Of a stretch of DNA of 64,000 bases, positions 1 through 64,000 are shown one piece after another. The first letter of the stretch is position 1. Each line of letters begins with the position of its first letter. Origin of the DNA: Alphaproteobacteria bacterium (lineage in GTDB: Bacteria > Pseudomonadota > Alphaproteobacteria > UBA6615); assembly GCA_965261975.1 (NCBI GenBank), contig CBDHEC010000056.1:1-64000 (forward strand). Reading direction: 5' to 3'. The translations under genes were made by a program, and so were the position numbers. Under the pieces are notes generated by a model. That model was not told the origin of the DNA, made no database searches, and saw only the letters and a list, made by a program, of their open reading frames with translations.

Positions 1-1127
1 AGATGGGAAGCGGCGGCGACGGCGCTGTCGGTGACGGGAATCCGGTGGTCGGCGTCTCCCGGTCCGGTTCCGATGATGGCAAGGCTGCCCCGGGCCCTGC
101 CGCAATTCTCAAGGTCGATCGTGGTGCCACGCGCAATCGCGCATGTCGCGCGGGCAGATTTGTGCTTGGCGACCACCAACGCGCCTTCGCTGCCGGTTGC
201 CGCCAGCGCGGCGGCTTCGGCCACCCCATGGGTGTCAACTTCGCGAAAGACGATCTCGGACGGATTCTCCAGGCGCGGGGTTTCGGCCTCGAGGCGCGGC
301 GCATCGAAAAACCGTGTCGGTGCGCCCAGATGGTCGGCGAGCATATGTACGGCGGCCTCGTCCATCTTGACGTCGATACTGGTGACCACGGCGATCGACG
401 CGGGGGATAGCCCGGCCGCGGCGATTGTTTCATCGACCAGCGTGATGAGCTCGTCGGGCTCGCAATCACGTTCGCAGCCGACGCCCAGCGCGAGGGTCGG
501 CGGGTGAAACAGAAGTTCATCTGCCGCCGGCGTGATGGCGCGATCGCTGATTCGGATCATCCACGTGCCGTCACGGTCGATCGGCAGCTTCGCCAGCCAA
601 GCCGGGTGCCCGGCCTCGGTGACCATGGTCGGCTGATCCCCGGCCAGCAGGGCCGCCATCACCGGTTTCGCGGATCGGGGGTTGGCCAGGTGCCAGCCGG
701 GCGGCGGGTCGTCCAGTGCGATACCGTGCACGGTCTCTCCCGCGGTGGTGATTGCGGCGGTACCCCCCGAGATGGCGGCAACCTGCGCGGCCAGGCTATT
801 CGCGCCGTGATGGCCGCCCAGCAGCGGCACCACGTGAAGACCGTCGGGAGATACGGCGATGACCGGCGGTTCATTCTGTTTGTCGTCGAGCCCGCGTGCC
901 AGCGCGCGGATCAGGATGCCTGAAGCACAGATGCCGATGATCGCCTGGCCGGACGCGAACAGGCCGTTGAGATGGCCCGACACATCCTCGAAACCGATGT
1001 CGTAATCCGCGACCCGGCCGGTGAGGCCATGGATCCGGGAATTTGGCAGTGCGCCCTGGATCTTTCGTGCGAGCGCCGCACCGTCCCGGGTCAGTGCCAC
1101 GAGCGCGATATCGCGATCGATGCTCAT
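1..1127 (-). CDS. cobJ: CbiG-CobJ fusion (cobalt-precorrin-5A hydrolase-like domain + precorrin-3B C17-methyltransferase), runs off window start
   Basis: Manual translation from ATG at 1127 (overlaps cobI stop): MSIDRDIALVALTRDG...IIGICASGILIRALA...DKQNEPPVIAVSPDG...VVPLLGGHHGAN (CbiG N-terminus). Same frame near the window start gives GRARGSLAIIGTGPGD (CobJ methyltransferase start). Absent from the ORF track because no stop lies in the window. Confidence 0.85.
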   Translation of the reverse strand, partial: MSIDRDIALVALTRDGAALARKIQGALPNSRIHGLTGRVADYDIGFEDVSGHLNGLFASGQAIIGICASGILIRALARGLDDKQNEPPVIAVSPDGLHVVPLLGGHHGANSLAAQVAAISGGTAAITTAGETVHGIALDDPPPGWHLANPRSAKPVMAALLAGDQPTMVTEAGHPAWLAKLPIDRDGTWMIRISDRAITPAADELLFHPPTLALGVGCERDCEPDELITLVDETIAAAGLSPASIAVVTSIDVKMDEAAVHMLADHLGAPTRFFDAPRLEAETPRLENPSEIVFREVDTHGVAEAAALAATGSEGALVVAKHKSARATCAIARGTTIDLENCGRARGSLAIIGTGPGDADHRIPVTDSAVAAASH

Positions 1128-1831
1128 GACCACGCGGCGCCGCGTTTGTGGATCAGGATCATCGAGAAATAGGGCGCGGCGGCCTCCGAGACGGCATCGA
1201 GCGGGCTGATCACCTGGCGGTCCATGGTGGCGTGCTCCACATATTGTGCCCGGTCCGCGAGACCCAGATCGTCGAGGAGGGCTCGAATTCGTGGCAGATG
1301 GCGGCCGACCTTGATGATCGCCGCCGCGTCCGTTTCCGCCAGCCTTGCGCGCAATACGTCGTCGGGCAGCGGTCCGGGCAGGATGGTCAGCACATCGCTG
1401 AGGGCGGCGAGCGCGGTGCCGGTGACGGCCGCGCAGGCCGTCAGCGACGAAACGCCGGGCACGACCTCGACCGGCCAGTCCTCGGCCAGCCGTGCGAACA
1501 CATACATGAACGAGCCATAGAAGAAGGGATCGCCTTCACACAGAACCGCAACATTCTGCCCGGCGGCCAGGTGCGAGCCGATTTCCGCCGCCGCGCGGTC
1601 ATAGACCGCCTCGACGGGAAAGCGGTTGCTCGACAGCGGCATGCGGATCGCGATTTCCGTTGCGTCCGCGCGCAGATGGGGTGCGGCGATGGCGCGGGCC
1701 AGGCTGTCGCCGGTTTCGGGCGCAGGATAGGCGACCACGGCGGCGTCGGACAGGATACGTGCGCCCTTCAAGGTGATCAGCTCGGGGTCCCCCGGGCCAA
1801 CGCCGATTCCGATCACGGTCCCTGTCGTCAT
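1124..1831 (-). CDS. cobI: precorrin-2 C20-methyltransferase
   Basis: GIGVGPGDPELITLK, LCEGDPFFYGSF, VPGVSS and APYFSMIL motifs; ATG at 1831 overlaps the cobL stop. Confidence 0.92.
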   Translation of the reverse strand: MTTGTVIGIGVGPGDPELITLKGARILSDAAVVAYPAPETGDSLARAIAAPHLRADATEIAIRMPLSSNRFPVEAVYDRAAAEIGSHLAAGQNVAVLCEGDPFFYGSFMYVFARLAEDWPVEVVPGVSSLTACAAVTGTALAALSDVLTILPGPLPDDVLRARLAETDAAAIIKVGRHLPRIRALLDDLGLADRAQYVEHATMDRQVISPLDAVSEAAAPYFSMILIHKRGAAWS

Positions 1832-3048
1832 TTCACGACGCTCCACTGGGTTACCGGCATCGCCGGGCGCCAGCCGGTCAGGCCGCCGACGGGATCGGCG
1901 TGGCTGACCGCGATGCGGGTCAGTTCACCGCCGTGCTTTGCGTGCGCGTCGAGCAGGGCCGTTTCACCTTCCAGGGTGACTACATTGGCGACCAGCCGTC
2001 CGCCCGGCCGCAGGCGCGCCCAAACGCTGGCGATGAGGTTCCTGTCACCCGAGAGGCCGCCGCCGATGAACACCGCGTCCGGGTCGGCGAGCGCGGGCAT
2101 CGCCTGGGCCGTTTCGTCATGGACGATATCGAGAAACGGTGTGCCCAGGCGTGCGGCGTTCTGTGCCGCCATGGTGCAGCGATCCGCATCGCGCTCCACG
2201 GCGATGGCCGTGGCACCCTGGCCCTGAATATCCTGTGCGGCGCGCAACCATTCGATGGCGACCGAGCCGCACCCCGCCCCCAGGTCCCAGAGGGTTTGGC
2301 TCGGCAGGGGCGCGAGCGCTGCGACCGTCGCGGCGCGGACAATTCGCTTGGTCATCTGGCCGTCATGGACGAAGGCGTCGTCGGGCAGGCCCGGGACCTG
2401 CGGGATGATGCGCGCATTCGGCCCGGCGATGCATTCGATGGCCACGGTGTTGAGATCCTCGACGTTCGACAGTGACCATGCGTCGGCCGTCGAGTCATGT
2501 CGGGCTTCGTCACCGCCGCCCATGGATTCCAGCACGGTGATTTGGCTCGGCCCGAATCCGGCTTCACGCAGCAGTTCGGCAATGTTTCCCGGCGTGGTGC
2601 CGTCATGGCTGAGAATCAGGAGCCGGCGGCCGGGTTGCAGGTGATGGTTCAGAAGTTCCAGCGGCCGGCCGTGCGCGGTCAGGCAGGTGCAGCCGTGAAG
2701 CGGCCAGGCCATTCGCGCCGCGGCGAGGCTGAACGCGCCGGGTGCGGGCAGGATGGTCATGTCGGCGGGGTCGAAGTGGCGCGCCAGTGTCGAGCCGATC
2801 CCGAACGCCATGGGATCGCCCGTGGCGAGCACGACGACGCGGCGTTTGTTGGCCGCGGTTATCTCCTGCACCAGCCCGTCGAGTGGAAACTCCCAGGTGA
2901 GTTTGCGGGCTGCGTCGTTCGCCACCATGGCGAGGTGGCGTTCCCCGCCGACGATCAGCTCGGCCGTCTCGATCAATGTGCGGGAGGTCGCGGGCAGGCC
3001 CGACAGGCCGTCCGCGCCGATCCCCACCACGTTAAGCCAGGCACTCAT
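1828..3048 (-). CDS. cobL: precorrin-6Y C5,15-methyltransferase (CbiE/CbiT bifunctional)
   Basis: VVGIGADG, LATGDPMAFGIG, GLPDDAFVHDGQMTKR, WDLGAGCGSVAIEW, GWRPAMPVTQW. Confidence 0.93.
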   Translation of the reverse strand: MSAWLNVVGIGADGLSGLPATSRTLIETAELIVGGERHLAMVANDAARKLTWEFPLDGLVQEITAANKRRVVVLATGDPMAFGIGSTLARHFDPADMTILPAPGAFSLAAARMAWPLHGCTCLTAHGRPLELLNHHLQPGRRLLILSHDGTTPGNIAELLREAGFGPSQITVLESMGGGDEARHDSTADAWSLSNVEDLNTVAIECIAGPNARIIPQVPGLPDDAFVHDGQMTKRIVRAATVAALAPLPSQTLWDLGAGCGSVAIEWLRAAQDIQGQGATAIAVERDADRCTMAAQNAARLGTPFLDIVHDETAQAMPALADPDAVFIGGGLSGDRNLIASVWARLRPGGRLVANVVTLEGETALLDAHAKHGGELTRIAVSHADPVGGLTGWRPAMPVTQWSVVK

Positions 3049-3695
3049 ACGTCCGGACCCTTGGAGGCACCGCGGGCCAGCGCGTTGACCGCGGCCGCCG
3101 CCAACGGGCTGCCGCCACGCTGTCCCCGCAAGGTGATGAAAGGCGTGGGCGCCGTGGCAATAAGCGCGTCCTTGGATTCCGCAGCACCGATATACCCCAC
3201 GGGAAGGCCAATGATCAGCGCCGGTTTGGGCCAGCCGGCGGCGAGTCCCTCCAGCAGCCGGAACAGGGCGGTCGGCGCGTTGCCGATGGCCACGACCGCG
3301 CCCTCGAGGAACGGGGCCCAGAGCTCGACGGCGGCAGCCGAACGGGTCGTGCCGGCGCGTTTGGCGTTGCCGGCGACACTGCCCAGACCCAGGGTGCAGA
3401 TCACCCGGTTACGTGCCGGCAGGGCGGACCGGATGATGCCGTCCGCCAGCATGCGCGAATCCGTCAGCACGGGCGCACCGGCTTTCAGTGCCGTTTGACC
3501 GGCCTGGCCGGCCTGCGTCGAGGCGGCGAATTCCTTAATCACGTCCGGGTCGCCGACAGCGTGGACAAGTCGCAGTGCCACGTCGCGCAGATCCGGCGCG
3601 ACGCCGGTCATGTCAGCCGCTTTCTCGATGGCTGCGAACGATGCGGCGTAGATCGCGTCGGGATCGCGCAGATAGTCGAAGTCGGATTTGTTCAT
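3045..3695 (-). CDS. cobH: precorrin-8X methylmutase
   Basis: YLRDPDAIYAASFAAI, TTRSAAAVELW, AIGNAPTALF, GLPVGYIGAAESK, GGSPLAAAAVNAL. Confidence 0.93.
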   Translation of the reverse strand: MNKSDFDYLRDPDAIYAASFAAIEKAADMTGVAPDLRDVALRLVHAVGDPDVIKEFAASTQAGQAGQTALKAGAPVLTDSRMLADGIIRSALPARNRVICTLGLGSVAGNAKRAGTTRSAAAVELWAPFLEGAVVAIGNAPTALFRLLEGLAAGWPKPALIIGLPVGYIGAAESKDALIATAPTPFITLRGQRGGSPLAAAAVNALARGASKGPDV

Positions 3696-3716
3696 CGGCA
3701 CATGACGGCGCGGCGG

Positions 3717-4748
3717 TTAGTCGCCTTCCGCCGGCAACGTGCGCGGGCCGTGCGGATGGTCGGCATGGGGGTAGGGGTGGTGTCCATGGTCGTGATCATG
3801 TTCATGGCTGTGGTCATGACCGTGTTCATGGCTGTGTTCATGGCTGTGCGCCTTGCCAGATCCCGTGCCGATCCCCTCGACATGATGGTGATGGCTCTCC
3901 TGGGGCAGGCCGACCTCGGTCTCGAAACCCAGCACCTGTTCACGGTACTTGCACATCTGACAGTTCATCAGGTTCGTGCCGTTGAGAATCTCGTCGACCC
4001 GGTCGGCGAAGGTCTCGAGCACCTGGGGGTGATCGTTCAGATAGGGCGCCTTCACGAACTGAATGTCGGGGTAATTGGCCGCAACCATGTCGGTGTGGTC
4101 GTAGATGCGGTTCACGAGGATGCCGGTGAACAGGAAATAGGGGAAGATCACGATCCGTCGGTAGCCCAGCTTCACCGCATGTTCCAGGCCCGGTTGGACG
4201 AGCGGGAAGGTCACCCCGGAATAGGCCGTCTCGCCCCAGCCGAAGCCCAGCCCCTCCCACAGCATGCGAGAGACCTTTGCCACGTTGGAGTTTGCATCGG
4301 GGTCGGACGCACCGCGCCCGACGGTGAGCAGCATCGTCTCGTGCATGGGGACCTCGCCATGCTCGGCATTCGCCTTCGCGATGGCTTCCTGCACGCGCTC
4401 GCCGGCCGCACGGATCATCTTCAGATCGATGCCCAGCTCACGGCCGTAGATGATCTCGACACCCGGGTTCTGTGCCGCATAGGTGTTCAGCACGGAGGGG
4501 ATGTCGTTCTTGGCGTGCCCGGCGGCGAACAGCATCCCCGGCAGCGCAAAGATGCGGGTGATCCCGCGCGCGACCAGCTTGTCGAGCCCGTCGCGGATGA
4601 TCGGCGTTGCGAATTCGAGGAACCCGTGCTCCACCTCGCGATCGGCGAAACGTTCGCGCAACGCCTCGGCGACGACGGCAAATTCCCGCACGGCACCCTC
4701 ATCGCGGCTGCCATGGCCGCACACCATGATTCCAAATTCTTCAGACAT
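3717..4748 (-). CDS. cbiX: long-form CbiX sirohydrochlorin chelatase with MxCxxC motif and His-rich tail
   Basis: CGHGSRD, GFLEFA, LFAAGHAKNDIP, GRGASDPDAN, PYFLFTG, MNCQMCKYR, C-terminal His repeats; start MSEEFG at 4748. Confidence 0.9.
   Translation of the reverse strand: MSEEFGIMVCGHGSRDEGAVREFAVVAEALRERFADREVEHGFLEFATPIIRDGLDKLVARGITRIFALPGMLFAAGHAKNDIPSVLNTYAAQNPGVEIIYGRELGIDLKMIRAAGERVQEAIAKANAEHGEVPMHETMLLTVGRGASDPDANSNVAKVSRMLWEGLGFGWGETAYSGVTFPLVQPGLEHAVKLGYRRIVIFPYFLFTGILVNRIYDHTDMVAANYPDIQFVKAPYLNDHPQVLETFADRVDEILNGTNLMNCQMCKYREQVLGFETEVGLPQESHHHHVEGIGTGSGKAHSHEHSHEHGHDHSHEHDHDHGHHPYPHADHPHGPRTLPAEGD
3765..3850 (-). repeat. His-rich coding tandem repeat (HSHE/HGHD units) in the cbiX tail
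   Basis: Repeated tgttcatggctg units on the + strand; protein HSHEHSHEHGHDHSHEHDHDHGHHPYPH. Confidence 0.8.
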
Positions 4749-4877
4749 GTATCGCTCCTGAACGCGCAATAGACCATGCCGGTCCCGCCCGGCCAAGTGG
4801 ACAAGCACAATTGGTGTCCGGGTGCGTTGACGGACCCATGATTGACCCGGCGCGGCTGGCCCTCGCAGGATGCCGCG

Positions 4878-5873
4878 ATGTTCCTGAACCCTGAAATTGC
4901 GGGCCTTTCGATTGCCGCGATCCTGTTTGCGGCACTCGTCATCGACGCTGTTTTCGGGGAGTTTGGCCCGATATTTCGCGTGATTCCGCACCCGGTGGCA
5001 CTGGTTGGAGGGCTGGTCGGGTGGTTCGACCGTCGCCTCAACCGCGAACAGCGAAGCGAAACCGCGCGGCGTGCGCGCGGCGCGGTGGTCGTGGTGCTGA
5101 TGGTTGCAACGGCGGCGGCGGTCGGTTGGGGGCTGACCGAACTTGCGCGCATGTTTCCCTTTGGCTGGGCGATCGAGCTGGTTGCGATCACGCTGTTGAT
5201 CGCCCAGCGGAGCCTGTTCGACCATGTGCGCGCCGTCGCCCATTCGCTCGACCGCGACGGGCTTGAAGGCGCCCGTTTGGCCGTCGCGCGCATTGTCGGG
5301 CGTGACCCGAAAACCCTCGACGCACATGGCGTGGCGCGCGCGGCGATCGAAAGCCTGGCCGAGAATTTCGCCGACGGTGTGGTGGCGCCGGTGTTCTGGT
5401 ACCTGCTGCTCGGGCTGCCGGGGTTGCTGGTCTACAAGACCGTCAACACGATGGATTCGATGATCGGATACCGAACGCCCCGCCACGAGGCGTTCGGCAT
5501 GGTCGCCGCGCGTCTCGACGATGTCTTGAATTACGTGCCTGCGCGTATCGCGGCGGTAATGATCGTGGTCGCCAGCCTGTTTGTGCCGCGCGGCCAACCG
5601 GTCTCGGCGTTGCGGGTGATGGCGCGCGACGGCGGCAAACACAGGTCGCCCAATGCGGGCTGGCCCGAGGCGGCGATGGCCGGGGCTATCGGGGTCGCAC
5701 TGGCGGGGCCGCGCAGCTACGACGGCAGGGTCGAGGATGAACCCTGGGTCGGCGGGGAATTCAGTGCGCAGATTGGGGGCACGGATATTCGGCGCGCGCT
5801 TTATCTGTTTGTCGTGGCGTGTTTGTTCGAGGCGGTGATCGTCGCGCTGCTTGCCAGCCTGTTGCTACGCTGA
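4878..5873 (+). CDS. cobD: adenosylcobinamide-phosphate synthase CobD/CbiB
   Basis: HPVALVG, IVGRDPKTLD, AAIESLAENFADGVVAP, YKTVNTMDSMIGY, HRSPNAGWPEAAMAGA. Confidence 0.93.
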   Translation: MFLNPEIAGLSIAAILFAALVIDAVFGEFGPIFRVIPHPVALVGGLVGWFDRRLNREQRSETARRARGAVVVVLMVATAAAVGWGLTELARMFPFGWAIELVAITLLIAQRSLFDHVRAVAHSLDRDGLEGARLAVARIVGRDPKTLDAHGVARAAIESLAENFADGVVAPVFWYLLLGLPGLLVYKTVNTMDSMIGYRTPRHEAFGMVAARLDDVLNYVPARIAAVMIVVASLFVPRGQPVSALRVMARDGGKHRSPNAGWPEAAMAGAIGVALAGPRSYDGRVEDEPWVGGEFSAQIGGTDIRRALYLFVVACLFEAVIVALLASLLLR

Positions 5874-5885
5874 CGCGCCGGGTTG

Positions 5886-7398
5886 CTATCTGCGGCGCGC
5901 GATCTCAAGAATCTGCGCGGTGTCGATATGCTTTTCTATGTGGTCGGCAATCTGGTCGAGCGCAACATCCACCTGCTGGCTCCACGCGAGACCGCCACGG
6001 CGCAAGGGATTCAGGCGCTTGAGAAAGCTCGAGCGGAAATCGTCGGCGGCGTAAATGCCATGCACATAAGTCCCGCTGATACGTCCATCCGCCGACTGTG
6101 CCCCGTCGGGACGCGGCGTGTCCGCATCGTCGATCGTCAGCATCGGCCGCGCCGTGTCCGGTCCCGTCGTCTCGCCCATATGCATCTCGAATCCGGAGAT
6201 GGTATCGCCCGTCGTTGATGACATGCCGGTCACCGGTGTGAGCGCTTTCTCGTTGGACATGATTGTCGCGATGTCCAGCAGACCGAGGCCCGCCGTTTCG
6301 CCGGGCGCGCCCTCGATACCCGCCGGGTCCGCGATTTTGCGGCCGAGCATCTGGTAGCCACCGCAGATGCCGACCACTTGCGCGCCGCGCTGTGCCGCCT
6401 CGCCAATCTGTTCGGCCCAGCCGTTCTCCCGCAGCGCCGCCATATCGGCGCGGGTGGATTTCGAGCCGCAGAGCAAAACCAAGTTCGCGTCGGTCGGCAG
6501 CGGATCACCCGGTTCCACGAGACGTAATGCCACGTCCGGCTCGGCCGCCAGGGGGTCGAGGTCGTCGAAGTTTGATATTCGCGGCAGACGCGGCACCGCG
6601 ATACGGATGTTGGCGGCGGACCAACCCGCCCCGACATAGCGACCCGCCAGGGATGCCGTGTCTTCGGCCGGCAGGTCTCGCGCGGTCTCGAGCCAAGGCA
6701 GAATGCCGAGCGGGTGCATGTCGGTGTGCTTCTTGATGACCGGCAGCGCGTCGTCGAACAGGCCTGACATCGCCGCGAAACCGGTTGACGATAAAGCCTG
6801 CGAGCCGCTGGCGTTCGCCAGGCGGCAGCAATGTCCAGGTGCCGACGAGCGCGGCGATCACCCCGCCGCGCTCGATGTCGCCGACCAGGACCACCGGCAC
6901 GTCGGCGGCCTCGGCGAAACCCATGTTGGCGATGTCGCCGGCGCGCAGGTTCACCTCGGCCGGGCTGCCTGCACCCTCGATCAGCATCACATCCGCCCTA
7001 TCGGCGAGGCGGTTATAGGCGTCGAGGACGCCGGGCAGCAGTGACGGCTTGAGGTCATGATAGGCCCGCGCGTCGGCATTGCCCGAGACCCGGCCATTCA
7101 CCACGACCTGCGCGCCGATATCGGATTGCGGCTTGAGCAGCACCGGGTTCATGTCGGTGTGGGGGGTCAGTCCGGCGGCGCGCGCCTGGAGCGCCTGGGC
7201 CCGGCCAATCTCGCCCCAGCCGGTCTCATGGGACACGGCGGGTGCGGCATTGTTGGACATATTCTGGGGTTTGAAGGGGCGCACCGCGAGGCCTTGCCGG
7301 GCGAACAATCGTGCCATCCCGGCGACGATCAGTGACTTGCCGACGTCCGAGCCGGTGCCCTGGAACATGACGGCCGGGGCTCTGGAGGAAGATGTCAT
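5886..7398 (-). pseudogene. cobQ: cobyric acid synthase split by a 1-bp insertion near 6764 (real frameshift or sequencing error)
   Basis: N-half [31 protein letters not shown]...NRFRGDV; C-half in another frame LFDDALPVI...[34 protein letters not shown]. Minus strand reads gat gtc aggc ctg ttc (one extra base). Confidence 0.85.
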
Positions 7399-7411
7399 GG
7401 GCGCATCCTGC

Positions 7412-8029
7412 TCAGAACTCGATGCCCTTCTGCGCCTTCACGTCATCGCGGAAATGATGTTTCACCATGGTCATGTCGGTGACCATATCGGCGGCCTCGA
7501 TCAGCTCAGGCTTGGCGTTGCGTCCGGTCACGACGACATGCATGTCGGGGAGCTTGTCCCGAAGCCCGGCGACGACGTCGTTGATGTCCAGATGGTCGTA
7601 GCGCAGCGGAATGTTGAGTTCGTCGAGCACCACCAACCCGTATTCCGGGTCGCTGATCATCTCTTTCGCCATGTCCCAGGCGGCCTCGGCGGCGGCGATG
7701 TCGCGTTGGCGGTCTTGCGAATCCCAGGAGAAGCCTTCGCCCATGACCCTGATCGTGACCCGGTCGGGGAAATGCTCGAAGATCTCCCGCTCGCCGGTCT
7801 CCCACTTGCCCTTCACGAACTGGATGATGCCGACCTTCATGCCGTTGCCCAGCGCGCGCATGGCCAGCCCCATGGCGGCGGTGGTCTTGCCCTTGCCCTT
7901 GCCGGTGTGGACCATCAGCAGCCCTTTCTCGCGGGTCTTGGTCGCGAGCATGCGGTCGCGCGCGGCCTTCTGCTTGCGTTTCCTGTCCGCCCATCGGGCG
8001 TCGTCGTCGGTTTTCTCTGTATCGCTCAT
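7412..8029 (-). CDS. cobO: cob(I)yrinic acid a,c-diamide adenosyltransferase
   Basis: [44 protein letters not shown]; ATGA overlap with the cobN stop. Confidence 0.93.
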
Positions 8030-11000
8030 GCGGTGTTCTCCAGTCGCCGACCGGCGAGTTCGCTCAGCCGAGCATAGGCCGAGTTGGACCGTGCCTGCCA
8101 CAGGCCGCGTTCGGCGGCCTCGAGGAAGCGCCCGGCCATTTCGGCGAGTGCGGCCGGGTTGTGCTTGGCGAGGAAGGCGCGAACCTTGTCGTCGTCGAGG
8201 AAGGCCTTGTAGACCGCGTCGAACTGGTCGTCGCGCACGGCGCTGGTCGTCGCGGCGAAGGCGAAAAGGTAGTCGACCGTCGCGGCCATCTCGAACGCGC
8301 CCTTGTAGCCGTGGCGCATCACGCCTTCGATCCATTTCGGGTTGGTCACGCGGCCGCGCACGACCCGGGATATTTCGTCCTCCAGGGTCCGGATTGCCGG
8401 TGCGAAGGGGCGGGAGTGATCATTGTGATAGACGGTCGGTTCGTTGCCGGATGCCATCGACACGGCCGCTGCCAGCCCGCCTTCGAACTGGTAGTAGTCA
8501 TCGCTGTCGAGCAGGTCATGTTCACGGTTGTCCTGGTTGTGGATCACGGCCTCGACCCGCCCGAGGCGCCGCGCGAAGATATCGTGCGCGGCAACCCCGT
8601 AGGATTCTTCTCGGCCCGTCCCGGTGCCCGCGCCATAGGCCCAGCCGCCCCAGGCGATGTAGGCGGCGGCGAGATCGTCGGCCGTATCCCAGCCCTGTTC
8701 GTCGATCAGGGCCTGCAGCCCGGCCCCGTAAGCGCCGGGTTTCGATCCGAACACCCGATATCCGGCCTGGCGCTGCGCGTCTGCCGGGGCCATGCCGGCG
8801 GCGGTCAGGCGTGCAACTTCATCCCGGGTCCGCGCGGCCAGGGGATTGTCGCCCTCGCTCTCGTCGGACAGTGCGGCGATGGCGGTCACGGCGCTGTCGA
8901 ACAGATCGATCAGGCCGGGGAACGCGTCGCGGAAAAACCCGGACACACGCAGCGTCACATCCACGCGCGGGCGGTCCAGCACGGAGACCGGCATGATCTC
9001 GAAGCCGGTCACCCGTCGCGACGCGCTGTCCCAGGTCGGCTGGGCGCCGATCAGCGCCATGGCCTGGGCGATGTCGTCGCCACCGGTGCGCATGTTGCTG
9101 GTGCCCCAGGCCGAAAGCGCTATCGCGCGGGGCCAGTCGCCATGCGTCTGGGCGTGGGTCTCGACCAGCAGCTGCGCGGACTTCCAGCCCAGCTCCCATG
9201 CGGCCGGGGTCGGCACCGTACGGGTATCGACGGAGTAGAAATTACGGCCCGTCGGCAACACATCCGGCCGGCCGCGGGTGGGCGCACCCGACGGGCCGGG
9301 GGTGACGAAACGCCCGTCGAGGCCGGTCAGGAGGCCGCCCAGTTCGGCGTCCCCCGAGATATCGATGGCAGGTGCGATCGTGTCGGCGAGCGTCGCCAGC
9401 ACCGCCGTCGTGGCGGCCCAGTGCGTCTCGGGCGTGGCCGTTCCGTCGATCAGGGCTGCGGAGAGGCCTTCCAGCCGTTCGACAGTATCCCCCGCCGTGC
9501 GCCAGGGCTGGTCGCCGGCCAGGACGGGTGGCCTGGGTCCGCCCCAGGGTGCCGCGAAATCGCATTCCAGCGGATCGAAATCGAGCCCCAGGTCCAGCGC
9601 CAGCGCGCGTGACAGGGAGGCGTCGCCGGGCGTGTCCGTTCCGCGCGGCAGCCGGACCAGCGCCGAGAGAAGCCCCGTGCGCAGTTCCCCCGTGGGTGCC
9701 TTGCCGAACACATGCAGTCCGTCGCGAATCTGCAATTCCTTGAGTTCGCACAGATAGCCGTCGAGCCGGTTCAGCGCGTCGGCGTCGGTCAGGTCCGCAT
9801 CGGCGGCGAAGCCGAGATCGCGGTCGAGGCCGGTTTCACGCACCAGTTCGACGATCTGCCGGCCGAGCACGGCGAGGCGGCGCGGGTCGACGTTTGCGGC
9901 CTCGTAATACTCGTCGACCAGCGCTTCCAGATCCTTGAGCGGGCCGTAGGTCTCCGCGCGCGCCAGGGGCGGGGTCAGATGGTCGATGATCACGGCGGCC
10001 GCGCGGCGCTTCGCCTGGGTGCCTTCGCCGGGATCGTTGACGATGAATGGATAGATATGGGGCAGCGGGCCGAGCGCGGCCTCGGGGAAACAATCCTGGG
10101 CCAGGGCGACCGCCTTGCCCGGCAGCCATTCGAGGTTGCCGTGCTTGCCGAAATGGACGGCCGCGTGCGCCGCGAAGCTCTCGCGCATCCAGGCATAGAA
10201 GGCGAAATAACCATGTGGCGGCACGAGATCGGGGTCGTGATAGCTCGCCGCGGGATCGATGTTGTAACCCCGCGCGGGCTGGAGCCCGATCGCAACTTCG
10301 CCGCAGCGAAAGGCGGGCACCGCGAACGCGCCGCAATCCGTTTGGCCGGCCATGAACATCGGGTCGGCCTCGGGCGGCCCCCAGCGCTCGATCACCGCAT
10401 CGCGAACGCGCGCCGGCAGGCTTGCGAAGAACAGTTCGTACTCGGGCAGGGGTAATATCTCTTCGATCACGCGCCCCGCCGTCCCGGCATTGGTCGGGCC
10501 GGCCTGCAGGCGGGCGACGAGCGCATCGCCGTCCGCGGGCGCGCCCTGGATGTCATACCCGGTACCGGCCATCGCCGCGAGCGCACACACCACCCCGGCA
10601 GGCGTGTCGAGCCCCACGCCGTTCCCGATCCGTCCGTCGCGGTTGGGATAGTTGGCGAACACGATGGCGACCCGGCGCCGGTCGACGGGGGTCCGGCGCA
10701 GCTTCGCCCAGCCGGCCGCGAGACGCGCGGTGAAGTCGATCCTGTCCGGGACGGGCAGATGGGCGACGATATCCGTCTGGCTGAGATCGTCATGGACATC
10801 CGAGCCCTTGAACGCGACTGCGCGGGCCAGCAACCTGCCATCGACCTCCGGCAGGGCGACGTTCATGGCGATGTCGCGTGCCGACAACCCGTTGGCCGTG
10901 TCGCGCCAGGAATCCTCGGTGGTCCCGGCGAAGACCGTCTGCAGGATGGGAGCGTCGGTTTGTACGAAGGGGCCGCGCTCCGTGGTCGCGCCGGGCGCGG

Positions 11001-11820
11001 AAAGCGAAAAACCGGTGGCGTTGAGAATCACGTCGGGTGGTGCTGCGGCGAGTGTTTCGGCGATCATCGCCGCGGCCAGGGGGTCCTTCAGGCTAGCGGC
11101 GTGGATCGGCAGGGGGTTGAGGCCATTCGACTGCAGCGCGTCGACCAACGCGTCCACGGGCGCCAGGTTCGCGGCCTGCATCAGCGCCCGGTAGAACAGA
11201 AGCCCGGCGACGGGCGCGCCTTCGGTCCAGTGCTGGCGCAGGTCATCCATGGTGACACCGTCATGGCCGGGCCAGTAGAGACCGGCCCGGGTCAATGGCG
11301 CGGGCTCATGCCAGTCGCGCGGCCGTCCGATCAGTGTCTGGGCGTAGGCGAGGAAGCCGCCGGCATTCGTAATCCCGCCATGGACGAGATACTGCCAGAG
11401 CCGGTGGCTGGCCTCGGCGTCGAGCGAGGTCAGGCTGCTCAGCTCTGCATCGGGCTGATCGTCACCCGGCAGGAAGGCGACGGGAATATCTGCCGCCCGG
11501 CAGGCCGCGACGATTTCATCGACCCCGTAGGGCCAGTAGCCGCGCCCGCCCAGCAGGCGGCAAACCACGAGCCTGGCGTGACGGACGATGTCGTCCACGT
11601 AAAGATCGACCGACATGTTGTGGGCGAGACGCAGATAGTTCGCCAGGCGCAGGCTGGGGGCGTTCGGATCGCTGGCGAGGCGTGTCCGGTTCGCCATGGC
11701 GAGCGCGGCAATTTCCGTGTCCGCGGCTGTCAGAACAACGATGTCCCCTGGCGACTGGCCCAGATCGATCGCTTCGGAGCCATCGTCGACGGTTCCCGGG
11801 ACGGCGGCGAGGAGATGCAT
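8026..11820 (-). CDS. cobN: cobaltochelatase subunit CobN
   Basis: 1264 aa; MHLLAA...DLGQSPGDIV, ALPEVDGR, HFGKHGNLEWLPGK, PGPSGAPTRGR, LPTGRNFYS, NQDNREHDLLDSDDYYQFEGG. Confidence 0.96.
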   Translation of the reverse strand: MHLLAAVPGTVDDGSEAIDLGQSPGDIVVLTAADTEIAALAMANRTRLASDPNAPSLRLANYLRLAHNMSVDLYVDDIVRHARLVVCRLLGGRGYWPYGVDEIVAACRAADIPVAFLPGDDQPDAELSSLTSLDAEASHRLWQYLVHGGITNAGGFLAYAQTLIGRPRDWHEPAPLTRAGLYWPGHDGVTMDDLRQHWTEGAPVAGLLFYRALMQAANLAPVDALVDALQSNGLNPLPIHAASLKDPLAAAMIAETLAAAPPDVILNATGFSLSAPGATTERGPFVQTDAPILQTVFAGTTEDSWRDTANGLSARDIAMNVALPEVDGRLLARAVAFKGSDVHDDLSQTDIVAHLPVPDRIDFTARLAAGWAKLRRTPVDRRRVAIVFANYPNRDGRIGNGVGLDTPAGVVCALAAMAGTGYDIQGAPADGDALVARLQAGPTNAGTAGRVIEEILPLPEYELFFASLPARVRDAVIERWGPPEADPMFMAGQTDCGAFAVPAFRCGEVAIGLQPARGYNIDPAASYHDPDLVPPHGYFAFYAWMRESFAAHAAVHFGKHGNLEWLPGKAVALAQDCFPEAALGPLPHIYPFIVNDPGEGTQAKRRAAAVIIDHLTPPLARAETYGPLKDLEALVDEYYEAANVDPRRLAVLGRQIVELVRETGLDRDLGFAADADLTDADALNRLDGYLCELKELQIRDGLHVFGKAPTGELRTGLLSALVRLPRGTDTPGDASLSRALALDLGLDFDPLECDFAAPWGGPRPPVLAGDQPWRTAGDTVERLEGLSAALIDGTATPETHWAATTAVLATLADTIAPAIDISGDAELGGLLTGLDGRFVTPGPSGAPTRGRPDVLPTGRNFYSVDTRTVPTPAAWELGWKSAQLLVETHAQTHGDWPRAIALSAWGTSNMRTGGDDIAQAMALIGAQPTWDSASRRVTGFEIMPVSVLDRPRVDVTLRVSGFFRDAFPGLIDLFDSAVTAIAALSDESEGDNPLAARTRDEVARLTAAGMAPADAQRQAGYRVFGSKPGAYGAGLQALIDEQGWDTADDLAAAYIAWGGWAYGAGTGTGREESYGVAAHDIFARRLGRVEAVIHNQDNREHDLLDSDDYYQFEGGLAAAVSMASGNEPTVYHNDHSRPFAPAIRTLEDEISRVVRGRVTNPKWIEGVMRHGYKGAFEMAATVDYLFAFAATTSAVRDDQFDAVYKAFLDDDKVRAFLAKHNPAALAEMAGRFLEAAERGLWQARSNSAYARLSELAGRRLENTA

Positions 11821-12845
11821 CAGCCGCCCTGGATCACCGCTTCGATGCCGGCCCGGTCCATCCCGCTGCGACCGATCACAACCAGCTCGGTCCGGGGTGT
11901 CTCGTCGGCCGCCCAGTCACGATCGAAATACCGCTGGAAGCGGCCGCCGACCCCTTGCAACACCAGGCGTCGGGGTTTGCCGGGGACATGGGCGAAGCCC
12001 TTGATGCGGAAGATGTCGTGTTCGTTCACGGCGGCGACGAGGCGGCGTTCGAGGGCGTCGGGATCTCGCACCGGTCCGAGCGCGAGGGTGAAACTGTCGA
12101 AGTCGTCATGGTCATGCTCGTCTTCGCCGTCATGGACGCTGGGCCGCGTGTCGAGATCATCTTCGGCCTCGGCGTCGAGCCCGAGCAATATGGCGGGGTC
12201 GAGCCGGCCATGGGTGGCCGAGACGGCACGCACCCCTGCGCGGCGGTGGGGCGCGAGCGCGGCCTCGACCGAGCCGTCACCCTCGGCGACGAGATCCGCC
12301 TTGTTGACGATGATCAGGTCGGCGCAGCTCACCTGGTCGACGAAGAGTTCCTCGAGCGGGTTGTCATGGTCGAGCGACGGGTCCTCGGCCTGGGCCGCGG
12401 CGATGGCTTCCGGGTCGTCGGCGAAGCGCCCGGCCGCGACGGCGGCGGCGTCGACCACCGTGACCACGCCGTCCACGGTCGTGCGGGCGCGCACCTCGGG
12501 CCAGGCGAACGCCTTGACCAGCGGCTTGGGCAGGGCCAGGCCCGATGTCTCGATGACGATATGGTCGGGCGGGTCGGCGCGATCGAGCAATGCGGAGATC
12601 GTCGGCAGGAAGTCATCGGCCACCGTGCAGCAGATGCAGCCATTGGCCAGCTCGACCACGTCGTCGTCGTCGCAACCCGGAATGGCGCATCCCTCGACGA
12701 TGCCCCGGTCGATGCCCAGGTCGCCGAATTCGTTGATCACCAGCGCGATGCGCCGGCCGCCGGCATTCTCGAGCAGGTGGCGGATCAGGCTGGTCTTTCC
12801 GGCGCCAAGGAAGCCGGTGACGACGGTGGCGGGGATGCGATTCAT
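11820..12845 (-). CDS. cobW: cobalamin biosynthesis G3E GTPase CobW
   Basis: TGFLGAGKT, ELANGCICCTVADDF, ETSGLALPKPLV, NKAD. Confidence 0.93.
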   Translation of the reverse strand: MNRIPATVVTGFLGAGKTSLIRHLLENAGGRRIALVINEFGDLGIDRGIVEGCAIPGCDDDDVVELANGCICCTVADDFLPTISALLDRADPPDHIVIETSGLALPKPLVKAFAWPEVRARTTVDGVVTVVDAAAVAAGRFADDPEAIAAAQAEDPSLDHDNPLEELFVDQVSCADLIIVNKADLVAEGDGSVEAALAPHRRAGVRAVSATHGRLDPAILLGLDAEAEDDLDTRPSVHDGEDEHDHDDFDSFTLALGPVRDPDALERRLVAAVNEHDIFRIKGFAHVPGKPRRLVLQGVGGRFQRYFDRDWAADETPRTELVVIGRSGMDRAGIEAVIQGG

Positions 12846-13441
12846 GACAACTCGTTCTTCAGGGTGGTGGGTAGGCCGGCGGCGACGAAGTCGACCCGGT
12901 CGGCCTGGGCGGCGACCTGTTGGTTGAGGCGCCCGGCCGCATCGCGGAAATCGCGTGCCAGTTTATTGTCGGGCACGATCCCCAGGCCGACCTCGTTGGA
13001 CACGCAGACCACCGGGCCGTTGGCGTGGGTAAACGCGTCCAGCAGCGTGGAGGTTTCGGCCGTGAGTTCGAGCTCGGCATGCATCACGTTCGACAACCAC
13101 AGGGTCAGGCAGTCGACCAGGGCCGGTTGCCCGTCCGACGTTGCCGCGACGATGGTGTCGGCGAGTGCGAGCAGGGTTTCTTCCGTGTGCCAGCGCTCAC
13201 CGCGCCGGGCGCGGTGATCTGCGATCCGGTTCACCATCTCGCCGTCGCCGGCCTCCGCGGTGGCGATATAGGTCGGCCGGGTGATGCTGTCGCTGGCGTC
13301 GAGATGCGCGGCAATCAGGGTTTCGGCGTGATGACTCTTGCCCGACCGCGCGCCGCCGAGCACGAGCGTCAGCGCCGGCAGCAGGCTGCTGTCGGGGCGG
13401 CGGGGCGTGTCGTCGTTCACGGCAGGCGTATCTTCGGTCAC
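12842..13441 (-). CDS. cobU: bifunctional adenosylcobinamide kinase / guanylyltransferase (CobU/CobP)
   Basis: LGGARSGKS, YIATA, VDCLTLWLSN, VSNEVGLGIVP, FRDAAGRLNQ; GTG at 13441 follows a GGAGGAGG RBS. Confidence 0.92.
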   Translation of the reverse strand: MTEDTPAVNDDTPRRPDSSLLPALTLVLGGARSGKSHHAETLIAAHLDASDSITRPTYIATAEAGDGEMVNRIADHRARRGERWHTEETLLALADTIVAATSDGQPALVDCLTLWLSNVMHAELELTAETSTLLDAFTHANGPVVCVSNEVGLGIVPDNKLARDFRDAAGRLNQQVAAQADRVDFVAAGLPTTLKNELS

Positions 13442-13485
13442 GGCGCGGGTCCTCCTCCCGAGGGTATGCGCGAATGTCGTGCGCC

Positions 13486-13655
13486 GAAGAGGTCTCCTGG
13501 CTCCGGATCGACGGCCCTGTCGCACCCTTCCCGGCAGACTTTCCGCCAGTGGATATTACGCCGGGCCTAACCGTTACAGTTGCGGGGGCAGCGCCGGCGT
13601 TGGAACCGGTTGGTTCCGCACCGGACTTCCCTGTTTCAGCGCTGCACCAAGGCTA
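13486..13655 (-). ncRNA. cobalamin (AdoCbl) riboswitch upstream of cobU-cobW-cobN-cobO-cobQ
   Basis: Minus strand: GGTGC...AAACAGGGAAGTCCGGTG...CCGGCGCTGCCCCCGCAACTGTAA...CCACTGG...GGGAAGGG...GAGCCAGGAGACCT, the conserved B12-element motifs in order. Confidence 0.93.
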
Positions 13656-14313
13656 GCATGGCGGTGTGATCGGGAACCAGCGTCGAGTCCTGGGTCGGGA
13701 TCTGATTGATGTGGAAAATCGCCCAGGCACCATCCGGGTGGCTCTCGCTGGGCCCGAAGTGATCGATCCGGGTGAGCGAGCAATTATCCACCTGGCAGGT
13801 CAGCGCCGCCTCGGGGTCCAGGTTCAGCGCGTGGCCGATCGCGGCCCGGATCGTGCCGCCATGGGTGACGGCCACGATGTCGCGGCCGGTATGTTCGGCG
13901 TTCAGGCGCTCAATCACGCCGGAGACGCGGTCCATCAGGTCGACGAAGCTTTCCCCGCCCGGTGCGCGGGTATGAGCCGGCGTCAGCCAGAACATGTGCT
14001 TGGGGTCCAGCTCGGCGTAGACCTCCTCGCGCTTGCGGCCCTGCCAGTCGCCGAAATCCTGCTCCGCCAGGCCTTCCTCGATATGAGGGTCGGGCAAGGC
14101 CAGCCCCGCCGCCTTGATGGCGTCCGCCGTCTGATGGGTGCGTTGCAGATGCGAGGTGACCAGCAGCGCGTCTTCGGGCAGGAGCCGCGCCAGCCCGGCA
14201 TAGGTCGGCGGGTCATTGGTGTCGGCCAGGGGGTCGGTGTTGCCGTAGATTCGCCCGCCGGTCGAGCGGACGGGGGCGTGGCGCACCCACCACCAGCGTG
14301 TTCGTGTGGTCAT
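13636..14313 (-). CDS. histidine phosphatase family protein (probable alpha-ribazole phosphatase, CobC-like)
   Basis: WWWVRHAP, SHLQRTHQTA, EQDFGDWQG, PGGESF, VTHGGTIR; coupled to cobS. Confidence 0.85.
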   Translation of the reverse strand: MTTRTRWWWVRHAPVRSTGGRIYGNTDPLADTNDPPTYAGLARLLPEDALLVTSHLQRTHQTADAIKAAGLALPDPHIEEGLAEQDFGDWQGRKREEVYAELDPKHMFWLTPAHTRAPGGESFVDLMDRVSGVIERLNAEHTGRDIVAVTHGGTIRAAIGHALNLDPEAALTCQVDNCSLTRIDHFGPSESHPDGAWAIFHINQIPTQDSTLVPDHTAMLALVQR

Positions 14314-15143
14314 CAGATACTCCCTGAGATAACGGCGCTTGCCGCCACGAGTGCGGCAGTTTCGGCGATTGCCTGGGCGGCCCCCAGAACGTCGCCGGTA
14401 TAGCCGCCGATCTGGCGCAGCGCGAGCAGACCCACGGCAAAGGCACCGAGCCCGCCGGCAATCATGATCGTGATCACGCCGAAGCCCGCCGGGGTCACCA
14501 CGGCCAGCAGCACCAGAAGAACCGCAAGGCCGAGCCCTTTCCAGCTGTCGCCCTCGCCGGGTTTGCCGGCATCGGCGCCCAGGCCATCGTCGCGGGCCGG
14601 GGCCAGCCAGCGCATGGTGGGGGCGATCAGCGCCCGGCTCCACACGGCCGCCGCGATCAGCGCGCCCGCGGCCGCCCCCATATCGTGGGCGGCGATGGTG
14701 GCCAGCGCGGCGATCTTGGTGACGACGACAACGGCCAGGGTGACGGCGCCATAGGCCCCCAGACGGCTGTCGCGCATGATCTCGAGCTTGCGCGCCCGGT
14801 CTCGGCCGCCGCCGAAACCGTCGGCGATGTCGGACAGGCCGTCCTCGTGCAGGGCCCCGGTGATCCAGATCATCAGGCCGATGGCCAGTGTTGCCGCCAC
14901 CGGCGCGGGGACGTCGAGCCAGGTCAGCACGCCGAGCAGCAGCGCCCCCGCGCCGCCGATGGCGAAACCGACGAGCGGGAACAGCCACATGGTGGCGGCC
15001 AGGTCGGGCGGGGAGTCCTCGGATTCGAAAAGGACATCCTCTTCGTCCGGCGCGTGCTCCACGGGCAGCCGCGTCAGGAACGCGACTGCGAGGCGAAGCT
15101 GGGCGGCGAGTTGCGCGCGACCATTCTCGTCATTTGCATCCAT
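14313..15143 (-). CDS. cobS: adenosylcobinamide-GDP ribazoletransferase (cobalamin synthase)
   Basis: FLTRLP, TGALHEDGLSDIADGFGGG, LEIMRDSRLGAYG, QIGGYTGDVLGA. Confidence 0.93.
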   Translation of the reverse strand: MDANDENGRAQLAAQLRLAVAFLTRLPVEHAPDEEDVLFESEDSPPDLAATMWLFPLVGFAIGGAGALLLGVLTWLDVPAPVAATLAIGLMIWITGALHEDGLSDIADGFGGGRDRARKLEIMRDSRLGAYGAVTLAVVVVTKIAALATIAAHDMGAAAGALIAAAVWSRALIAPTMRWLAPARDDGLGADAGKPGEGDSWKGLGLAVLLVLLAVVTPAGFGVITIMIAGGLGAFAVGLLALRQIGGYTGDVLGAAQAIAETAALVAASAVISGSI

Positions 15144-15200
15144 GCCCGACTTATAGGACAACCCCATTCCTTTCCGAAACGGAACTTGCGGTCACACGAT

Positions 15201-16268
15201 ATGAGCGAAACAGGAAATGGCGCGAATGGTGCCGGAAACGGTACGGGTGAAGCCGGTGGGCCGGATTTCGACGAGATCCGCAAACTGATCGCCGAGATGC
15301 CCGTCCCCGACGTGGCCGCGGTGGAAGAAACCCGCGCGCGCGAGGCCGAGTTGACCAAACCGCCCGGCGCGCTCGGCCGGCTCGAGGAGATCACCGAGTG
15401 GGTCGCGGCCTGGCAGGGCCGTCACCCGCCGAACGTGACCCATGCCCGGGTCGCGGTGTTCGCCGGAAATCACGGCGTGGCCGCGCAGGGCGTGTCCGCA
15501 TTCCCGGCCGAGGTGACGGCGCAGATGGTGCAGAATTTCGTCGCCGGCGGTGCGGCGGTCAACCAACTCACCGAGCTCGCCGATGCCGACCTGCGGGTCT
15601 ACGAGATGGCGCTGGAGACCCCGACGGCGGACTTCACGCAAGGCCCGGCCCTTTCCGAAGAAGACTGCGCCAAGGCGGTCGCCTACGGCATGATGTCGGT
15701 GGAGGCCGGGGTCGAACTCATCGCGCTGGGCGAGATGGGGATCGCCAACACCACGTCGGCGGCGGCGATCTGCCACGCCCTTTATGGCGGCAATGCCCAG
15801 GACTGGGTCGGCCCGGGAACGGGTGTCGCCGATGACGCGTTGGCGACGAAGGTCGCGGTGGTCGAGGCCGGCGTTGCGGCCAACCGGGAGTTGCTCGATG
15901 ACCCGTTACATCTGCTCCGCGCACTGGGGGGACATGAAATCTCGGCGATCGTCGGCGCGATCATCGCCGCGCGGCTCGCGGGGGTGCCTGTGCTTCTCGA
16001 CGGCTATACCTGCACGGCCGCCGCGGCGGTGCTCCACGCCATCGACGAACACGCGCTCGATCACTGCATGATCGGTCATCTGTCCGCGGAGCCGTCCCAT
16101 CGGGCCCTCTGCGAAAAGCTCGACAAGGTGCCGCTGCTGGCATTGGCAATGCGCCTGGGGGAGGGCTCGGGTGCCGCGCTCGCCATCCAGATCGTGCGCG
16201 CCGCACTCGCCTGCCACACCGGCATGGCGACCTTTGCCGACGCCGCGGTCAGCGGCAAGGCGAACTAG
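15201..16268 (+). CDS. cobT: nicotinate-nucleotide--dimethylbenzimidazole phosphoribosyltransferase
   Basis: LTKPPGALGRLE, FAGNHGV, GEMGIANTT, VGPGTG, MRLGEGSGA. Confidence 0.93.
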   Translation: MSETGNGANGAGNGTGEAGGPDFDEIRKLIAEMPVPDVAAVEETRAREAELTKPPGALGRLEEITEWVAAWQGRHPPNVTHARVAVFAGNHGVAAQGVSAFPAEVTAQMVQNFVAGGAAVNQLTELADADLRVYEMALETPTADFTQGPALSEEDCAKAVAYGMMSVEAGVELIALGEMGIANTTSAAAICHALYGGNAQDWVGPGTGVADDALATKVAVVEAGVAANRELLDDPLHLLRALGGHEISAIVGAIIAARLAGVPVLLDGYTCTAAAAVLHAIDEHALDHCMIGHLSAEPSHRALCEKLDKVPLLALAMRLGEGSGAALAIQIVRAALACHTGMATFADAAVSGKAN

Positions 16269-16279
16269 CTCGGTTTCCG

Positions 16280-16819
16280 CTAGGTACCGTCGCAGGAATG
16301 GGTCGGCAGGCCTGGCCCGCCCGCGAGCGTGCTGCGCCGCTCCAGCAGGATGACATCGCGCCAGTCGCCGTCGATATGGCCGTAGCGCTCGCGCCGGCCG
16401 ACCTCGCGGAATCCGGCGGCGCGAAGCAGCGCGCGGCTCGCGGCGTTGCCGTCCATCACCTGGCCCTGCAGGGTCCAGTAACCGTCGGCCTCGGAGATTG
16501 TGATCAGGCGGGCAAGCAGCGCCGCGCCGATGCCCTGCCGGTGATCCGTGTCCTTCACGTAGACGCTGACCTCAGCGACCCCGGCGGCACCTCAGGTGTC
16601 CGGAACCGGTGACAGCGCGGCGAACCCCGCGACGGACCCGTCGTGCCGGCGCGCAACCAGCCGGCCGAGCTCCAGATGATCCGCGTTCCACGCCCCCCAT
16701 TTCGGCGGGCTGGTCGTAAAGGCCGCGAGACCCGACGCGAGCCCTTCGCCATAAATCACGCGAACATCTTTCCAGTCATCGCGCTGCATACTTTCAATCA
16801 TGGCATTCATCTTCGTCAT
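16280..16819 (-). CDS. phosphinothricin/ArsN1-like GNAT N-acetyltransferase with in-frame TGA (16592-16594), putative selenoprotein
   Basis: ORFs 16592-16819 and 16280-16558 are in the same frame; read-through gives ...AALSPVPDT-TGA-GAAGVAEVSVYV...HRQGIG...WTLQ...NAASRAL...GFREVG...WRDVILLERRS. Confidence 0.8.
16558..16591 (-). promoter_or_regulatory. candidate bacterial SECIS hairpin directly 3' of the UGA
   Basis: mRNA UGA GGUGCCGCCGGGG-U-CGCUG-AGGU-CAGCG-UCUACG: 5-bp stem closing an AGGU loop 19 nt after the UGA, with an unpaired U at position 17. Confidence 0.6.
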
Positions 16820-16895
16820 GGGCAGGCATCGCCTGTGCCCGTATGGTTGTGGTCTCGAATGACATCCCGGAATCTAGCACAGGGGAGGAACGACC

Positions 16896-17477
16896 ATGGC
16901 AACACCCATCCGGCGCGTGGTGATGGGCCACGACGACAACGGCAAGGCGGTTGTGATCGAGGACGGTCCTGCACCGTTCGTGCATATCAACCCGAAGAAT
17001 GATGACGACTGGTCGACCGACCTGTGGCGGACCGGCGAGACCCCGGCGAGGATCGTCCAGCGGCACGATGAGCCGACCCTGGGCCCGCGCCGCCAGATGC
17101 CCCAGAAGAATGGCAGCGTGTTTCGCATCAACCATTTCGCACCCGAGACCGAGGACGTGCGCAACCGCACCGTGGAGGAGGCGCGCGCGGCCTTCCGGGC
17201 GCTCGGCAACGAGCCGGCGTCGACCTATGGCCGTGGCGGGGATCACCCGGCGAGCCACCGCACGGAGACCATCGACTATGCGCTGATCCTGTCGGGCGAG
17301 ATCACCATGGTCATCGACGATGGCGAGGTCGAACTGAAGGCGGGCGATGTGGTGATCCAGTGCGGCACCAACCATGCCTGGGTCAACCGCAGCGACAAGG
17401 CCTGCGAGGTGATGTTCGTGCTGCTGGACGGGGAGTTCGATCCGGATCTGGCTGCGAAATTCCCCCAGGGCGACTAG
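16896..17477 (+). CDS. cupin domain protein
   Basis: IRRVVMGHDDNGKAV N-terminus; HRTETIDYALILSGE...GDVVIQCGTNHAWVNRS cupin motifs. Confidence 0.85.
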   Translation: MATPIRRVVMGHDDNGKAVVIEDGPAPFVHINPKNDDDWSTDLWRTGETPARIVQRHDEPTLGPRRQMPQKNGSVFRINHFAPETEDVRNRTVEEARAAFRALGNEPASTYGRGGDHPASHRTETIDYALILSGEITMVIDDGEVELKAGDVVIQCGTNHAWVNRSDKACEVMFVLLDGEFDPDLAAKFPQGD

Positions 17478-17495
17478 GCGCGACGCAAGGTATCG

Positions 17496-18836
17496 ATGAC
17501 GCACAGCGACGAGCACGGCAGGCGATTCAACGACGGACTGTTCGCGGGGCTGCGGCCCAACCGGTCTGCCGCGCAGGTGCATTTGCGCACCTTGGTTCTG
17601 ATTCGCTGGATCGCCATTGTCGGTCAGTTGACCGCGTTGCTGATCGTGCGGTTCGGGCTCGACTGGCCGTTACCCATCGACGCCGCACTTGCGGCGGTCG
17701 GGGCGTCGGTGTTGTTGAATGTGGCCATGTCTCTTCGCCGTCCGGTGCGTGGCCGGTTGAGCGAATGGGAGGCGGCGGCCTACCTGGCGTTCGATATCCT
17801 GCAGCTGGCGGTGCTCCTGTATCTCACCGGGGGGCTCGGCAACCCGTTCTCTTTGCTGTTTCTCGGGCCCGTGACGGTGTCGGCCACAACCCTCAGCCGC
17901 TCCGCGACCACGCTGTTGAGCATATTGGTGATCGGTTGTGCGAGCGGGTTGGCTTTTCACCACCTGCCGTTGCCCTGGTCGGAGGAGGGGTTGCAGCTTC
18001 CGGTTTTCTATATCGGCGGACTGTGGACGGCGGTGGTCCTGGGCACGATTTTTCTCGGTGGTTATATCGGCAGTGTGGCAGGCGAGGGTCGTCGCATGTC
18101 CGATGCGCTGGCGGCCATTCAACTGGCCCTGGCGCGCGAGCAACAGCTCTCGGCGCTGGGCGGGCTGGCCGCCGCGGCCGCCCATGAGCTGGGCAGCCCG
18201 CTGGCGACCATCGCGGTGACGGCCAAGGAGCTGACCCGCGAAATCCCGCAAGACAGCGAGTTCGCCGACGACATACGCATCCTGCAGGCCGAGGCGGACC
18301 GGTGCCGGGATATTCTCGCCGAATTGGGGCGCGCGCCCGACGTTGCGGACCCCGGGGATCCGTTTGCCACCGCGCTGCTGTCGGATGTGGTGGCGGCCGC
18401 GGCGGCCCGGCACCGCGAAGAGGGAATCGTGCTGGATCTCGTGGCGGCCGGGATCGACGAGAGTGCCGAACCGACGGTCATGCGAAGTCCTGAATTGCTG
18501 CACGGTCTCGGGAATGTGATCCAGAATGCGGTGCAGTTTGCCGACGCGCATGTCTCGGTCGATATCTCCTGGGACGAGGCGGAAGCCCGGGTCGAAGTGC
18601 GCGACGACGGACCCGGATTCCCGCCGGCGGTACTCGATCGTATCGGCGAGCCCTATATATCAAGTCGGGGCCAGGGTCATATGGGATTGGGCATCTTCAT
18701 CGCGCAATCCCTGCTCGAGCGGACAGGGGCCCGGTTGCGGTTTTCGAATACGCGCGCGGCGGCGCGTACGGATGGGGCGGAAGTCTCGATCACGTGGCCG
18801 CGCGATGATCTTGAAGTTGATGCAGGGACGGGTTAA
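17496..18836 (+). CDS. regB: redox-sensing histidine kinase RegB/PrrB/ActS
   Basis: RTLVLIRWIAIVGQ, LYLTGGLGNPF quinone-binding motif, AAAAAHELGSPL H-box, RCRDIL redox Cys. Confidence 0.93.
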   Translation: MTHSDEHGRRFNDGLFAGLRPNRSAAQVHLRTLVLIRWIAIVGQLTALLIVRFGLDWPLPIDAALAAVGASVLLNVAMSLRRPVRGRLSEWEAAAYLAFDILQLAVLLYLTGGLGNPFSLLFLGPVTVSATTLSRSATTLLSILVIGCASGLAFHHLPLPWSEEGLQLPVFYIGGLWTAVVLGTIFLGGYIGSVAGEGRRMSDALAAIQLALAREQQLSALGGLAAAAAHELGSPLATIAVTAKELTREIPQDSEFADDIRILQAEADRCRDILAELGRAPDVADPGDPFATALLSDVVAAAAARHREEGIVLDLVAAGIDESAEPTVMRSPELLHGLGNVIQNAVQFADAHVSVDISWDEAEARVEVRDDGPGFPPAVLDRIGEPYISSRGQGHMGLGIFIAQSLLERTGARLRFSNTRAAARTDGAEVSITWPRDDLEVDAGTG

Positions 18837-18845
18837 TCGACGGTC

Positions 18846-19409
18846 ATGGTTGATGCAGGCGTAAACGAGATGATGATTGCTGACGACGCTTCGTTGCTGA
18901 TCGTCGACGACGAGGTCAATTTGCGCCTGCAATTGGCGAAGGCGATGGACCGACGCGGGTTTCAGGCCGATGTCGCGGAATCGGTGGCCGAGGGTATTCG
19001 CGCGGTCGAATCCCGACCCCCCAAATATGCGGTGATCGACCTGCGCCTCGACGATGGCAGCGGGCTCGAGGTTGTTGAGACCCTGCGCCGTGTGCGCCCC
19101 GACGCGCGCATCGTGGTGTTGACCGGGTACGGCAACATCGCCACGGCGGTGGCAGCGGTGAAGGCGGGCGCGGTGGATTATCTGCCCAAGCCTGCGGATG
19201 CCGACCAGGTTGCGGCGGCGCTGCTGGCCGATGGTGCGACATTGCCCCCGCCGCCGGACCGGCCGATGTCGGCAGACCGGGTGCGCTGGGAGCATATCCA
19301 ACGCGTGTACGAACAATGTGATCGCAATGTCTCGGAGACGGCGCGGCGCCTGAAGATGCACCGTCGGACATTGCAACGCATTCTGGCGAAACACGCGCCG
19401 CGCGAGTGA
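18846..19409 (+). CDS. regA: response regulator RegA/PrrA/ActR
   Basis: LTGYGNIATAVAAVK, PMSADRVRWEHIQRVYEQCDRNVSETARRLKMHRRTLQRILAK. Confidence 0.95.
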   Translation: MVDAGVNEMMIADDASLLIVDDEVNLRLQLAKAMDRRGFQADVAESVAEGIRAVESRPPKYAVIDLRLDDGSGLEVVETLRRVRPDARIVVLTGYGNIATAVAAVKAGAVDYLPKPADADQVAAALLADGATLPPPPDRPMSADRVRWEHIQRVYEQCDRNVSETARRLKMHRRTLQRILAKHAPRE

Positions 19410-19962
19410 CGTCGGGAGATCGGCCCATCGTTTCGGAAGAGACCTACCTGACCTTTAAGGGGCTCGGGCGCGATCTGGTGGTGCGGGTTAGCGCCGATTT
19501 GGATGCGGCCGAATTGCAGGATGAGCTGCTGATCTTTCTGCCGGGCTGGGCATTCTGGACGCGGATGGCCGCAGACGCGCCGAACAGCACCGACGTCGAT
19601 ATCGATGTGACGTTCGAGGGGCAGGCCTTCCGGATCGCGGCGGTCAGCTGGGCGGGTGGCTTCTCGATCGCGGATGATTTTCTCAACGCTGCGAACGCCC
19701 TGGCCGGAATGCTGATCGATGCGCTCCTTGCGCATGGCATGGCTTTCTGCAGCTTGCATGCCGCTGCCGTCGAACTCGACGGGTCCGCGATTGTCATTGC
19801 CGGGCCCTCGGAAGCCGGCAAATCAACCCTCGCGCTGCGCCTCGCCGCGCGCGGCTGTCGCCACCTGGCCGATGATCGCATTCTCCTGCTCGGTGACGGC
19901 GCGCCCTACCGGGTGTCCGGACTGGGCCTCGCCGCCAAGGCGCGTGTGCCGCTCCCGCCGGC
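19406..19962 (+). pseudogene. HprK-related P-loop kinase, apparently 3'-truncated
   Basis: LHAAAVE, GPSEAGKSTL Walker A, LADD; after ARVPLPP the frame reads as low-complexity Arg-rich sequence. Confidence 0.6.
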
Positions 19963-20097
19963 GCGATCATCGAAGCGCTGGCCGATGCTGACGGCGCGCG
20001 CGCGAAGGGCGCGCGGGGCCGGGCGCTGGTTGGCGAACGTTTTCAATGGCCGCAGATCGGCCGCGCCCTGGAGGAAGCCTATGCCTCCATCGTCTGA
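19963..20097 (+). pseudogene. orphan C-terminal tail of a GT4 glycosyltransferase
   Basis: Alternative frame AIIEALADADGARAKGARGRALVGERFQWPQIGRALEEAYASIV*, a typical GT4 C-terminal helix pattern; stop overlaps the GT2 start. Confidence 0.6.
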
Positions 20098-20965
20098 TTC
20101 CGCGAAGGTCCCGGTCTCGGTCATCGTCCCGACCAAGGACGAGGAACGGAACATCGCCATCTGCCTGGAGAGCCTCGCCTGGGCGGACCAGATCTTCGTC
20201 TTCGATTCCCACTCCACCGACCGCACGGTCGAGATCGCCAGTTCGATGGGCGCCACCGTGGTCGAGCGGGTGTTCGACAATTTCGCGACCCACAAGAACT
20301 GGGCGCTCGATAATCTCGACCTGCGCCATGACTGGGTGTTCTTCGTCGATGCCGACGAGCGCGGCACGCCGCTGCTGGCCGACGAGGTGCGCGCGACGAT
20401 CGCCGACCCGGACGCGCGCCACGGCTACTACGTGGCCGGTGAGAACTGGTTGTGGGGCAAGCCCATGCGGGCGATCTACCCCAACTATAATCTGCGGCTC
20501 ATTCGGCGCGGCAAGGGCCGCTACGAAGAACGCATCGTCCACGAGCATATGGTGATCGAGGGCCCGGCCGGCTATCTCAAGAATCATCTCGTGCATATGG
20601 ACGATAAGGGCATCGAACGCTGGTTCGACCGCCACAACAATTATTCGAGCATGGAGGCGGTCGAGGCGTGGCGGCTGCTGAACGCGAGCGAGAAGGAAAG
20701 CTCGATCACGGCGCGGTTGACCCGGCGCGGGCCGGAGCGGCGGCGCGCGCTCAAGCAGTTCGCCTATCGCTATCTGCCCGCCCGCCCGATCTGGCAGTTC
20801 CTGTATCTGTATATCGGCAAGCGCGGCATCCTCGACGGTCGGCGCGGCCTGCGCTATTGCCTGCTGAAGATGTTCTACGAGTATCAGGTCACCCTGAAGC
20901 TCAAGGAGCTGAACGATCCGGACTCGCCCATGTCCAAGAAATACAAAGACCTGCTGAACCGATGA
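20081..20965 (+). CDS. family 2 glycosyltransferase
   Basis: VSVIVPTKDEERNI, DSHSTDRT, WVFFVDADE, RIVHEH, HNNYSSMEA; GGAGG RBS before ATG 20081. Confidence 0.88.
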   Translation: MPPSSDSAKVPVSVIVPTKDEERNIAICLESLAWADQIFVFDSHSTDRTVEIASSMGATVVERVFDNFATHKNWALDNLDLRHDWVFFVDADERGTPLLADEVRATIADPDARHGYYVAGENWLWGKPMRAIYPNYNLRLIRRGKGRYEERIVHEHMVIEGPAGYLKNHLVHMDDKGIERWFDRHNNYSSMEAVEAWRLLNASEKESSITARLTRRGPERRRALKQFAYRYLPARPIWQFLYLYIGKRGILDGRRGLRYCLLKMFYEYQVTLKLKELNDPDSPMSKKYKDLLNR

Positions 20966-20987
20966 TGGCACCGAAAAAGGCAGCGTC

Positions 20988-22259
20988 GTGAAAATCCTGA
21001 TCTACGGCCTGAATTTCGCCCCCGAGCTAACCGGCATCGGCCGGTTTACCGGCGATATGGCGGGCTGGCTCGCGGACCGCGGCCATTCCGTGCGCGCGGT
21101 CTCGGCACCGCCTTACTATCCGGCCTGGAAGGTCTCTGAGGGCTACTCGAAATGGTGGTGGCGGGGCGAGAATGTGGGCGGCGTGCGGGTCACGCGATGT
21201 CCGCTCTACGTCCCCTCGAGGGCGACGGGCCTGCGCCGTGTTTTGCACCTGATGAGTTTTGCCCTGACCAGTGCGGCCCCGGCGAAACTGTTCGGCCTGT
21301 TCTGGCGCCCGGACGTGGTTTTCGTGGTCGAACCGACGGCGTTCGTCGCGCCGGCCGGACTGGCCGCGGCGTTGTTTGGGCGGGCGGTCTCCTGGCTGCA
21401 CATCCAGGATTTCGAGTTCGATGCCGCCTTCGACATGCACTTCCTGCCAAAGGCCTTCGCTTCGCCCGCCCAGGTGAGCGAGCGCTGGCTGCTGCGTCGG
21501 TTCAACACGGTCTCGACGATCTCCCCGCGCATGGCAGATCGACTGTCGGCCAAGGGCATCCCGGCCGACCGGGTCGTGGAGTTCCCCAACTGGGTCAATA
21601 CGAAACGCATCAACCCGGATGCAGACGGCGCGTCGTTCCGGGCCGAGATCGGGATCGAGCCCGATGCGATTGTCGCGCTGTACAGCGGGAACATCGGCGA
21701 GAAGCAGGGCATCGACCAAATCGCCAGCGCGGTACAGGCGGTCGCGGCGGCGCGGCAGGATGGTGACCCGGCGGTGCGCTTCGTCATCGCGGGTGCGGGC
21801 GCGGGGCGCGACGTGATCGAGAATGCGATGCGCACTCACGGGCTCACCGATCAGCATCTCAAGCTTATGCCCCTGCAGCCGGAAGAGAAGCTGCCGGCCC
21901 TGCTGGCAATGGCCGATATTCATCTGTTGCCCCAGAAGGCCGAGGCGGCGGACCTGGTGATGCCGTCGAAGCTCGGTGGCATGCTGTCCAGTGGCCGCCC
22001 TGTCGTGGCATCGGCCGACCCGGGCACCCAGATCGCGCGCATGGTCGCAGGTTGCGGCACCGTCGTCGCCCCGGCCGATGGCCCAGCAATGGGGGCTGCG
22101 GTGCTGGCCTTGGCACGCGATCGAGAGCAACGCCTTCGGCTGGGGGCCGCAGCCCGGGCGGCGGCCGAGACCGAATGGGAGCGTGATGCCGTCCTGGAGC
22201 GTTTCGAGAAGGCGCTGATGCAACGCCTGGCGGCCTACAAACGCGGCGGGTCATCATGA
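20988..22259 (+). CDS. wcaI: WcaI-like family 4 glycosyltransferase
   Basis: KILIYGLNFAPELTGIG, APPYYPAWK, WLHIQDFEFDA, YSGNIGEKQG, ADLVMPSKL. Confidence 0.88.
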   Translation: MKILIYGLNFAPELTGIGRFTGDMAGWLADRGHSVRAVSAPPYYPAWKVSEGYSKWWWRGENVGGVRVTRCPLYVPSRATGLRRVLHLMSFALTSAAPAKLFGLFWRPDVVFVVEPTAFVAPAGLAAALFGRAVSWLHIQDFEFDAAFDMHFLPKAFASPAQVSERWLLRRFNTVSTISPRMADRLSAKGIPADRVVEFPNWVNTKRINPDADGASFRAEIGIEPDAIVALYSGNIGEKQGIDQIASAVQAVAAARQDGDPAVRFVIAGAGAGRDVIENAMRTHGLTDQHLKLMPLQPEEKLPALLAMADIHLLPQKAEAADLVMPSKLGGMLSSGRPVVASADPGTQIARMVAGCGTVVAPADGPAMGAAVLALARDREQRLRLGAAARAAAETEWERDAVLERFEKALMQRLAAYKRGGSS

Positions 22260-22990
22260 ACATGCTCTCGCGCCGCGCGCGCCAGTTCGTGAAACTGCTG
22301 CGGCTTTTGCCCAATCCTGTTTTCCGTCACGGGTTGCGTTTCGGGGTAGGGGCGGCGATCGAGCATCGCGACGTGATCGGGCCCTTGCAGCTGGGGACGG
22401 TTGTCGATGTAGGCGGGAATGTCGGCCAGTTCTCCCTGCTTGCCCGCGCGCTGCACCCGGCGGCGCGCATCTATGCGTTCGAACCGTTGCCCGATGCGGC
22501 GGCGCGCTACCGGCAGGTCTTTGCGGCAGATGAGAAAGTGACCCTGTTCCAGGCCGCGATCTCGCCCGAGGCGGGGACGGCAACAATGCATGTCAGCGCG
22601 TCTGCCGATAGTTCCTCCCTGTTGCCGATTTCCGACAGACAGTCGGAGCTGTTTCCGGGCACCCAGGAAATCGGCGTGACCGATGTCGAGGTGGGCCCGC
22701 TGTCCGACTTTGTTTCGGCGAATGATTTAACGGCGCCCGCGCTCCTGAAAATCGACGTCCAGGGCTTCGAACTCGAGGTTCTGCGTGGCGCTGGCGACCT
22801 GCTGGCAGCCTTCGAACATGTCTATGTGGAGGCGTCTTTCGAGGCCCTGTATGAAGGCCAGGCGCTTGCCGATGATGTAATCGCATATTTGGTTGCGGCC
22901 GGGTTTGCCGAGGTCGGCCGCCACAATGTCAGCATCGGGCCGGAAGGTGCGCCCATCCAGGCCGACTTCCTGTTTCGCCGTGAGTCCTGA
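22256..22990 (+). CDS. FkbM family methyltransferase
   Basis: VDVGGNVGQFS, YAFEP, LLKIDVQGFELEVLRG, LYEGQ. Confidence 0.9.
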   Translation: MNMLSRRARQFVKLLRLLPNPVFRHGLRFGVGAAIEHRDVIGPLQLGTVVDVGGNVGQFSLLARALHPAARIYAFEPLPDAAARYRQVFAADEKVTLFQAAISPEAGTATMHVSASADSSSLLPISDRQSELFPGTQEIGVTDVEVGPLSDFVSANDLTAPALLKIDVQGFELEVLRGAGDLLAAFEHVYVEASFEALYEGQALADDVIAYLVAAGFAEVGRHNVSIGPEGAPIQADFLFRRES

Positions 22991-23037
22991 CCACCGCCGG
23001 ATGACGGCATGGGCCCGCACCTGCTAAGAGGGATGGG

Positions 23038-24498
23038 ATGAACAACACGCCACGCTTGATTGACTGGTTGGACCGGCTCGCCGCCGCACATGTCGTGTGC
23101 GTCGGCGACGTGATGCTCGATCGCTTCGTCTATGGCGAGGTTGAACGAATTTCACCCGAGGCGCCGATCCCGGTGCTGCGGATCGCCCGCGAGGCCGTCA
23201 CCGTCGGCGGTGCGGGGAACGTGGCACGGAACCTTTCTGCGATCGGCACCGAAACCCGGTTGTTTGGTGTCGTCGGGGATGACCCGGCGGGCCGGGAGGC
23301 AGCCGAGGTCCTGTCCTTCGAGAATGCGGTGACATTGTCGCTCAGCGTGGACGGCGCGCGTCCGACGACCGTGAAGACGCGCTTCATCGCCGGCGGTCAG
23401 CAGTTGCTGCGCACCGATGAGGAAGAACTGACCGCGCTGTCGGACGCATTGCTGGGACAACTCTCCACGGATGTGGGCGCGTCTGTCGCGGATGGGAATT
23501 GCGGCGCGCTGATCCTGTCGGACTACGGCAAGGGCGTCTTGACCGATACGATGATCAAGGCGGCGATGGAGACCGCGCGCGCGGCCGGCGTGCCGGTGGT
23601 GGTCGATCCCAAGGGAGTTGATTTTGCCCGCTACCGGGGTGCCGGTGTCATCACGCCGAACCGGCGTGAACTGGCGGCGGCGTCTCGTATGCCGGTCGAT
23701 AGCGATGTCGAGGTCGCGGCGGCAGCGCGGCACCTGATCGAGACGTGCGGGCTGGAGGCGGTGATCGCGACGCGTGGCGCGGATGGCATGACCGTGGTGA
23801 CCGGGGCCGACGAGGTGCATCTGCCCGCATTGGCCCGTGAGGTCTTCGACGTCTCGGGCGCGGGTGACACCGTGGTGGCGACCGTGGCGGCCGGGCTGGC
23901 CGCGGGTATGAGTGTCGTGGATGCCGCGCAACTCGCCAACGTGGCGGCGGGCCTCGTGGTGGCGAAAGTCGGAACTGCCGTCGTCCGGCTCGATGAGCTC
24001 GCCGATGAACTGGGGGGTGCGCCGGGCCTTGCGGCCAAGATCATGGACAATGCGGCGCTCCAGGAACGCGTCGCCCAGTGGCGCGCGCGGGGCCTTTCGG
24101 TGGGATTCACCAATGGCTGCTTCGACATTGTCCATCCGGGCCACATTTCCCTGATCGAACAGGCGAGTGCGGCCTGCGACCGGCTCATTGTCGCGCTCAA
24201 CGATGACGCCTCGGTGGGGCGACTCAAGGGCGAGGGTCGTCCGGTCCAGCCGGAGGGTGCGCGGGCCCGTGTCATCGCGTCGCTGGCGGGCGTGGACGGG
24301 GTCGTCCTGTTCGCGGAAGACACGCCCATGGAATTGATCGAAGCTGTGCGCCCCGACGTGCTCGTCAAGGGCGCCGATTATGCCGTGAACGAAGTCGTCG
24401 GCGGCGACCTGGTGGCGTCATATGGGGGCCGGGTTGTGCTGGCCGATCTGATTGACGGCTTTTCCACGACCGACACGATCTCCCGTATTGCCGGCTGA
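23038..24498 (+). CDS. hldE: bifunctional heptose-7-phosphate kinase / heptose-1-phosphate adenylyltransferase
   Basis: GDVMLDRF, RISPEAPIPV, SDYGKG, DVSGAGDT, FTNGCFDIVHPGH, LVKGADY. Confidence 0.94.
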   Translation: MNNTPRLIDWLDRLAAAHVVCVGDVMLDRFVYGEVERISPEAPIPVLRIAREAVTVGGAGNVARNLSAIGTETRLFGVVGDDPAGREAAEVLSFENAVTLSLSVDGARPTTVKTRFIAGGQQLLRTDEEELTALSDALLGQLSTDVGASVADGNCGALILSDYGKGVLTDTMIKAAMETARAAGVPVVVDPKGVDFARYRGAGVITPNRRELAAASRMPVDSDVEVAAAARHLIETCGLEAVIATRGADGMTVVTGADEVHLPALAREVFDVSGAGDTVVATVAAGLAAGMSVVDAAQLANVAAGLVVAKVGTAVVRLDELADELGGAPGLAAKIMDNAALQERVAQWRARGLSVGFTNGCFDIVHPGHISLIEQASAACDRLIVALNDDASVGRLKGEGRPVQPEGARARVIASLAGVDGVVLFAEDTPMELIEAVRPDVLVKGADYAVNEVVGGDLVASYGGRVVLADLIDGFSTTDTISRIAG

Positions 24499-24506
24499 GG
24501 GCTGGT

Positions 24507-24968
24507 TTATATCCGCGGGTCGACCAGGCGCTGATGGCGTTGTGCGGCCGCGCGGGCGAAACGCAATGTCAGCGCCTTGCGCCGGCTCGCATGCAAGCCG
24601 GTGTCGGGTGCCTCGCGAATGGCCTCCGCACCCCATGAATCGGCGATGATGAGGCCGGTGCTCTCGGGCACGAGTTCGTGCGGAAACCCCCGCGGCACCG
24701 TGAAATAGAGCTGGTCGCAGAAGTCTTCATACTCGGGCCATTTGGTGTCGCCGCGCAGGTCGGCCACGCTCACCTTCACCTCGACGATAATGAAATGCCC
24801 GTTATCCGCGAGCCCGATCACGTCTGCACGACGATTGTTCGCCAGGGTGAACTCGGTCAGGACCGCATAGCCGAGATTGACCAGATGGCGCCCCACGCCG
24901 CGGGTCGTTTCAACCGTGAGTTCTGCGGCGGCGATATCGTCTTTGGTCGGGTCGGATGGTTCGGTCAT
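24507..24968 (-). CDS. mmcB: MmcB family DNA repair nuclease (DUF1052)
   Basis: EFTLANNRRADV, IVEVKVSVADLRGDTKWPEY, CDQLYF, GLIIAD. Confidence 0.85.
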   Translation of the reverse strand: MTEPSDPTKDDIAAAELTVETTRGVGRHLVNLGYAVLTEFTLANNRRADVIGLADNGHFIIVEVKVSVADLRGDTKWPEYEDFCDQLYFTVPRGFPHELVPESTGLIIADSWGAEAIREAPDTGLHASRRKALTLRFARAAAQRHQRLVDPRI

Positions 24969-25111
24969 GGTGATAAGGCCTTGTTAACACTGTAAATCCG
25001 GTTTCGCATCTTGTTGCGCAGGCTGTTCGACACGATATAAGATGGGAAATCGGTCGGGGGTGGACCGGGTCAATATGTATCGTCAGTCCGAGGCGGTACC
25101 GGAGTATGAAT

Positions 25112-25321
25112 ATGGTAGACCATTCGAATATCGAAGACCGCACTTCCGACGCGATGAGCCGTCGTAAGGCCGTGGCACGATTGGGCCTCGCCGCCGGTGT
25201 CGCCTATGCCGCCCCGACAATCGTTCATCTCGACCGCAGCGCGAACGCCAAGACATTGCCGTTGCCATGTCCGCCACCGGGCAAGGGCAAGAAAGGCAAG
25301 AAGGGAAAGAAGGGCTGCTAA
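25112..25321 (+). CDS. small twin-arginine peptide with Pro/Lys-rich C-terminus (putative exported or RiPP-like precursor)
   Basis: GGAG RBS 7 nt upstream; SRRKAVARLGLAAGVAYAAPTIVHLDRSANA-KTLPLPCPPPGKGKKGKKGKKGC. Confidence 0.7.
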   Translation: MVDHSNIEDRTSDAMSRRKAVARLGLAAGVAYAAPTIVHLDRSANAKTLPLPCPPPGKGKKGKKGKKGC

Positions 25322-25346
25322 CGCGCCGTCTCCCGAACGGCCGCTG

Positions 25347-26435
25347 ATGTCGTCCGACGAATTTTTCAAAGCCCAGAGCCTGCACCGCGACGGTGATTTC
25401 GTTGCGGCCTCTTCACTTCTTCATGACGTTCTTGAACAAACGCCCAACCATGTTGCGGCGTGGCGCCTTCATGCCGACGTCCTGCGGAAGCTGGGGCAGC
25501 TCGACGAGGCGGCTGGCGCGGACAAAAAGGCGAATGTCATCGAAGCCGATCACACGGCCGATGTCGGTGCCTCACTTCTGTTTCATGGCGACCTGAAGCG
25601 GGGCCGCGCTTTCTTCGAGCGTGCGCTTGCGCTCGATCCGGATTGTGTGTCCGCGCATTGGCTCCTGGGCGATATAGAGGGTCGCGAAGGCTCGGACGAA
25701 CGCGCCCTCGGCTACTACCGGCGCTGCCTGGAGATCGATCCGACGCGTACCGGCCCCGCCTTCATGATCGCGGCGATGGGCGAGGGTGAAGTGCCCGCAT
25801 ATGCGCCAAACGCCTACGTGATCGATTTCTTCGACTGGTATGCCGAAGATTTCGACGAGCACCTGACCCAGAGCCTGCTTTATACCGGTCCGCAACAGGT
25901 GGCGGGAACCTTGCGCGTGATGCGCCCTGACGGGGTTGGTCCGATTGTCGATATGGGTTGCGGAACGGGCCTCGCCGGCCTGGCCGTGCAAGGCCTCGTC
26001 GGCCCCATGATCGGGATAGATCTTTCACCGGAGATGCTGGCCAAGGCAAAAGAGCGCGCCATATACGAGCGCCTGATCGAGGAGGATTTGCACACCGCGA
26101 TGCAGGCGCAACCCGCGGCCAGCGCGGAGGCGATTCTCGCCGCCGATGTGTTTGTCTGCATGGGTGACCTGGCGCCACTGTTTCGCGAATGCTGGCGGGT
26201 CCTCAAGCCCGGCGGTGTCTTCATCGCGACATTCGAGGACGCGCTCGCGACAAGCGACACCTGGAAACTTGAACATTCCGGAAGTTACACCCACGCGCTG
26301 CCTTACCTGCAGGGGATCGCGACCGAGGCGGGCTTCGCGGAAACCATCTCGAGCCCTATCGTCTTGCGCCAGGAATATGGCGAACCGGTCCAGAGTTTGC
26401 TGGTCAGTTTCGAGCGCGCACCAGACGCCGGATAG
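25347..26435 (+). CDS. TPR-repeat class I SAM-dependent methyltransferase
   Basis: TPR-like helices (FFERALALDPD, YYRRCLEIDP); FDWYAEDFDEHL, DMGCGTGLAG, GIDLSPEML, AADVF, VLKPGG. Confidence 0.88.
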   Translation: MSSDEFFKAQSLHRDGDFVAASSLLHDVLEQTPNHVAAWRLHADVLRKLGQLDEAAGADKKANVIEADHTADVGASLLFHGDLKRGRAFFERALALDPDCVSAHWLLGDIEGREGSDERALGYYRRCLEIDPTRTGPAFMIAAMGEGEVPAYAPNAYVIDFFDWYAEDFDEHLTQSLLYTGPQQVAGTLRVMRPDGVGPIVDMGCGTGLAGLAVQGLVGPMIGIDLSPEMLAKAKERAIYERLIEEDLHTAMQAQPAASAEAILAADVFVCMGDLAPLFRECWRVLKPGGVFIATFEDALATSDTWKLEHSGSYTHALPYLQGIATEAGFAETISSPIVLRQEYGEPVQSLLVSFERAPDAG

Positions 26436-26436
26436 C

Positions 26437-26462
26437 AAAACGCCCGGCCGGGGCCGGGCGTC
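26437..26462 (-). terminator. intrinsic terminator between convergent genes
   Basis: aaaa-cgcccggc-cggg-gccgggcg hairpin; U-tract on the minus strand. Confidence 0.6.
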
Positions 26463-26494
26463 TGCGGTAATCGGTTCGTCGTGCCGGGCGTAGG

Positions 26495-27052
26495 CTAGGC
26501 AGCCTTGGGTACCGAGTTTTCAGCAACCAACGCGAGGAAGGTTTCGGTCAGGGCCGCGCCCGCGGCCGCAGACGTCGCGGTGATCAGGTTGCCTTCCGTG
26601 ACGACATCCTCGTCGGGCACCCAGTCCGCACCGGCGCGGCTCAGCTCTTCACCCAGCTCGGCGTCGCCCGCAAGGCGGCGGCCCGCCGCGACATCGGCGG
26701 CGACCAGCAGGCTGACGGCCTCGCCGATAACGAGGACCGGCTGCTCCGCATCGAGGAAGGCGGAGATCAGGCGCTTGGTGTGGGGATTCTCCGACAGGGT
26801 ATGCGCGCTGTTGCGGCCGTCGGGCAAAATCAGACCGCAATAGTCGGCGGCGAGCGAATCACCGATGGCCTCGTCGGCCATGAAGTGATGGCCCCAGGCT
26901 TCGCCATGCCAGCCCTGGACCAGCCCGCCGTCAGGGGAGATCACTTTCATCGGACGCCCCTTGGCGATCAGCATCTTCTGCGTGTCGGTAAAGGTGAGCT
27001 CGGCGAAGCCGGCGGCGGCGAGAATTGCAATCGGTAGTTTTTCGTCTGCCAT
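26495..27052 (-). CDS. DJ-1/PfpI family protein lacking the catalytic Cys
   Basis: IAILAAAGFAE, VQGWHG, ADYCGLILPDG, AGADWV-DEDVVTEGNLIT; nucleophile elbow reads LVIGEA. Confidence 0.75.
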   Translation of the reverse strand: MADEKLPIAILAAAGFAELTFTDTQKMLIAKGRPMKVISPDGGLVQGWHGEAWGHHFMADEAIGDSLAADYCGLILPDGRNSAHTLSENPHTKRLISAFLDAEQPVLVIGEAVSLLVAADVAAGRRLAGDAELGEELSRAGADWVPDEDVVTEGNLITATSAAAGAALTETFLALVAENSVPKAA

Positions 27053-27327
27053 TTACACACTCCATATATGTGTGGCGTGCGCTGGGTCGGGAGGACGGCC
27101 AGCGCCGCGGTGTAAGAATGACCATCAGTTTGCGGCGAGGAAGGGCGCGCGCAATCCTGTGGGATATGCTCGTTCCGGAACGGTCTGGCGTTTTTCACGC
27201 AGGCCGGGGCGGTTTTTCGAAGATGGCGGGAATGTAGGAATCGGACCCGCGAGAGTCAATCGGTCGGGGGTCGATTGCGCGTTTTCGCCGCACAATTTTA
27301 TCCCCTGGACGCCGAATTCGACGCCGT

Positions 27328-27897
27328 CTAGCCCGATGCGGGCTGGCTATCGCGTCGTGGTGCGGAAATTGTCGAGGTGCCGGTGCGTGGGTTGTTGTCT
27401 TCGCGTGTGACCGAGCCCGATATTTCACCGCCGGATTCAACCTCGATCCGGCCATACTTGATGGTGCCGGTGACATGGCCGCCGCTGCGTATCTGCAGGA
27501 CACCCGTGACCGTGAGTTCTCCCTCGAACCGGCCATTGATTTCCGCTTCTGCGACGGTTGCCGTGCCGGTGAAAGTTCCGCCCTCGGAAACCTCGAGGAT
27601 CTCGCCTTCCAGGGTCGCATCTATGCTCCCCTCGACGACCAGCGTGTCGCAATCGGAGATCTCGCCCTTCAGGTTGATTCCCGGGCCGACCGTCATACGC
27701 GCGCCGACACTGCGCGGTGCAGGTCGTGGTTCGGTGGTGCGCGCCGGAGCGCTCCCGGGGGTCGGGACGGGTGGAATCTCGTCCAGGCTTCGGGCGGGCT
27801 TCTCGCTGGTGTTGACGGCGTCGTTCATTATCGGGTTCTCGGGCGGCGCGGGCCGCTGGGTCGAGGGGGTATCGTCGGTTTGTGATTTCTTGAACAC
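27328..27897 (-). CDS. bactofilin (polymer-forming cytoskeletal protein)
   Basis: MTVGPGINLKGEISDCDTLVVEG...AEINGRFEGELTV...VTGTIKYGRIEVESGGEISG beta-helix repeats; Pro-rich N-terminus. Confidence 0.88.
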   Translation of the reverse strand: MFKKSQTDDTPSTQRPAPPENPIMNDAVNTSEKPARSLDEIPPVPTPGSAPARTTEPRPAPRSVGARMTVGPGINLKGEISDCDTLVVEGSIDATLEGEILEVSEGGTFTGTATVAEAEINGRFEGELTVTGVLQIRSGGHVTGTIKYGRIEVESGGEISGSVTREDNNPRTGTSTISAPRRDSQPASG

Positions 27898-28153
27898 TTT
27901 AACTCATCTTGTGCGGGTGGCGGCAGGACAATTTTCCAATTGGGAGGATTGACAGCCGATCGACGAGGTTTATGAGCCGCGATATCCACAATCCTATGGT
28001 CGCGATGGGGCAATATCATGACAACGCGAAACGAGCCGCTCGGGGAGCGGCTCGCGCGCATCATTTCTTTTCAGCTGGACATGCCTGGTGGCGTCAGTCT
28101 CTTGCCACCGCCGCTTGTGGCGACGTCCCGACGAAGCCGTGTCGAACGCGACC

Positions 28154-28546
28154 TTATTGCGGAGCGTTAAACTCGACCACACGGATGTGCCAGGGGCCGG
28201 AGGCCTCGACCTGGAACTTCATCTTGCCCGGGCGGGAAAATGGCAGCTTGCCGACCATCGGCGGCGAATCATCGCCGTCACGCGATTGCGGGGCGCTGGC
28301 GATTAGACGCGTGTCATCCTTCGGATCCAGAACGGTCAGCTGGAACTGACCACCTGTGGCGCGCCAGGAGATTTCAATCCGGCCTTTGGTCTCGAATTCT
28401 TGTGCGACCTTGCTGTCGGCTGCTCGCTCTTCGAAGATGAGCTTCGTGCCCTGTGCCATGGCGCCGGATACTGAGAACCCTACAATCGCAACCGCGAATG
28501 CGAGGGTGAGTACGATGGCGTGGATGTTTTTAGAGAGACTGTGCAT
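28154..28546 (-). CDS. hypothetical secreted protein
   Basis: Sec-type signal MHSLSKNIHAIVLTLAFAVAIVGFSVSGAMA; beta-rich mature part ending FQVEASGPWHIRV. Confidence 0.65.
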   Translation of the reverse strand: MHSLSKNIHAIVLTLAFAVAIVGFSVSGAMAQGTKLIFEERAADSKVAQEFETKGRIEISWRATGGQFQLTVLDPKDDTRLIASAPQSRDGDDSPPMVGKLPFSRPGKMKFQVEASGPWHIRVVEFNAPQ

Positions 28547-28741
28547 TGGCTTCGCTCTCAGGTTGTTTTCATTCCCTAGTGACCCGGAATAACGCGGTCG
28601 ACGCTGCTCAGAAGAGCTTTTAACCGGCGCATATGATAATACCGGAATGGTTGTGCGCCAAATGGTTAACGTGCGTTCGCGTTTTTTCCGAGGCAATAAT
28701 TAAAGTTCTGTAAAAGGGAGAAGCAATCATCGTGCCAAATA

Positions 28742-28818
28742 TGGCGCGCCCGGCAGGATTCGAACCTGCGACCCTCGGCTTCGGAAGCCGATACTCTATC
28801 CAGCTGAGCTACGGGCGC
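28742..28818 (-). tRNA. tRNA-Arg (anticodon CCG)
   Basis: GCGCCCGTAGCTCAGCTGGATAGAGTA-TCGGC-TTCCGAA-GCCGA-GGGTCGCAGGTTCGAATCCTGCCGGGCGCGCCA, 77 nt with encoded CCA. Confidence 0.97.
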
Positions 28819-28959
28819 GTCACGGGCGGGACAATTGCGCTAAAGGGCGCGAAGGTCAAGCAAAGCTGCATTGTTACAACACATTGCCGGGGGCCGTTCT
28901 GCACCCCATATTGTCGCAAATAGTCAAAATTGGTGCCCTGAAGGGCGGGAGAATCGACA

Positions 28960-29376
28960 ATGAGCAGCGACGGCGACTCCAAAATTGCGAAAACCGATGA
29001 GGAATGGCGCCAGGAATTGACGCCGGAGCAGTACCAAATTACCCGGCTGGCAGGTACTGAGCGCCCGTTTACCGGCAAATATCACGATTCCAAGGACCCC
29101 GGCACGTTCCACTGCGTATGTTGCGACACGCCGTTGTTCAACTCCGGTGAGAAATACGATTCCGGCACCGGATGGCCCAGTTTCTGGCAACCGGTGACGG
29201 AAGACGCGGTGGAAACCAAGGTCGACCGGGCCTATGGGATGGTTCGCAACGAAGTGGTGTGCGCGAAGTGTGACGCCCATCTCGGTCATGTTTTTCCCGA
29301 TGGACCGCCGCCGACGGGCCTGCGCTACTGCATGAATTCGGCCTCGCTCGACCTGAAATCCGAAGACGAAGGCTAG
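28960..29376 (+). CDS. msrB: peptide-methionine (R)-S-oxide reductase
   Basis: [42 protein letters not shown]. Confidence 0.95.
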
Positions 29377-30365
29377 CGTTTCGTAAAACGTGTCTGCGGG
29401 TCGCCCTGGTCGGCGCCCGACGGCAGGTCCCGTGCCGGGTCTTCGATCCAGCTCAGGATATCGTTCAACACCACATCGCCCTGCAGATCGCGCAGCAGCA
29501 TGTGATAGCCGTCCTCGTAGACGGCGATCCGCCGCTGGCTGTCGGGGGCGTCGGGCAGGCCGGCGATCATCTTGCGTGACGCATCCGGCGGCACGATGTC
29601 GTCGTTCGCCCCATATAAAAGCAGCGCGGGGGCATCGAAGGCCGGCGAGGCATCGAGGGCTTCGTCCATGAGGTTGACGATCCCCCAGATGGCATCGACC
29701 CGCGTGTTCTTGATCACCAGCGGGTCTTTGCCGAGCGCGCGCAGCATCTCGATATTGTCCGAGGGGTTGCGCTTGATGCCCTGACCGCTGAGCGGCAGCC
29801 ACGGCATGGTATGGGCGAACAGCCAAAGACTCATGGATTGGTAGAAGGGCATCGTCACGCGACCCCATACCGCCGGCGCCACGAGGATCAACCCGTCGGC
29901 GTCCATGCCGGTCTCCGTCCAGGCCGACATCAGCACCGCCCCGCCCATGCTCTCACCCATGGCATAGACACGCGCGCCGGGATACTCCGCCCGCGCGGCC
30001 TCGATCGCGGCGCGCGCGTCGCCGCGCAGCCGGTTACCGCCGGGCCATGCGCCGGCATTCTCCGATGCGCCGAAACCGCGCTGGTCGTAGGCCAGGGTCG
30101 CGATCCCGTTCTCGGCCAGGCGCGGCCCGATCTCTGCGAACGCGTTCGAATAGTCGTTGAACCCGTGCAGGGTCACGATCACCGCGTGCGGGGTGGTCTC
30201 GGGCAGCCAGCGGCGCAGGGGCAACCGGGTGCCGTCGGGTGTGATGAAATGGGTCTCGGTCAGGTATGGCGGCATCGGTGTCTCGGCAAGGGGCCCGGGC
30301 TCCTGTATGCGCGGCGCGCAGGCCGCCAACAAGGCGAGCAGGAAGAGGGTGAAACGAAACCTCAT
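29373..30365 (-). CDS. alpha/beta hydrolase (lysophospholipase-like lipoprotein)
   Basis: Lipobox [30 protein letters not shown]. Confidence 0.88.
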
Positions 30366-31363
30366 GCGGTGTTCGCGTCGCCCCGGGTCAGGGCCAGGAA
30401 CACGTCTTCCAGATCGGGCTCCTCGGTGGAAAGGTCCGCCATCGCGAGGCCCGCCGTCGACACCGCGTCGAGAATTTCCCGGACTTCGGTTTCGCGCGTG
30501 CGGTAGCGAAAGGTCAGGGTTCGGGCGTTGGTTTGTTCCACGTTGAAGCAGCGCAATGAATCCGGCAGCTCGGCGAGGTCCGCGGTGACCGTGATGCGCA
30601 GTTCCTTGTTGTCGAGCCGCTCGACGAGCGCGCGGGTCTCGTCACACGCGATGACCTGGCCTTCATTGATGATCGCGATCCGGTCGCACAGCTCTTCGGC
30701 TTCTTCCAGATAGTGGGTGGTCAGCACGACCGTGGTGCCGTTCTCGTTGAGCTCGCGCACGAAGGCCCAGAGCGACTGGCGCAATTCGATATCCACCCCG
30801 GCGGTGGGCTCGTCGAGGACCAGCACCGGCGGGTTGTGGACCAGCGCCTTGGCCACCAGCAGCCGGCGGCGCATGCCGCCCGACAGGGAACGGGAATAGG
30901 CCTCCGACTTGTCGGCCAGCCCGACCCGTTCGAGGATTTCCGCGGTGCGCCGTTCGGCCGGCGGCACGCCATAGAAACCGGCCTGCACTTCCAGCATCTC
31001 GCGCGGGCTGAAGAAGGCATCCAGGTTGAGCTCCTGGGGCACCACCCCGATCGCAGCCCGGGCCTGGCGTGGTTCCCGGTCGATGTCGATGCCCCAGACC
31101 TTCGCCGTTCCGCCGGATTTGATCACCAGCCCGGCGAGGATGTTGATGAAGGTCGACTTGCCCGCCCCGTTCGGCCCCAGCAGCCCGAAGATGCCGCCGC
31201 GCGGCACCTCCAGATCGACCGACTTGAGGGCGTGCACCCGGTTGCCGCCGTCGCCCCGGTAGGTCTTGTCCACGCCCGTGGCCGAGATCGCCAGGTCCGG
31301 CAACGCGCCTTGCGGGGCGTCCTTGGCGCTGCCGGTGTCGGCGGGTGTGTCGTAAGGGGTCAT
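30362..31363 (-). CDS. ABC transporter ATP-binding protein (YadG-like)
   Basis: GPNGAGKST, LSGGMRRR, VLDEPTAGVD, TTHYLEEAE. Confidence 0.9.
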   Translation of the reverse strand: MTPYDTPADTGSAKDAPQGALPDLAISATGVDKTYRGDGGNRVHALKSVDLEVPRGGIFGLLGPNGAGKSTFINILAGLVIKSGGTAKVWGIDIDREPRQARAAIGVVPQELNLDAFFSPREMLEVQAGFYGVPPAERRTAEILERVGLADKSEAYSRSLSGGMRRRLLVAKALVHNPPVLVLDEPTAGVDIELRQSLWAFVRELNENGTTVVLTTHYLEEAEELCDRIAIINEGQVIACDETRALVERLDNKELRITVTADLAELPDSLRCFNVEQTNARTLTFRYRTRETEVREILDAVSTAGLAMADLSTEEPDLEDVFLALTRGDANTA

Positions 31364-31499
31364 GGCGTTCGTTTTGTCGGCGCAGAAAGAAGGTTCGGAA
31401 GATGTTGTCGCGATCAAGCGCTTCGCCTATGTATGGCGTCCACGCGTGCGGCACAACCGCTCGCGTATGTGATGTCGCCAGTCTGGGAGTTCGCCCACC

Positions 31500-31679
31500 A
31501 TGCAGCCGCCCGAAATCATCGAGGTCGACAGCCGCGAGATCGCCTGTGACGGCGGCGCCGGCGCGCTCGGCCATCCGCGCGTGTTCCTGAACATGGGCGA
31601 CAAGAATCAGATCGACTGCCCCTATTGCGGCCGTCAGTTCGTGCTGTCCGCCGACGCGCCCGCGTCCGCCGGGCATTGA
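31500..31679 (+). CDS. zf-CHCC zinc-finger protein (59 aa, below the ORF track cut-off)
   Basis: MQPPEIIEVDSREIACDGGAGALGHPRVFLNMGDKNQIDCPYCGRQFVL. Confidence 0.88.
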   Translation: MQPPEIIEVDSREIACDGGAGALGHPRVFLNMGDKNQIDCPYCGRQFVLSADAPASAGH

Positions 31680-32239
31680 TCACACCCGACCCGACGCTTC
31701 CCGCACCGCTCGTGACCGGGCGCATGGTGCTCGTGCCCGTGGGCCGGGACCTGGCCCGCGCCCTCCTGGCCGACCGCAAGCAGGCGGCGGAGCTGGCCAA
31801 CGGCGCCATTCATCGCGATTTCCCCGATACGGAGCTGGCGGCCAAGCTGCCGGCCTTCGCCCAGCGCCTCGATGACGCGGCCAACCCCGCCCTCGGCCGC
31901 ACCGCGCCGACCGATCCCGCAGGCTGGGGTCTCTGGCTGTTCCGCTACACCACCGAGCGCATGATCGTCGGGGCGGCGTCCTTCACCGGCCCGCCCAACG
32001 CCTCGGGCGAGGTCGAGCTCGGCTATCAGATCGTGCCCGCCCATCGCCGCCGCGGCCTTACGGTCGAGGGTTGCGCGGCCCTCATCGCCTGGGCATTTCA
32101 TGATTCCGCCACCACGGCGGTGGTCGCCGATTGCGCGGAAACCAACACGGCCTCGGTCCGCACGTTGCAGAAGCTGGGCTTTACCCATGAACGCACGGCC
32201 CGCGATCGCTTCCACTGGCGGCTCGCCAGGCCGTCGTGA
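31676..32239 (+). CDS. RimJ/RimL-type GNAT acetyltransferase
   Basis: VELGYQIVPAHRRRG, NTASVRTLQKLGF; TTG start overlaps the upstream stop. Confidence 0.8.
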   Translation: MITPDPTLPAPLVTGRMVLVPVGRDLARALLADRKQAAELANGAIHRDFPDTELAAKLPAFAQRLDDAANPALGRTAPTDPAGWGLWLFRYTTERMIVGAASFTGPPNASGEVELGYQIVPAHRRRGLTVEGCAALIAWAFHDSATTAVVADCAETNTASVRTLQKLGFTHERTARDRFHWRLARPS

Positions 32240-32316
32240 GAGGGCGGGCCTGACATTTCGTCTCATTGGACAAGTCTGGCCTATACTGCAAGCAAACGCA
32301 TTGGGGAGAAGGACAG

Positions 32317-32949
32317 ATGGCCGACTACACGCTTTATGGGCACCCGCGCTCGGGCAACGCCTACAAGACCGCGCTGATGCTGTCGCTGACCGGCACCGCG
32401 TATGACTTCGAGCCGGTCGATCTGATGGATGGCGGCAACCTCACGCCCGAATATCTCAAGGTCAATCCGCTGGGCAAGGTGCCCGCGCTGCGCCATGGCG
32501 ATGTGCTGTTGCGCCAGAGCCACGACACCATGCGCTACCTCATCGAGCAGACCGGACAATTCGGCCCGGCGAACTGGGACGAGGAGGCGCGGATCGGCGA
32601 CTGGGTCGGTTTCGCGGTGGATTTCTTCGGCTACGGCCTCGCCCGGCTGCGTTTCGAGCTCCTGTTCGGCGCCGGCCCGGGGCCGATCTTCGATTATTTC
32701 AAGACCACCGCCGACCGTGGCCTGGGCATCATCGAGCCCCATCTGGCCGCCAATGAATGGCTGGCCTGCGGCCGGCCGACCATCGCCGATATCGCCTGCT
32801 ACCCGGTGTCGAGCTTCCTCACCGATGCCGGCTACGACGCGGCGGACTATCCAGGCCTGACCGCCTGGCAGGACAGGTTCCGCGCGCTGCCGGGCTTCGG
32901 CACCCAGATCGAGCTGATGCCAATCGAAAACTGGCCGCCGGCGGACTAG
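32317..32949 (+). CDS. glutathione S-transferase
   Basis: SGNAYK, VNPLGKVPAL, RPTIADIACY. Confidence 0.88.
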   Translation: MADYTLYGHPRSGNAYKTALMLSLTGTAYDFEPVDLMDGGNLTPEYLKVNPLGKVPALRHGDVLLRQSHDTMRYLIEQTGQFGPANWDEEARIGDWVGFAVDFFGYGLARLRFELLFGAGPGPIFDYFKTTADRGLGIIEPHLAANEWLACGRPTIADIACYPVSSFLTDAGYDAADYPGLTAWQDRFRALPGFGTQIELMPIENWPPAD

Positions 32950-32968
32950 TCGCCAGGACTCTCGATTC

Positions 32969-33712
32969 CTAAAACGTCTCCGTCCACGGTCGCAGGTCCA
33001 GCTCGTGGGTCCAGGCGCTGCGGGGCTGGGCGTGGACCTGCCAGAAGGCCTCGGCGATGGCGTCCGGGTCGAGCATCGTGTCGCTGCCGCCGCGCGCGTC
33101 GATCTCCGCGACCCGCTCGGGCATGCCCTCGCGAATTTTTTCCCCGTCGATGGCGCCGTCCACCACGATGTGAGCCACATGCACGCCCTTCGGCCCGTAT
33201 TCCCGCGCGGCTGATTGCGAGACCATGCGCAGCCCCGCCTTGGCCGCCGCGAAGGCCGCGTGACCGTCGGCGCCGCGCAGCGACCCCGTCGCGCCGGTGA
33301 ACAAGAGCGACCCGCCGCCGCTCGCGGCCATGCGCCGGGTGGCTTCGCGGCTGACCAGAAACCCGCCGAAGCAGGACACCCGCCAGAGATGCTCGAACAG
33401 CCAGGCCTCGGTCTCGGCCAGGGGGTGGCGCACGTTGGCCCCCGGGTTGAAGGTCACGCTTCGGATGGGCGCGTGGTCGGCTTCCACCGCATCGAACAGG
33501 GCGGCCACCTCGTCTTCCTTGCGCACGTCGAGCACGTGGATCGAGGCGCTGCCCCCGGCGTCGGTGATCTCCGCCGCGCGTTCTTCGAGGCGCTCTTCCG
33601 TCCGCCCGGCCAGCACCGTGTGCAGCCCGCCGGCGGCAAACCTTCGCGCGACGGCGGCCCCTGTGCCCCGTTCGGCGCCGACGCCGATGATGATCGCAGT
33701 TTCGTCCGTCAT
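32969..33712 (-). CDS. short-chain dehydrogenase/reductase
   Basis: GVGAERGTG, FTGATGSLRG, FAAAKAGLR, HVAHIVVDG, QPRSAWTHELDLRP. Confidence 0.88.
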   Translation of the reverse strand: MTDETAIIIGVGAERGTGAAVARRFAAGGLHTVLAGRTEERLEERAAEITDAGGSASIHVLDVRKEDEVAALFDAVEADHAPIRSVTFNPGANVRHPLAETEAWLFEHLWRVSCFGGFLVSREATRRMAASGGGSLLFTGATGSLRGADGHAAFAAAKAGLRMVSQSAAREYGPKGVHVAHIVVDGAIDGEKIREGMPERVAEIDARGGSDTMLDPDAIAEAFWQVHAQPRSAWTHELDLRPWTETF

Positions 33713-33802
33713 GGAAACGCCTCCGTTCGCTCGCGCCGGTTGTACACAGGCCACCGGCAGCACGGCCTGTCTGGGCGTGCGGAATCGCGTTAAAATTAGC
33801 CC

Positions 33803-36700
33803 ATGGCAGCCAAGAAAACATCCGCGGGCGACAGCCCTGCGCGTCTCTACCTGATCGACGGGTCGGGTTTCATCTTCCGGGCCTTCCATTCGAGCCCGCT
33901 CGACGCCTTCAAGCGCTCCGACGGCGTCCACACCAATGCGGTGAACGGCTACGTCAACATGCTGCTCAAGCTGATCGACCGGGCCCATGACGACGGGGCG
34001 CTGGATTACATGGCGGTTATCTTTGACGCCGCGCGGAAGAACTTCCGCAACGACATCTACCCCGAATACAAGGCCAACCGGGACGAGCCGCCCGAGGAGC
34101 TGCGGCCCCAGTTCCAGCTCGTGCGCGACGCGACCGTGGCGTTCGGCCTGCCCGCCATCGTCAAGGAGGGCTTCGAGGCCGACGATTTGATTGCCACCTA
34201 TGCGCGCGAGGCCGAGGCCCAGGGCATCGAGACGGTCGTGGTCTCGTCGGACAAGGACCTCATGCAGCTGGTGCGTGACCGGGTGCACATGCTCGACCCC
34301 ATGAAGGACATCGTCATCGGCGAGGACGAGGTGATGGACAAGTTCGGCGTCACCCCGGACAAGGTGGTGGACGTGCAATCGCTCGCCGGCGATTCCACCG
34401 ACAACGTGCCCGGCGTGCCGGGCATCGGCGTGAAGACCGCCGCACTGCTGATCAACGAGTATGGCGACCTCGACACGCTTCTCGACCGCGCGGAAGAGAT
34501 CAAACAGAACAAGCGCCGGGAAAACCTGATCGAGTTCGCCGATCTGGCGCGGGTCAGCCGCGACCTGGTGCGCCTGAAAGACGATGTGGAGACCGAGCAC
34601 GAGATCGAGGATTTCGCGCTGAAGGATCCCGACCCGGCCACGGTCATCGAGTTCCTCCAGGCGATGGAGTTCCGCACGCTCACCCAGCGCGTCGAAAGCC
34701 GGTTCGTGGCCAGCGGGCTGATCGACGCCGCCGAGACCCAGGCCGCGCTCGCGGCCGAGGCCCCCAGCGAGGACGAATACGAGCTGGTGCAGGACGAGAA
34801 ACCCCTGAAGGCCTGGATCGAAGGCGCGCGGGACGCGGGCGTGGTCGCCTTCGACACCGAGACCACCTCGCTCAATGCCATGCGGGCGGAACTGGTGGGG
34901 TATTCCCTGTCCTATGCGCCGGGCCGGGCCTGTTACGTGCCCGTCGGCCATGTGGAACCCCAATCCGACGACGAGGAGCTCGACCTGCTCGGTGAGCCTG
35001 TCGCTGACAGCGAGAAGGCAAACGGCAAATCGAATGGAAAATCCAACGGCACGCTCAAGCAGATCGACATCGCCAAGGCCCTCAAGCCCCTGAAGGACCT
35101 GCTCGAGGACCCGTCGGTCCTCAAGGTCGCTCACAACGCCAAATATGATCTGCTGGTGCTGGCCCGCGCGGTCGAGAAGCATCTGCCGAAAGCCAAGCCG
35201 CTGGCCCCCGTCGCCATCGACGACACGATGCTGCTCTCCTATGTGCTCGACGCCGGGCGCAACAAGCACGGGCTGGACGACCTGACCTTCCGCCATCTCG
35301 AACGTGAGAACATCAAGTTCGAGGACGTCGTCGGCAAGGGCCGGAACAAGATCACCTTCGAGGAAGTCCCGCTCGACAAGGCGCTGGACTACGCCGCCGA
35401 AGACGCCGACGTCACCGGCCGGCTGCATGCCCGCTTCAGGCCGCGGTTACCCGGTGAGCGCATGACCTCGGTTTATGAGACCATCGAGCGGCCGCTCGTG
35501 CCGGTGATCGTCGACATGGAGCGGGCGGGCATCAAGGCCGACGCCGAGACGCTGATGGATCTGTCGAAGGACTTCGCCAAGCGCATGGCGCGCCTCGAGA
35601 AGAAGGCCCACAAGGTGGCGGGCGAGGAGTTCAACGTCGGCTCGCCCAAGCAGCTCGGCGAGATCCTGTTCGACAAGCTCGGCATCGAGGGAGGCAAGAA
35701 AGGCAAGACCGGCGCCTACACCACCTCGGCCGACGTGCTGGAGGACCTCGCGGCCCAGGGCCATGAGCTGCCGCAGATCGTGCTCGACTGGCGCCAGATG
35801 CAGAAGCTCAAATCCACCTACGCCGACGCGCTGGTGGAGCAGATCCACCCCGAGACGGGCCGGGTCCACACCTCCTACGGCATGGCCATCGCCCAGACCG
35901 GTCGGCTGTCGTCCAACGACCCGAACCTGCAGAACATCCCGGTTCGCACCGAGGAAGGCCGCAAGATCCGCGCGGCCTTCGTCGCCGGCAAGGGCAAAAA
36001 GCTGGTGAGTTTGGACTACTCCCAGATCGAGCTCCGGGTCGTCGCCCATGTGGCGGGCGAGGAAGCGCTGATCGCCGCCTTCCAGGACGGCCAGGACATC
36101 CACGCCATGACCGCCAGCCAGGTCTTCGACGTGCCGCTGGAAGGCATGGATCCCATGGTCCGGCGCAACGCCAAGGCCATCAACTTCGGCATCATCTACG
36201 GGATTTCCGCCTTCGGCCTCGCCCGCAACCTCGGCATCGAGCGCGGCGAGGCGGGGGCCTACATCAAGGCCTATTTCGAGCGCTACCCGGCCATCAAGCA
36301 GTATATGGACGAGACCAAGGCCTTCGCCCACGAGGCGGGCTTCGTCGAAACTATTTTTGGCCGCCGCATCTACCTGACCGGCATCAAGGACAAGAACCAG
36401 GCGGTGCGCGGCTTCGCCGAGCGCCAGGCGATCAACGCGCCGATCCAGGGCGCGGCCGCCGACATCATCAAGCGGGCGATGATCCGCGTGCCCGATGCGC
36501 TGGCGAAGAAAAAACTCTCATCGACCATGCTGCTGCAGGTGCATGACGAGCTGCTGTTCGAGGCGCCCGCGGGCGAGGTGGACGAGCTGATCGCGGTGGT
36601 CCGCGACGTGATGGAGGGCGCGGCCGCCCCCGTCGTCAACATGGCCGTGCCGCTGGTGGCCGACGCGGGCATCGGTGACACCTGGGACGAGGCGCACTAG
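33803..36700 (+). CDS. polA: DNA polymerase I
   Basis: LIDGSGFIFRAFH, FDTETT, TGRLSSNDPNLQNIP, DYSQIELR, AKAINFGIIYG, LLQVHDEL. Confidence 0.97.
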   Translation: MAAKKTSAGDSPARLYLIDGSGFIFRAFHSSPLDAFKRSDGVHTNAVNGYVNMLLKLIDRAHDDGALDYMAVIFDAARKNFRNDIYPEYKANRDEPPEELRPQFQLVRDATVAFGLPAIVKEGFEADDLIATYAREAEAQGIETVVVSSDKDLMQLVRDRVHMLDPMKDIVIGEDEVMDKFGVTPDKVVDVQSLAGDSTDNVPGVPGIGVKTAALLINEYGDLDTLLDRAEEIKQNKRRENLIEFADLARVSRDLVRLKDDVETEHEIEDFALKDPDPATVIEFLQAMEFRTLTQRVESRFVASGLIDAAETQAALAAEAPSEDEYELVQDEKPLKAWIEGARDAGVVAFDTETTSLNAMRAELVGYSLSYAPGRACYVPVGHVEPQSDDEELDLLGEPVADSEKANGKSNGKSNGTLKQIDIAKALKPLKDLLEDPSVLKVAHNAKYDLLVLARAVEKHLPKAKPLAPVAIDDTMLLSYVLDAGRNKHGLDDLTFRHLERENIKFEDVVGKGRNKITFEEVPLDKALDYAAEDADVTGRLHARFRPRLPGERMTSVYETIERPLVPVIVDMERAGIKADAETLMDLSKDFAKRMARLEKKAHKVAGEEFNVGSPKQLGEILFDKLGIEGGKKGKTGAYTTSADVLEDLAAQGHELPQIVLDWRQMQKLKSTYADALVEQIHPETGRVHTSYGMAIAQTGRLSSNDPNLQNIPVRTEEGRKIRAAFVAGKGKKLVSLDYSQIELRVVAHVAGEEALIAAFQDGQDIHAMTASQVFDVPLEGMDPMVRRNAKAINFGIIYGISAFGLARNLGIERGEAGAYIKAYFERYPAIKQYMDETKAFAHEAGFVETIFGRRIYLTGIKDKNQAVRGFAERQAINAPIQGAAADIIKRAMIRVPDALAKKKLSSTMLLQVHDELLFEAPAGEVDELIAVVRDVMEGAAAPVVNMAVPLVADAGIGDTWDEAH

Positions 36701-36815
36701 GCCCAGGCCTGCTCCGAGCGCCGCAACCCCTACTGAGCAAGGGTTTCGGTTCCGATTTTCCTTGAAGTGATCCTCCGGCATCCCCATGTGAAGTGGGTAG
36801 CAATGAGAGGAGCAC

Positions 36816-37220
36816 ATGAACTGTATGCGAAATACACGAGCCCGTTGGAACCCCTTTTCCATCGCGATCATGGTCGTCGGTTTCCTGATTGCATGGCCCG
36901 TTGGGCTGGCGGTTCTGGCCTACATCCTGTGGGGCGATAACATGCGCACGGCGTTCGACGAGCTTCGCTTCAAGTGGGGTACGTCCCGCGCGAGCGACAG
37001 CGGCAACACCGCCTTCAACGAGCACCGCGAGCGCGAGCTGAACCGGCTCGAGGAAGAGCGGCGCAAGCTCGACGCGATGCGCGAGGAGTTCGACCGCTTC
37101 ATGCACGAGCTGCGGCGCGCCAAGGACAAGGACGAGTTCGATCGCTTCATGTCCAAACGCGGCAAGCGCGGCGATGACAAGCGAGACGATAGCGGCTTCG
37201 GAGAGCCTGCGCCGGCATAA
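36816..37220 (+). CDS. DUF2852 family protein
   Basis: WPVGLAVLAYILWG, SGNTAFNEHRE, LRRAKDKDEFDRFM. Confidence 0.8.
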   Translation: MNCMRNTRARWNPFSIAIMVVGFLIAWPVGLAVLAYILWGDNMRTAFDELRFKWGTSRASDSGNTAFNEHRERELNRLEEERRKLDAMREEFDRFMHELRRAKDKDEFDRFMSKRGKRGDDKRDDSGFGEPAPA

Positions 37221-37251
37221 GGCCGCACATATCGCAAGCACATGAGTGACA

Positions 37252-37279
37252 GGGCGGAGCCAATGGCTCCGCCTTTTTT
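37252..37279 (+). terminator. intrinsic terminator
   Basis: ggcggagcc-aat-ggctccgcc followed by tttttt. Confidence 0.8.
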
Positions 37280-37285
37280 ATGGCT

Positions 37286-38395
37286 CTAGGTCCAGAAGTT
37301 GTCGCCTTCGGCCGGGCGCAGCCGCCAGTTTTCGACATCCCGCCACTTGTCGTCGGCGAGGTCCGTGCCCCGGGCGGGACGGCACAAGAAGTTGAGCTGC
37401 CCCATGGCGATGAGGCCGGCGCGGCGCATGGCCTGTTGCTCGGCCGGGTCGGCGGTGCACACCTCGACCGCATCCGGGCCGGACCGGGCCGCCGCGCCGA
37501 CCGCGAGGGTCAGCAGGTCGGGCTCGGGGAGCGTGTCGGGGTCGAAGCTCATCCAGTCCTGCACCGAGGCGATGGTGACATTCTTTACGTGGCGCTGGGT
37601 CACGTCGTCGAAATGGCGCTGCTTGGTCAGCACGTAGCCGACGACCGTGTCTGATTTCCGCACCAGGAACAGGTCGGTCCGCCGGGTCGGCACGTCGTTG
37701 AACTCGGTCGCGAGAAGCCAGTTGATCCAGGCGGGCGAGCGGTGGGGCGCCGCGCCATTCGGCGTGATGAATTTGCTCGCGAGATCCTCGGGCATCCGTT
37801 CGACCGCCTCGAGCGTGTATCCCTTGGGAGTAGGCGCGAGCGCCCGGCGCAGGGCGAAGGCGACGTCGGCGACCGGCGCGAGGATCGCGGCGAGTAGCTC
37901 GGACTTCAGATAGGCCGCGAGGAACCGCCGCGAGCGGCGCACCTGCACGAAGCGCGGCAGGGAGAGGTTCGCCCAGCGGAGATTGCTGTAAAGCGGCAGC
38001 GCGATCTGGGAGACGCCGAACGCGCCGATCCAGCCGCCCACCGTCTGCATCTTCATGGCGAGCATCAGGCCAACCCCGGTCGCCCGGTGCTTTTCGGGCA
38101 CGCCCAGCGCCGAGCCCCAGACCACCGGGTGGGGTTCGCCTTCGATGGTGATCTCGCCGGGGAACAGGTCGACCTTGCCGACGACCCGCCGCGTGCCATC
38201 CTCGGCGACCGTCAGGCCGACGAGCTGGGTCACGTCGTCGTCGCTGCCCAGCGGGTTCGCGAGCAACGCCTCGCGCTTATAGGGGGGCAGGGCGGCGAGC
38301 CCGTCCGGGTCTACCTCGGATGTGTGCAGATGCGCGTCGTTGCCGGCGCGCAAGTCGCCGCGGGTGACGATCTCGATCGAGAGTTTCGCGCTCAG
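37286..38395 (-). CDS. hypothetical protein, GNAT-like fold (start uncertain)
   Basis: Long open frame with WGSALGVPEKHRATGVG (acyl-CoA motif A-like) and HRSPAWINW; follows the ANL ligase directly. Confidence 0.6.
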   Translation of the reverse strand: MSAKLSIEIVTRGDLRAGNDAHLHTSEVDPDGLAALPPYKREALLANPLGSDDDVTQLVGLTVAEDGTRRVVGKVDLFPGEITIEGEPHPVVWGSALGVPEKHRATGVGLMLAMKMQTVGGWIGAFGVSQIALPLYSNLRWANLSLPRFVQVRRSRRFLAAYLKSELLAAILAPVADVAFALRRALAPTPKGYTLEAVERMPEDLASKFITPNGAAPHRSPAWINWLLATEFNDVPTRRTDLFLVRKSDTVVGYVLTKQRHFDDVTQRHVKNVTIASVQDWMSFDPDTLPEPDLLTLAVGAAARSGPDAVEVCTADPAEQQAMRRAGLIAMGQLNFLCRPARGTDLADDKWRDVENWRLRPAEGDNFWT

Positions 38396-39777
38396 TTTTC
38401 TGAATCCGCTTGGGCCGACGCCGGCTGGATGTGCAGCCGCTTCATCCGGTCCGAGTGCAGCGGCTCCGACGTGAAGCTGATCTTCACCGGCACCTTGAAG
38501 TCGTCGAGGCGCTCGGTGCAGAAGGCCTTGATCCGCGCGCGCACCTCCGCCGGGGTGCCCTCCGTGTCCGTCCGGTGGATGTTGGTGCACACGATCTGGC
38601 CCATGATCGGGTTCTTCTCCTTGAACACCACCGCGTCTTCCACGTCGGGGGATTCGAGCAGCACCGTCTCCACTTCGGCCGGGTAGACCTTCTGGCCGCC
38701 CACGTTGATGAGCTCGGAATCCCGGCCGAGGATGCGGAAATATTCGCCGTCCACCTCCACCCGGTCGCCGGTCATGAAGTAGCCGTCCTCGGTGAAGGGG
38801 CTGGGCGCGTTGAGATAGCCGAGCATGGCCGAGTCCGCCTTGATCTGCAGCATGTCGTCGACGACGCGCACGTCATAGCCGTCACCGCCGACCTTCACCC
38901 ACAAACTGTCGCTGGACCGCGACTTGGCGCGGAGCACGCCCAGCTCGATCAGGCCGTAGGTCTGGCGCGCCTCGACATTGGGGAAGATCTTGCGCAGATC
39001 CTTGAGGGTCGAGTCCGGCATGGGCTCGGCGCCGTAGCTGATGAGGCGCAGGCTCGTCAGGTCGCGGCCCTCATAAGCGCGGCTGATCAGGAGCATGTTG
39101 AGGAAGGACGGCGTGCCCGGCAGCAGCTCGATCCGGTGGCGCTCGATCAGCTCGCAGACATACTCGGGCGACTGGCGCTCGGTCAGCACCACCAGGCAGT
39201 CGTTGGCCAGCGCGTGGAGCAGCGTATTGAGCCCGCCCCAGTGATCGAACATCAGCAAGTTTAGAGTTATGAGGGCTCCACGCCGGGTCTTGAACTTCTT
39301 GAGCAGCTTGGCGAAGTCGTGAACGACTCCCTTGGGCAGGCCCGTCGAGCCCGAGGTGAACAGGACAAGTCCCGGCGCGTTGGCGTCGATGAGTTTCCGG
39401 TAGAGCTCGTGGGGTTCGCCGGCATCGCGCTTCGTGAAGGCGACCTCGGTGCCCTCGGTCACGTCGATGATCATCGACGGGTCGACCATGTCGATCAGCG
39501 CCGGGTTGCGTTCGCGCGTGAGCGGCAGCAGGGGCACGACGATGGACTTGAGGTCGATCAGCGCCAGCAGGAGTGACGCCGCGGCCGGCGCATACTCGCT
39601 GCACAGCACCACCACGTCGCCGGGGCCGACGCCCTCGGCCTCAAGCGTGGCCCGCCGCGCGGCGATGTCGTCGGCCAGCCAGCCATAGGTGTAGACGTCG
39701 TCGCGCCAGGCGATTGCCGGGCCGTCCGGGTTGTCCCGGAAGCGTTCGAGGAAGAAGCCGATATCGCTTTCGCTCAT
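38392..39777 (-). CDS. ANL-family adenylating enzyme (fatty acyl-CoA/ACP ligase)
   Basis: FTSGSTGLPKG, YGAEPM, QTYGLIE, FMTGD, INVGGQKVYPAEVE. Confidence 0.9.
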   Translation of the reverse strand: MSESDIGFFLERFRDNPDGPAIAWRDDVYTYGWLADDIAARRATLEAEGVGPGDVVVLCSEYAPAAASLLLALIDLKSIVVPLLPLTRERNPALIDMVDPSMIIDVTEGTEVAFTKRDAGEPHELYRKLIDANAPGLVLFTSGSTGLPKGVVHDFAKLLKKFKTRRGALITLNLLMFDHWGGLNTLLHALANDCLVVLTERQSPEYVCELIERHRIELLPGTPSFLNMLLISRAYEGRDLTSLRLISYGAEPMPDSTLKDLRKIFPNVEARQTYGLIELGVLRAKSRSSDSLWVKVGGDGYDVRVVDDMLQIKADSAMLGYLNAPSPFTEDGYFMTGDRVEVDGEYFRILGRDSELINVGGQKVYPAEVETVLLESPDVEDAVVFKEKNPIMGQIVCTNIHRTDTEGTPAEVRARIKAFCTERLDDFKVPVKISFTSEPLHSDRMKRLHIQPASAQADSEN

Positions 39778-39786
39778 GGGCCGACC

Positions 39787-40797
39787 CTACAGGTGCACCA
39801 GGGCGGTGCCCCAGGACAGCCCCACGCCGAAGCCGCACAGGACCGCCAGTTGCTTGGGCTTGGCGGTCCGGTCGTCGAGCGCCATGCGCAGGGCCACCGG
39901 GATCGAGGCCGAGACCAGGTTGCCCGTGTGGGACAGCCGGTTCACGAGCTTCTCATCCGGGATCTTCAGGGCCTTGGCGATCGAATCCAGCGCCACCTGG
40001 CTGGCCTGGTGGAATACGAACAAATCCACATCGTCGAGGGTGTAGCCGTTCTTCTCCAGGGTCGCCGTCACGTGTCGGGGGATCGTCCCGTTGAAGAAGG
40101 ACAGCACCTGGAAGCCTTCCATGGTGATGTCGGCCGGGGTGCGGATGTTGCCCGACTTGTCTTCCGTCTCGATCGATGTCGCGTCGCTGAGCGGGGTTCG
40201 GGCACCGCCGGCGGGCACCATGAAGCGGTCGTAGAACTTCCCCTCCGAGCCGAGCGCGACGTCGATGACGTGGTGGTCCTCGTTGCTCTCCTTGAACACC
40301 GTCACCGCCGCGCCGTCGCCGAACAGCACCCGGGTCGAACGGTCGCCGGGGTTGATGAGGTGCGAATAGGTATCCGCGGTCGCCAGCAGGATCTGCGTGG
40401 CCGCGCCGCTGACGATCAGGCTGCGCGCCACCTCCAGCGCATAGACATAGCCCGAGCAGCCCATGTTGATATCGAGCGCCATCACGTCCTGGGGCAGGCC
40501 CAGCTTGCCGTGCAGCAGGCAGGCGTTCGACGGAATGGGATAGTCCGGGGTCTCGGTGCAGAACAGCACTCCGTCGATCGCGCCCAGGTCGAGCTTGTCC
40601 TCGTTGAGGAGCTGCTGGCAGGCGGTCATCGTCAGGTCCAGCGCCGTCTCGCCGTCCGCCGCGATGTGCCGGGACATGACGCCGGTGCGCGCCTCCAGCC
40701 GGTCGAAATCCCAGTCGGGATACTTCGCCCGGAGGTCGTCATTGGTGACCACATTGTCGGGCAGGTAGTAGCCGATTTGCTGGATGCGGATGCTCAT
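39787..40797 (-). CDS. 3-oxoacyl-ACP synthase III (FabH family)
   Basis: DINMGCSGY, LFGDGAA, FHQAS, TGNLVSASIP, GFGVGLSW (Cys-His-Asn triad). Confidence 0.9.
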   Translation of the reverse strand: MSIRIQQIGYYLPDNVVTNDDLRAKYPDWDFDRLEARTGVMSRHIAADGETALDLTMTACQQLLNEDKLDLGAIDGVLFCTETPDYPIPSNACLLHGKLGLPQDVMALDINMGCSGYVYALEVARSLIVSGAATQILLATADTYSHLINPGDRSTRVLFGDGAAVTVFKESNEDHHVIDVALGSEGKFYDRFMVPAGGARTPLSDATSIETEDKSGNIRTPADITMEGFQVLSFFNGTIPRHVTATLEKNGYTLDDVDLFVFHQASQVALDSIAKALKIPDEKLVNRLSHTGNLVSASIPVALRMALDDRTAKPKQLAVLCGFGVGLSWGTALVHL

Positions 40798-41411
40798 GAC
40801 GCCACGTCCTGGAGGTTGTCGAGCAGGTCGCCCAGCGCCATGGACGCGCCGTGGCCCGGATGAGCCCTCAGGTCGCGGGGCAGGCTATTGAGCATGGCGA
40901 CGGAATTCTCGAGTGCTGCGCCGTCGCCGCCGGGCAGGTCGATCCGGCCCACCCCGGCGGGCAGCACCGTGTCGCCGGTGAAGAGTTCGTTCCCGATCCG
41001 GAAGCAAACCCCGCCCGGCGTGTGGCCGGGCGACGGCATAACCTCGATGTCGAAACTGGCAACGTTGAGCTCGGTGACGTCGGTCAGGTCATGGGTGATC
41101 TCGGGCACCTTGAGGGCCTCGCCGGGATCGATCACCATCTTGTAGAGGTTCATCCGCTTGAGCAGCGCCTCGTCGGCCCGGTGCAGGTAGAAGGGGATGT
41201 CGTATCTCGCCATCAGCTCGGCCACCGCGCCCACATGGTCGAAATGGGCATGGGTGCAGATGATCGCCTGCGGGGCCAGGTCCTGTGCACCGACAACCTC
41301 CGCGATGCCTTCGGCGTCGCTGCCGGGATCGACGATCAGGGCGTCGCCGCCGTCGCCGACGATGTAGGCGTTCTCGCGGTAGATGCCGTTGGTGAATGTC
41401 TCGACTTTCAC
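40794..41411 (-). CDS. metallo-beta-lactamase fold hydrolase
   Basis: THAHFDHVG, PGHTPG, FTGD, PGHG. Confidence 0.88.
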   Translation of the reverse strand: MKVETFTNGIYRENAYIVGDGGDALIVDPGSDAEGIAEVVGAQDLAPQAIICTHAHFDHVGAVAELMARYDIPFYLHRADEALLKRMNLYKMVIDPGEALKVPEITHDLTDVTELNVASFDIEVMPSPGHTPGGVCFRIGNELFTGDTVLPAGVGRIDLPGGDGAALENSVAMLNSLPRDLRAHPGHGASMALGDLLDNLQDVAS

Positions 41412-42052
41412 CGGACCCCGCCGAAATACACGACCTGGTTGGTGACGTTTCGCGCTTCGCGGGACGCGAAGAAGTCTACCGCGTGGGCGATCTCTTCGGT
41501 CGTGATCAGGTCGGGCTTGATCAGTTCCGTCTGCTTGTCGGCCAGGCCCTTCTCCGACAACCCCTCGGCCATGCCCGAGCCTTCGACGAGCGACAGGCCC
41601 AGGGTGTTGATGGTGATGTCCGCCGTGCCGATTTCGCGGGCAAGCGTGTGGCCGAGATTTTCCAGCCCCGCCTTCGAGGCGTTGTAGAGCGCCCCGCCGA
41701 CGCTGCCGAGGGGCACGTTGATGGAAGAGATGTTGACGATCCGGCCCTGTTTGGCGCGCATCATGTGCTTGATGGTCTCGCGCAGCACCGTGAAGGCGCC
41801 GACAAGATTTGTCTCAAGGATTTCAGAGGCTTCGCCGCTACCGGTCAGCAATGCGGGTTTCGACTGGGTGATGCCGGCGTTGTTGATCAGCAGATCGATT
41901 GCAGCACCCGCGTCCAGCACGGCCTTGAAGACGTCCCGGACGGCGGTCTCGTCGGTGATGTCGGCCTCGATATGGGTGTAATTGTCGTGGGCGACGTCGC
42001 CCGCGCCGCGTGCCCAACCGAACACCCGATGCCCCGTGCCCGCGTAGTGGGC
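41408..42052 (-). pseudogene. FabG-like SDR lacking its N-terminal TGxxxGxG motif (5'-truncated)
   Basis: HYAGTGHRVFG, DLLINNAG, IVNISS, YNASK present; no Rossmann glycine motif upstream in any minus frame. Confidence 0.7.
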
Positions 42053-42290
42053 GGAACTCCGCGTCTGCATGGTCCCATTGCTGATATCACCGAAGCCCCT
42101 GCGTTCGCAACGAACAGGTTGGTGCGTGCCGGGACGCAAAAGATCGTCGCCGGCCCGGGAAAATGAAAGATATGTTCCATCTCGGCGCTGGTTCGCGTCC
42201 CCCGTGCGCACTAGAGTTTGTCCACCCGTCGGCCAAGGTGGAACGGCGAAAGGCGGGGGGACAAGAAAGATGATCGAGGAGACCAGTGCC

Positions 42291-42980
42291 ATGTCGCGTA
42301 CCCAAGGACGCATTCAGAAGATCGAACCCGAGGCCGTTGATGGCGAATTCGAGGAGTTCTACGGCGCGGTGACCGCACTGCTCGGCCGTGTGCCCCACTT
42401 CTACCGGACGATTTCCAACGCACCGTTCCTGGCGATGCTGCTTCTGCCGATCAACGCGGCGGCCCAGCGCGAATGGCCGGGCACGCGCGTGTCGGGCAAG
42501 CTCAAGGAGATGGTGGTGATCAAGACCAGCCACGTGAATGGCTGCGACTACTGCTACGCCCACAACACCTCGCTGGGCCAGGCCGCCGGCATCACCCACG
42601 AGCAGATCATCGACATGTCGTCGGACGACTATCTGACGTCGGACCGGTTCAACGAGCGTGAGAAGGCGGCGATCCTGTGGGCCGAGAACATGACCCGCAA
42701 CACCGCCCAGAAGAATGGCGAGGTGTATGACCGGCTGCGCGCGAACTTCTCCGAGGGTGAGATCGTCGAGATCACGATGCTCTGCGCGATGTTCAACATG
42801 ATCAACCGGATCAATGATTCCCTCGATGTGTTGATCGAGGAGCAGCCGGAGATCGACAAGATCCAGACCTCCCTGCATCTTGATCCGGCAAAAATGGGCG
42901 ACTATTTGCGCTGGCTGGCCGATCATTGGCCGAGCGAGTTCGACACCATGAACAAGCAGGCCGAAGACGCCGCCGCCTGA
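42291..42980 (+). CDS. carboxymuconolactone decarboxylase / AhpD-like protein
   Basis: LKEMVVIKTSHVNGCDYCYAHN, FSEGEIVEIT, FNMINR. Confidence 0.85.
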   Translation: MSRTQGRIQKIEPEAVDGEFEEFYGAVTALLGRVPHFYRTISNAPFLAMLLLPINAAAQREWPGTRVSGKLKEMVVIKTSHVNGCDYCYAHNTSLGQAAGITHEQIIDMSSDDYLTSDRFNEREKAAILWAENMTRNTAQKNGEVYDRLRANFSEGEIVEITMLCAMFNMINRINDSLDVLIEEQPEIDKIQTSLHLDPAKMGDYLRWLADHWPSEFDTMNKQAEDAAA

Positions 42981-43199
42981 CCGGTCAGGTTTGGGGCGAA
43001 GCGCAGGATTAGTCCGTACAAACTGTGTGGATAATTTGTGGGCAGAATTGCCTCGGGCGGCTGACTCGCGTTGCCTGCTGCATTAGCTTGTGCGCACGTA
43101 AGTAGAGACGAGTATTGTTGCCGGGCTGGCCGGACGTCACGCCCGGTGCAAGCTTGTTTGGGGGAGTTTTCCACAATAACCACGTGGTTCGCGGCACGC

Positions 43200-43730
43200 A
43201 TGGCGATCGTATCGAATGACGACGTGGCCAATTTCGAGGGATCGGAGTTGGCAGCAGGCAAGGAAGGTGCCGCGCCGCCGCGCGCGGTCGCACCTGCGCC
43301 GGCCGAGAATATCTGGGTGTTGTGTCGAAAACGCGCCGACGGCGACGTCGAGACCGTCCGGGCATTCGACGATGAGGACCGGGCCCGCGCGGACCTGGAC
43401 CTGGCGGCAAGCATTTCCGATGACGAATTCTGGGTCTCGGCCGTACCGATGATGTGCGCGCCACCTGCTTCGGCCGTGGCCGGCGATGTGTCGCCGGTCC
43501 AGGCCCTGGCGCTCACCTGGATGGCGCAGGGCGCGGAAGCGGAGGGTTCGATCACGTTCGATGACCCCGTGGTGGTGAGCCCGCGCCATGTGCGTGGTTT
43601 CGTCTCCGTGCCGGCACATGAATGGCGCGAGATGGAAGAACGCGGCTGGGTTCGCGATGGCCTGATTACGCCCGAGGGCGCCGACAAGGTCGGCCTCGCC
43701 CGCCCGCTGCAAGCGTCGGACGACGAATAG
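43200..43730 (+). CDS. hypothetical protein
   Basis: Open frame with a plausible GC-rich codon pattern; no recognised motif. Confidence 0.5.
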   Translation: MAIVSNDDVANFEGSELAAGKEGAAPPRAVAPAPAENIWVLCRKRADGDVETVRAFDDEDRARADLDLAASISDDEFWVSAVPMMCAPPASAVAGDVSPVQALALTWMAQGAEAEGSITFDDPVVVSPRHVRGFVSVPAHEWREMEERGWVRDGLITPEGADKVGLARPLQASDDE

Positions 43731-43768
43731 AACCATCCAGTTTGATTATCGGGAGTGGACGTTGCGCC

Positions 43769-45478
43769 CTAGGCGTCGACGGCGCCGGTCGGTTTCAGCT
43801 CGATTGTCGATTCCCACATGCGAAGCGCCAGTGTGAACCGTGATCCACGGCCCAGTTCGCTCTCCAGCGTGATATCACCGCCCATCAGCTGGGCGAGATT
43901 GCGGGCCACGTGCAGGCCGATGCCGACGCCCTCGGTCGTGGTTGTCAGGGCGTCAGAACGGACCCGGTGGAAACGGTCGAATACGGCCTGCTGTTGATCA
44001 ATCGGGATGCCGATGCCGGTGTCCCAGACGGTGATGTAGAGCAGGTCTTCCTTGCCGTGGACGATTTCCACGCCGACGCTGCCGCCCTCGGTTGTAAATT
44101 TGAGCGCGTTGGTCAGCAGGTTGATCAGAATCTGCCGGGCCGCCGTCTTGTCTGCGATGACCGAAAGGTCATCAGCCACCGGCGGCGCGACCAGCACGAT
44201 TTCGGATTCCTTGGCCCGCACTTCGATCATGGAGACCGTGTCGCGAACCAGGTCGGCAACCCCGACCTCGACCAGGTCCATGTCCGTCGTTTCGTTTTCG
44301 ATCCGCACGGTATCAAGCAGGTTGTCAATGATCTGCACCAGGTGCCCGGATGCCGACAGGATGTTGTCCAGATAGGACGGGATCCGCTCACCGGCTGCTT
44401 CGGTTATCTGCCGCCGGCAAAGCTCGGTGAAACCGATAATCGCGTTCAAGGGCGTGCGCAGCTCATGGCTGGTCAGCGCCAGAAAATCCGTCTTGGCGTC
44501 CGATGCGGATTGCGCGCGCACCAGCGTGTCGCGCAGCTGTTCGTTGCGCAGTTCGAGCGCCGAAAGGGCCTGCTCGAGCTTCTGGCGGGCCGAAACGGCG
44601 TCGCGTTCGGCCTCGAGCGCGCGGGTGACGTCGGTCCCGGTTCCGCGATATCCAAGGAAACGCCCGTTGCCGGTATCGAAGAAGGGCATCCCGCTCAGGT
44701 GAACACGGCGGGATTGGCCGGTTTCGTCGCGCATGATGAACAGACGATTGCGGAACGGCCGCCGGTCCTGCATCAGCAGTTTCAGATCCGGAACCCCGGC
44801 AACCGGATCCGGCAGGCTGCCGAGCGAGAGTACGTGTTTACCCAGATGGGCCTCTGGTGGCGCGCCGGTGATGGCGGCGATGCGCGCTGATACTTCCGTC
44901 AGGCGCATGTCGGTGTCTGTTTCCCAGACCCAGTCGGATGTGGACCGGATAACGTCGGTCAGCTTGTCGTCGAGCGCGGCGAGGCGCTGCTCGGACGTGA
45001 TCCAACGGGTGATATCTTCGAAATATCCATAGATGACGGCGGCGCCATCGTTATCTACCAGGAAATGGCGGCCACGGAAGGTGCGGGCGACGCCACCGAT
45101 TTCGGCGCGTGTGCGCCCGGGGTCGAAATGCCCCGTGGAGACGAGCGCATCGAAGACGACGGACAGGGCCGCCGGGGCGGCCGTCACGGTCTCGGTGCCG
45201 TCGGCGAGGTTCCACGCCGCGCGGGCGAAATAGAGAAATGCGTCATTGTGCCAGGTGATCGTGCCGTCTGGCGTCGCGACATAGGCCGGGCCGAGATGTT
45301 CGAGCAAATTCGGGTGGGGCAGGCCGGGCGGCGGTGCCGACGGTGAAACCGCCGCGCCATGGGGCGTGACCTCGGATACGAGCGATTCGATCGTCTGTTT
45401 CAGGTTCGACCGTTGCTTGCGGCGCGAGAAAATGCGCCCTTTTTCACCCGCTGATTTATGTCGAACGATCTCTGTCAT
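43769..45478 (-). CDS. PAS-domain sensor histidine kinase (PleC/DivJ-like, cytoplasmic)
   Basis: SDWVWETD and GYRGTGTDVT PAS motifs, SHELRTPLNAIIGF, NLLTNALKFT, DTGIGI, GIGL. Confidence 0.88.
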   Translation of the reverse strand: MTEIVRHKSAGEKGRIFSRRKQRSNLKQTIESLVSEVTPHGAAVSPSAPPPGLPHPNLLEHLGPAYVATPDGTITWHNDAFLYFARAAWNLADGTETVTAAPAALSVVFDALVSTGHFDPGRTRAEIGGVARTFRGRHFLVDNDGAAVIYGYFEDITRWITSEQRLAALDDKLTDVIRSTSDWVWETDTDMRLTEVSARIAAITGAPPEAHLGKHVLSLGSLPDPVAGVPDLKLLMQDRRPFRNRLFIMRDETGQSRRVHLSGMPFFDTGNGRFLGYRGTGTDVTRALEAERDAVSARQKLEQALSALELRNEQLRDTLVRAQSASDAKTDFLALTSHELRTPLNAIIGFTELCRRQITEAAGERIPSYLDNILSASGHLVQIIDNLLDTVRIENETTDMDLVEVGVADLVRDTVSMIEVRAKESEIVLVAPPVADDLSVIADKTAARQILINLLTNALKFTTEGGSVGVEIVHGKEDLLYITVWDTGIGIPIDQQQAVFDRFHRVRSDALTTTTEGVGIGLHVARNLAQLMGGDITLESELGRGSRFTLALRMWESTIELKPTGAVDA

Positions 45479-45515
45479 GTGTATTTCGTCTGTCTCAACA
45501 CTTCGCGGGAACATG

Positions 45516-45566
45516 GTGAACGGAACGTTAATTATTTTTGGCGGAAGAGGTTTATAAATGATTAAC
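45516..45566. promoter_or_regulatory. two CtrA-like boxes upstream of the PAS kinase
   Basis: TTAA-N7-TTCAC on the minus strand (45516-45531) and TTTA-N7-TTAAC on the plus strand (45551-45566), each one mismatch from TTAA-N7-TTAAC. Confidence 0.5.
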
Positions 45567-45878
45567 CGGGGAGGTCAATTCATAAATTGTTATGAATCAA
45601 TGACTTACGGAGACATTTGAATGGAAAATACTAAGTTTTGGTATGCACTCTCGGGCAACCACGACATGTGCGGTTTGACGGTTAAATACTGCGGCGCAAC
45701 ATGGAATCCGGTTTTCGCGCTAGTAATGGGTCGTGATTCTCGTGTTATGATTTTCCTGTATTTGAATGGGATTTGTTTTTCGTTGTTAATGCGCACCGTG
45801 GCGTGATCGACGTGGATTAGAGTGCGTTCCAGAGTTGTTCATCTCGCCCCGGCGCCGAGTGCGTCAGGACCGTCGGCG

Positions 45879-46406
45879 ATGACCGATACAGGAACAACGG
45901 GCGACAGCGGGGGCCAACGGGTTTCTGCGACCGTTAAGTGGTTCAACCCCATCAAGGGGTTCGGTTTCGTTCAACCCGCGAATGGAACCGGGGACGCTTT
46001 CATCCATGTTTCGGTTCTGGAGGCCGCCGGGCAGAAAGACCTGCAGGATGGCGCCGAACTCGAATGCGAAATTGAACAGGGCCCGCGCGGGCCCATGGTT
46101 TCGATCATTCACAACATCACCGCAGGCTCCGGCGAGGCCACCGAGGCCGTCGACGAGAACGCGCCCGTCACCGAAGGGGTTGTGAAGTTCTTCGACGCCA
46201 ACAAGGGCTACGGCTTTGTCGTGCCGGATGGAGACGGACCGGATGTGTTTGTATCCGGTCGCGTGGTGGCTCAGTCGGGCCTCCGGATGCTCGAAGCCGA
46301 TACGCGGGTGCGCGTCACGACCAAGATGGGTGACAAGGGCCCGCTCGCCCAGACCGTCGAATTGCTGGACGGTGGAGATGCGCCCGGCGGTGCCGTCGAA
46401 GACTAG
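45879..46406 (+). CDS. cold-shock protein with two CSD domains
   Basis: VKWFNPIKGFGFV...DAFIH and VKFFDANKGYGFV...DVFV. Confidence 0.88.
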   Translation: MTDTGTTGDSGGQRVSATVKWFNPIKGFGFVQPANGTGDAFIHVSVLEAAGQKDLQDGAELECEIEQGPRGPMVSIIHNITAGSGEATEAVDENAPVTEGVVKFFDANKGYGFVVPDGDGPDVFVSGRVVAQSGLRMLEADTRVRVTTKMGDKGPLAQTVELLDGGDAPGGAVED

Positions 46407-46412
46407 CCCCGT

Positions 46413-46928
46413 CTAGTGCAACACTCGCAGTAATCCGGCGCCGTCGACCTGGTGACCGTCGCCCTGGTTCCGATACTTCAGGATGTATCCGGTTTCGAAC
46501 AACTCGCGTGCAATCGACTTCGAGCATAGCCCGATCTTCCTGACGGCGGTGTTGGGGACCAACCATTGAAGCATGGCTTGTGCGTGCAGAACCTCGCCGG
46601 CCTGATAGGCGGCCAGCAGATTCAGGATGCAGATTTCGTCCTGGCTGATATGGCAGCAGACCGGGGGATAGAGCTGCAGATGGCGGCGTGCCTGGATTCC
46701 GAGATCTCGGAACAAATCGTCGAGTGCGTCACACAGTCGGGTCGCCGTGCGAGGCCCGCAAGCCCGGTTGAATTCGAGGACGACTTCACTCCATTGGGCC
46801 CGGTTTTGGACCCATTGGCGCAACGCGTGCAAAACCAGACGCTCCATATAGTTCAAATCGTGGGCCGACGGCCGGTCTGACACGGGTCGCGGGGCCATAT
46901 CTCCGGGGCGGTCATTTATCTGGGTCAT
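46413..46928 (-). CDS. hypothetical protein (CCHISQDE motif)
   Basis: 171-aa ORF, ERLVLHALRQW...CCHISQDEICILNLLAAYQ. Confidence 0.65.
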   Translation of the reverse strand: MTQINDRPGDMAPRPVSDRPSAHDLNYMERLVLHALRQWVQNRAQWSEVVLEFNRACGPRTATRLCDALDDLFRDLGIQARRHLQLYPPVCCHISQDEICILNLLAAYQAGEVLHAQAMLQWLVPNTAVRKIGLCSKSIARELFETGYILKYRNQGDGHQVDGAGLLRVLH

Positions 46929-46968
46929 GCGGCTGTCGCCTGGCTGGGTGTGGAGGTGGCAACCATAA

Positions 46969-46989
46969 TGCGAGTGATAATCATTCGCA
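46969..46989. promoter_or_regulatory. Fur-family operator-like palindrome
   Basis: TGCGAGTGATAATCATTCGCA, a near-perfect 21-bp inverted repeat containing the GATAATCATT Fur core. Confidence 0.65.
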
Positions 46990-47053
46990 ACTAAATATTA
47001 TGTGAATGGGCCAGCTCCCTTCGTTGGGGCCATAAACTATTGATTTAATGAAT

Positions 47054-47776
47054 TTATTTACGCGCCAATGCGGCCAGCCGGACCAGTTCTGCGCGCGCGC
47101 TTTCCGGGCCATCGACCAGGTTCTCAAAATCAACGCGTGATTCGGTATCGTTGCGCGCGAGGTCCATGCCCTCGGGATCGATGCCCGTCATGGCCCACCC
47201 CAAACCATGACGATCGGCGAGTTCGGTTGCGTAGGCGTGTACGGCATCGGCATGGTCGTTGTTCATATGCGCGACAATCTCGGACTCGGCTTCCGCGAGA
47301 TCCGTACTGTCCGGTGTCAACAGAACCACATCGTCGGCTGGCAGGGTTTCGATCCGGCCGAAACCCGCGATGAAATGCACGCTTTCGATTTCCAGACGGT
47401 AGAGGTTGAAATCCCCGAACGACATTTGACTGCGAGCGCCACCGTGATGGCGTAGAAACCGTTCCTTCTGGTCCTCGTCGTCACTGGCCATAACGCGCCC
47501 GATCAGCGTCGCACGGGTCTGACTCAAAGAACCGAGGCCGAGATTACCGATGATGAGGGACGCTCTTTGTTCGGTTGCCAAATTACGGCTGTGTCGCGCC
47601 AGGTCGGACATCAACAAGAGCGGGTTGGCATCCATCGTACAAGAGGTTAGCACGAGACTGCCATAGGGGGTGCCGCCCGTTTCCAGATCGACCGTGGACA
47701 AGACACCCGACCGGCTTGTGCGGATTAGGCGCCGGACCAGTGGCCCGCCAGATTTGTCTCGATCATCGATGCTCAT
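47054..47776 (-). CDS. HugZ family (PNPOx-like + DUF2470) heme utilization protein
   Basis: TPYGSLV, LMSDLARHSRNL, FGDFNLY, FIAGFGRI, HMNNDHAD, GIDPEG. Confidence 0.85.
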   Translation of the reverse strand: MSIDDRDKSGGPLVRRLIRTSRSGVLSTVDLETGGTPYGSLVLTSCTMDANPLLLMSDLARHSRNLATEQRASLIIGNLGLGSLSQTRATLIGRVMASDDEDQKERFLRHHGGARSQMSFGDFNLYRLEIESVHFIAGFGRIETLPADDVVLLTPDSTDLAEAESEIVAHMNNDHADAVHAYATELADRHGLGWAMTGIDPEGMDLARNDTESRVDFENLVDGPESARAELVRLAALARK

Positions 47777-47825
47777 GGCGCGCGGAGATTAACGAAACGC
47801 CGCCATGTCGCAAGGGGAATAAGCG

Positions 47826-48407
47826 TTAATGGTTGTGGCCGCTGTGACCACCATGCCCCTTCGGTTTTTCAGCCTTTGGCGCCTCGTTCGAGCCATGCCC
47901 GCTATGGGCACCCGAGCCGTGGTCGCCCGATGACATGGGCGCAGCGTTACCGGATGCCCGGCGCGCGCCCGCCGCTTCCACAACGACTTCGATCTCGACC
48001 CTACCGGCATTCTCGAACACCAACGTCAGGGGGATCACGGTTTCCTCGAACAACGGGGTCTTAAGCCCGATCAGCATGACATGGAACCCACCCGGCTCAA
48101 GCACCGCTTCACCGGTCGCGGGTATCGGCACACCGTCGACCGGCCGCATCCGCATGACATTGTCGACCATGCTGTGACCATGAATTTGTACGGTCTCGGC
48201 ATCGGACGATTCGGCGCCCACCAGTCGATCCGGTTTGTTTTCGTTGGTCGCGATCGTCATGAACACGGCCCCTACTTTCTGGCTCGGGGCGGTCGCGCGT
48301 GACCAGGGATGGGAAATGGTCAGATGCTCGGATTTCTCTTCATGAGCCCAGGCCGGCGCGGACAGGAACAGAAGCGCAAGGAATACAGATACGATACGGG
48401 TGATCAT
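47826..48407 (-). CDS. copper chaperone PCu(A)C
   Basis: Signal peptide, PWSRAT, H-x-M motif, LEPGGFHVMLIGL, His-rich tail. Confidence 0.88.
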   Translation of the reverse strand: MITRIVSVFLALLFLSAPAWAHEEKSEHLTISHPWSRATAPSQKVGAVFMTIATNENKPDRLVGAESSDAETVQIHGHSMVDNVMRMRPVDGVPIPATGEAVLEPGGFHVMLIGLKTPLFEETVIPLTLVFENAGRVEIEVVVEAAGARRASGNAAPMSSGDHGSGAHSGHGSNEAPKAEKPKGHGGHSGHNH

Positions 48408-48430
48408 GCTCGGGTCCGGTTGTGCGGGGG

Positions 48431-49054
48431 CTAGCTATCGGCGCGTGCGCGCATGTGTTGGCGGATGGCGTCGGCCATCTCCTCGGGCGGAGTGCCGTAT
48501 CGAAACATCGAGGCCACCGCTCCCTTTGGATCGATAAGATAAACGAATGACGTGTGATCCATCAGGTAAAAGGTGACATTCGGATCCTCGAAACGCCGGT
48601 AGAAGACACGGTATTTTTCCGCGACGTCCTTGATCTCAGCGTCCGTGCCGGTCAGCCCGATCAAACGGTCGTGGAACAGCGGCACATACTCCGCCAGGAT
48701 TTCGGGCGTATCGCGCTCCGGGTCGATGGTGATCATCACCGGTGTCACCCGTTCGCCTGCTTCGCCCAGCTCGTCGATCGCGACCGCAATCTCACCGAGC
48801 TCTGTTGTACAGATGTCCGGGCAGAATGTGTAGCCGAAATAGATGAGGGCGTATTTTCCGCGCAGCGCCTCGTCATTCATTCGCGAACCGGTGTGGTCGG
48901 TCAGCTCGAACGGTCCGCCGATACTGACATTCACGACCATTCCCCCGACCGGGGCGCTCTCGGGGGTTTCGGCGACCCTGAGGTTGAGCCAGGCGCCGAG
49001 CGCAAACACGGCCACGACGAGGGTGACGACGAGAATGGGGAGCTTGCGATTCAT
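48431..49054 (-). CDS. SCO/SenC copper chaperone
   Basis: [32 protein letters not shown]. Confidence 0.92.
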
Positions 49055-49292
49055 GGCGGGGAGTAAGGACGAGCGCCCTTGCCTGTGCAATGCGTCGCCC
49101 TGTCGCACATCGCTCACATTTTCGTTCTCGTCCCGTCAATCGGGTGTCCGACGACCGAAATCCGAGCCTCAATTAATGCGAAAGCCGCCCCAATCGGGCC
49201 GCAAATGCGCCATAATGCCGAACGATCGTGTCCTGGCGACGGCGATTTCCGCTGCGCGACGTGTTTCGATCACACGAAAGGGGATTCCGGAC

Positions 49293-49988
49293 ATGACACA
49301 GACAATTGCGTTGGTGGATGACGACCGCAACATCCTGACATCGGTTTCGATGGCCCTGGAAGCCGAAGGGTATAGCGTCAACACCTACGCCGACGGCGAT
49401 GAGGCGCTCAATGGTTTAAGCCAGATGCCGGTCGATCTTGCGGTCCTGGACATCAAGATGCCTCGCATGGACGGCATGGAGCTGCTCGGCAAATTGCGCA
49501 AATCCTCTCGGATGCCGGTGATCTTTCTGACGTCTAAGGACGATGAGATCGATGAGGTCCTCGGCTTGCGGATGGGGGCGGATGACTACATCACCAAGCC
49601 GTTTTCGCAACGGCTGCTGATCGAACGTATCCGGGCGATCCTGCGTCGAGCGGATGTGGGTGAGAGTCCCGGCGAAAGCGACGATGCCGTGATCGAACGC
49701 GGCGACCTTGTGATGGACCCCAACAGGCATCTGTGTTCGTGGCGCGGCGAGGAAGTGACCCTGACCGTCACCGAATTCCTGATCCTCGAAGCGCTCGCGC
49801 AGCGCCCCGGTCATGTCAAAAGCCGAGACCAGCTGATGGACGCGGCCTATGGTGAAAACATCTATGTTGATGACCGGACGATCGACAGCCACATCAAACG
49901 GCTGCGCAAGAAGTTCCGTCAGGTCGACAATGTGTTCGGCCAGATCGAGACCCTGTATGGGATCGGGTATCGCTACAAGGACGCCTGA
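49293..49988 (+). CDS. chvI: response regulator ChvI
   Basis: [57 protein letters not shown]. Confidence 0.95.
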
Positions 49989-50092
49989 TTCGGGGTCGAT
50001 CCGACCAGATGGGGCGGCGCGAGGGTGACGCAATCCGTCAGCCGCACGCCGCGAATGCAGGAACGGGGCCTGCCAGGGACCCGGGGGAAAGA

Positions 50093-51844
50093 ATGACGCT
50101 CGATGCCCGCAGCGGAAATCGGTTGTTCCGTGCCAAACGCGACTCTGCCGAGACGGCTGTATCGCGTGATGGCGGGACGCAGGAAGACCCTGCGCGGCGG
50201 ATCGGGCGGGCGCGCGTTCTGTGGGCCTGGCTGCGCCGCCGCCGACCTTCCACATCACTGACCCGGCGTATCCTGGCGATCAATCTCCTGGTGCTTGCGG
50301 TACCGGTGGGGGGATTCTTCTTTCTCGATCAGTATCAGGAAAGCCTGATCGACGCAGAGATCGAGGCCCTTCGCGTGCAGGGTGAGATTTTTGCCGGGGC
50401 GATCGGTGCGGGCGCCGTGCTCGTGGCACCCGGTGTGGGACAGCAGATCGATCCGGGGCGCGCGAGCCTTATGCTGCGGCGCCTGACCGAACCGACCCAG
50501 AACCGGGCGCGGCTGTTTATCGGTAATGGCGTGATGATCACCGATACCCAGTCGCTGCGCAGCGCACGCGGCCCGGTGCGTGTGCAGACCTTGCCGCCGC
50601 CCAAAGGTTTCGCGCCATGGGTGTGGGCGCAAGACCGGTTCGAAGCACTCCTGGACTGGCTGCCCGGGCAGGGCGAATTACCGGTCTATCAGGAACGGAT
50701 ACCGCAACGGGCCAATGACTATCGCGAAGTCACGGTGGCGCTTGCGGGGATACAGGGGGCTGCCGTTCGCCGGCATGAGACCGGCGGTATGGTGATTTCC
50801 GTTTCGGTCCCGATTCAGCGATACCGCCAGGTCGTCGGTGCGCTGATGCTGTCGCGCGGCAGCGGTGAGATCGAACGCGCCATGCGGGCAATCCGTATCG
50901 ATATTCTGCAGGTCTTCGGCGTGGCGTTCGCCGTCACGATCCTGCTCTCGGTGTATCTGGCGGCGACCATTGCCCGGCCGCTGCGGCGGTTGGCCGTGGC
51001 GGCGCAACGCGTACGCAGCGGGTCGGGCCGCGACGTGACGATGCCGGACTTTGCAAACCGGCGCGACGAGATTGGTGATCTGGGCCGTGACCTGGGGGCC
51101 ATGACCGAGGCCCTGTGGCTGCGCATGGATGCGATCGAGCGGTTCGCCGCCGATGTTGCCCATGAGATCAAGAATCCACTGACGTCGCTGCGCAGCGCGG
51201 TTGAAACCGTCGCGCGGGTCGAGGATGCCGCGCAGCAGAAGAAACTGATGTCGATCATCCTCGACGATGTCGCGCGCCTCGACCGGCTGATCAGCGATAT
51301 CTCGGATGCCTCGCGGCTGGATGCAGAGCTGAGCCGCGATCCGCCTACGGAGATTGATTTGCGCATTGCGCTGGGTGCGCTTGTGGACGTTCAGTCGGTA
51401 ACGCCGGGCGCCGATATCGTGCTCGACCTCGAGCCGGGCGTCGACCTCTCGGTTTGCGCGTTCGAGGACCGGCTCGGCCAGGTGTTTCGCAACATCATCG
51501 CCAACGCCCAGTCCTTCAGCCCACGAGACGGGAAGATCATCGTCGCGGCGAAACGGCACGTGCGTCGCGATGGCGACATGATCACCGTGACGGTCGATGA
51601 TCAGGGCCCCGGTATTCCCGAGGCCAACCTGGAATCGATCTTCAAGCGATTCTATTCGGACCGACCGACCGAGAGTCCGGATGGTGAAAGCCAGAAATTC
51701 GGAACCCATTCGGGTCTGGGGCTTTCCATCTCACGGCAGATCGTCGAGGCTGCCGGCGGAAGGGTCTGGGCAGAAAATCGCCGGGACATCGGTGATCGGA
51801 TTGCCGGTGCCCGTTTCACGGTCGAGTTTCCGGCTTTCGCCTAG
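50093..51844 (+). CDS. chvG: sensor histidine kinase ChvG/ExoS
   Basis: SLTRRILAINL, QGEIFAGAI, FAADVAHEIKNPLTSLRSAVET, HSGLGLSISRQIVEA. Confidence 0.93.
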   Translation: MTLDARSGNRLFRAKRDSAETAVSRDGGTQEDPARRIGRARVLWAWLRRRRPSTSLTRRILAINLLVLAVPVGGFFFLDQYQESLIDAEIEALRVQGEIFAGAIGAGAVLVAPGVGQQIDPGRASLMLRRLTEPTQNRARLFIGNGVMITDTQSLRSARGPVRVQTLPPPKGFAPWVWAQDRFEALLDWLPGQGELPVYQERIPQRANDYREVTVALAGIQGAAVRRHETGGMVISVSVPIQRYRQVVGALMLSRGSGEIERAMRAIRIDILQVFGVAFAVTILLSVYLAATIARPLRRLAVAAQRVRSGSGRDVTMPDFANRRDEIGDLGRDLGAMTEALWLRMDAIERFAADVAHEIKNPLTSLRSAVETVARVEDAAQQKKLMSIILDDVARLDRLISDISDASRLDAELSRDPPTEIDLRIALGALVDVQSVTPGADIVLDLEPGVDLSVCAFEDRLGQVFRNIIANAQSFSPRDGKIIVAAKRHVRRDGDMITVTVDDQGPGIPEANLESIFKRFYSDRPTESPDGESQKFGTHSGLGLSISRQIVEAAGGRVWAENRRDIGDRIAGARFTVEFPAFA

Positions 51845-51926
51845 CGCCTTGCGGGGCGACAGAATTTCACGCTGTTACCCCTCTCGTCATCTTGTGTATT
51901 TTTATGCACGCGGCTACTGTGCCGGT

Positions 51927-51940
51927 GTCTTATATAAGAC
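51927..51940. promoter_or_regulatory. perfect 14-bp palindrome, candidate GntR/HutC-family operator
   Basis: GTCTTATATAAGAC, 56 bp upstream of the Gfo/Idh/MocA start. Confidence 0.6.
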
Positions 51941-51996
51941 CGGGCTCTTCAGTTGATCCTGAGGCGTCCCGGTCGCTTTGTCTCGGGGGACGGAAA

Positions 51997-53055
51997 ATGA
52001 AACAGATCAATGTAGGCGTCATCGGACCGGGTTGGTGCGGTGGCATTCGGGCAAATGCATGTGCGATCAACCCACATGTGAATGAGCTGCACCTGGCCGA
52101 GATCCGGCCTGATCGCCTTGCCGAGGTCGCCGCCGAGACCAACCCGACATCCACAACCGACGATTATCAACAGATTCTCGCCAATGATTCGGTGGATGCG
52201 ATCTTCATTTCGGCGACGCCGGAATCCACCCATTATCCGATGATCCGGGATTCACTGCTGGCCGGAAAACATGTTTTCGTCGAGAAGCCGATTTCCTCGA
52301 CCATGGAAGAGGCCGATGAGGTCATCAGCATCGCCGAGAAGAAGAACCTGAAACTCTCGGTCGGCTATTCCCAGCGCTTCAAGCCGAAATTCGCCTTTGT
52401 GCACAAGGCGCTGAAGGACGGCTCGATCGGCGAGCCGGTGACCTGCCTGGTGAGCCGCAACGTGACGCGCGAACTTGGTGACAAGATCACCGGCCGCACC
52501 AAGATGTCGCCGGCCGCCATGGAAGCGACCCACGATCTGGATTTTCTGCTTTGGTGCCTGCGCCCGCGCAAGCCGGTTCGGGTCTATTCGCAGCAGTCGG
52601 GCAAGCTCTTTTCCAAAGACAGCGACACCCCCGACCACCAGTGGATCATGGTGACCATGGACGACGGAACGACCATCACGGTCGGTGCGGGCTGGATCCT
52701 GCCTCTGGGCTACAAGAACTACTCCCAGTGCTGGATCGAGGTTGTTGGCACCGACGGCGCGCTGACCATCGACGACACCCATAAGGAAGTACAGGTCAAC
52801 ACGGTCAAGAACGGCATCCAGTATCCGATGTCGACGATGCCGGGCGAGCCCGTCGATCACGTCTTCGCCGGCCCGATGAAGGCTGAGACGGACCATTTCA
52901 TCGAGGCCATTATCTATGACCGGCCGGTCATGGTGAAACCTTCCGAGGCGCGCGAAGTGATGGACGTCTACACGGCGGCCGACCTCTCGGCCGAACGCGG
53001 TGAGCCGGTCTCCCTGCCGCGCAACGATACGTCGAACCCGATGGCCGCCGAATAG
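51997..53055 (+). CDS. Gfo/Idh/MocA oxidoreductase
   Basis: VGVIGPGWCG, HVFVEKP, VGYSQRF, EATHDLD. Confidence 0.88.
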   Translation: MKQINVGVIGPGWCGGIRANACAINPHVNELHLAEIRPDRLAEVAAETNPTSTTDDYQQILANDSVDAIFISATPESTHYPMIRDSLLAGKHVFVEKPISSTMEEADEVISIAEKKNLKLSVGYSQRFKPKFAFVHKALKDGSIGEPVTCLVSRNVTRELGDKITGRTKMSPAAMEATHDLDFLLWCLRPRKPVRVYSQQSGKLFSKDSDTPDHQWIMVTMDDGTTITVGAGWILPLGYKNYSQCWIEVVGTDGALTIDDTHKEVQVNTVKNGIQYPMSTMPGEPVDHVFAGPMKAETDHFIEAIIYDRPVMVKPSEAREVMDVYTAADLSAERGEPVSLPRNDTSNPMAAE

Positions 53056-53076
53056 GCCGCTTGAACGGAGAACAGA

Positions 53077-53847
53077 ATGACGGAAGCAAGTGACGACCGG
53101 ACCTCGGGCAGCTGGTTGAACTTCAACACCGCGTTCGGTGTCTTCGCCATCGTGTTTGGCGTGGTGTTGTTCATCATCACGCCCGATCAGGTTGATCGTC
53201 CGCGCCTGTTGTTCGGGCAGAAGCCCTCGGGGCTCGATCCTGATTTCTTCCCGCGCATGGTCGCGCTGTTCTTCGTCATCGTGGGGGTCTGGCTGATCTG
53301 GCGGGCGCGTACGCTGCGTGAAGACAACGACATGGCGGCGCTCGATTCCGAAGGGATCATGAGTGTCCTGTTCACGATCGGCGGCTTCATTGTCATGGCG
53401 GCTCTGATGCCGTGGCTGGGTTTCGTGATTTCGTCGTTCATTTTGCTGGCCGTGCTCTCGACCTTCGCGCGCATCGACGGGCCCGAAATGGGGCTGCGCC
53501 CGGCCGGGACCACGCCGGGGCCGGCGATCCAGATGGGCAGCTTCCGCACCAAGATCCTGGCCGACGAGTATGACGTGGGCCAGTGGTATGCGCAGTATCG
53601 ACTGCCCGCCATGGCGCGGATGCCCGGCTGCATCGCGGCACGGGTGATGGTCTCGCTCGCCGGCTGGGCCAAGTATTCTGTGATGTACGAATTCACCTCG
53701 CTCCAGGCCCGGCTCGAGAATTTCGAGGAACCCCATGAGGCCCTCGCGCTCGACGAGAATGAATGGACCGGCCGGGTCATCCGCTACACCATGCACACGC
53801 CGGGGTCCCCGACAGTGGGCGAGCGCATCTGGCCGCCGGTTGAGTAG
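53077..53847 (+). CDS. chimeric ORF: TctB-like membrane N-terminus fused to a soluble EthD/DUF4286-like C-terminal fragment
   Basis: Four hydrophobic segments with GLDPDFFP and LMPWLGFVISS, then an abrupt change near 53468 to QWYAQYRLPAMARMPGCIAAR...YSVMYEF...RIWPP. Confidence 0.55.
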   Translation: MTEASDDRTSGSWLNFNTAFGVFAIVFGVVLFIITPDQVDRPRLLFGQKPSGLDPDFFPRMVALFFVIVGVWLIWRARTLREDNDMAALDSEGIMSVLFTIGGFIVMAALMPWLGFVISSFILLAVLSTFARIDGPEMGLRPAGTTPGPAIQMGSFRTKILADEYDVGQWYAQYRLPAMARMPGCIAARVMVSLAGWAKYSVMYEFTSLQARLENFEEPHEALALDENEWTGRVIRYTMHTPGSPTVGERIWPPVE

Positions 53848-53852
53848 GCCCG

Positions 53853-54776
53853 ATGAGCGAGTTTGATATCCGGTTCTCCGGTTACCAGGGGCCGCGCTCG
53901 GTCCACAACCGGGCGGTGGGTGTGTTCGCCGAGAGCCTGTCGGGCGCACTCGGCGACCGGGTCGCGTTCGAGCATACCCTCAACGTGACGGAGCAAGGCC
54001 GCAAGGCCGCCGATCTGCTCGAAATGGTCGCCACGGGCGAGACCACGCTGTGTTACTTCTCGTCGAGTTACCTCGCCGACAAGGTGCCCGAGATTGCGCT
54101 GTTCGACCTGCCCTTCCTGATCCGTGACCGGGCCCAGGGGCACGCCATGCTTGATGGGCCGCTGGGCCAGTTGATCATGGACAAGATGGCCGAGGTGGCG
54201 GATTTCCGGATCGTCGCCTGGTGGGACAACGGGTTCCGGCACTTCTCGAACGGGGTCCGGGCCATCCGGCGTCCGGAGGATTGCGCGGGACTAAAAATTC
54301 GTACCTTGTTCAGCGCGCTGCAGCAGGAAAGCTTCGCCGCGATGGGCTTCGAGCCGGTCCCGCTCGACGTGGCCGAGTTGCCCGGCGCGTGCGCCGATGG
54401 AACGGTCGATGCCCAGGAAAACCCGCTGACAAATACCTACAACTTCGCGATCCACGAGCATCATCACTGGATCACCCGGTCCGGGCACTTCTTCGGCCCC
54501 TGCGTGGTGTTGGCGCACAAGGCGACCTGGGATGCCTGGCCGGATGATGTGCGCATGGCGGTAGAGGCAGCACTGGCCGCGGCGACGCCTGCCCAGCGCG
54601 GCTTTGCGGCGGGCGACGATGCGGAGATCGCCGCGAAGCTGCTGGACGCGGGCAATGAGCTGATCGACCTGTCGGAAGACGAGCGCGCGGCCTTTGTTGC
54701 CGCCGTGGCGCCCGTGGTTGAGCGCAACCTCGCGGGGTTGCGCGACGAGCTGTTCGAGTATCTGCCGAAGGGTTAG
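53853..54776 (+). CDS. TRAP transporter DctP-like solute-binding protein
   Basis: LFDLPFL, WDNGFRHF, GLKIRT, VDAQENPL; no signal peptide visible. Confidence 0.85.
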   Translation: MSEFDIRFSGYQGPRSVHNRAVGVFAESLSGALGDRVAFEHTLNVTEQGRKAADLLEMVATGETTLCYFSSSYLADKVPEIALFDLPFLIRDRAQGHAMLDGPLGQLIMDKMAEVADFRIVAWWDNGFRHFSNGVRAIRRPEDCAGLKIRTLFSALQQESFAAMGFEPVPLDVAELPGACADGTVDAQENPLTNTYNFAIHEHHHWITRSGHFFGPCVVLAHKATWDAWPDDVRMAVEAALAAATPAQRGFAAGDDAEIAAKLLDAGNELIDLSEDERAAFVAAVAPVVERNLAGLRDELFEYLPKG

Positions 54777-54799
54777 CGGTTGGGCGTGTCCGCCGCCCG

Positions 54800-55686
54800 C
54801 TACTCCATCTCCCGGATTTCGTCGAAGACGGATACAGCAGGCTGTAATCGTCCTCTGCCATGCCGCGCTCGATGGCCTTGTTCAGGAACGCGCTGGTCTC
54901 GCGGGCGTAACGCGCATCCATGTCGAGGCTCTCGGCCAGGCGCACCGCCATCCCCAGATCCTTGTTCAAATTGTAGACCCGGGAGCGCGCGTCCCACTTC
55001 TCCGACAGGATGTGCTTGGGAAACCGCGCCTCGGTCGCATAGCTGCGGGCGTTCGAGACGTTGAACACGTCGATCATGTCCGCAAGTTTGAGACCCGCGC
55101 GTTCGGCCATCCGGCCCGCTTCGCAGGTGGTCAGGAAGACGGCGTGCACGACCATGTTGTGGATCAGCTTCATGGCGTGGCCCGCGCCCACATCGCCGAG
55201 ATAGAAGATGTTCGCCGCGATCGCGTCGAGCTTGGGGCGGCAGGCCTCGAAGGTGGGTTCATCGCCGCCGATCATCAGGGTCAGGGTGCCGGCATCGGCG
55301 CCCGTCGCACCGCCGCTCATCGCCGCGTCGAGATAGGCGATGCCATGATCGGCCGCGCGGGCCGCGATCCGCTTCGTGTCCTCCGGAAACGACGTGGTCA
55401 GGTCGAAGATGATGGTGCCCTCACCGGTCATGGCGAGGACGCCGTCGGGGCCTTCGAAGGAGGCCTCGATCTCGGGCGAGGCGGGCACCACATAGATCAT
55501 CATGGCGCCGGCGGCCGCCATTTCGCCCGGGCTCATGACATGCGTGTCCGAACGGGCCTCGAACGGCGCGCGGGCGTCGGCATTGGTGTCCCATACGGCC
55601 GTCGTGTGGCCGGCCTTGGCGAAATTGTCGGCGATGCCACGGCCCATATTGCCGAGCCCGATAACACCGATTTCCGGTGTGGTCAT
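54800..55686 (-). CDS. 3-hydroxyisobutyrate dehydrogenase-family NAD(P) oxidoreductase (1-bp deletion near the 3' end)
   Basis: GVIGLGNMG, YLDAAMSGG, MKLIHN; likely true end (V)FDEIREME* lies in a shifted frame after SLLYP at about 54829. Confidence 0.8.
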
Positions 55687-55720
55687 GATCATTCTCCGAT
55701 TGGTTTAGTAGCTGGGCCCG

Positions 55721-56527
55721 TCAGCCTCGTTCGGCGACGTAGCTGTAGTCAGCGGTGTTGCAGCGGCTCAGCCGCCACTCGATAGGGCGCCCGTCGATGG
55801 TGACTGCGACCCGGTCTATTTCGAGCAGGGGCGCGCCGGGCATGACGCCCAGGAGCTGTGCCTCGAGCGGGTCGGCGGCGACAGCGCGCACGGACTCGCC
55901 AGCCTTGGCAACGGTGATACCGTATTCCCCCTGGAAGAAACGGTACAGGTTCTCGGGCAACTTGGTCTCGCCACCGAGACCGGGGAAGAGTTTCTGGGGC
56001 AGGGTGAGGCGTTCGACGATGGCCGGGCTGTCTTTTAGCGATCGCACCCGGTGGAGCGCGATAACCGCATCACCCGCATCGAGTTGAAGCCGGTTTCGCT
56101 CGTCTTCGGTTGCGGCGTGCTGCTCGCAGGCCAGGATCCGGCTCATGGGCATGGCGCGCTCGCCGTCCGGGCCAATGAGGTTGAAGTAGAAGAAAAGGGC
56201 GCGCCGTTCGGTGTATTCGGAAACGAAGGTTCCGCGTCCCTGTCGGCGTTCCAGAAGGTTCTCGGACACCATGTCGTTGAGGGCCTTGCGGACGGTCCCC
56301 TGGCTCACCGACAGTTCGCTTGCGAGGTCGAACTCGCTCGGCAACATATCGCCGGGTTTCCAGTAATTGTCGATCAGCCTGCCGCGGATGATCTCCTCGA
56401 CCTGGGCGTAAAGCGGCTTGCCCGGCGCGCGTTTCAGGCGCGGCGCCTTGGCCCGGTTCGATGGGGCCTTCCTGGTCTTGGCCGCTCGCGGCTTTGCCGT
56501 GTTTTCGGACTTGGCATTTCTCGCCAT
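55721..56527 (-). CDS. GntR/HutC family regulator with UTRA domain
   Basis: PLYAQV, LPSEFDLASELSVSQGTVRKAL, RRQGRGTFV, PLLEIDRVA. Confidence 0.9.
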   Translation of the reverse strand: MARNAKSENTAKPRAAKTRKAPSNRAKAPRLKRAPGKPLYAQVEEIIRGRLIDNYWKPGDMLPSEFDLASELSVSQGTVRKALNDMVSENLLERRQGRGTFVSEYTERRALFFYFNLIGPDGERAMPMSRILACEQHAATEDERNRLQLDAGDAVIALHRVRSLKDSPAIVERLTLPQKLFPGLGGETKLPENLYRFFQGEYGITVAKAGESVRAVAADPLEAQLLGVMPGAPLLEIDRVAVTIDGRPIEWRLSRCNTADYSYVAERG

Positions 56528-56658
56528 GAACCGATCCGCCTCCCCGCTGTCGACATACAGGACCCCGGGGGCCCCGCAGCGCGGGACATGCGCGCCGTCA
56601 GCCCGTTTTTAATACGTGTCGGTGCTGGGGGCGTCAATCTGCCGTGGCCGCAGCGGCC

Positions 56659-57054
56659 TCAATCCAGTTCGCGCGACCCCGATGCGAAGCCGACCTTGAC
56701 CGTGATGGTGCCCTCGTTCACCAGCCAGGGCTGCACATGATGGTTGCGCGCGCCGGATGCGTGCATCGGATCGGCGGCCGCGATTTTCTCGGCCTCGGCG
56801 AAGTTTTCCGCACGGATAACGACCATCCCCGAGCCGGACCATGTCTCGCCGCCGCGATCGCCCATGGGGCCGGCGGCAAACATCACGCCGGTATCCTCGA
56901 GCATCCGCTGATAGGCAAGATGCTCGGTGATATTCTCCATGATCGGCTCCATCCCGTTGGCGGGATAGGTGAAGACGACGAAAAGTTCCTTGCCGAGGAA
57001 GTTATTGTTCTTCGCCCGTTCGAGCATATGCTCCCAGGTTCGCGTGTCCGACAT
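56659..57054 (-). CDS. YciI family protein
   Basis: EHLAYQ, FAAGP, AAADPMH, WLVNEG. Confidence 0.8.
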   Translation of the reverse strand: MSDTRTWEHMLERAKNNNFLGKELFVVFTYPANGMEPIMENITEHLAYQRMLEDTGVMFAAGPMGDRGGETWSGSGMVVIRAENFAEAEKIAAADPMHASGARNHHVQPWLVNEGTITVKVGFASGSRELD

Positions 57055-57096
57055 GGCTTGTTCCTTCGATGAGAGGTCTCGCGCGTTCTGTGCGCG

Positions 57097-58218
57097 CTAC
57101 TTGTAATAGTCGTCGATTTCCAGCGGCAGGTCGATTCGCTCGCCGAGCTTGGAAGATTTATCCATGGCCATTGTGAGCAACAGGTTGCGGTGGCCGTCCT
57201 GGGCTGTGGCGTGGGGCGTGTCGAGGCCCGCGCACAGGCGCTGATACCAGGAGAAGGTCTCCTCGCGCATCGGCCCCCAGAGCTGGTTGTTGTAGATATC
57301 TCCGGGCGGGTAGCTGGTCATGAAATCCACATGGCGCTGGAACTCGGGCTCGAACCCGTCCGGCGCGTAGCCCGCACCCTGAGGTACCTCCGACGCAATG
57401 ATCATGTCGCGATGGGTGTCCTCGATATCGATCACGCCCTTATCGCCGATGATTCCGATCTCCAGTCCGTAGACAGCCCCCGGCCAGATGATCGGGGCGG
57501 CCCAGGAGATGTTCATGGAGAACATGGTGCCGTCGTCCATGGTGAAGATGCCGAAGGTGGAATCCTTGGTGCCGTACTGCGCCATGGCCTTGTCATTCGA
57601 CTGGGCGTAGAGCGAGACGGGGGTTTTCCCCTCCATCAGCCACATGCACATGTCGAGCGCGTGGGTGCCCGACACCACCATCGGCGTCAGATTCTCCCGC
57701 TGGTTCGTGCGCGCGACCGTCGCGATGGGAACCATCCGGTTCATGATCGCACGGGTGACCACGCCGGTGACCTCGCCGATCTGGCCGGTGACGAGGCGTT
57801 CCTTGACGGTCAGGAACCGGCGTCGGAAGCGCTGGGTGTAACCGACCACGGCATCGACGCCGTTGGTCTCGATCGCGCTGAGAACCGCCAGGGATTCTCG
57901 TACGTCGGTGGCCAGCGGCTTCTCGATGAAGAGCGCATGGCCCAGGTCCGCAGACATGACCGTCGGGCCCATGTGATGATTCTCATCGGTCGCGATGATC
58001 ACGGCGTCGACCTCGGGCCGCTTGATCAGTTCCTCGTAGCTGGCAGTGTGGAAGTCGGCGTTGGTGTCGTTGGCCAGCCTCTCGCGCAGGTCATCCTTGA
58101 TGTCGCACAGGCCGAGCCAGCCGATGCCGGGATAGTCGCGTGCAAACTCCGCGCGGATTCGACCGATCGTGCCGCAGCCGATGACCGCCAGGCCGATTGT
58201 TTTCTTTTCGTCGCTCAT
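57097..58218 (-). CDS. Gfo/Idh/MocA oxidoreductase
   Basis: VIGCGTIG, IEKPLA, VGYTQRF, SGTHALD. Confidence 0.88.
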   Translation of the reverse strand: MSDEKKTIGLAVIGCGTIGRIRAEFARDYPGIGWLGLCDIKDDLRERLANDTNADFHTASYEELIKRPEVDAVIIATDENHHMGPTVMSADLGHALFIEKPLATDVRESLAVLSAIETNGVDAVVGYTQRFRRRFLTVKERLVTGQIGEVTGVVTRAIMNRMVPIATVARTNQRENLTPMVVSGTHALDMCMWLMEGKTPVSLYAQSNDKAMAQYGTKDSTFGIFTMDDGTMFSMNISWAAPIIWPGAVYGLEIGIIGDKGVIDIEDTHRDMIIASEVPQGAGYAPDGFEPEFQRHVDFMTSYPPGDIYNNQLWGPMREETFSWYQRLCAGLDTPHATAQDGHRNLLLTMAMDKSSKLGERIDLPLEIDDYYK

Positions 58219-58416
58219 TGTTGCTCTTCTCCACTGCACGCGTTGTCACACGCGGTTATCCGACCGATCACCGGCCCTGTTCGGGTGCTGATATAGCATG
58301 TGTTGCAGCATCCGGCTGTTCCGCTTGGGCAAAACTTACACGCACTTGTGGAGACCTGCGCAAGGGCGCGCTAGAACGGATTGCGTGTGGTGCGCGGCGG
58401 AGCCGGGAACAGGTCC

Positions 58417-58869
58417 ATGACAAAGAACAATATTCGAGTCCACGCGACCTGTGTTGCCCTGCCAGACGCGGATGGCGTGTGGTCGGGCGTGTTGTTGCGT
58501 GGCCCGTCCGGCGCCGGGAAATCGGACCTGGCGCTTCGCCTGATCGACGAAGGCGCGCGCCTGGTGGCCGATGATCAGGCAGAGCTTCGGCCGGCCGGCA
58601 ACACGCTCCTGGCGTGCGCACCGGAAACCATCGCCGGGAAGATAGAGGCGCGCGGCGTCGGCATCGTCGAATTGCCTTATGTGGACGCGGTGCCGCTGCG
58701 GCTCGTTTGCGATCTGGTAGCCCCCGGTGAGGACCGGGTCGCGCGGCTTCCCGAACCCGCTGTGGTGCGCCTTGCGGGCATCGAACTCCCGCTGGTCACG
58801 CTGACGCCCTTTGAGGCCTCGGCGCCGGCCAAGCTTCGTTTGGTGTTCGGGATGCCCCTCAAGGTATAG
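58417..58869 (+). CDS. hprK: short alphaproteobacterial HPr kinase/phosphorylase
   Basis: VHATCV, GPSGAGKSDLAL, LVADD, IEARGVGI. Confidence 0.9.
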   Translation: MTKNNIRVHATCVALPDADGVWSGVLLRGPSGAGKSDLALRLIDEGARLVADDQAELRPAGNTLLACAPETIAGKIEARGVGIVELPYVDAVPLRLVCDLVAPGEDRVARLPEPAVVRLAGIELPLVTLTPFEASAPAKLRLVFGMPLKV

Positions 58870-58900
58870 TCCGTTCGTCCAACAGAGCTGCCGACCTGCC

Positions 58901-59833
58901 ATGTCAGAAACGAATCAGACCGAAGCCGAAGATCCTGCCCCGCCATTGTCGCTGGCCGGCCGGGTGCTGGTGGTGACGGGCTTGTCGGGGGCCGGCCGGA
59001 CGACCGCGCTGAAGGCGCTGGAAGACATGAACTGCGAGGCGGTCGACAATTTGCCGGTGCGGCTTATGGGGACCCTTGTGCGCCAGGGCCCCGCGGAGGG
59101 GCGCGGTTTGGCGATCGGCGTTGACGTGCGCACCCGCGATTTCAATGCCGACAGGTTCGCCCAGGAAATTGACGCGTTGCGGTCAGCCGTCGATGCGCCG
59201 GTCGAGATGCTGTTCCTGGACAGCGATGATGACGTCATTGAACGACGCTATACCGAGACCCGCCGGGTACATCCCATGGCGAGTGATCGCCCGCTTGCCG
59301 ACGGCATCGCCGCTGAGCGGCGCCTGCTGGCGCCGCTTCGCGAGGCGGCTGATTTCGTCATCGATACCAGCCACTCGAACATTCATGAGTTCGCGCGTTT
59401 GTTGCGCGACCGCATGGTCGGCGCCGCGACGGGCGAGGCGAATGTGCTGGTGACGTCCTTCTCCTATCGTCACGGCGTGCCGCGGGACGCAGATATGGTC
59501 ATCGATGTGCGATTTCTTCGTAATCCGCATTACGACCCGGCGCTGCGCCCGCTTACGGGGCGCGATCCGGGGGTCGGCGCCTATGTCGCGGCGGACCCGG
59601 ATTTCGATGGTTTCTTTGCCCGTCAGACGGACTTGCTGGCGCTGTTGCTGCCGCGCTTCAATGAAGAGGGCAAAAGTTACCTGACGATCGCGATCGGCTG
59701 CACGGGCGGGCGCCACCGGTCGGTCTATGTGGCCGAACGCCTGCGGGACTGGATCGCCGAACGCATGAGCCATGTGGAATTGCGCCATCGGGAATTGTCC
59801 TTTGACGCCAATGCGGACCAGGAATCGCCATGA
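58901..59833 (+). CDS. rapZ: RNase adapter RapZ (YvcJ family)
   Basis: TGLSGAGRT, VDNLP, RYTETRRVHP, DVRFLRNP, GCTGGRHRSV. Confidence 0.92.
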   Translation: MSETNQTEAEDPAPPLSLAGRVLVVTGLSGAGRTTALKALEDMNCEAVDNLPVRLMGTLVRQGPAEGRGLAIGVDVRTRDFNADRFAQEIDALRSAVDAPVEMLFLDSDDDVIERRYTETRRVHPMASDRPLADGIAAERRLLAPLREAADFVIDTSHSNIHEFARLLRDRMVGAATGEANVLVTSFSYRHGVPRDADMVIDVRFLRNPHYDPALRPLTGRDPGVGAYVAADPDFDGFFARQTDLLALLLPRFNEEGKSYLTIAIGCTGGRHRSVYVAERLRDWIAERMSHVELRHRELSFDANADQESP

Positions 59834-60249
59834 TCGGATTGCTGCTTGTGACTCATGGCCGGCTTGCCGATGAGTTTCTTGCCGCCCTTGAGCATGTCGT
59901 GGGGCCGCAGGATCAGATCGAGACCGTCTCCATCGATGCCGATGACGATATGGGGCAACGCCAGCAGGACATCGTTGACGCGGTGGCACGGGTCGCGAGT
60001 GGCGAGGGTGTTGTCATCCTGACCGATATGTTTGGCGGAACGCCCTCGAACCTGGCCATTTCCGTGATGGATACCAAGCAGGAGGGCGGGCCGGTGGAAG
60101 TGATCGCCGGTCTGAACCTGCCGATGCTGATCAAGCTGGCGCAGGCGCGCGGTGACATGGAGTTTTCAGCGCTTGTCGAGGCTGCGCAGGCCGCGGGGCG
60201 CAAATACATCAGCGTTGCGTCTGCGCTGCTGGGCTCGAAGCAGGCCTAG
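59830..60249 (+). CDS. manX: PTS EIIA mannose-type component
   Basis: MIGLLLVTHG, LTDMFGGTPSN, AGLNLPML. Confidence 0.9.
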   Translation: MIGLLLVTHGRLADEFLAALEHVVGPQDQIETVSIDADDDMGQRQQDIVDAVARVASGEGVVILTDMFGGTPSNLAISVMDTKQEGGPVEVIAGLNLPMLIKLAQARGDMEFSALVEAAQAAGRKYISVASALLGSKQA

Positions 60250-60254
60250 TTGCG

Positions 60255-60533
60255 ATGACAGCCGGCTCACTTTCAAGGGTGGTCGAAATCACAAACAGCC
60301 GGGGCCTGCATGCACGCGCTGCCGCGCGATTTGTGCGTCTGGCAGAAACATTCGAGGCCGACATTTCCGTTGAGAAGGACGGAGCGTCGGTCCCCGGCAC
60401 ATCGATTATGGGGCTGATGATGTTTGCAGCGGCGCCTGGTTCGCGAATCACGATCAGCGCGTCGGGTGCGGATGCGCAGGCTGCGCTGGACGCCCTTGCG
60501 GGGCTCGTCGAGGACGGGTTTGGCGAGGAGTAG
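60255..60533 (+). CDS. ptsH: HPr/NPr phosphocarrier
   Basis: GLHARAAA (His15 motif), TSIMGLM (Ser46 motif). Confidence 0.92.
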   Translation: MTAGSLSRVVEITNSRGLHARAAARFVRLAETFEADISVEKDGASVPGTSIMGLMMFAAAPGSRITISASGADAQAALDALAGLVEDGFGEE

Positions 60534-60544
60534 ACCCGTGAACG

Positions 60545-60575
60545 AAAAACGGCGCCCCGCCGGGGCGCCGTTCTC
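60545..60575. terminator. intrinsic terminator between convergent ptsH and porin
   Basis: aaaaacggcgcccc-gcc-ggggcgccgttctc. Confidence 0.75.
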
Positions 60576-60596
60576 GCGACCTTCTGTCTCTGGTGA

Positions 60597-61736
60597 CTAG
60601 AAGGTGAACTGGTTGCTGATGATGAAGGCCGTACCGTCGTTGTTCACTTCGACGGCTGTGGCGTTGATGTTGTCGGCCTCGGCGACATGCAGGGATGCCA
60701 TCAGCTCCCAACCCGGCGCCACTTCATAGGAGCCGTCGAGGGAGATGATGTTGATGTCGGTGTCGCCGCCGCTGCCTATCGGGTTTGACACGGAACTCTC
60801 GAACCAGCCGAGGCTGACGCCCCAGGGGCCAGTTCTGTATGACGCACCGAGCTGATAGTAGGAGCCCGCGTCACCGCCGGCTGCGATCGTCGCCGTCGTA
60901 ACACCCTTGTCCGAGAAGTCGACATACTCGGCGCCGAGGCCGATGCCGCCGAACGTGATGTTCGCGCCGACGCCGACAGTCTCGAGTTCGCCTTCTGCGT
61001 CGGCACCCGCCGCGGTCTCACTGTCGCCGAACTCACCGCTCAGGCTGACCGCGAACGAAACATTGTCGAAGTTGCCTTCATAGTTGATGGCGGCGGCGAA
61101 GGTGTTCTCGAAGTCGCCGTCTGCATCGGAGTCAGACGTGGCCGGTCCGCCCGAGACCTCGCCCGTGTCCGGGGTCAGCGACGCGCCGACCTGGAAGCCG
61201 GCCATGCGCGGGGAGAAGTAGGTGATTTTGGTCGCATCGCCGGTGTCGGAGATGCCCGGGGCGGAGATGCCACTGCCCGTGCCGAAGCCGATGTAGTCGG
61301 AGGCATCGCCATCCGCACCGGCGCGGCCCACGAGGATCCCGTGAGCGGCAACGTGCATGCGGTCGGTGGCGTCGTCCTGGTCACCCAGTTCGACCCGACC
61401 CCAGTTGTCGCTGTCGACGAAGGCCCAGGCCTCGTCGGTGTTGGTCGTATCGGCGCCGCCGGCGTTAAACTCGATGTTGACGCCGTATTTGAGGCCGTTG
61501 TCCGCGGTCGCCTCGGCGCTGATATTGATCTCGGATTCGTCGACCGAGAAGGTGTAGCCGCGACCCACCGTGTCCGTGACGTCCTGGTCGATCAAGGCGA
61601 CGTTGAAGCGGAACTCACCGCCCAGGGTCAGGCTCAGGGCGTCTCTCGACCCGACCTGGCCGGCAATCGCCGGGGTCGTGAGCATGGCGGCGCCGACGAG
61701 CGCACTGGTGCCCAGCAAAATTCTCTTCGTATTCAT
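60597..61736 (-). CDS. outer-membrane porin (copy 1)
   Basis: Signal peptide, ATADNGLKYG, GRVELGDQD, KITYFSPRMAGFQVGAS, C-terminal Phe. Confidence 0.88.
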   Translation of the reverse strand: MNTKRILLGTSALVGAAMLTTPAIAGQVGSRDALSLTLGGEFRFNVALIDQDVTDTVGRGYTFSVDESEINISAEATADNGLKYGVNIEFNAGGADTTNTDEAWAFVDSDNWGRVELGDQDDATDRMHVAAHGILVGRAGADGDASDYIGFGTGSGISAPGISDTGDATKITYFSPRMAGFQVGASLTPDTGEVSGGPATSDSDADGDFENTFAAAINYEGNFDNVSFAVSLSGEFGDSETAAGADAEGELETVGVGANITFGGIGLGAEYVDFSDKGVTTATIAAGGDAGSYYQLGASYRTGPWGVSLGWFESSVSNPIGSGGDTDINIISLDGSYEVAPGWELMASLHVAEADNINATAVEVNNDGTAFIISNQFTF

Positions 61737-62061
61737 GGGAATCAATCTCCAACAAGTGGATCTCGCACATCATGCGCAAGATAGTGACGTTATAACATTA
61801 CTTTTTTCAGACACAACATCCGTATTTGCCGGACCAGACCGGGCCCGAATTCTCTGCGCTGCGTCCTCCACTTTGCTGGGATTTTGCTTATTTGTTTTTT
61901 GCCGTGGAACGCCGGTCATCCTATTCGGATGCACTCACACTGCAATCCCGAATGCCGATTCGGGACCGTTATTCCTTGCCGGTGTTGCCAAAAAACATCA
62001 ATTAAATGAATAGGTTGCACGATATTTGGGCATCCGTGCCCAAACAGTATGCAGATCGGCC

Positions 62062-62093
62062 AAAAAAACGCGGCACCCAAAAGGGGCGCCGCG
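62062..62093 (-). terminator. intrinsic terminator of porin copy 2
   Basis: Minus strand GC-rich hairpin gcggcgcccc-tttt-gggtgccgcg followed by a T7 tract. Confidence 0.7.
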
Positions 62094-62136
62094 CGGGGGG
62101 TTGATTGTGCGGGCCCCGGGGGGGGCGCAGGGGGGA

Positions 62137-63270
62137 TTAAAACTTGAACTGGTTGCTGACGATGAAGGCCGTGCCATCGTTGTTTACTTCGGCGGCCGTC
62201 GAGTTCATGTTGTCCACTTCACCGAGATGCAGGGACGCCATCAACTCCCAGCCCGGCGCCACGTTGTAGGCACCATCGAGCGAGATGATGGTGACATCGG
62301 TATCGCCACCGCTGCCCGTCGCGTTGGAGACGGAGCTTTCAAACCAGCCGAGGCTGACGCCCCAGGGGCCAGTCTGGTACGACGCGCCGAGCTGATAGTA
62401 GTTGCCCGCGTCCCGACCGGCAGTGCGGGCTGCCGCAGCGATACCCTTTTCGGCGAAGTCGACATATTCCGCCCCGAGCCCGATGCCGGCGAAGGTGACA
62501 TTGATACCCACGCCGATGGTCTCGATCTCGCCTTCGGTGTCGGCACCGGTCGCAGTTTCGCTGTCGCCGAACTCGCCGATGAGGCCCGCCTCGATCCCGA
62601 CATCGTCGAACTTGCCCTTGTAGTTGATGGCCAGGCCAAAGACATTTTCGAAATCGCCGTCATTGTCGGCATCGGACGTGGCCGGTCCGCCCGAGACCTC
62701 GCCCGAGTCCGGGGTCAGCGAACCACCGATCTGGATCCCGCCAAAGCGGGGCGAGAAATAGCTAACTTTCGTGTCGTCACTGGTAGAATCGACACCCGGT
62801 GCATCGATGGCCGTACCGCCGAAAGCAATGTAGTCGGCCGAGTCACCGTCGGCACCGGCCCGGCCCACGAGGATATTGTGCGCAGCGACATGCATGCGAT
62901 CGGTCGTATCGTCCTGGTCGCCCATTTCGACGCGACCCCAGGAATCACTGTCGATGAAGGCATATGCCTCGTCGGCATTGGCCGTATCGCCGGCGCCGGC
63001 GTTCAATTCGATATTGACGCCGTAATTGAGGCCGTTGTCCGCGGTCGCCTTGGCACCGATCTTGATCTCGGATTCATCCACCGAGAAGGTGTAGCCGCGC
63101 CCGGCGGCCGCCGATACGTCCTGGTCGATGAAGGCGACGTTGAACCGGAGTTCGCCGCCAAGGGTCACGCTCATCATGTCCTTGGAGCCGACCTGGCCCG
63201 CGCTTGCCGGCAGCGCCAGCGCGGCGATACCTGCGAGGGCCGAGCCCCCAAGTAGAACTTTCTTGAACAT
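62137..63270 (-). CDS. outer-membrane porin (copy 2)
   Basis: MFKKVLLGGSAL signal, ATADNGLNYG, KVSYFSPRFGG, ends NQFKF; paralogue of 60597-61736. Confidence 0.88.
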   Translation of the reverse strand: MFKKVLLGGSALAGIAALALPASAGQVGSKDMMSVTLGGELRFNVAFIDQDVSAAAGRGYTFSVDESEIKIGAKATADNGLNYGVNIELNAGAGDTANADEAYAFIDSDSWGRVEMGDQDDTTDRMHVAAHNILVGRAGADGDSADYIAFGGTAIDAPGVDSTSDDTKVSYFSPRFGGIQIGGSLTPDSGEVSGGPATSDADNDGDFENVFGLAINYKGKFDDVGIEAGLIGEFGDSETATGADTEGEIETIGVGINVTFAGIGLGAEYVDFAEKGIAAAARTAGRDAGNYYQLGASYQTGPWGVSLGWFESSVSNATGSGGDTDVTIISLDGAYNVAPGWELMASLHLGEVDNMNSTAAEVNNDGTAFIVSNQFKF

Positions 63271-63568
63271 CGCTCAAATACCTCCGAAGCGGTGCTGGTT
63301 GAAAAAATATGGCCGGGTTCGGCCTCGTTGTGTGTCTTCGCAGATGTTCTAGAGCGCACGTGTTACAGCGCAGTGTCAGCGATGGATGAATCAGATGCTT
63401 TTGTCGGTTTTCGTCACACTGTTGCACTTTAGTCACTTGGTGCAATGATGCCTTAATCGGCGACAACATTCTCATGGTTGCCGATCGGTTGTGGCGACCC
63501 CAGTTGCTCTGCTATACGCCGCTCGCGGACGGGCGTACCCGTCGAACAAATTCTATTGGAGAGAAAGC

Positions 63569-64000
63569 ATGGCTTCCGCTGCCGATACACCCGCCGGCGA
63601 CGGCGATTACATTGTCGCCGATATTTCACTGGCCGATTGGGGCCGAAAAGAGCTCGATCTTGCCGAGGTGGAGATGCCGGGCCTGATGGCGCTGCGCGAG
63701 GAGTATGGCGAATCCAAGCCGCTCGCAGGTGCGCGGATCGCCGGCTCGTTGCACATGACCATCCAGACGGCCGTGCTGATCGAGACGCTGCAGGCGCTCG
63801 GCGCCGATGTCCGCTGGGCGTCGTGCAATATCTACTCCACGCAAGACCATGCCGCCGCCGCGATTGCCGCGACCGGTACGCCCGTCTTTGCGACCAAGGG
63901 CGAGACGCTCGAGGAATATTGGGACTACGCCCACCGAATCTTCGACTGGTCCGACGGCGGCGTTCCCAACATGATCCTGGACGATGGTGGCGATGCGACA
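63569..64000 (+). CDS. ahcY: adenosylhomocysteinase (runs off window end)
   Basis: Manual translation: [28 protein letters not shown]...[21 protein letters not shown]...[14 protein letters not shown]. Confidence 0.95.

Follow-up and report, generated by a model that had tools for sequence, protein, structure and literature searches.

We found that a gene in the window (the whole 64,000-nucleotide stretch of alphaproteobacterial DNA analysed here) very probably encodes an intact selenocysteine (Sec)-containing acetyltransferase of the GNAT superfamily and, to judge from sequence comparison, represents a genuine, so far uncatalogued selenoprotein family in that superfamily. In our alignments and tree, the Sec GNAT forms a clade of its own inside the ArsN1/PAT-like subfamily. 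A Sec-containing acyltransferase had been proposed in a preliminary description made from the letters of the window, and the proposal is now supported by sel genes in the genome, by homologues with Cys in place of Sec, by a TGA in 47 out of 47 loci of the clade and by a SECIS-like hairpin.

When translated with table 11, the gene shows as two open reading frames (ORFs) of 75 and 92 amino acids (aa). The two lie in the same frame and are split by the TGA, as originally described; the strand, however, had to be corrected, since the gene runs on the minus strand. Reading through the TGA results in a 179-aa product with the residues SPVPDT-U-GAAGVAEVSVYV around the codon. The expectation of an intact GNAT upon read-through was also borne out, as translation of the window copy reveals no second lesion. 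The genetic code is normal, TGA terminating 329 of 831 long open frames in the window's genome. The features of the gene are collected in Table 1.

Table 1. Position of the Sec GNAT gene and its elements in the window.
Feature	Position	Strand	Description and basis
Whole gene	16280..16819	(-)	179 codons, PAT/ArsN1-like GNAT, one UGA read through; ORF list and translation
Start and stop codons	ATG 16819 (alternative ATG 16810); TAG 16282-16280	(-)	
Proposed selenocysteine codon	16592..16594	(-)	In-frame UGA, codon 76; TGA conservation and aligned Cys
SECIS-like hairpin	16559..16582	(-)	nt 13-36 from the U of UGA; 24 nt, MFE -9.2 kcal/mol
Core stem-loop	16564..16577	(-)	5-bp stem, nt 18-22 with 27-31; AGGU apical loop, nt 23-26
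Glu83 codon (GAG), VAEVS strand	16571..16573	(-)	Invariant in 33/33 Sec forms; aligned to Glu of 9igk; codon inside hairpin stem/loop
R-Q-G-I-G-A, residues 94-99	16523..16540	(-)	Position of acetyl-CoA-binding motif; translation; G96 and G98 nearly invariant
C-terminal extension, residues 163-179	16283..16333	(-)	S-x-x-x-G-G-P-G-L-P-T-x-S-C...; predicted coil; Sec forms only
Tail cysteine, Cys176 codon	16292..16294	(-)	Invariant in 33/33 aligned Sec forms

The TGA could have been confined to the window's assembly, and it is not. All 47 loci of the clade that we collected (24 species genomes and 23 metagenome contigs) carry it at the homologous codon, at protein identities of 48-89% and a genomic GC running from about 0.36 up to 0.71. 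A search of 61 related genomes gave 12 further orthologues (63-89% identity) with one TGA apiece. Among the 46 genomes of the GTDB family, 19 have an orthologue at E <= 1e-30, each with the TGA (19/19), and a class-wide sample of 401 genomes provided three extra holders from two further families, plus G045, which had been found earlier. One additional holder genome (L052) was contributed by a genome-contig scan with a single protein, which gave only 5 loci because its patterns are exact peptides. The metagenome scan, where the query was a marine homologue with Trp at this position in the database, returned 56 loci. Fifty-four were examined and 23 of them have TGA at the codon, all of the 'Trp' forms included. 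The clusters of these 'Trp' forms consist mostly of fragments of 71-79 and 99 aa, and thus were evidently called under a code where TGA means Trp. Holders of the TGA form fall in four GTDB families, although related genomes among them are not independent; the clade as a whole spans at least four alphaproteobacterial families and low-GC marine contigs. Some database fragments of these marine contigs are labelled SAR324. Word shares were small in seawater, estuary and other metagenomes and are not taken as evidence of habitat; runs X2 and X3 contain contigs of relatives.

This conservation bears on two explanations of the TGA as an accident. The source assembly is a draft of 59 contigs, in which a sequencing or assembly error at 16593 might be suspected. 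We give this virtually no chance: an error is refuted by the 46 other loci, where the TGA comes from independent assemblies and metagenomes; as weaker evidence, two further sequencing runs contain contigs of relatives that span the codon, with no change there among the rows listed. A pseudogene, that is, a nonsense mutation in a decaying acetyltransferase, would fit the two ORFs seen with table 11, the presence of only halves in databases and the further damage to 3 of the 24 genome copies (the frame is lost in G021 and G063, and G068 has a second TGA at the conserved Trp44), damage which suggests either dispensability or MAG errors. Nevertheless, decay is extremely improbable and is effectively refuted by the persistence of the TGA across loci of such divergence. 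The window copy has no other lesions, neither the motif surrounding the TGA nor the tail Cys varies, and clade orthologues align without gaps from the TGA through the C-terminal Cys. Furthermore, when the SECIS codons are left out, dN/dS 3' of the TGA ranges over 0.08-0.28 across all 14 pairs, close to the upstream values. By this measure, purifying selection acts on the sequence that follows the TGA, and the TGA is no lesion. One sequencing run contains the complete window and may be its source; an RNA run covers only 16891-17000, in the neighbouring gene, with no cover over 16280..16819.

The relatives of the Sec protein point to the residue that the UGA replaces. We collected the best 120 full-length database homologues, 118 of which have a recognisable motif; three of these are forms with TGA read as Trp, leaving 115 non-Sec homologues. 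In 99 of the 115, Cys is aligned to the Sec, most commonly in the contexts RCVYA (41) and RCVYG (39), in agreement with the family pattern given when the TGA was first placed on a Cys. Identity is 50-61% over about 90% of the length, the top full-length match being 61%. Distant members have Trp (true TGG), Ser, Pro, Ala, Lys and other residues at this position, which therefore holds no universal or classic catalytic Cys. Among the collected loci, no Cys-bearing member of the Sec clade itself was found.

To place the Sec forms we used a maximum-likelihood tree of 95 rows, comprising 33 Sec forms, every third of 117 database homologues, and, once duplicates had been dropped, those non-TGA metagenome forms in which 130 or more residues were matched. 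The 33 Sec forms make up one side of a branch with an SH-aLRT support of 97, or 96 when the loop and tail columns are left out; on this phylogeny, the Sec forms are one clade with a single origin. The clade is distinguished by linked traits: the TGA with its hairpin, Thr/Asn-U-Gly replacing Arg-Cys-Val (present in 33/33 Sec forms), and a Gly/Pro-rich C-terminal extension. The tail is absent from all 31 non-TGA metagenome homologues and from all 115 non-Sec database homologues. The sister group to the Sec clade in the tree is a Cys subfamily of 160-170 aa (SPVSxRCVY[AG]GVAEVSVYV; annotated GNAT, PAT or YncA). Unlike the Sec clade, these proteins retain the Arg that precedes the Cys and the Tyr that follows, and lack the tail (0/115), while their genes have no conserved hairpin codons and are found in selA-less genomes.

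The hairpin 3' of the UGA has its stem 14 nt and its loop 19 nt from the UGA. Numbering from the U of UGA as 1, U17 is unpaired, so that both this base and the GGU-containing loop noticed in the preliminary description stand. In its unpaired U17 and the G/U in the loop near nt 23-24, the hairpin probably resembles that of E. coli fdhF. It also agrees with all four constraints of the bSECIS model as given in section 5 of PMC13188914: the loop is 4 nt and has G as both its second and its third base, the stem is 5 bp, the distance between UGA and loop is 19 nt, and the MFE is -9.2. A scan of 16400-16700 with Rfam at E <= 10 gave no SECIS family and two chance matches only.

Besides conforming to the published model of a bacterial SECIS, the hairpin is frozen at synonymous sites. 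Within nt 17-32, only nt 30 varies (C in 37 and U in 2 of the 39 distinct sequences from the 47 loci), and the change keeps a G.U pair. In the 12 orthologues, 7 of the 8 codons from +3 to +10 use one single codon, compared with 2 of 39 other codons for invariant residues. Conservation of nt 17-32 extends even to contigs of 36-39% GC whose neighbouring codons are AT-rich. All five stem pairs are intact in 47/47 TGA forms versus 2/46 non-TGA homologues, which vary freely across the hairpin codons. Likewise, the exact 17-nt core is found in 43/47 TGA forms versus 1/19 of those non-TGA homologues whose VAEVS residues are the same. This one case is L134, a non-Sec homologue in which a Gln codon takes the place of the TGA, and it shows that the core can arise through codon choice. 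The folding energy does not differ significantly from that of dinucleotide shuffles (z = -0.04 at 50 nt, -0.62 at 101 nt). As such z-scores are unremarkable for GC-rich DNA, we dropped energy as an argument and let conservation carry the weight. Since the stem hardly varies, there is no compensatory covariation, and the case for the structure is one of conservation alone.

The invariance of this region also argues against a naturally split GNAT, in which translation would stop at the UGA, a second polypeptide would start downstream, and the two would assemble. A GTG is indeed present 12 codons past the TGA, and gene callers do give C-terminal fragments of 86-99 aa. However, the residues between TGA and GTG, GAAGVAEVSVY, are invariant and comprise the conserved Glu and a strand, and hence must be translated. 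The break would moreover land within a beta strand of the AF2 model, the frozen synonymous sites make a hairpin and not a ribosome-binding site, and the link to selA would go unexplained. We regard a split enzyme as hardly credible.

If the UGA is read as Sec, the gene should be accompanied by the means to insert it. The sel genes looked for in the window's genome were found, on contig C22: selA (582 bits), selB (473), tRNA-Sec (71) and selD (291), all above curated cut-offs. Across genomes, selA is present in 24/24 with the TGA form versus 55/401 in the class sample; within that sample it occurs in 6/6 TGA-form holders and in 0/12 genomes with only non-TGA homologues. Ten genomes of the GTDB family lack selA, and the Sec GNAT gene is absent from all of them. 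We also sought a Sec-containing formate dehydrogenase in the window's genome (G000) for comparison of SECIS elements; there was none, all matches being without stops.

The same genome was scanned for other in-frame TGAs. A genome-wide search for TGA followed by a hairpin with a GGU loop was unusable, because most of its 167 candidates were spurious frames of GC-rich DNA; filtering by GC3 left 27 candidates, the GNAT among them. One other candidate, a pyridine-nucleotide oxidoreductase on contig C59, was plausible and was rejected: its TGA is at a Trp codon and is a private TGG-to-TGA change, as 4 relatives have TGG at the site and 1 has AGA.

These observations are relevant to the reading in which the UGA is decoded other than as Sec, either by a near-cognate or suppressor tRNA (for Trp, Cys or Arg) or through regulated termination with RNA-stimulated general read-through. 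It finds some footing in the unremarkable energy of the hairpin, in the fact that selenium insertion is here a prediction from sequence, in two other TGG-to-TGA changes in these MAGs (Trp44 of the G068 copy and the oxidoreductase of G000), and in the marine forms that gene callers read as Trp under code 4. We nevertheless consider such decoding very improbable. It does not account for the strict co-occurrence with selA described above; the nearest homologues carry Cys and not Trp; the hairpin obeys the SECIS rules of spacing and loop; and the TGA of the oxidoreductase, unlike that of the GNAT, is private to one assembly. Decoding as Sec thus remains our preferred reading.

By analogy with standard bacterial decoding, SelB with Sec-tRNA(Sec) would bind the stem-loop 14 nt past the UGA, resulting in insertion of Sec at codon 76. 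Without selenium, a product of only 75 residues would be expected.

The read-through protein has the features of a GNAT, with Pfam matches to PF00583 (41.4 bits) and PF13420 (31.3 bits). An AF2 model built on 33 clade members has a mean pLDDT of 86.3 and a pTM of 0.85, with residues 163-179 as coil. Foldseek matches the model to many GNATs with a probability of 1.00, and the TM scores to 9igk, 5dwn, 5t7e, 5wph, 3dr6 and 2j8m are 0.76-0.83. The fold is common to the ArsN1 family A, PAT, BAR and MddA-YncA GNATs, and the strand with the conserved Glu and the acetyl-CoA motif are kept. ArsN1 family A (NF040503) is the best NCBIfam model for 33/33 Sec forms (best E-value 9.4e-35). The window protein nevertheless scores below the cut-offs of this model (110.4 bits; cut-off 170) and of PAT (NF040502; 53.6 bits; cut-off 300). 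The Cys sister forms, too, fall below the ArsN1a cut-off (130-151 bits in 10/10 tested), which makes nearness to ArsN1a only a weak pointer to arsenic.

Two elements of the GNAT active centre can be recognized. The equivalent of Glu83 in PAT enzymes is, we assume, the general base. The pyrophosphate-binding motif for acetyl-CoA in GNATs is Q/R-x-x-G-x-G/A, and residues 94-99 occupy its position. As this motif and the conserved Glu are retained, acetyl transfer to an amine is most likely kept.

The acceptor side, in contrast, differs from that of ArsN1 and PAT enzymes. U76 aligns to the residue that directly follows the second Arg in the R-P-R-A-A-Y of 9igk, the structure of P. syringae PAT. 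This places Sec in the loop with which ArsN1/PAT enzymes reach into, and gate, the acceptor site of the partner subunit. The two Arg positions of 9igk correspond to Pro73 and Thr75, and the Tyr to Ala78 in the window's form, while marine forms retain the Tyr. In this alignment, therefore, the Arg-x-Arg...Tyr segment with which ArsN1/PAT bind and gate a glutamate-analogue acceptor is not preserved in the Sec protein. According to the account of ArsN1 in PMC6465285, Arg75, Ala76, Arg77 and Tyr80 of the partner chain bind arsinothricin and phosphinothricin and gate the channel. The identical spacing, followed through a third sequence, suggests that U76 is the counterpart of the residue after ArsN1 Arg77. 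Compared with ArsN1/PAT, the Sec clade thus lacks both gating arginines and has, in addition, Sec in the loop and a tail bearing Cys.

The genes next to the Sec GNAT offer no hint as to its substrate, as no neighbour is conserved across lineages. The immediate neighbour in the window is a cupin; elsewhere the neighbours include peroxiredoxin with GCS2 ligase, gluconolactonase, radical-SAM SPL, methyltransferase, enoyl-CoA hydratase, Rieske oxygenase and glyoxalase.

What might the selenol do in such an enzyme? The preliminary description had raised As or metal binding and an acyl intermediate as possibilities. Acceptor recognition may have been rebuilt around it, with Sec76 and Cys176 coming close enough to act as a selenol/thiol pair in the acceptor pocket. 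The co-occurrence of Sec, loss of Arg and the tail Cys would fit a soft-ligand or redox role, but is no proof of either. As a tentative possibility, with chances below even, the pair may bind a thiophilic group of the acceptor, which could be, for instance, a trivalent organoarsenical or some other amino acid with a soft metalloid. Only slightly less likely, the two residues may form a selenenylsulfide that gates the substrate channel by redox change. That the pair gives rise to a covalent intermediate, either acyl or mixed Se-S, appears decidedly improbable. Our most specific conjecture, which we think rather unlikely to hold in full, is that this protein is the first selenoprotein of the GNAT superfamily, with Sec in the acceptor site and not as a redox catalyst, and that Sec76 together with Cys176 of a mobile tail would replace the Arg gate, capturing a soft thiophilic substrate for N-acetylation or acting via a covalent Se intermediate. 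If Sec does serve in the acceptor site, this would add a new chemical use to those of selenocysteine and would hint that marine bacteria deal with a natural product or toxicant as yet unknown.

The split appearance of the gene is reflected in its annotation. Public databases contain it only as halves: at E <= 0.001 we found 168 short proteins, which go by the names phosphinothricin acetyltransferase, YncA or hypothetical, and the sole full-length entries come from gene calls in which TGA stood for Trp. A check against curated selenoprotein models, proposed at the outset, favours novelty, as the NCBIfam selenoprotein models match 0/33 members. A GNAT domain occurs in none of the 119 prokaryotic selenoprotein families and subfamilies catalogued in a 2026 review (PMC13188914, Table 1). 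The terms GNAT, acetyltransferase and acyltransferase are absent from the main texts on GOS, BSepDB, deep-Sep and the Sargasso Sea and of the 2026 and 2022 reviews, and a full-text search of the literature returned no paper on such a protein; supplementary tables may list a candidate. That a Sec GNAT has already been noted somewhere is, in our estimate, unlikely, with the chance being nonetheless a real one.

To our knowledge, known selenoproteins are almost all oxidoreductases or metal-centre enzymes. The Sec GNAT is unusual because its enzyme type is not redox, and it would broaden the range of enzymes known to use Sec. The Sec clade, which lost the arginines and gained the tail Cys, and the Cys sister clade with the same fold make up a natural experiment. 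A dedicated model of the family would mend many annotations as well as counts of the marine selenoproteome.

A precedent is the selenoprotein arsenite methyltransferase, an experimentally verified entry in Table 1 of PMC13188914. As described there, it is likewise a group-transfer enzyme with Sec and not a classical oxidoreductase, and belongs to arsenic-related metabolism, although its fold is unrelated and its motif is UxxG. For the Sec GNAT, a link to arsenic comes only from ArsN1a being the nearest named family. With known bacterial selenoprotein genes in general, for which fdhF is the archetype of the bSECIS, the gene shares the in-frame UGA, the 3' stem-loop with G-G at 19 nt, the Cys homologues and selABCD. 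It differs from them in that the host protein is an acyltransferase, has no CxxU/UxxC redox motif, and has its putative partner Cys 100 residues away from the Sec.

In two genomes (G356 and G217) a Sec form of the acetyltransferase coexists with a distinct paralogue from this GNAT subfamily that lacks Sec, so the two forms would not be simply interchangeable. Three genome copies of Sec-GNAT look damaged: in the G068 copy (L057) an additional TGA replaces the invariant Trp44, while the copies of G063 (L060) and G021 (L031/L061) go out of frame, one past roughly residue 96 and the other past roughly residue 116. This damage could be real decay or could reflect consensus errors in the metagenome-assembled genomes.

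The 17-nt core of the SECIS-like hairpin was also found, identical, in L134, a homologue from G075 with a Gln codon at the Sec position. The core there arises purely via the choice of codons for VAEVS, a caution against interpreting the hairpin by itself.

The Sec machinery genes of G000, the window's own genome, are clustered outside the window (contig C22:73288-84887). There selA adjoins selB, with tRNA-Sec and selD about 6-8 kb further along. The selD match sits within a 757-codon open frame, suggesting that the predicted SelD is a fusion protein.

G000 has another in-frame TGA, also outside the window, at codon 36 (context FVEE-*-DFGGTC) in the gene for an FAD/pyridine-nucleotide-disulfide oxidoreductase of 448 aa. 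We rejected this enzyme as a second selenoprotein: the relatives compared have TGG (four) or AGA (one) at this codon, so the TGA is either a nonsense mutation private to G000 or a mistake of the assembly.

Coordinates of the features discussed
Feature	Location	Strand	Remark
17-nt core, L134 (G075)	around base 1725	minus	non-Sec homologue
Oxidoreductase in-frame TGA	L143:1637-1639 = G000 contig C59:30436-30438	minus	
Peroxiredoxin / GCS2-type ligase homologue	L063:2052-2687 and L063:3665-4786		flank L063 Sec-GNAT
Cupin-domain protein gene	window 16896-17477	+	Pfam
446-aa ORF, putative sensor histidine kinase	window 17496-18836	+	after cupin gene
Coexisting Sec form / non-Sec paralogue	G356: L127 and L141; G217: L126 and L142		

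In the window, the cupin gene is transcribed divergently from Sec-GNAT, and a putative sensor histidine kinase gene comes after it, an arrangement common to the genus and family only. The low-GC marine Sec-GNAT (L063) is flanked by genes for a 1-Cys peroxiredoxin and a homologue of GCS2-type glutamate-cysteine ligase; L064 has the same downstream ORF (373 aa) at the same position. This thiol/redox flavour of the neighbours was not seen in other lineages.
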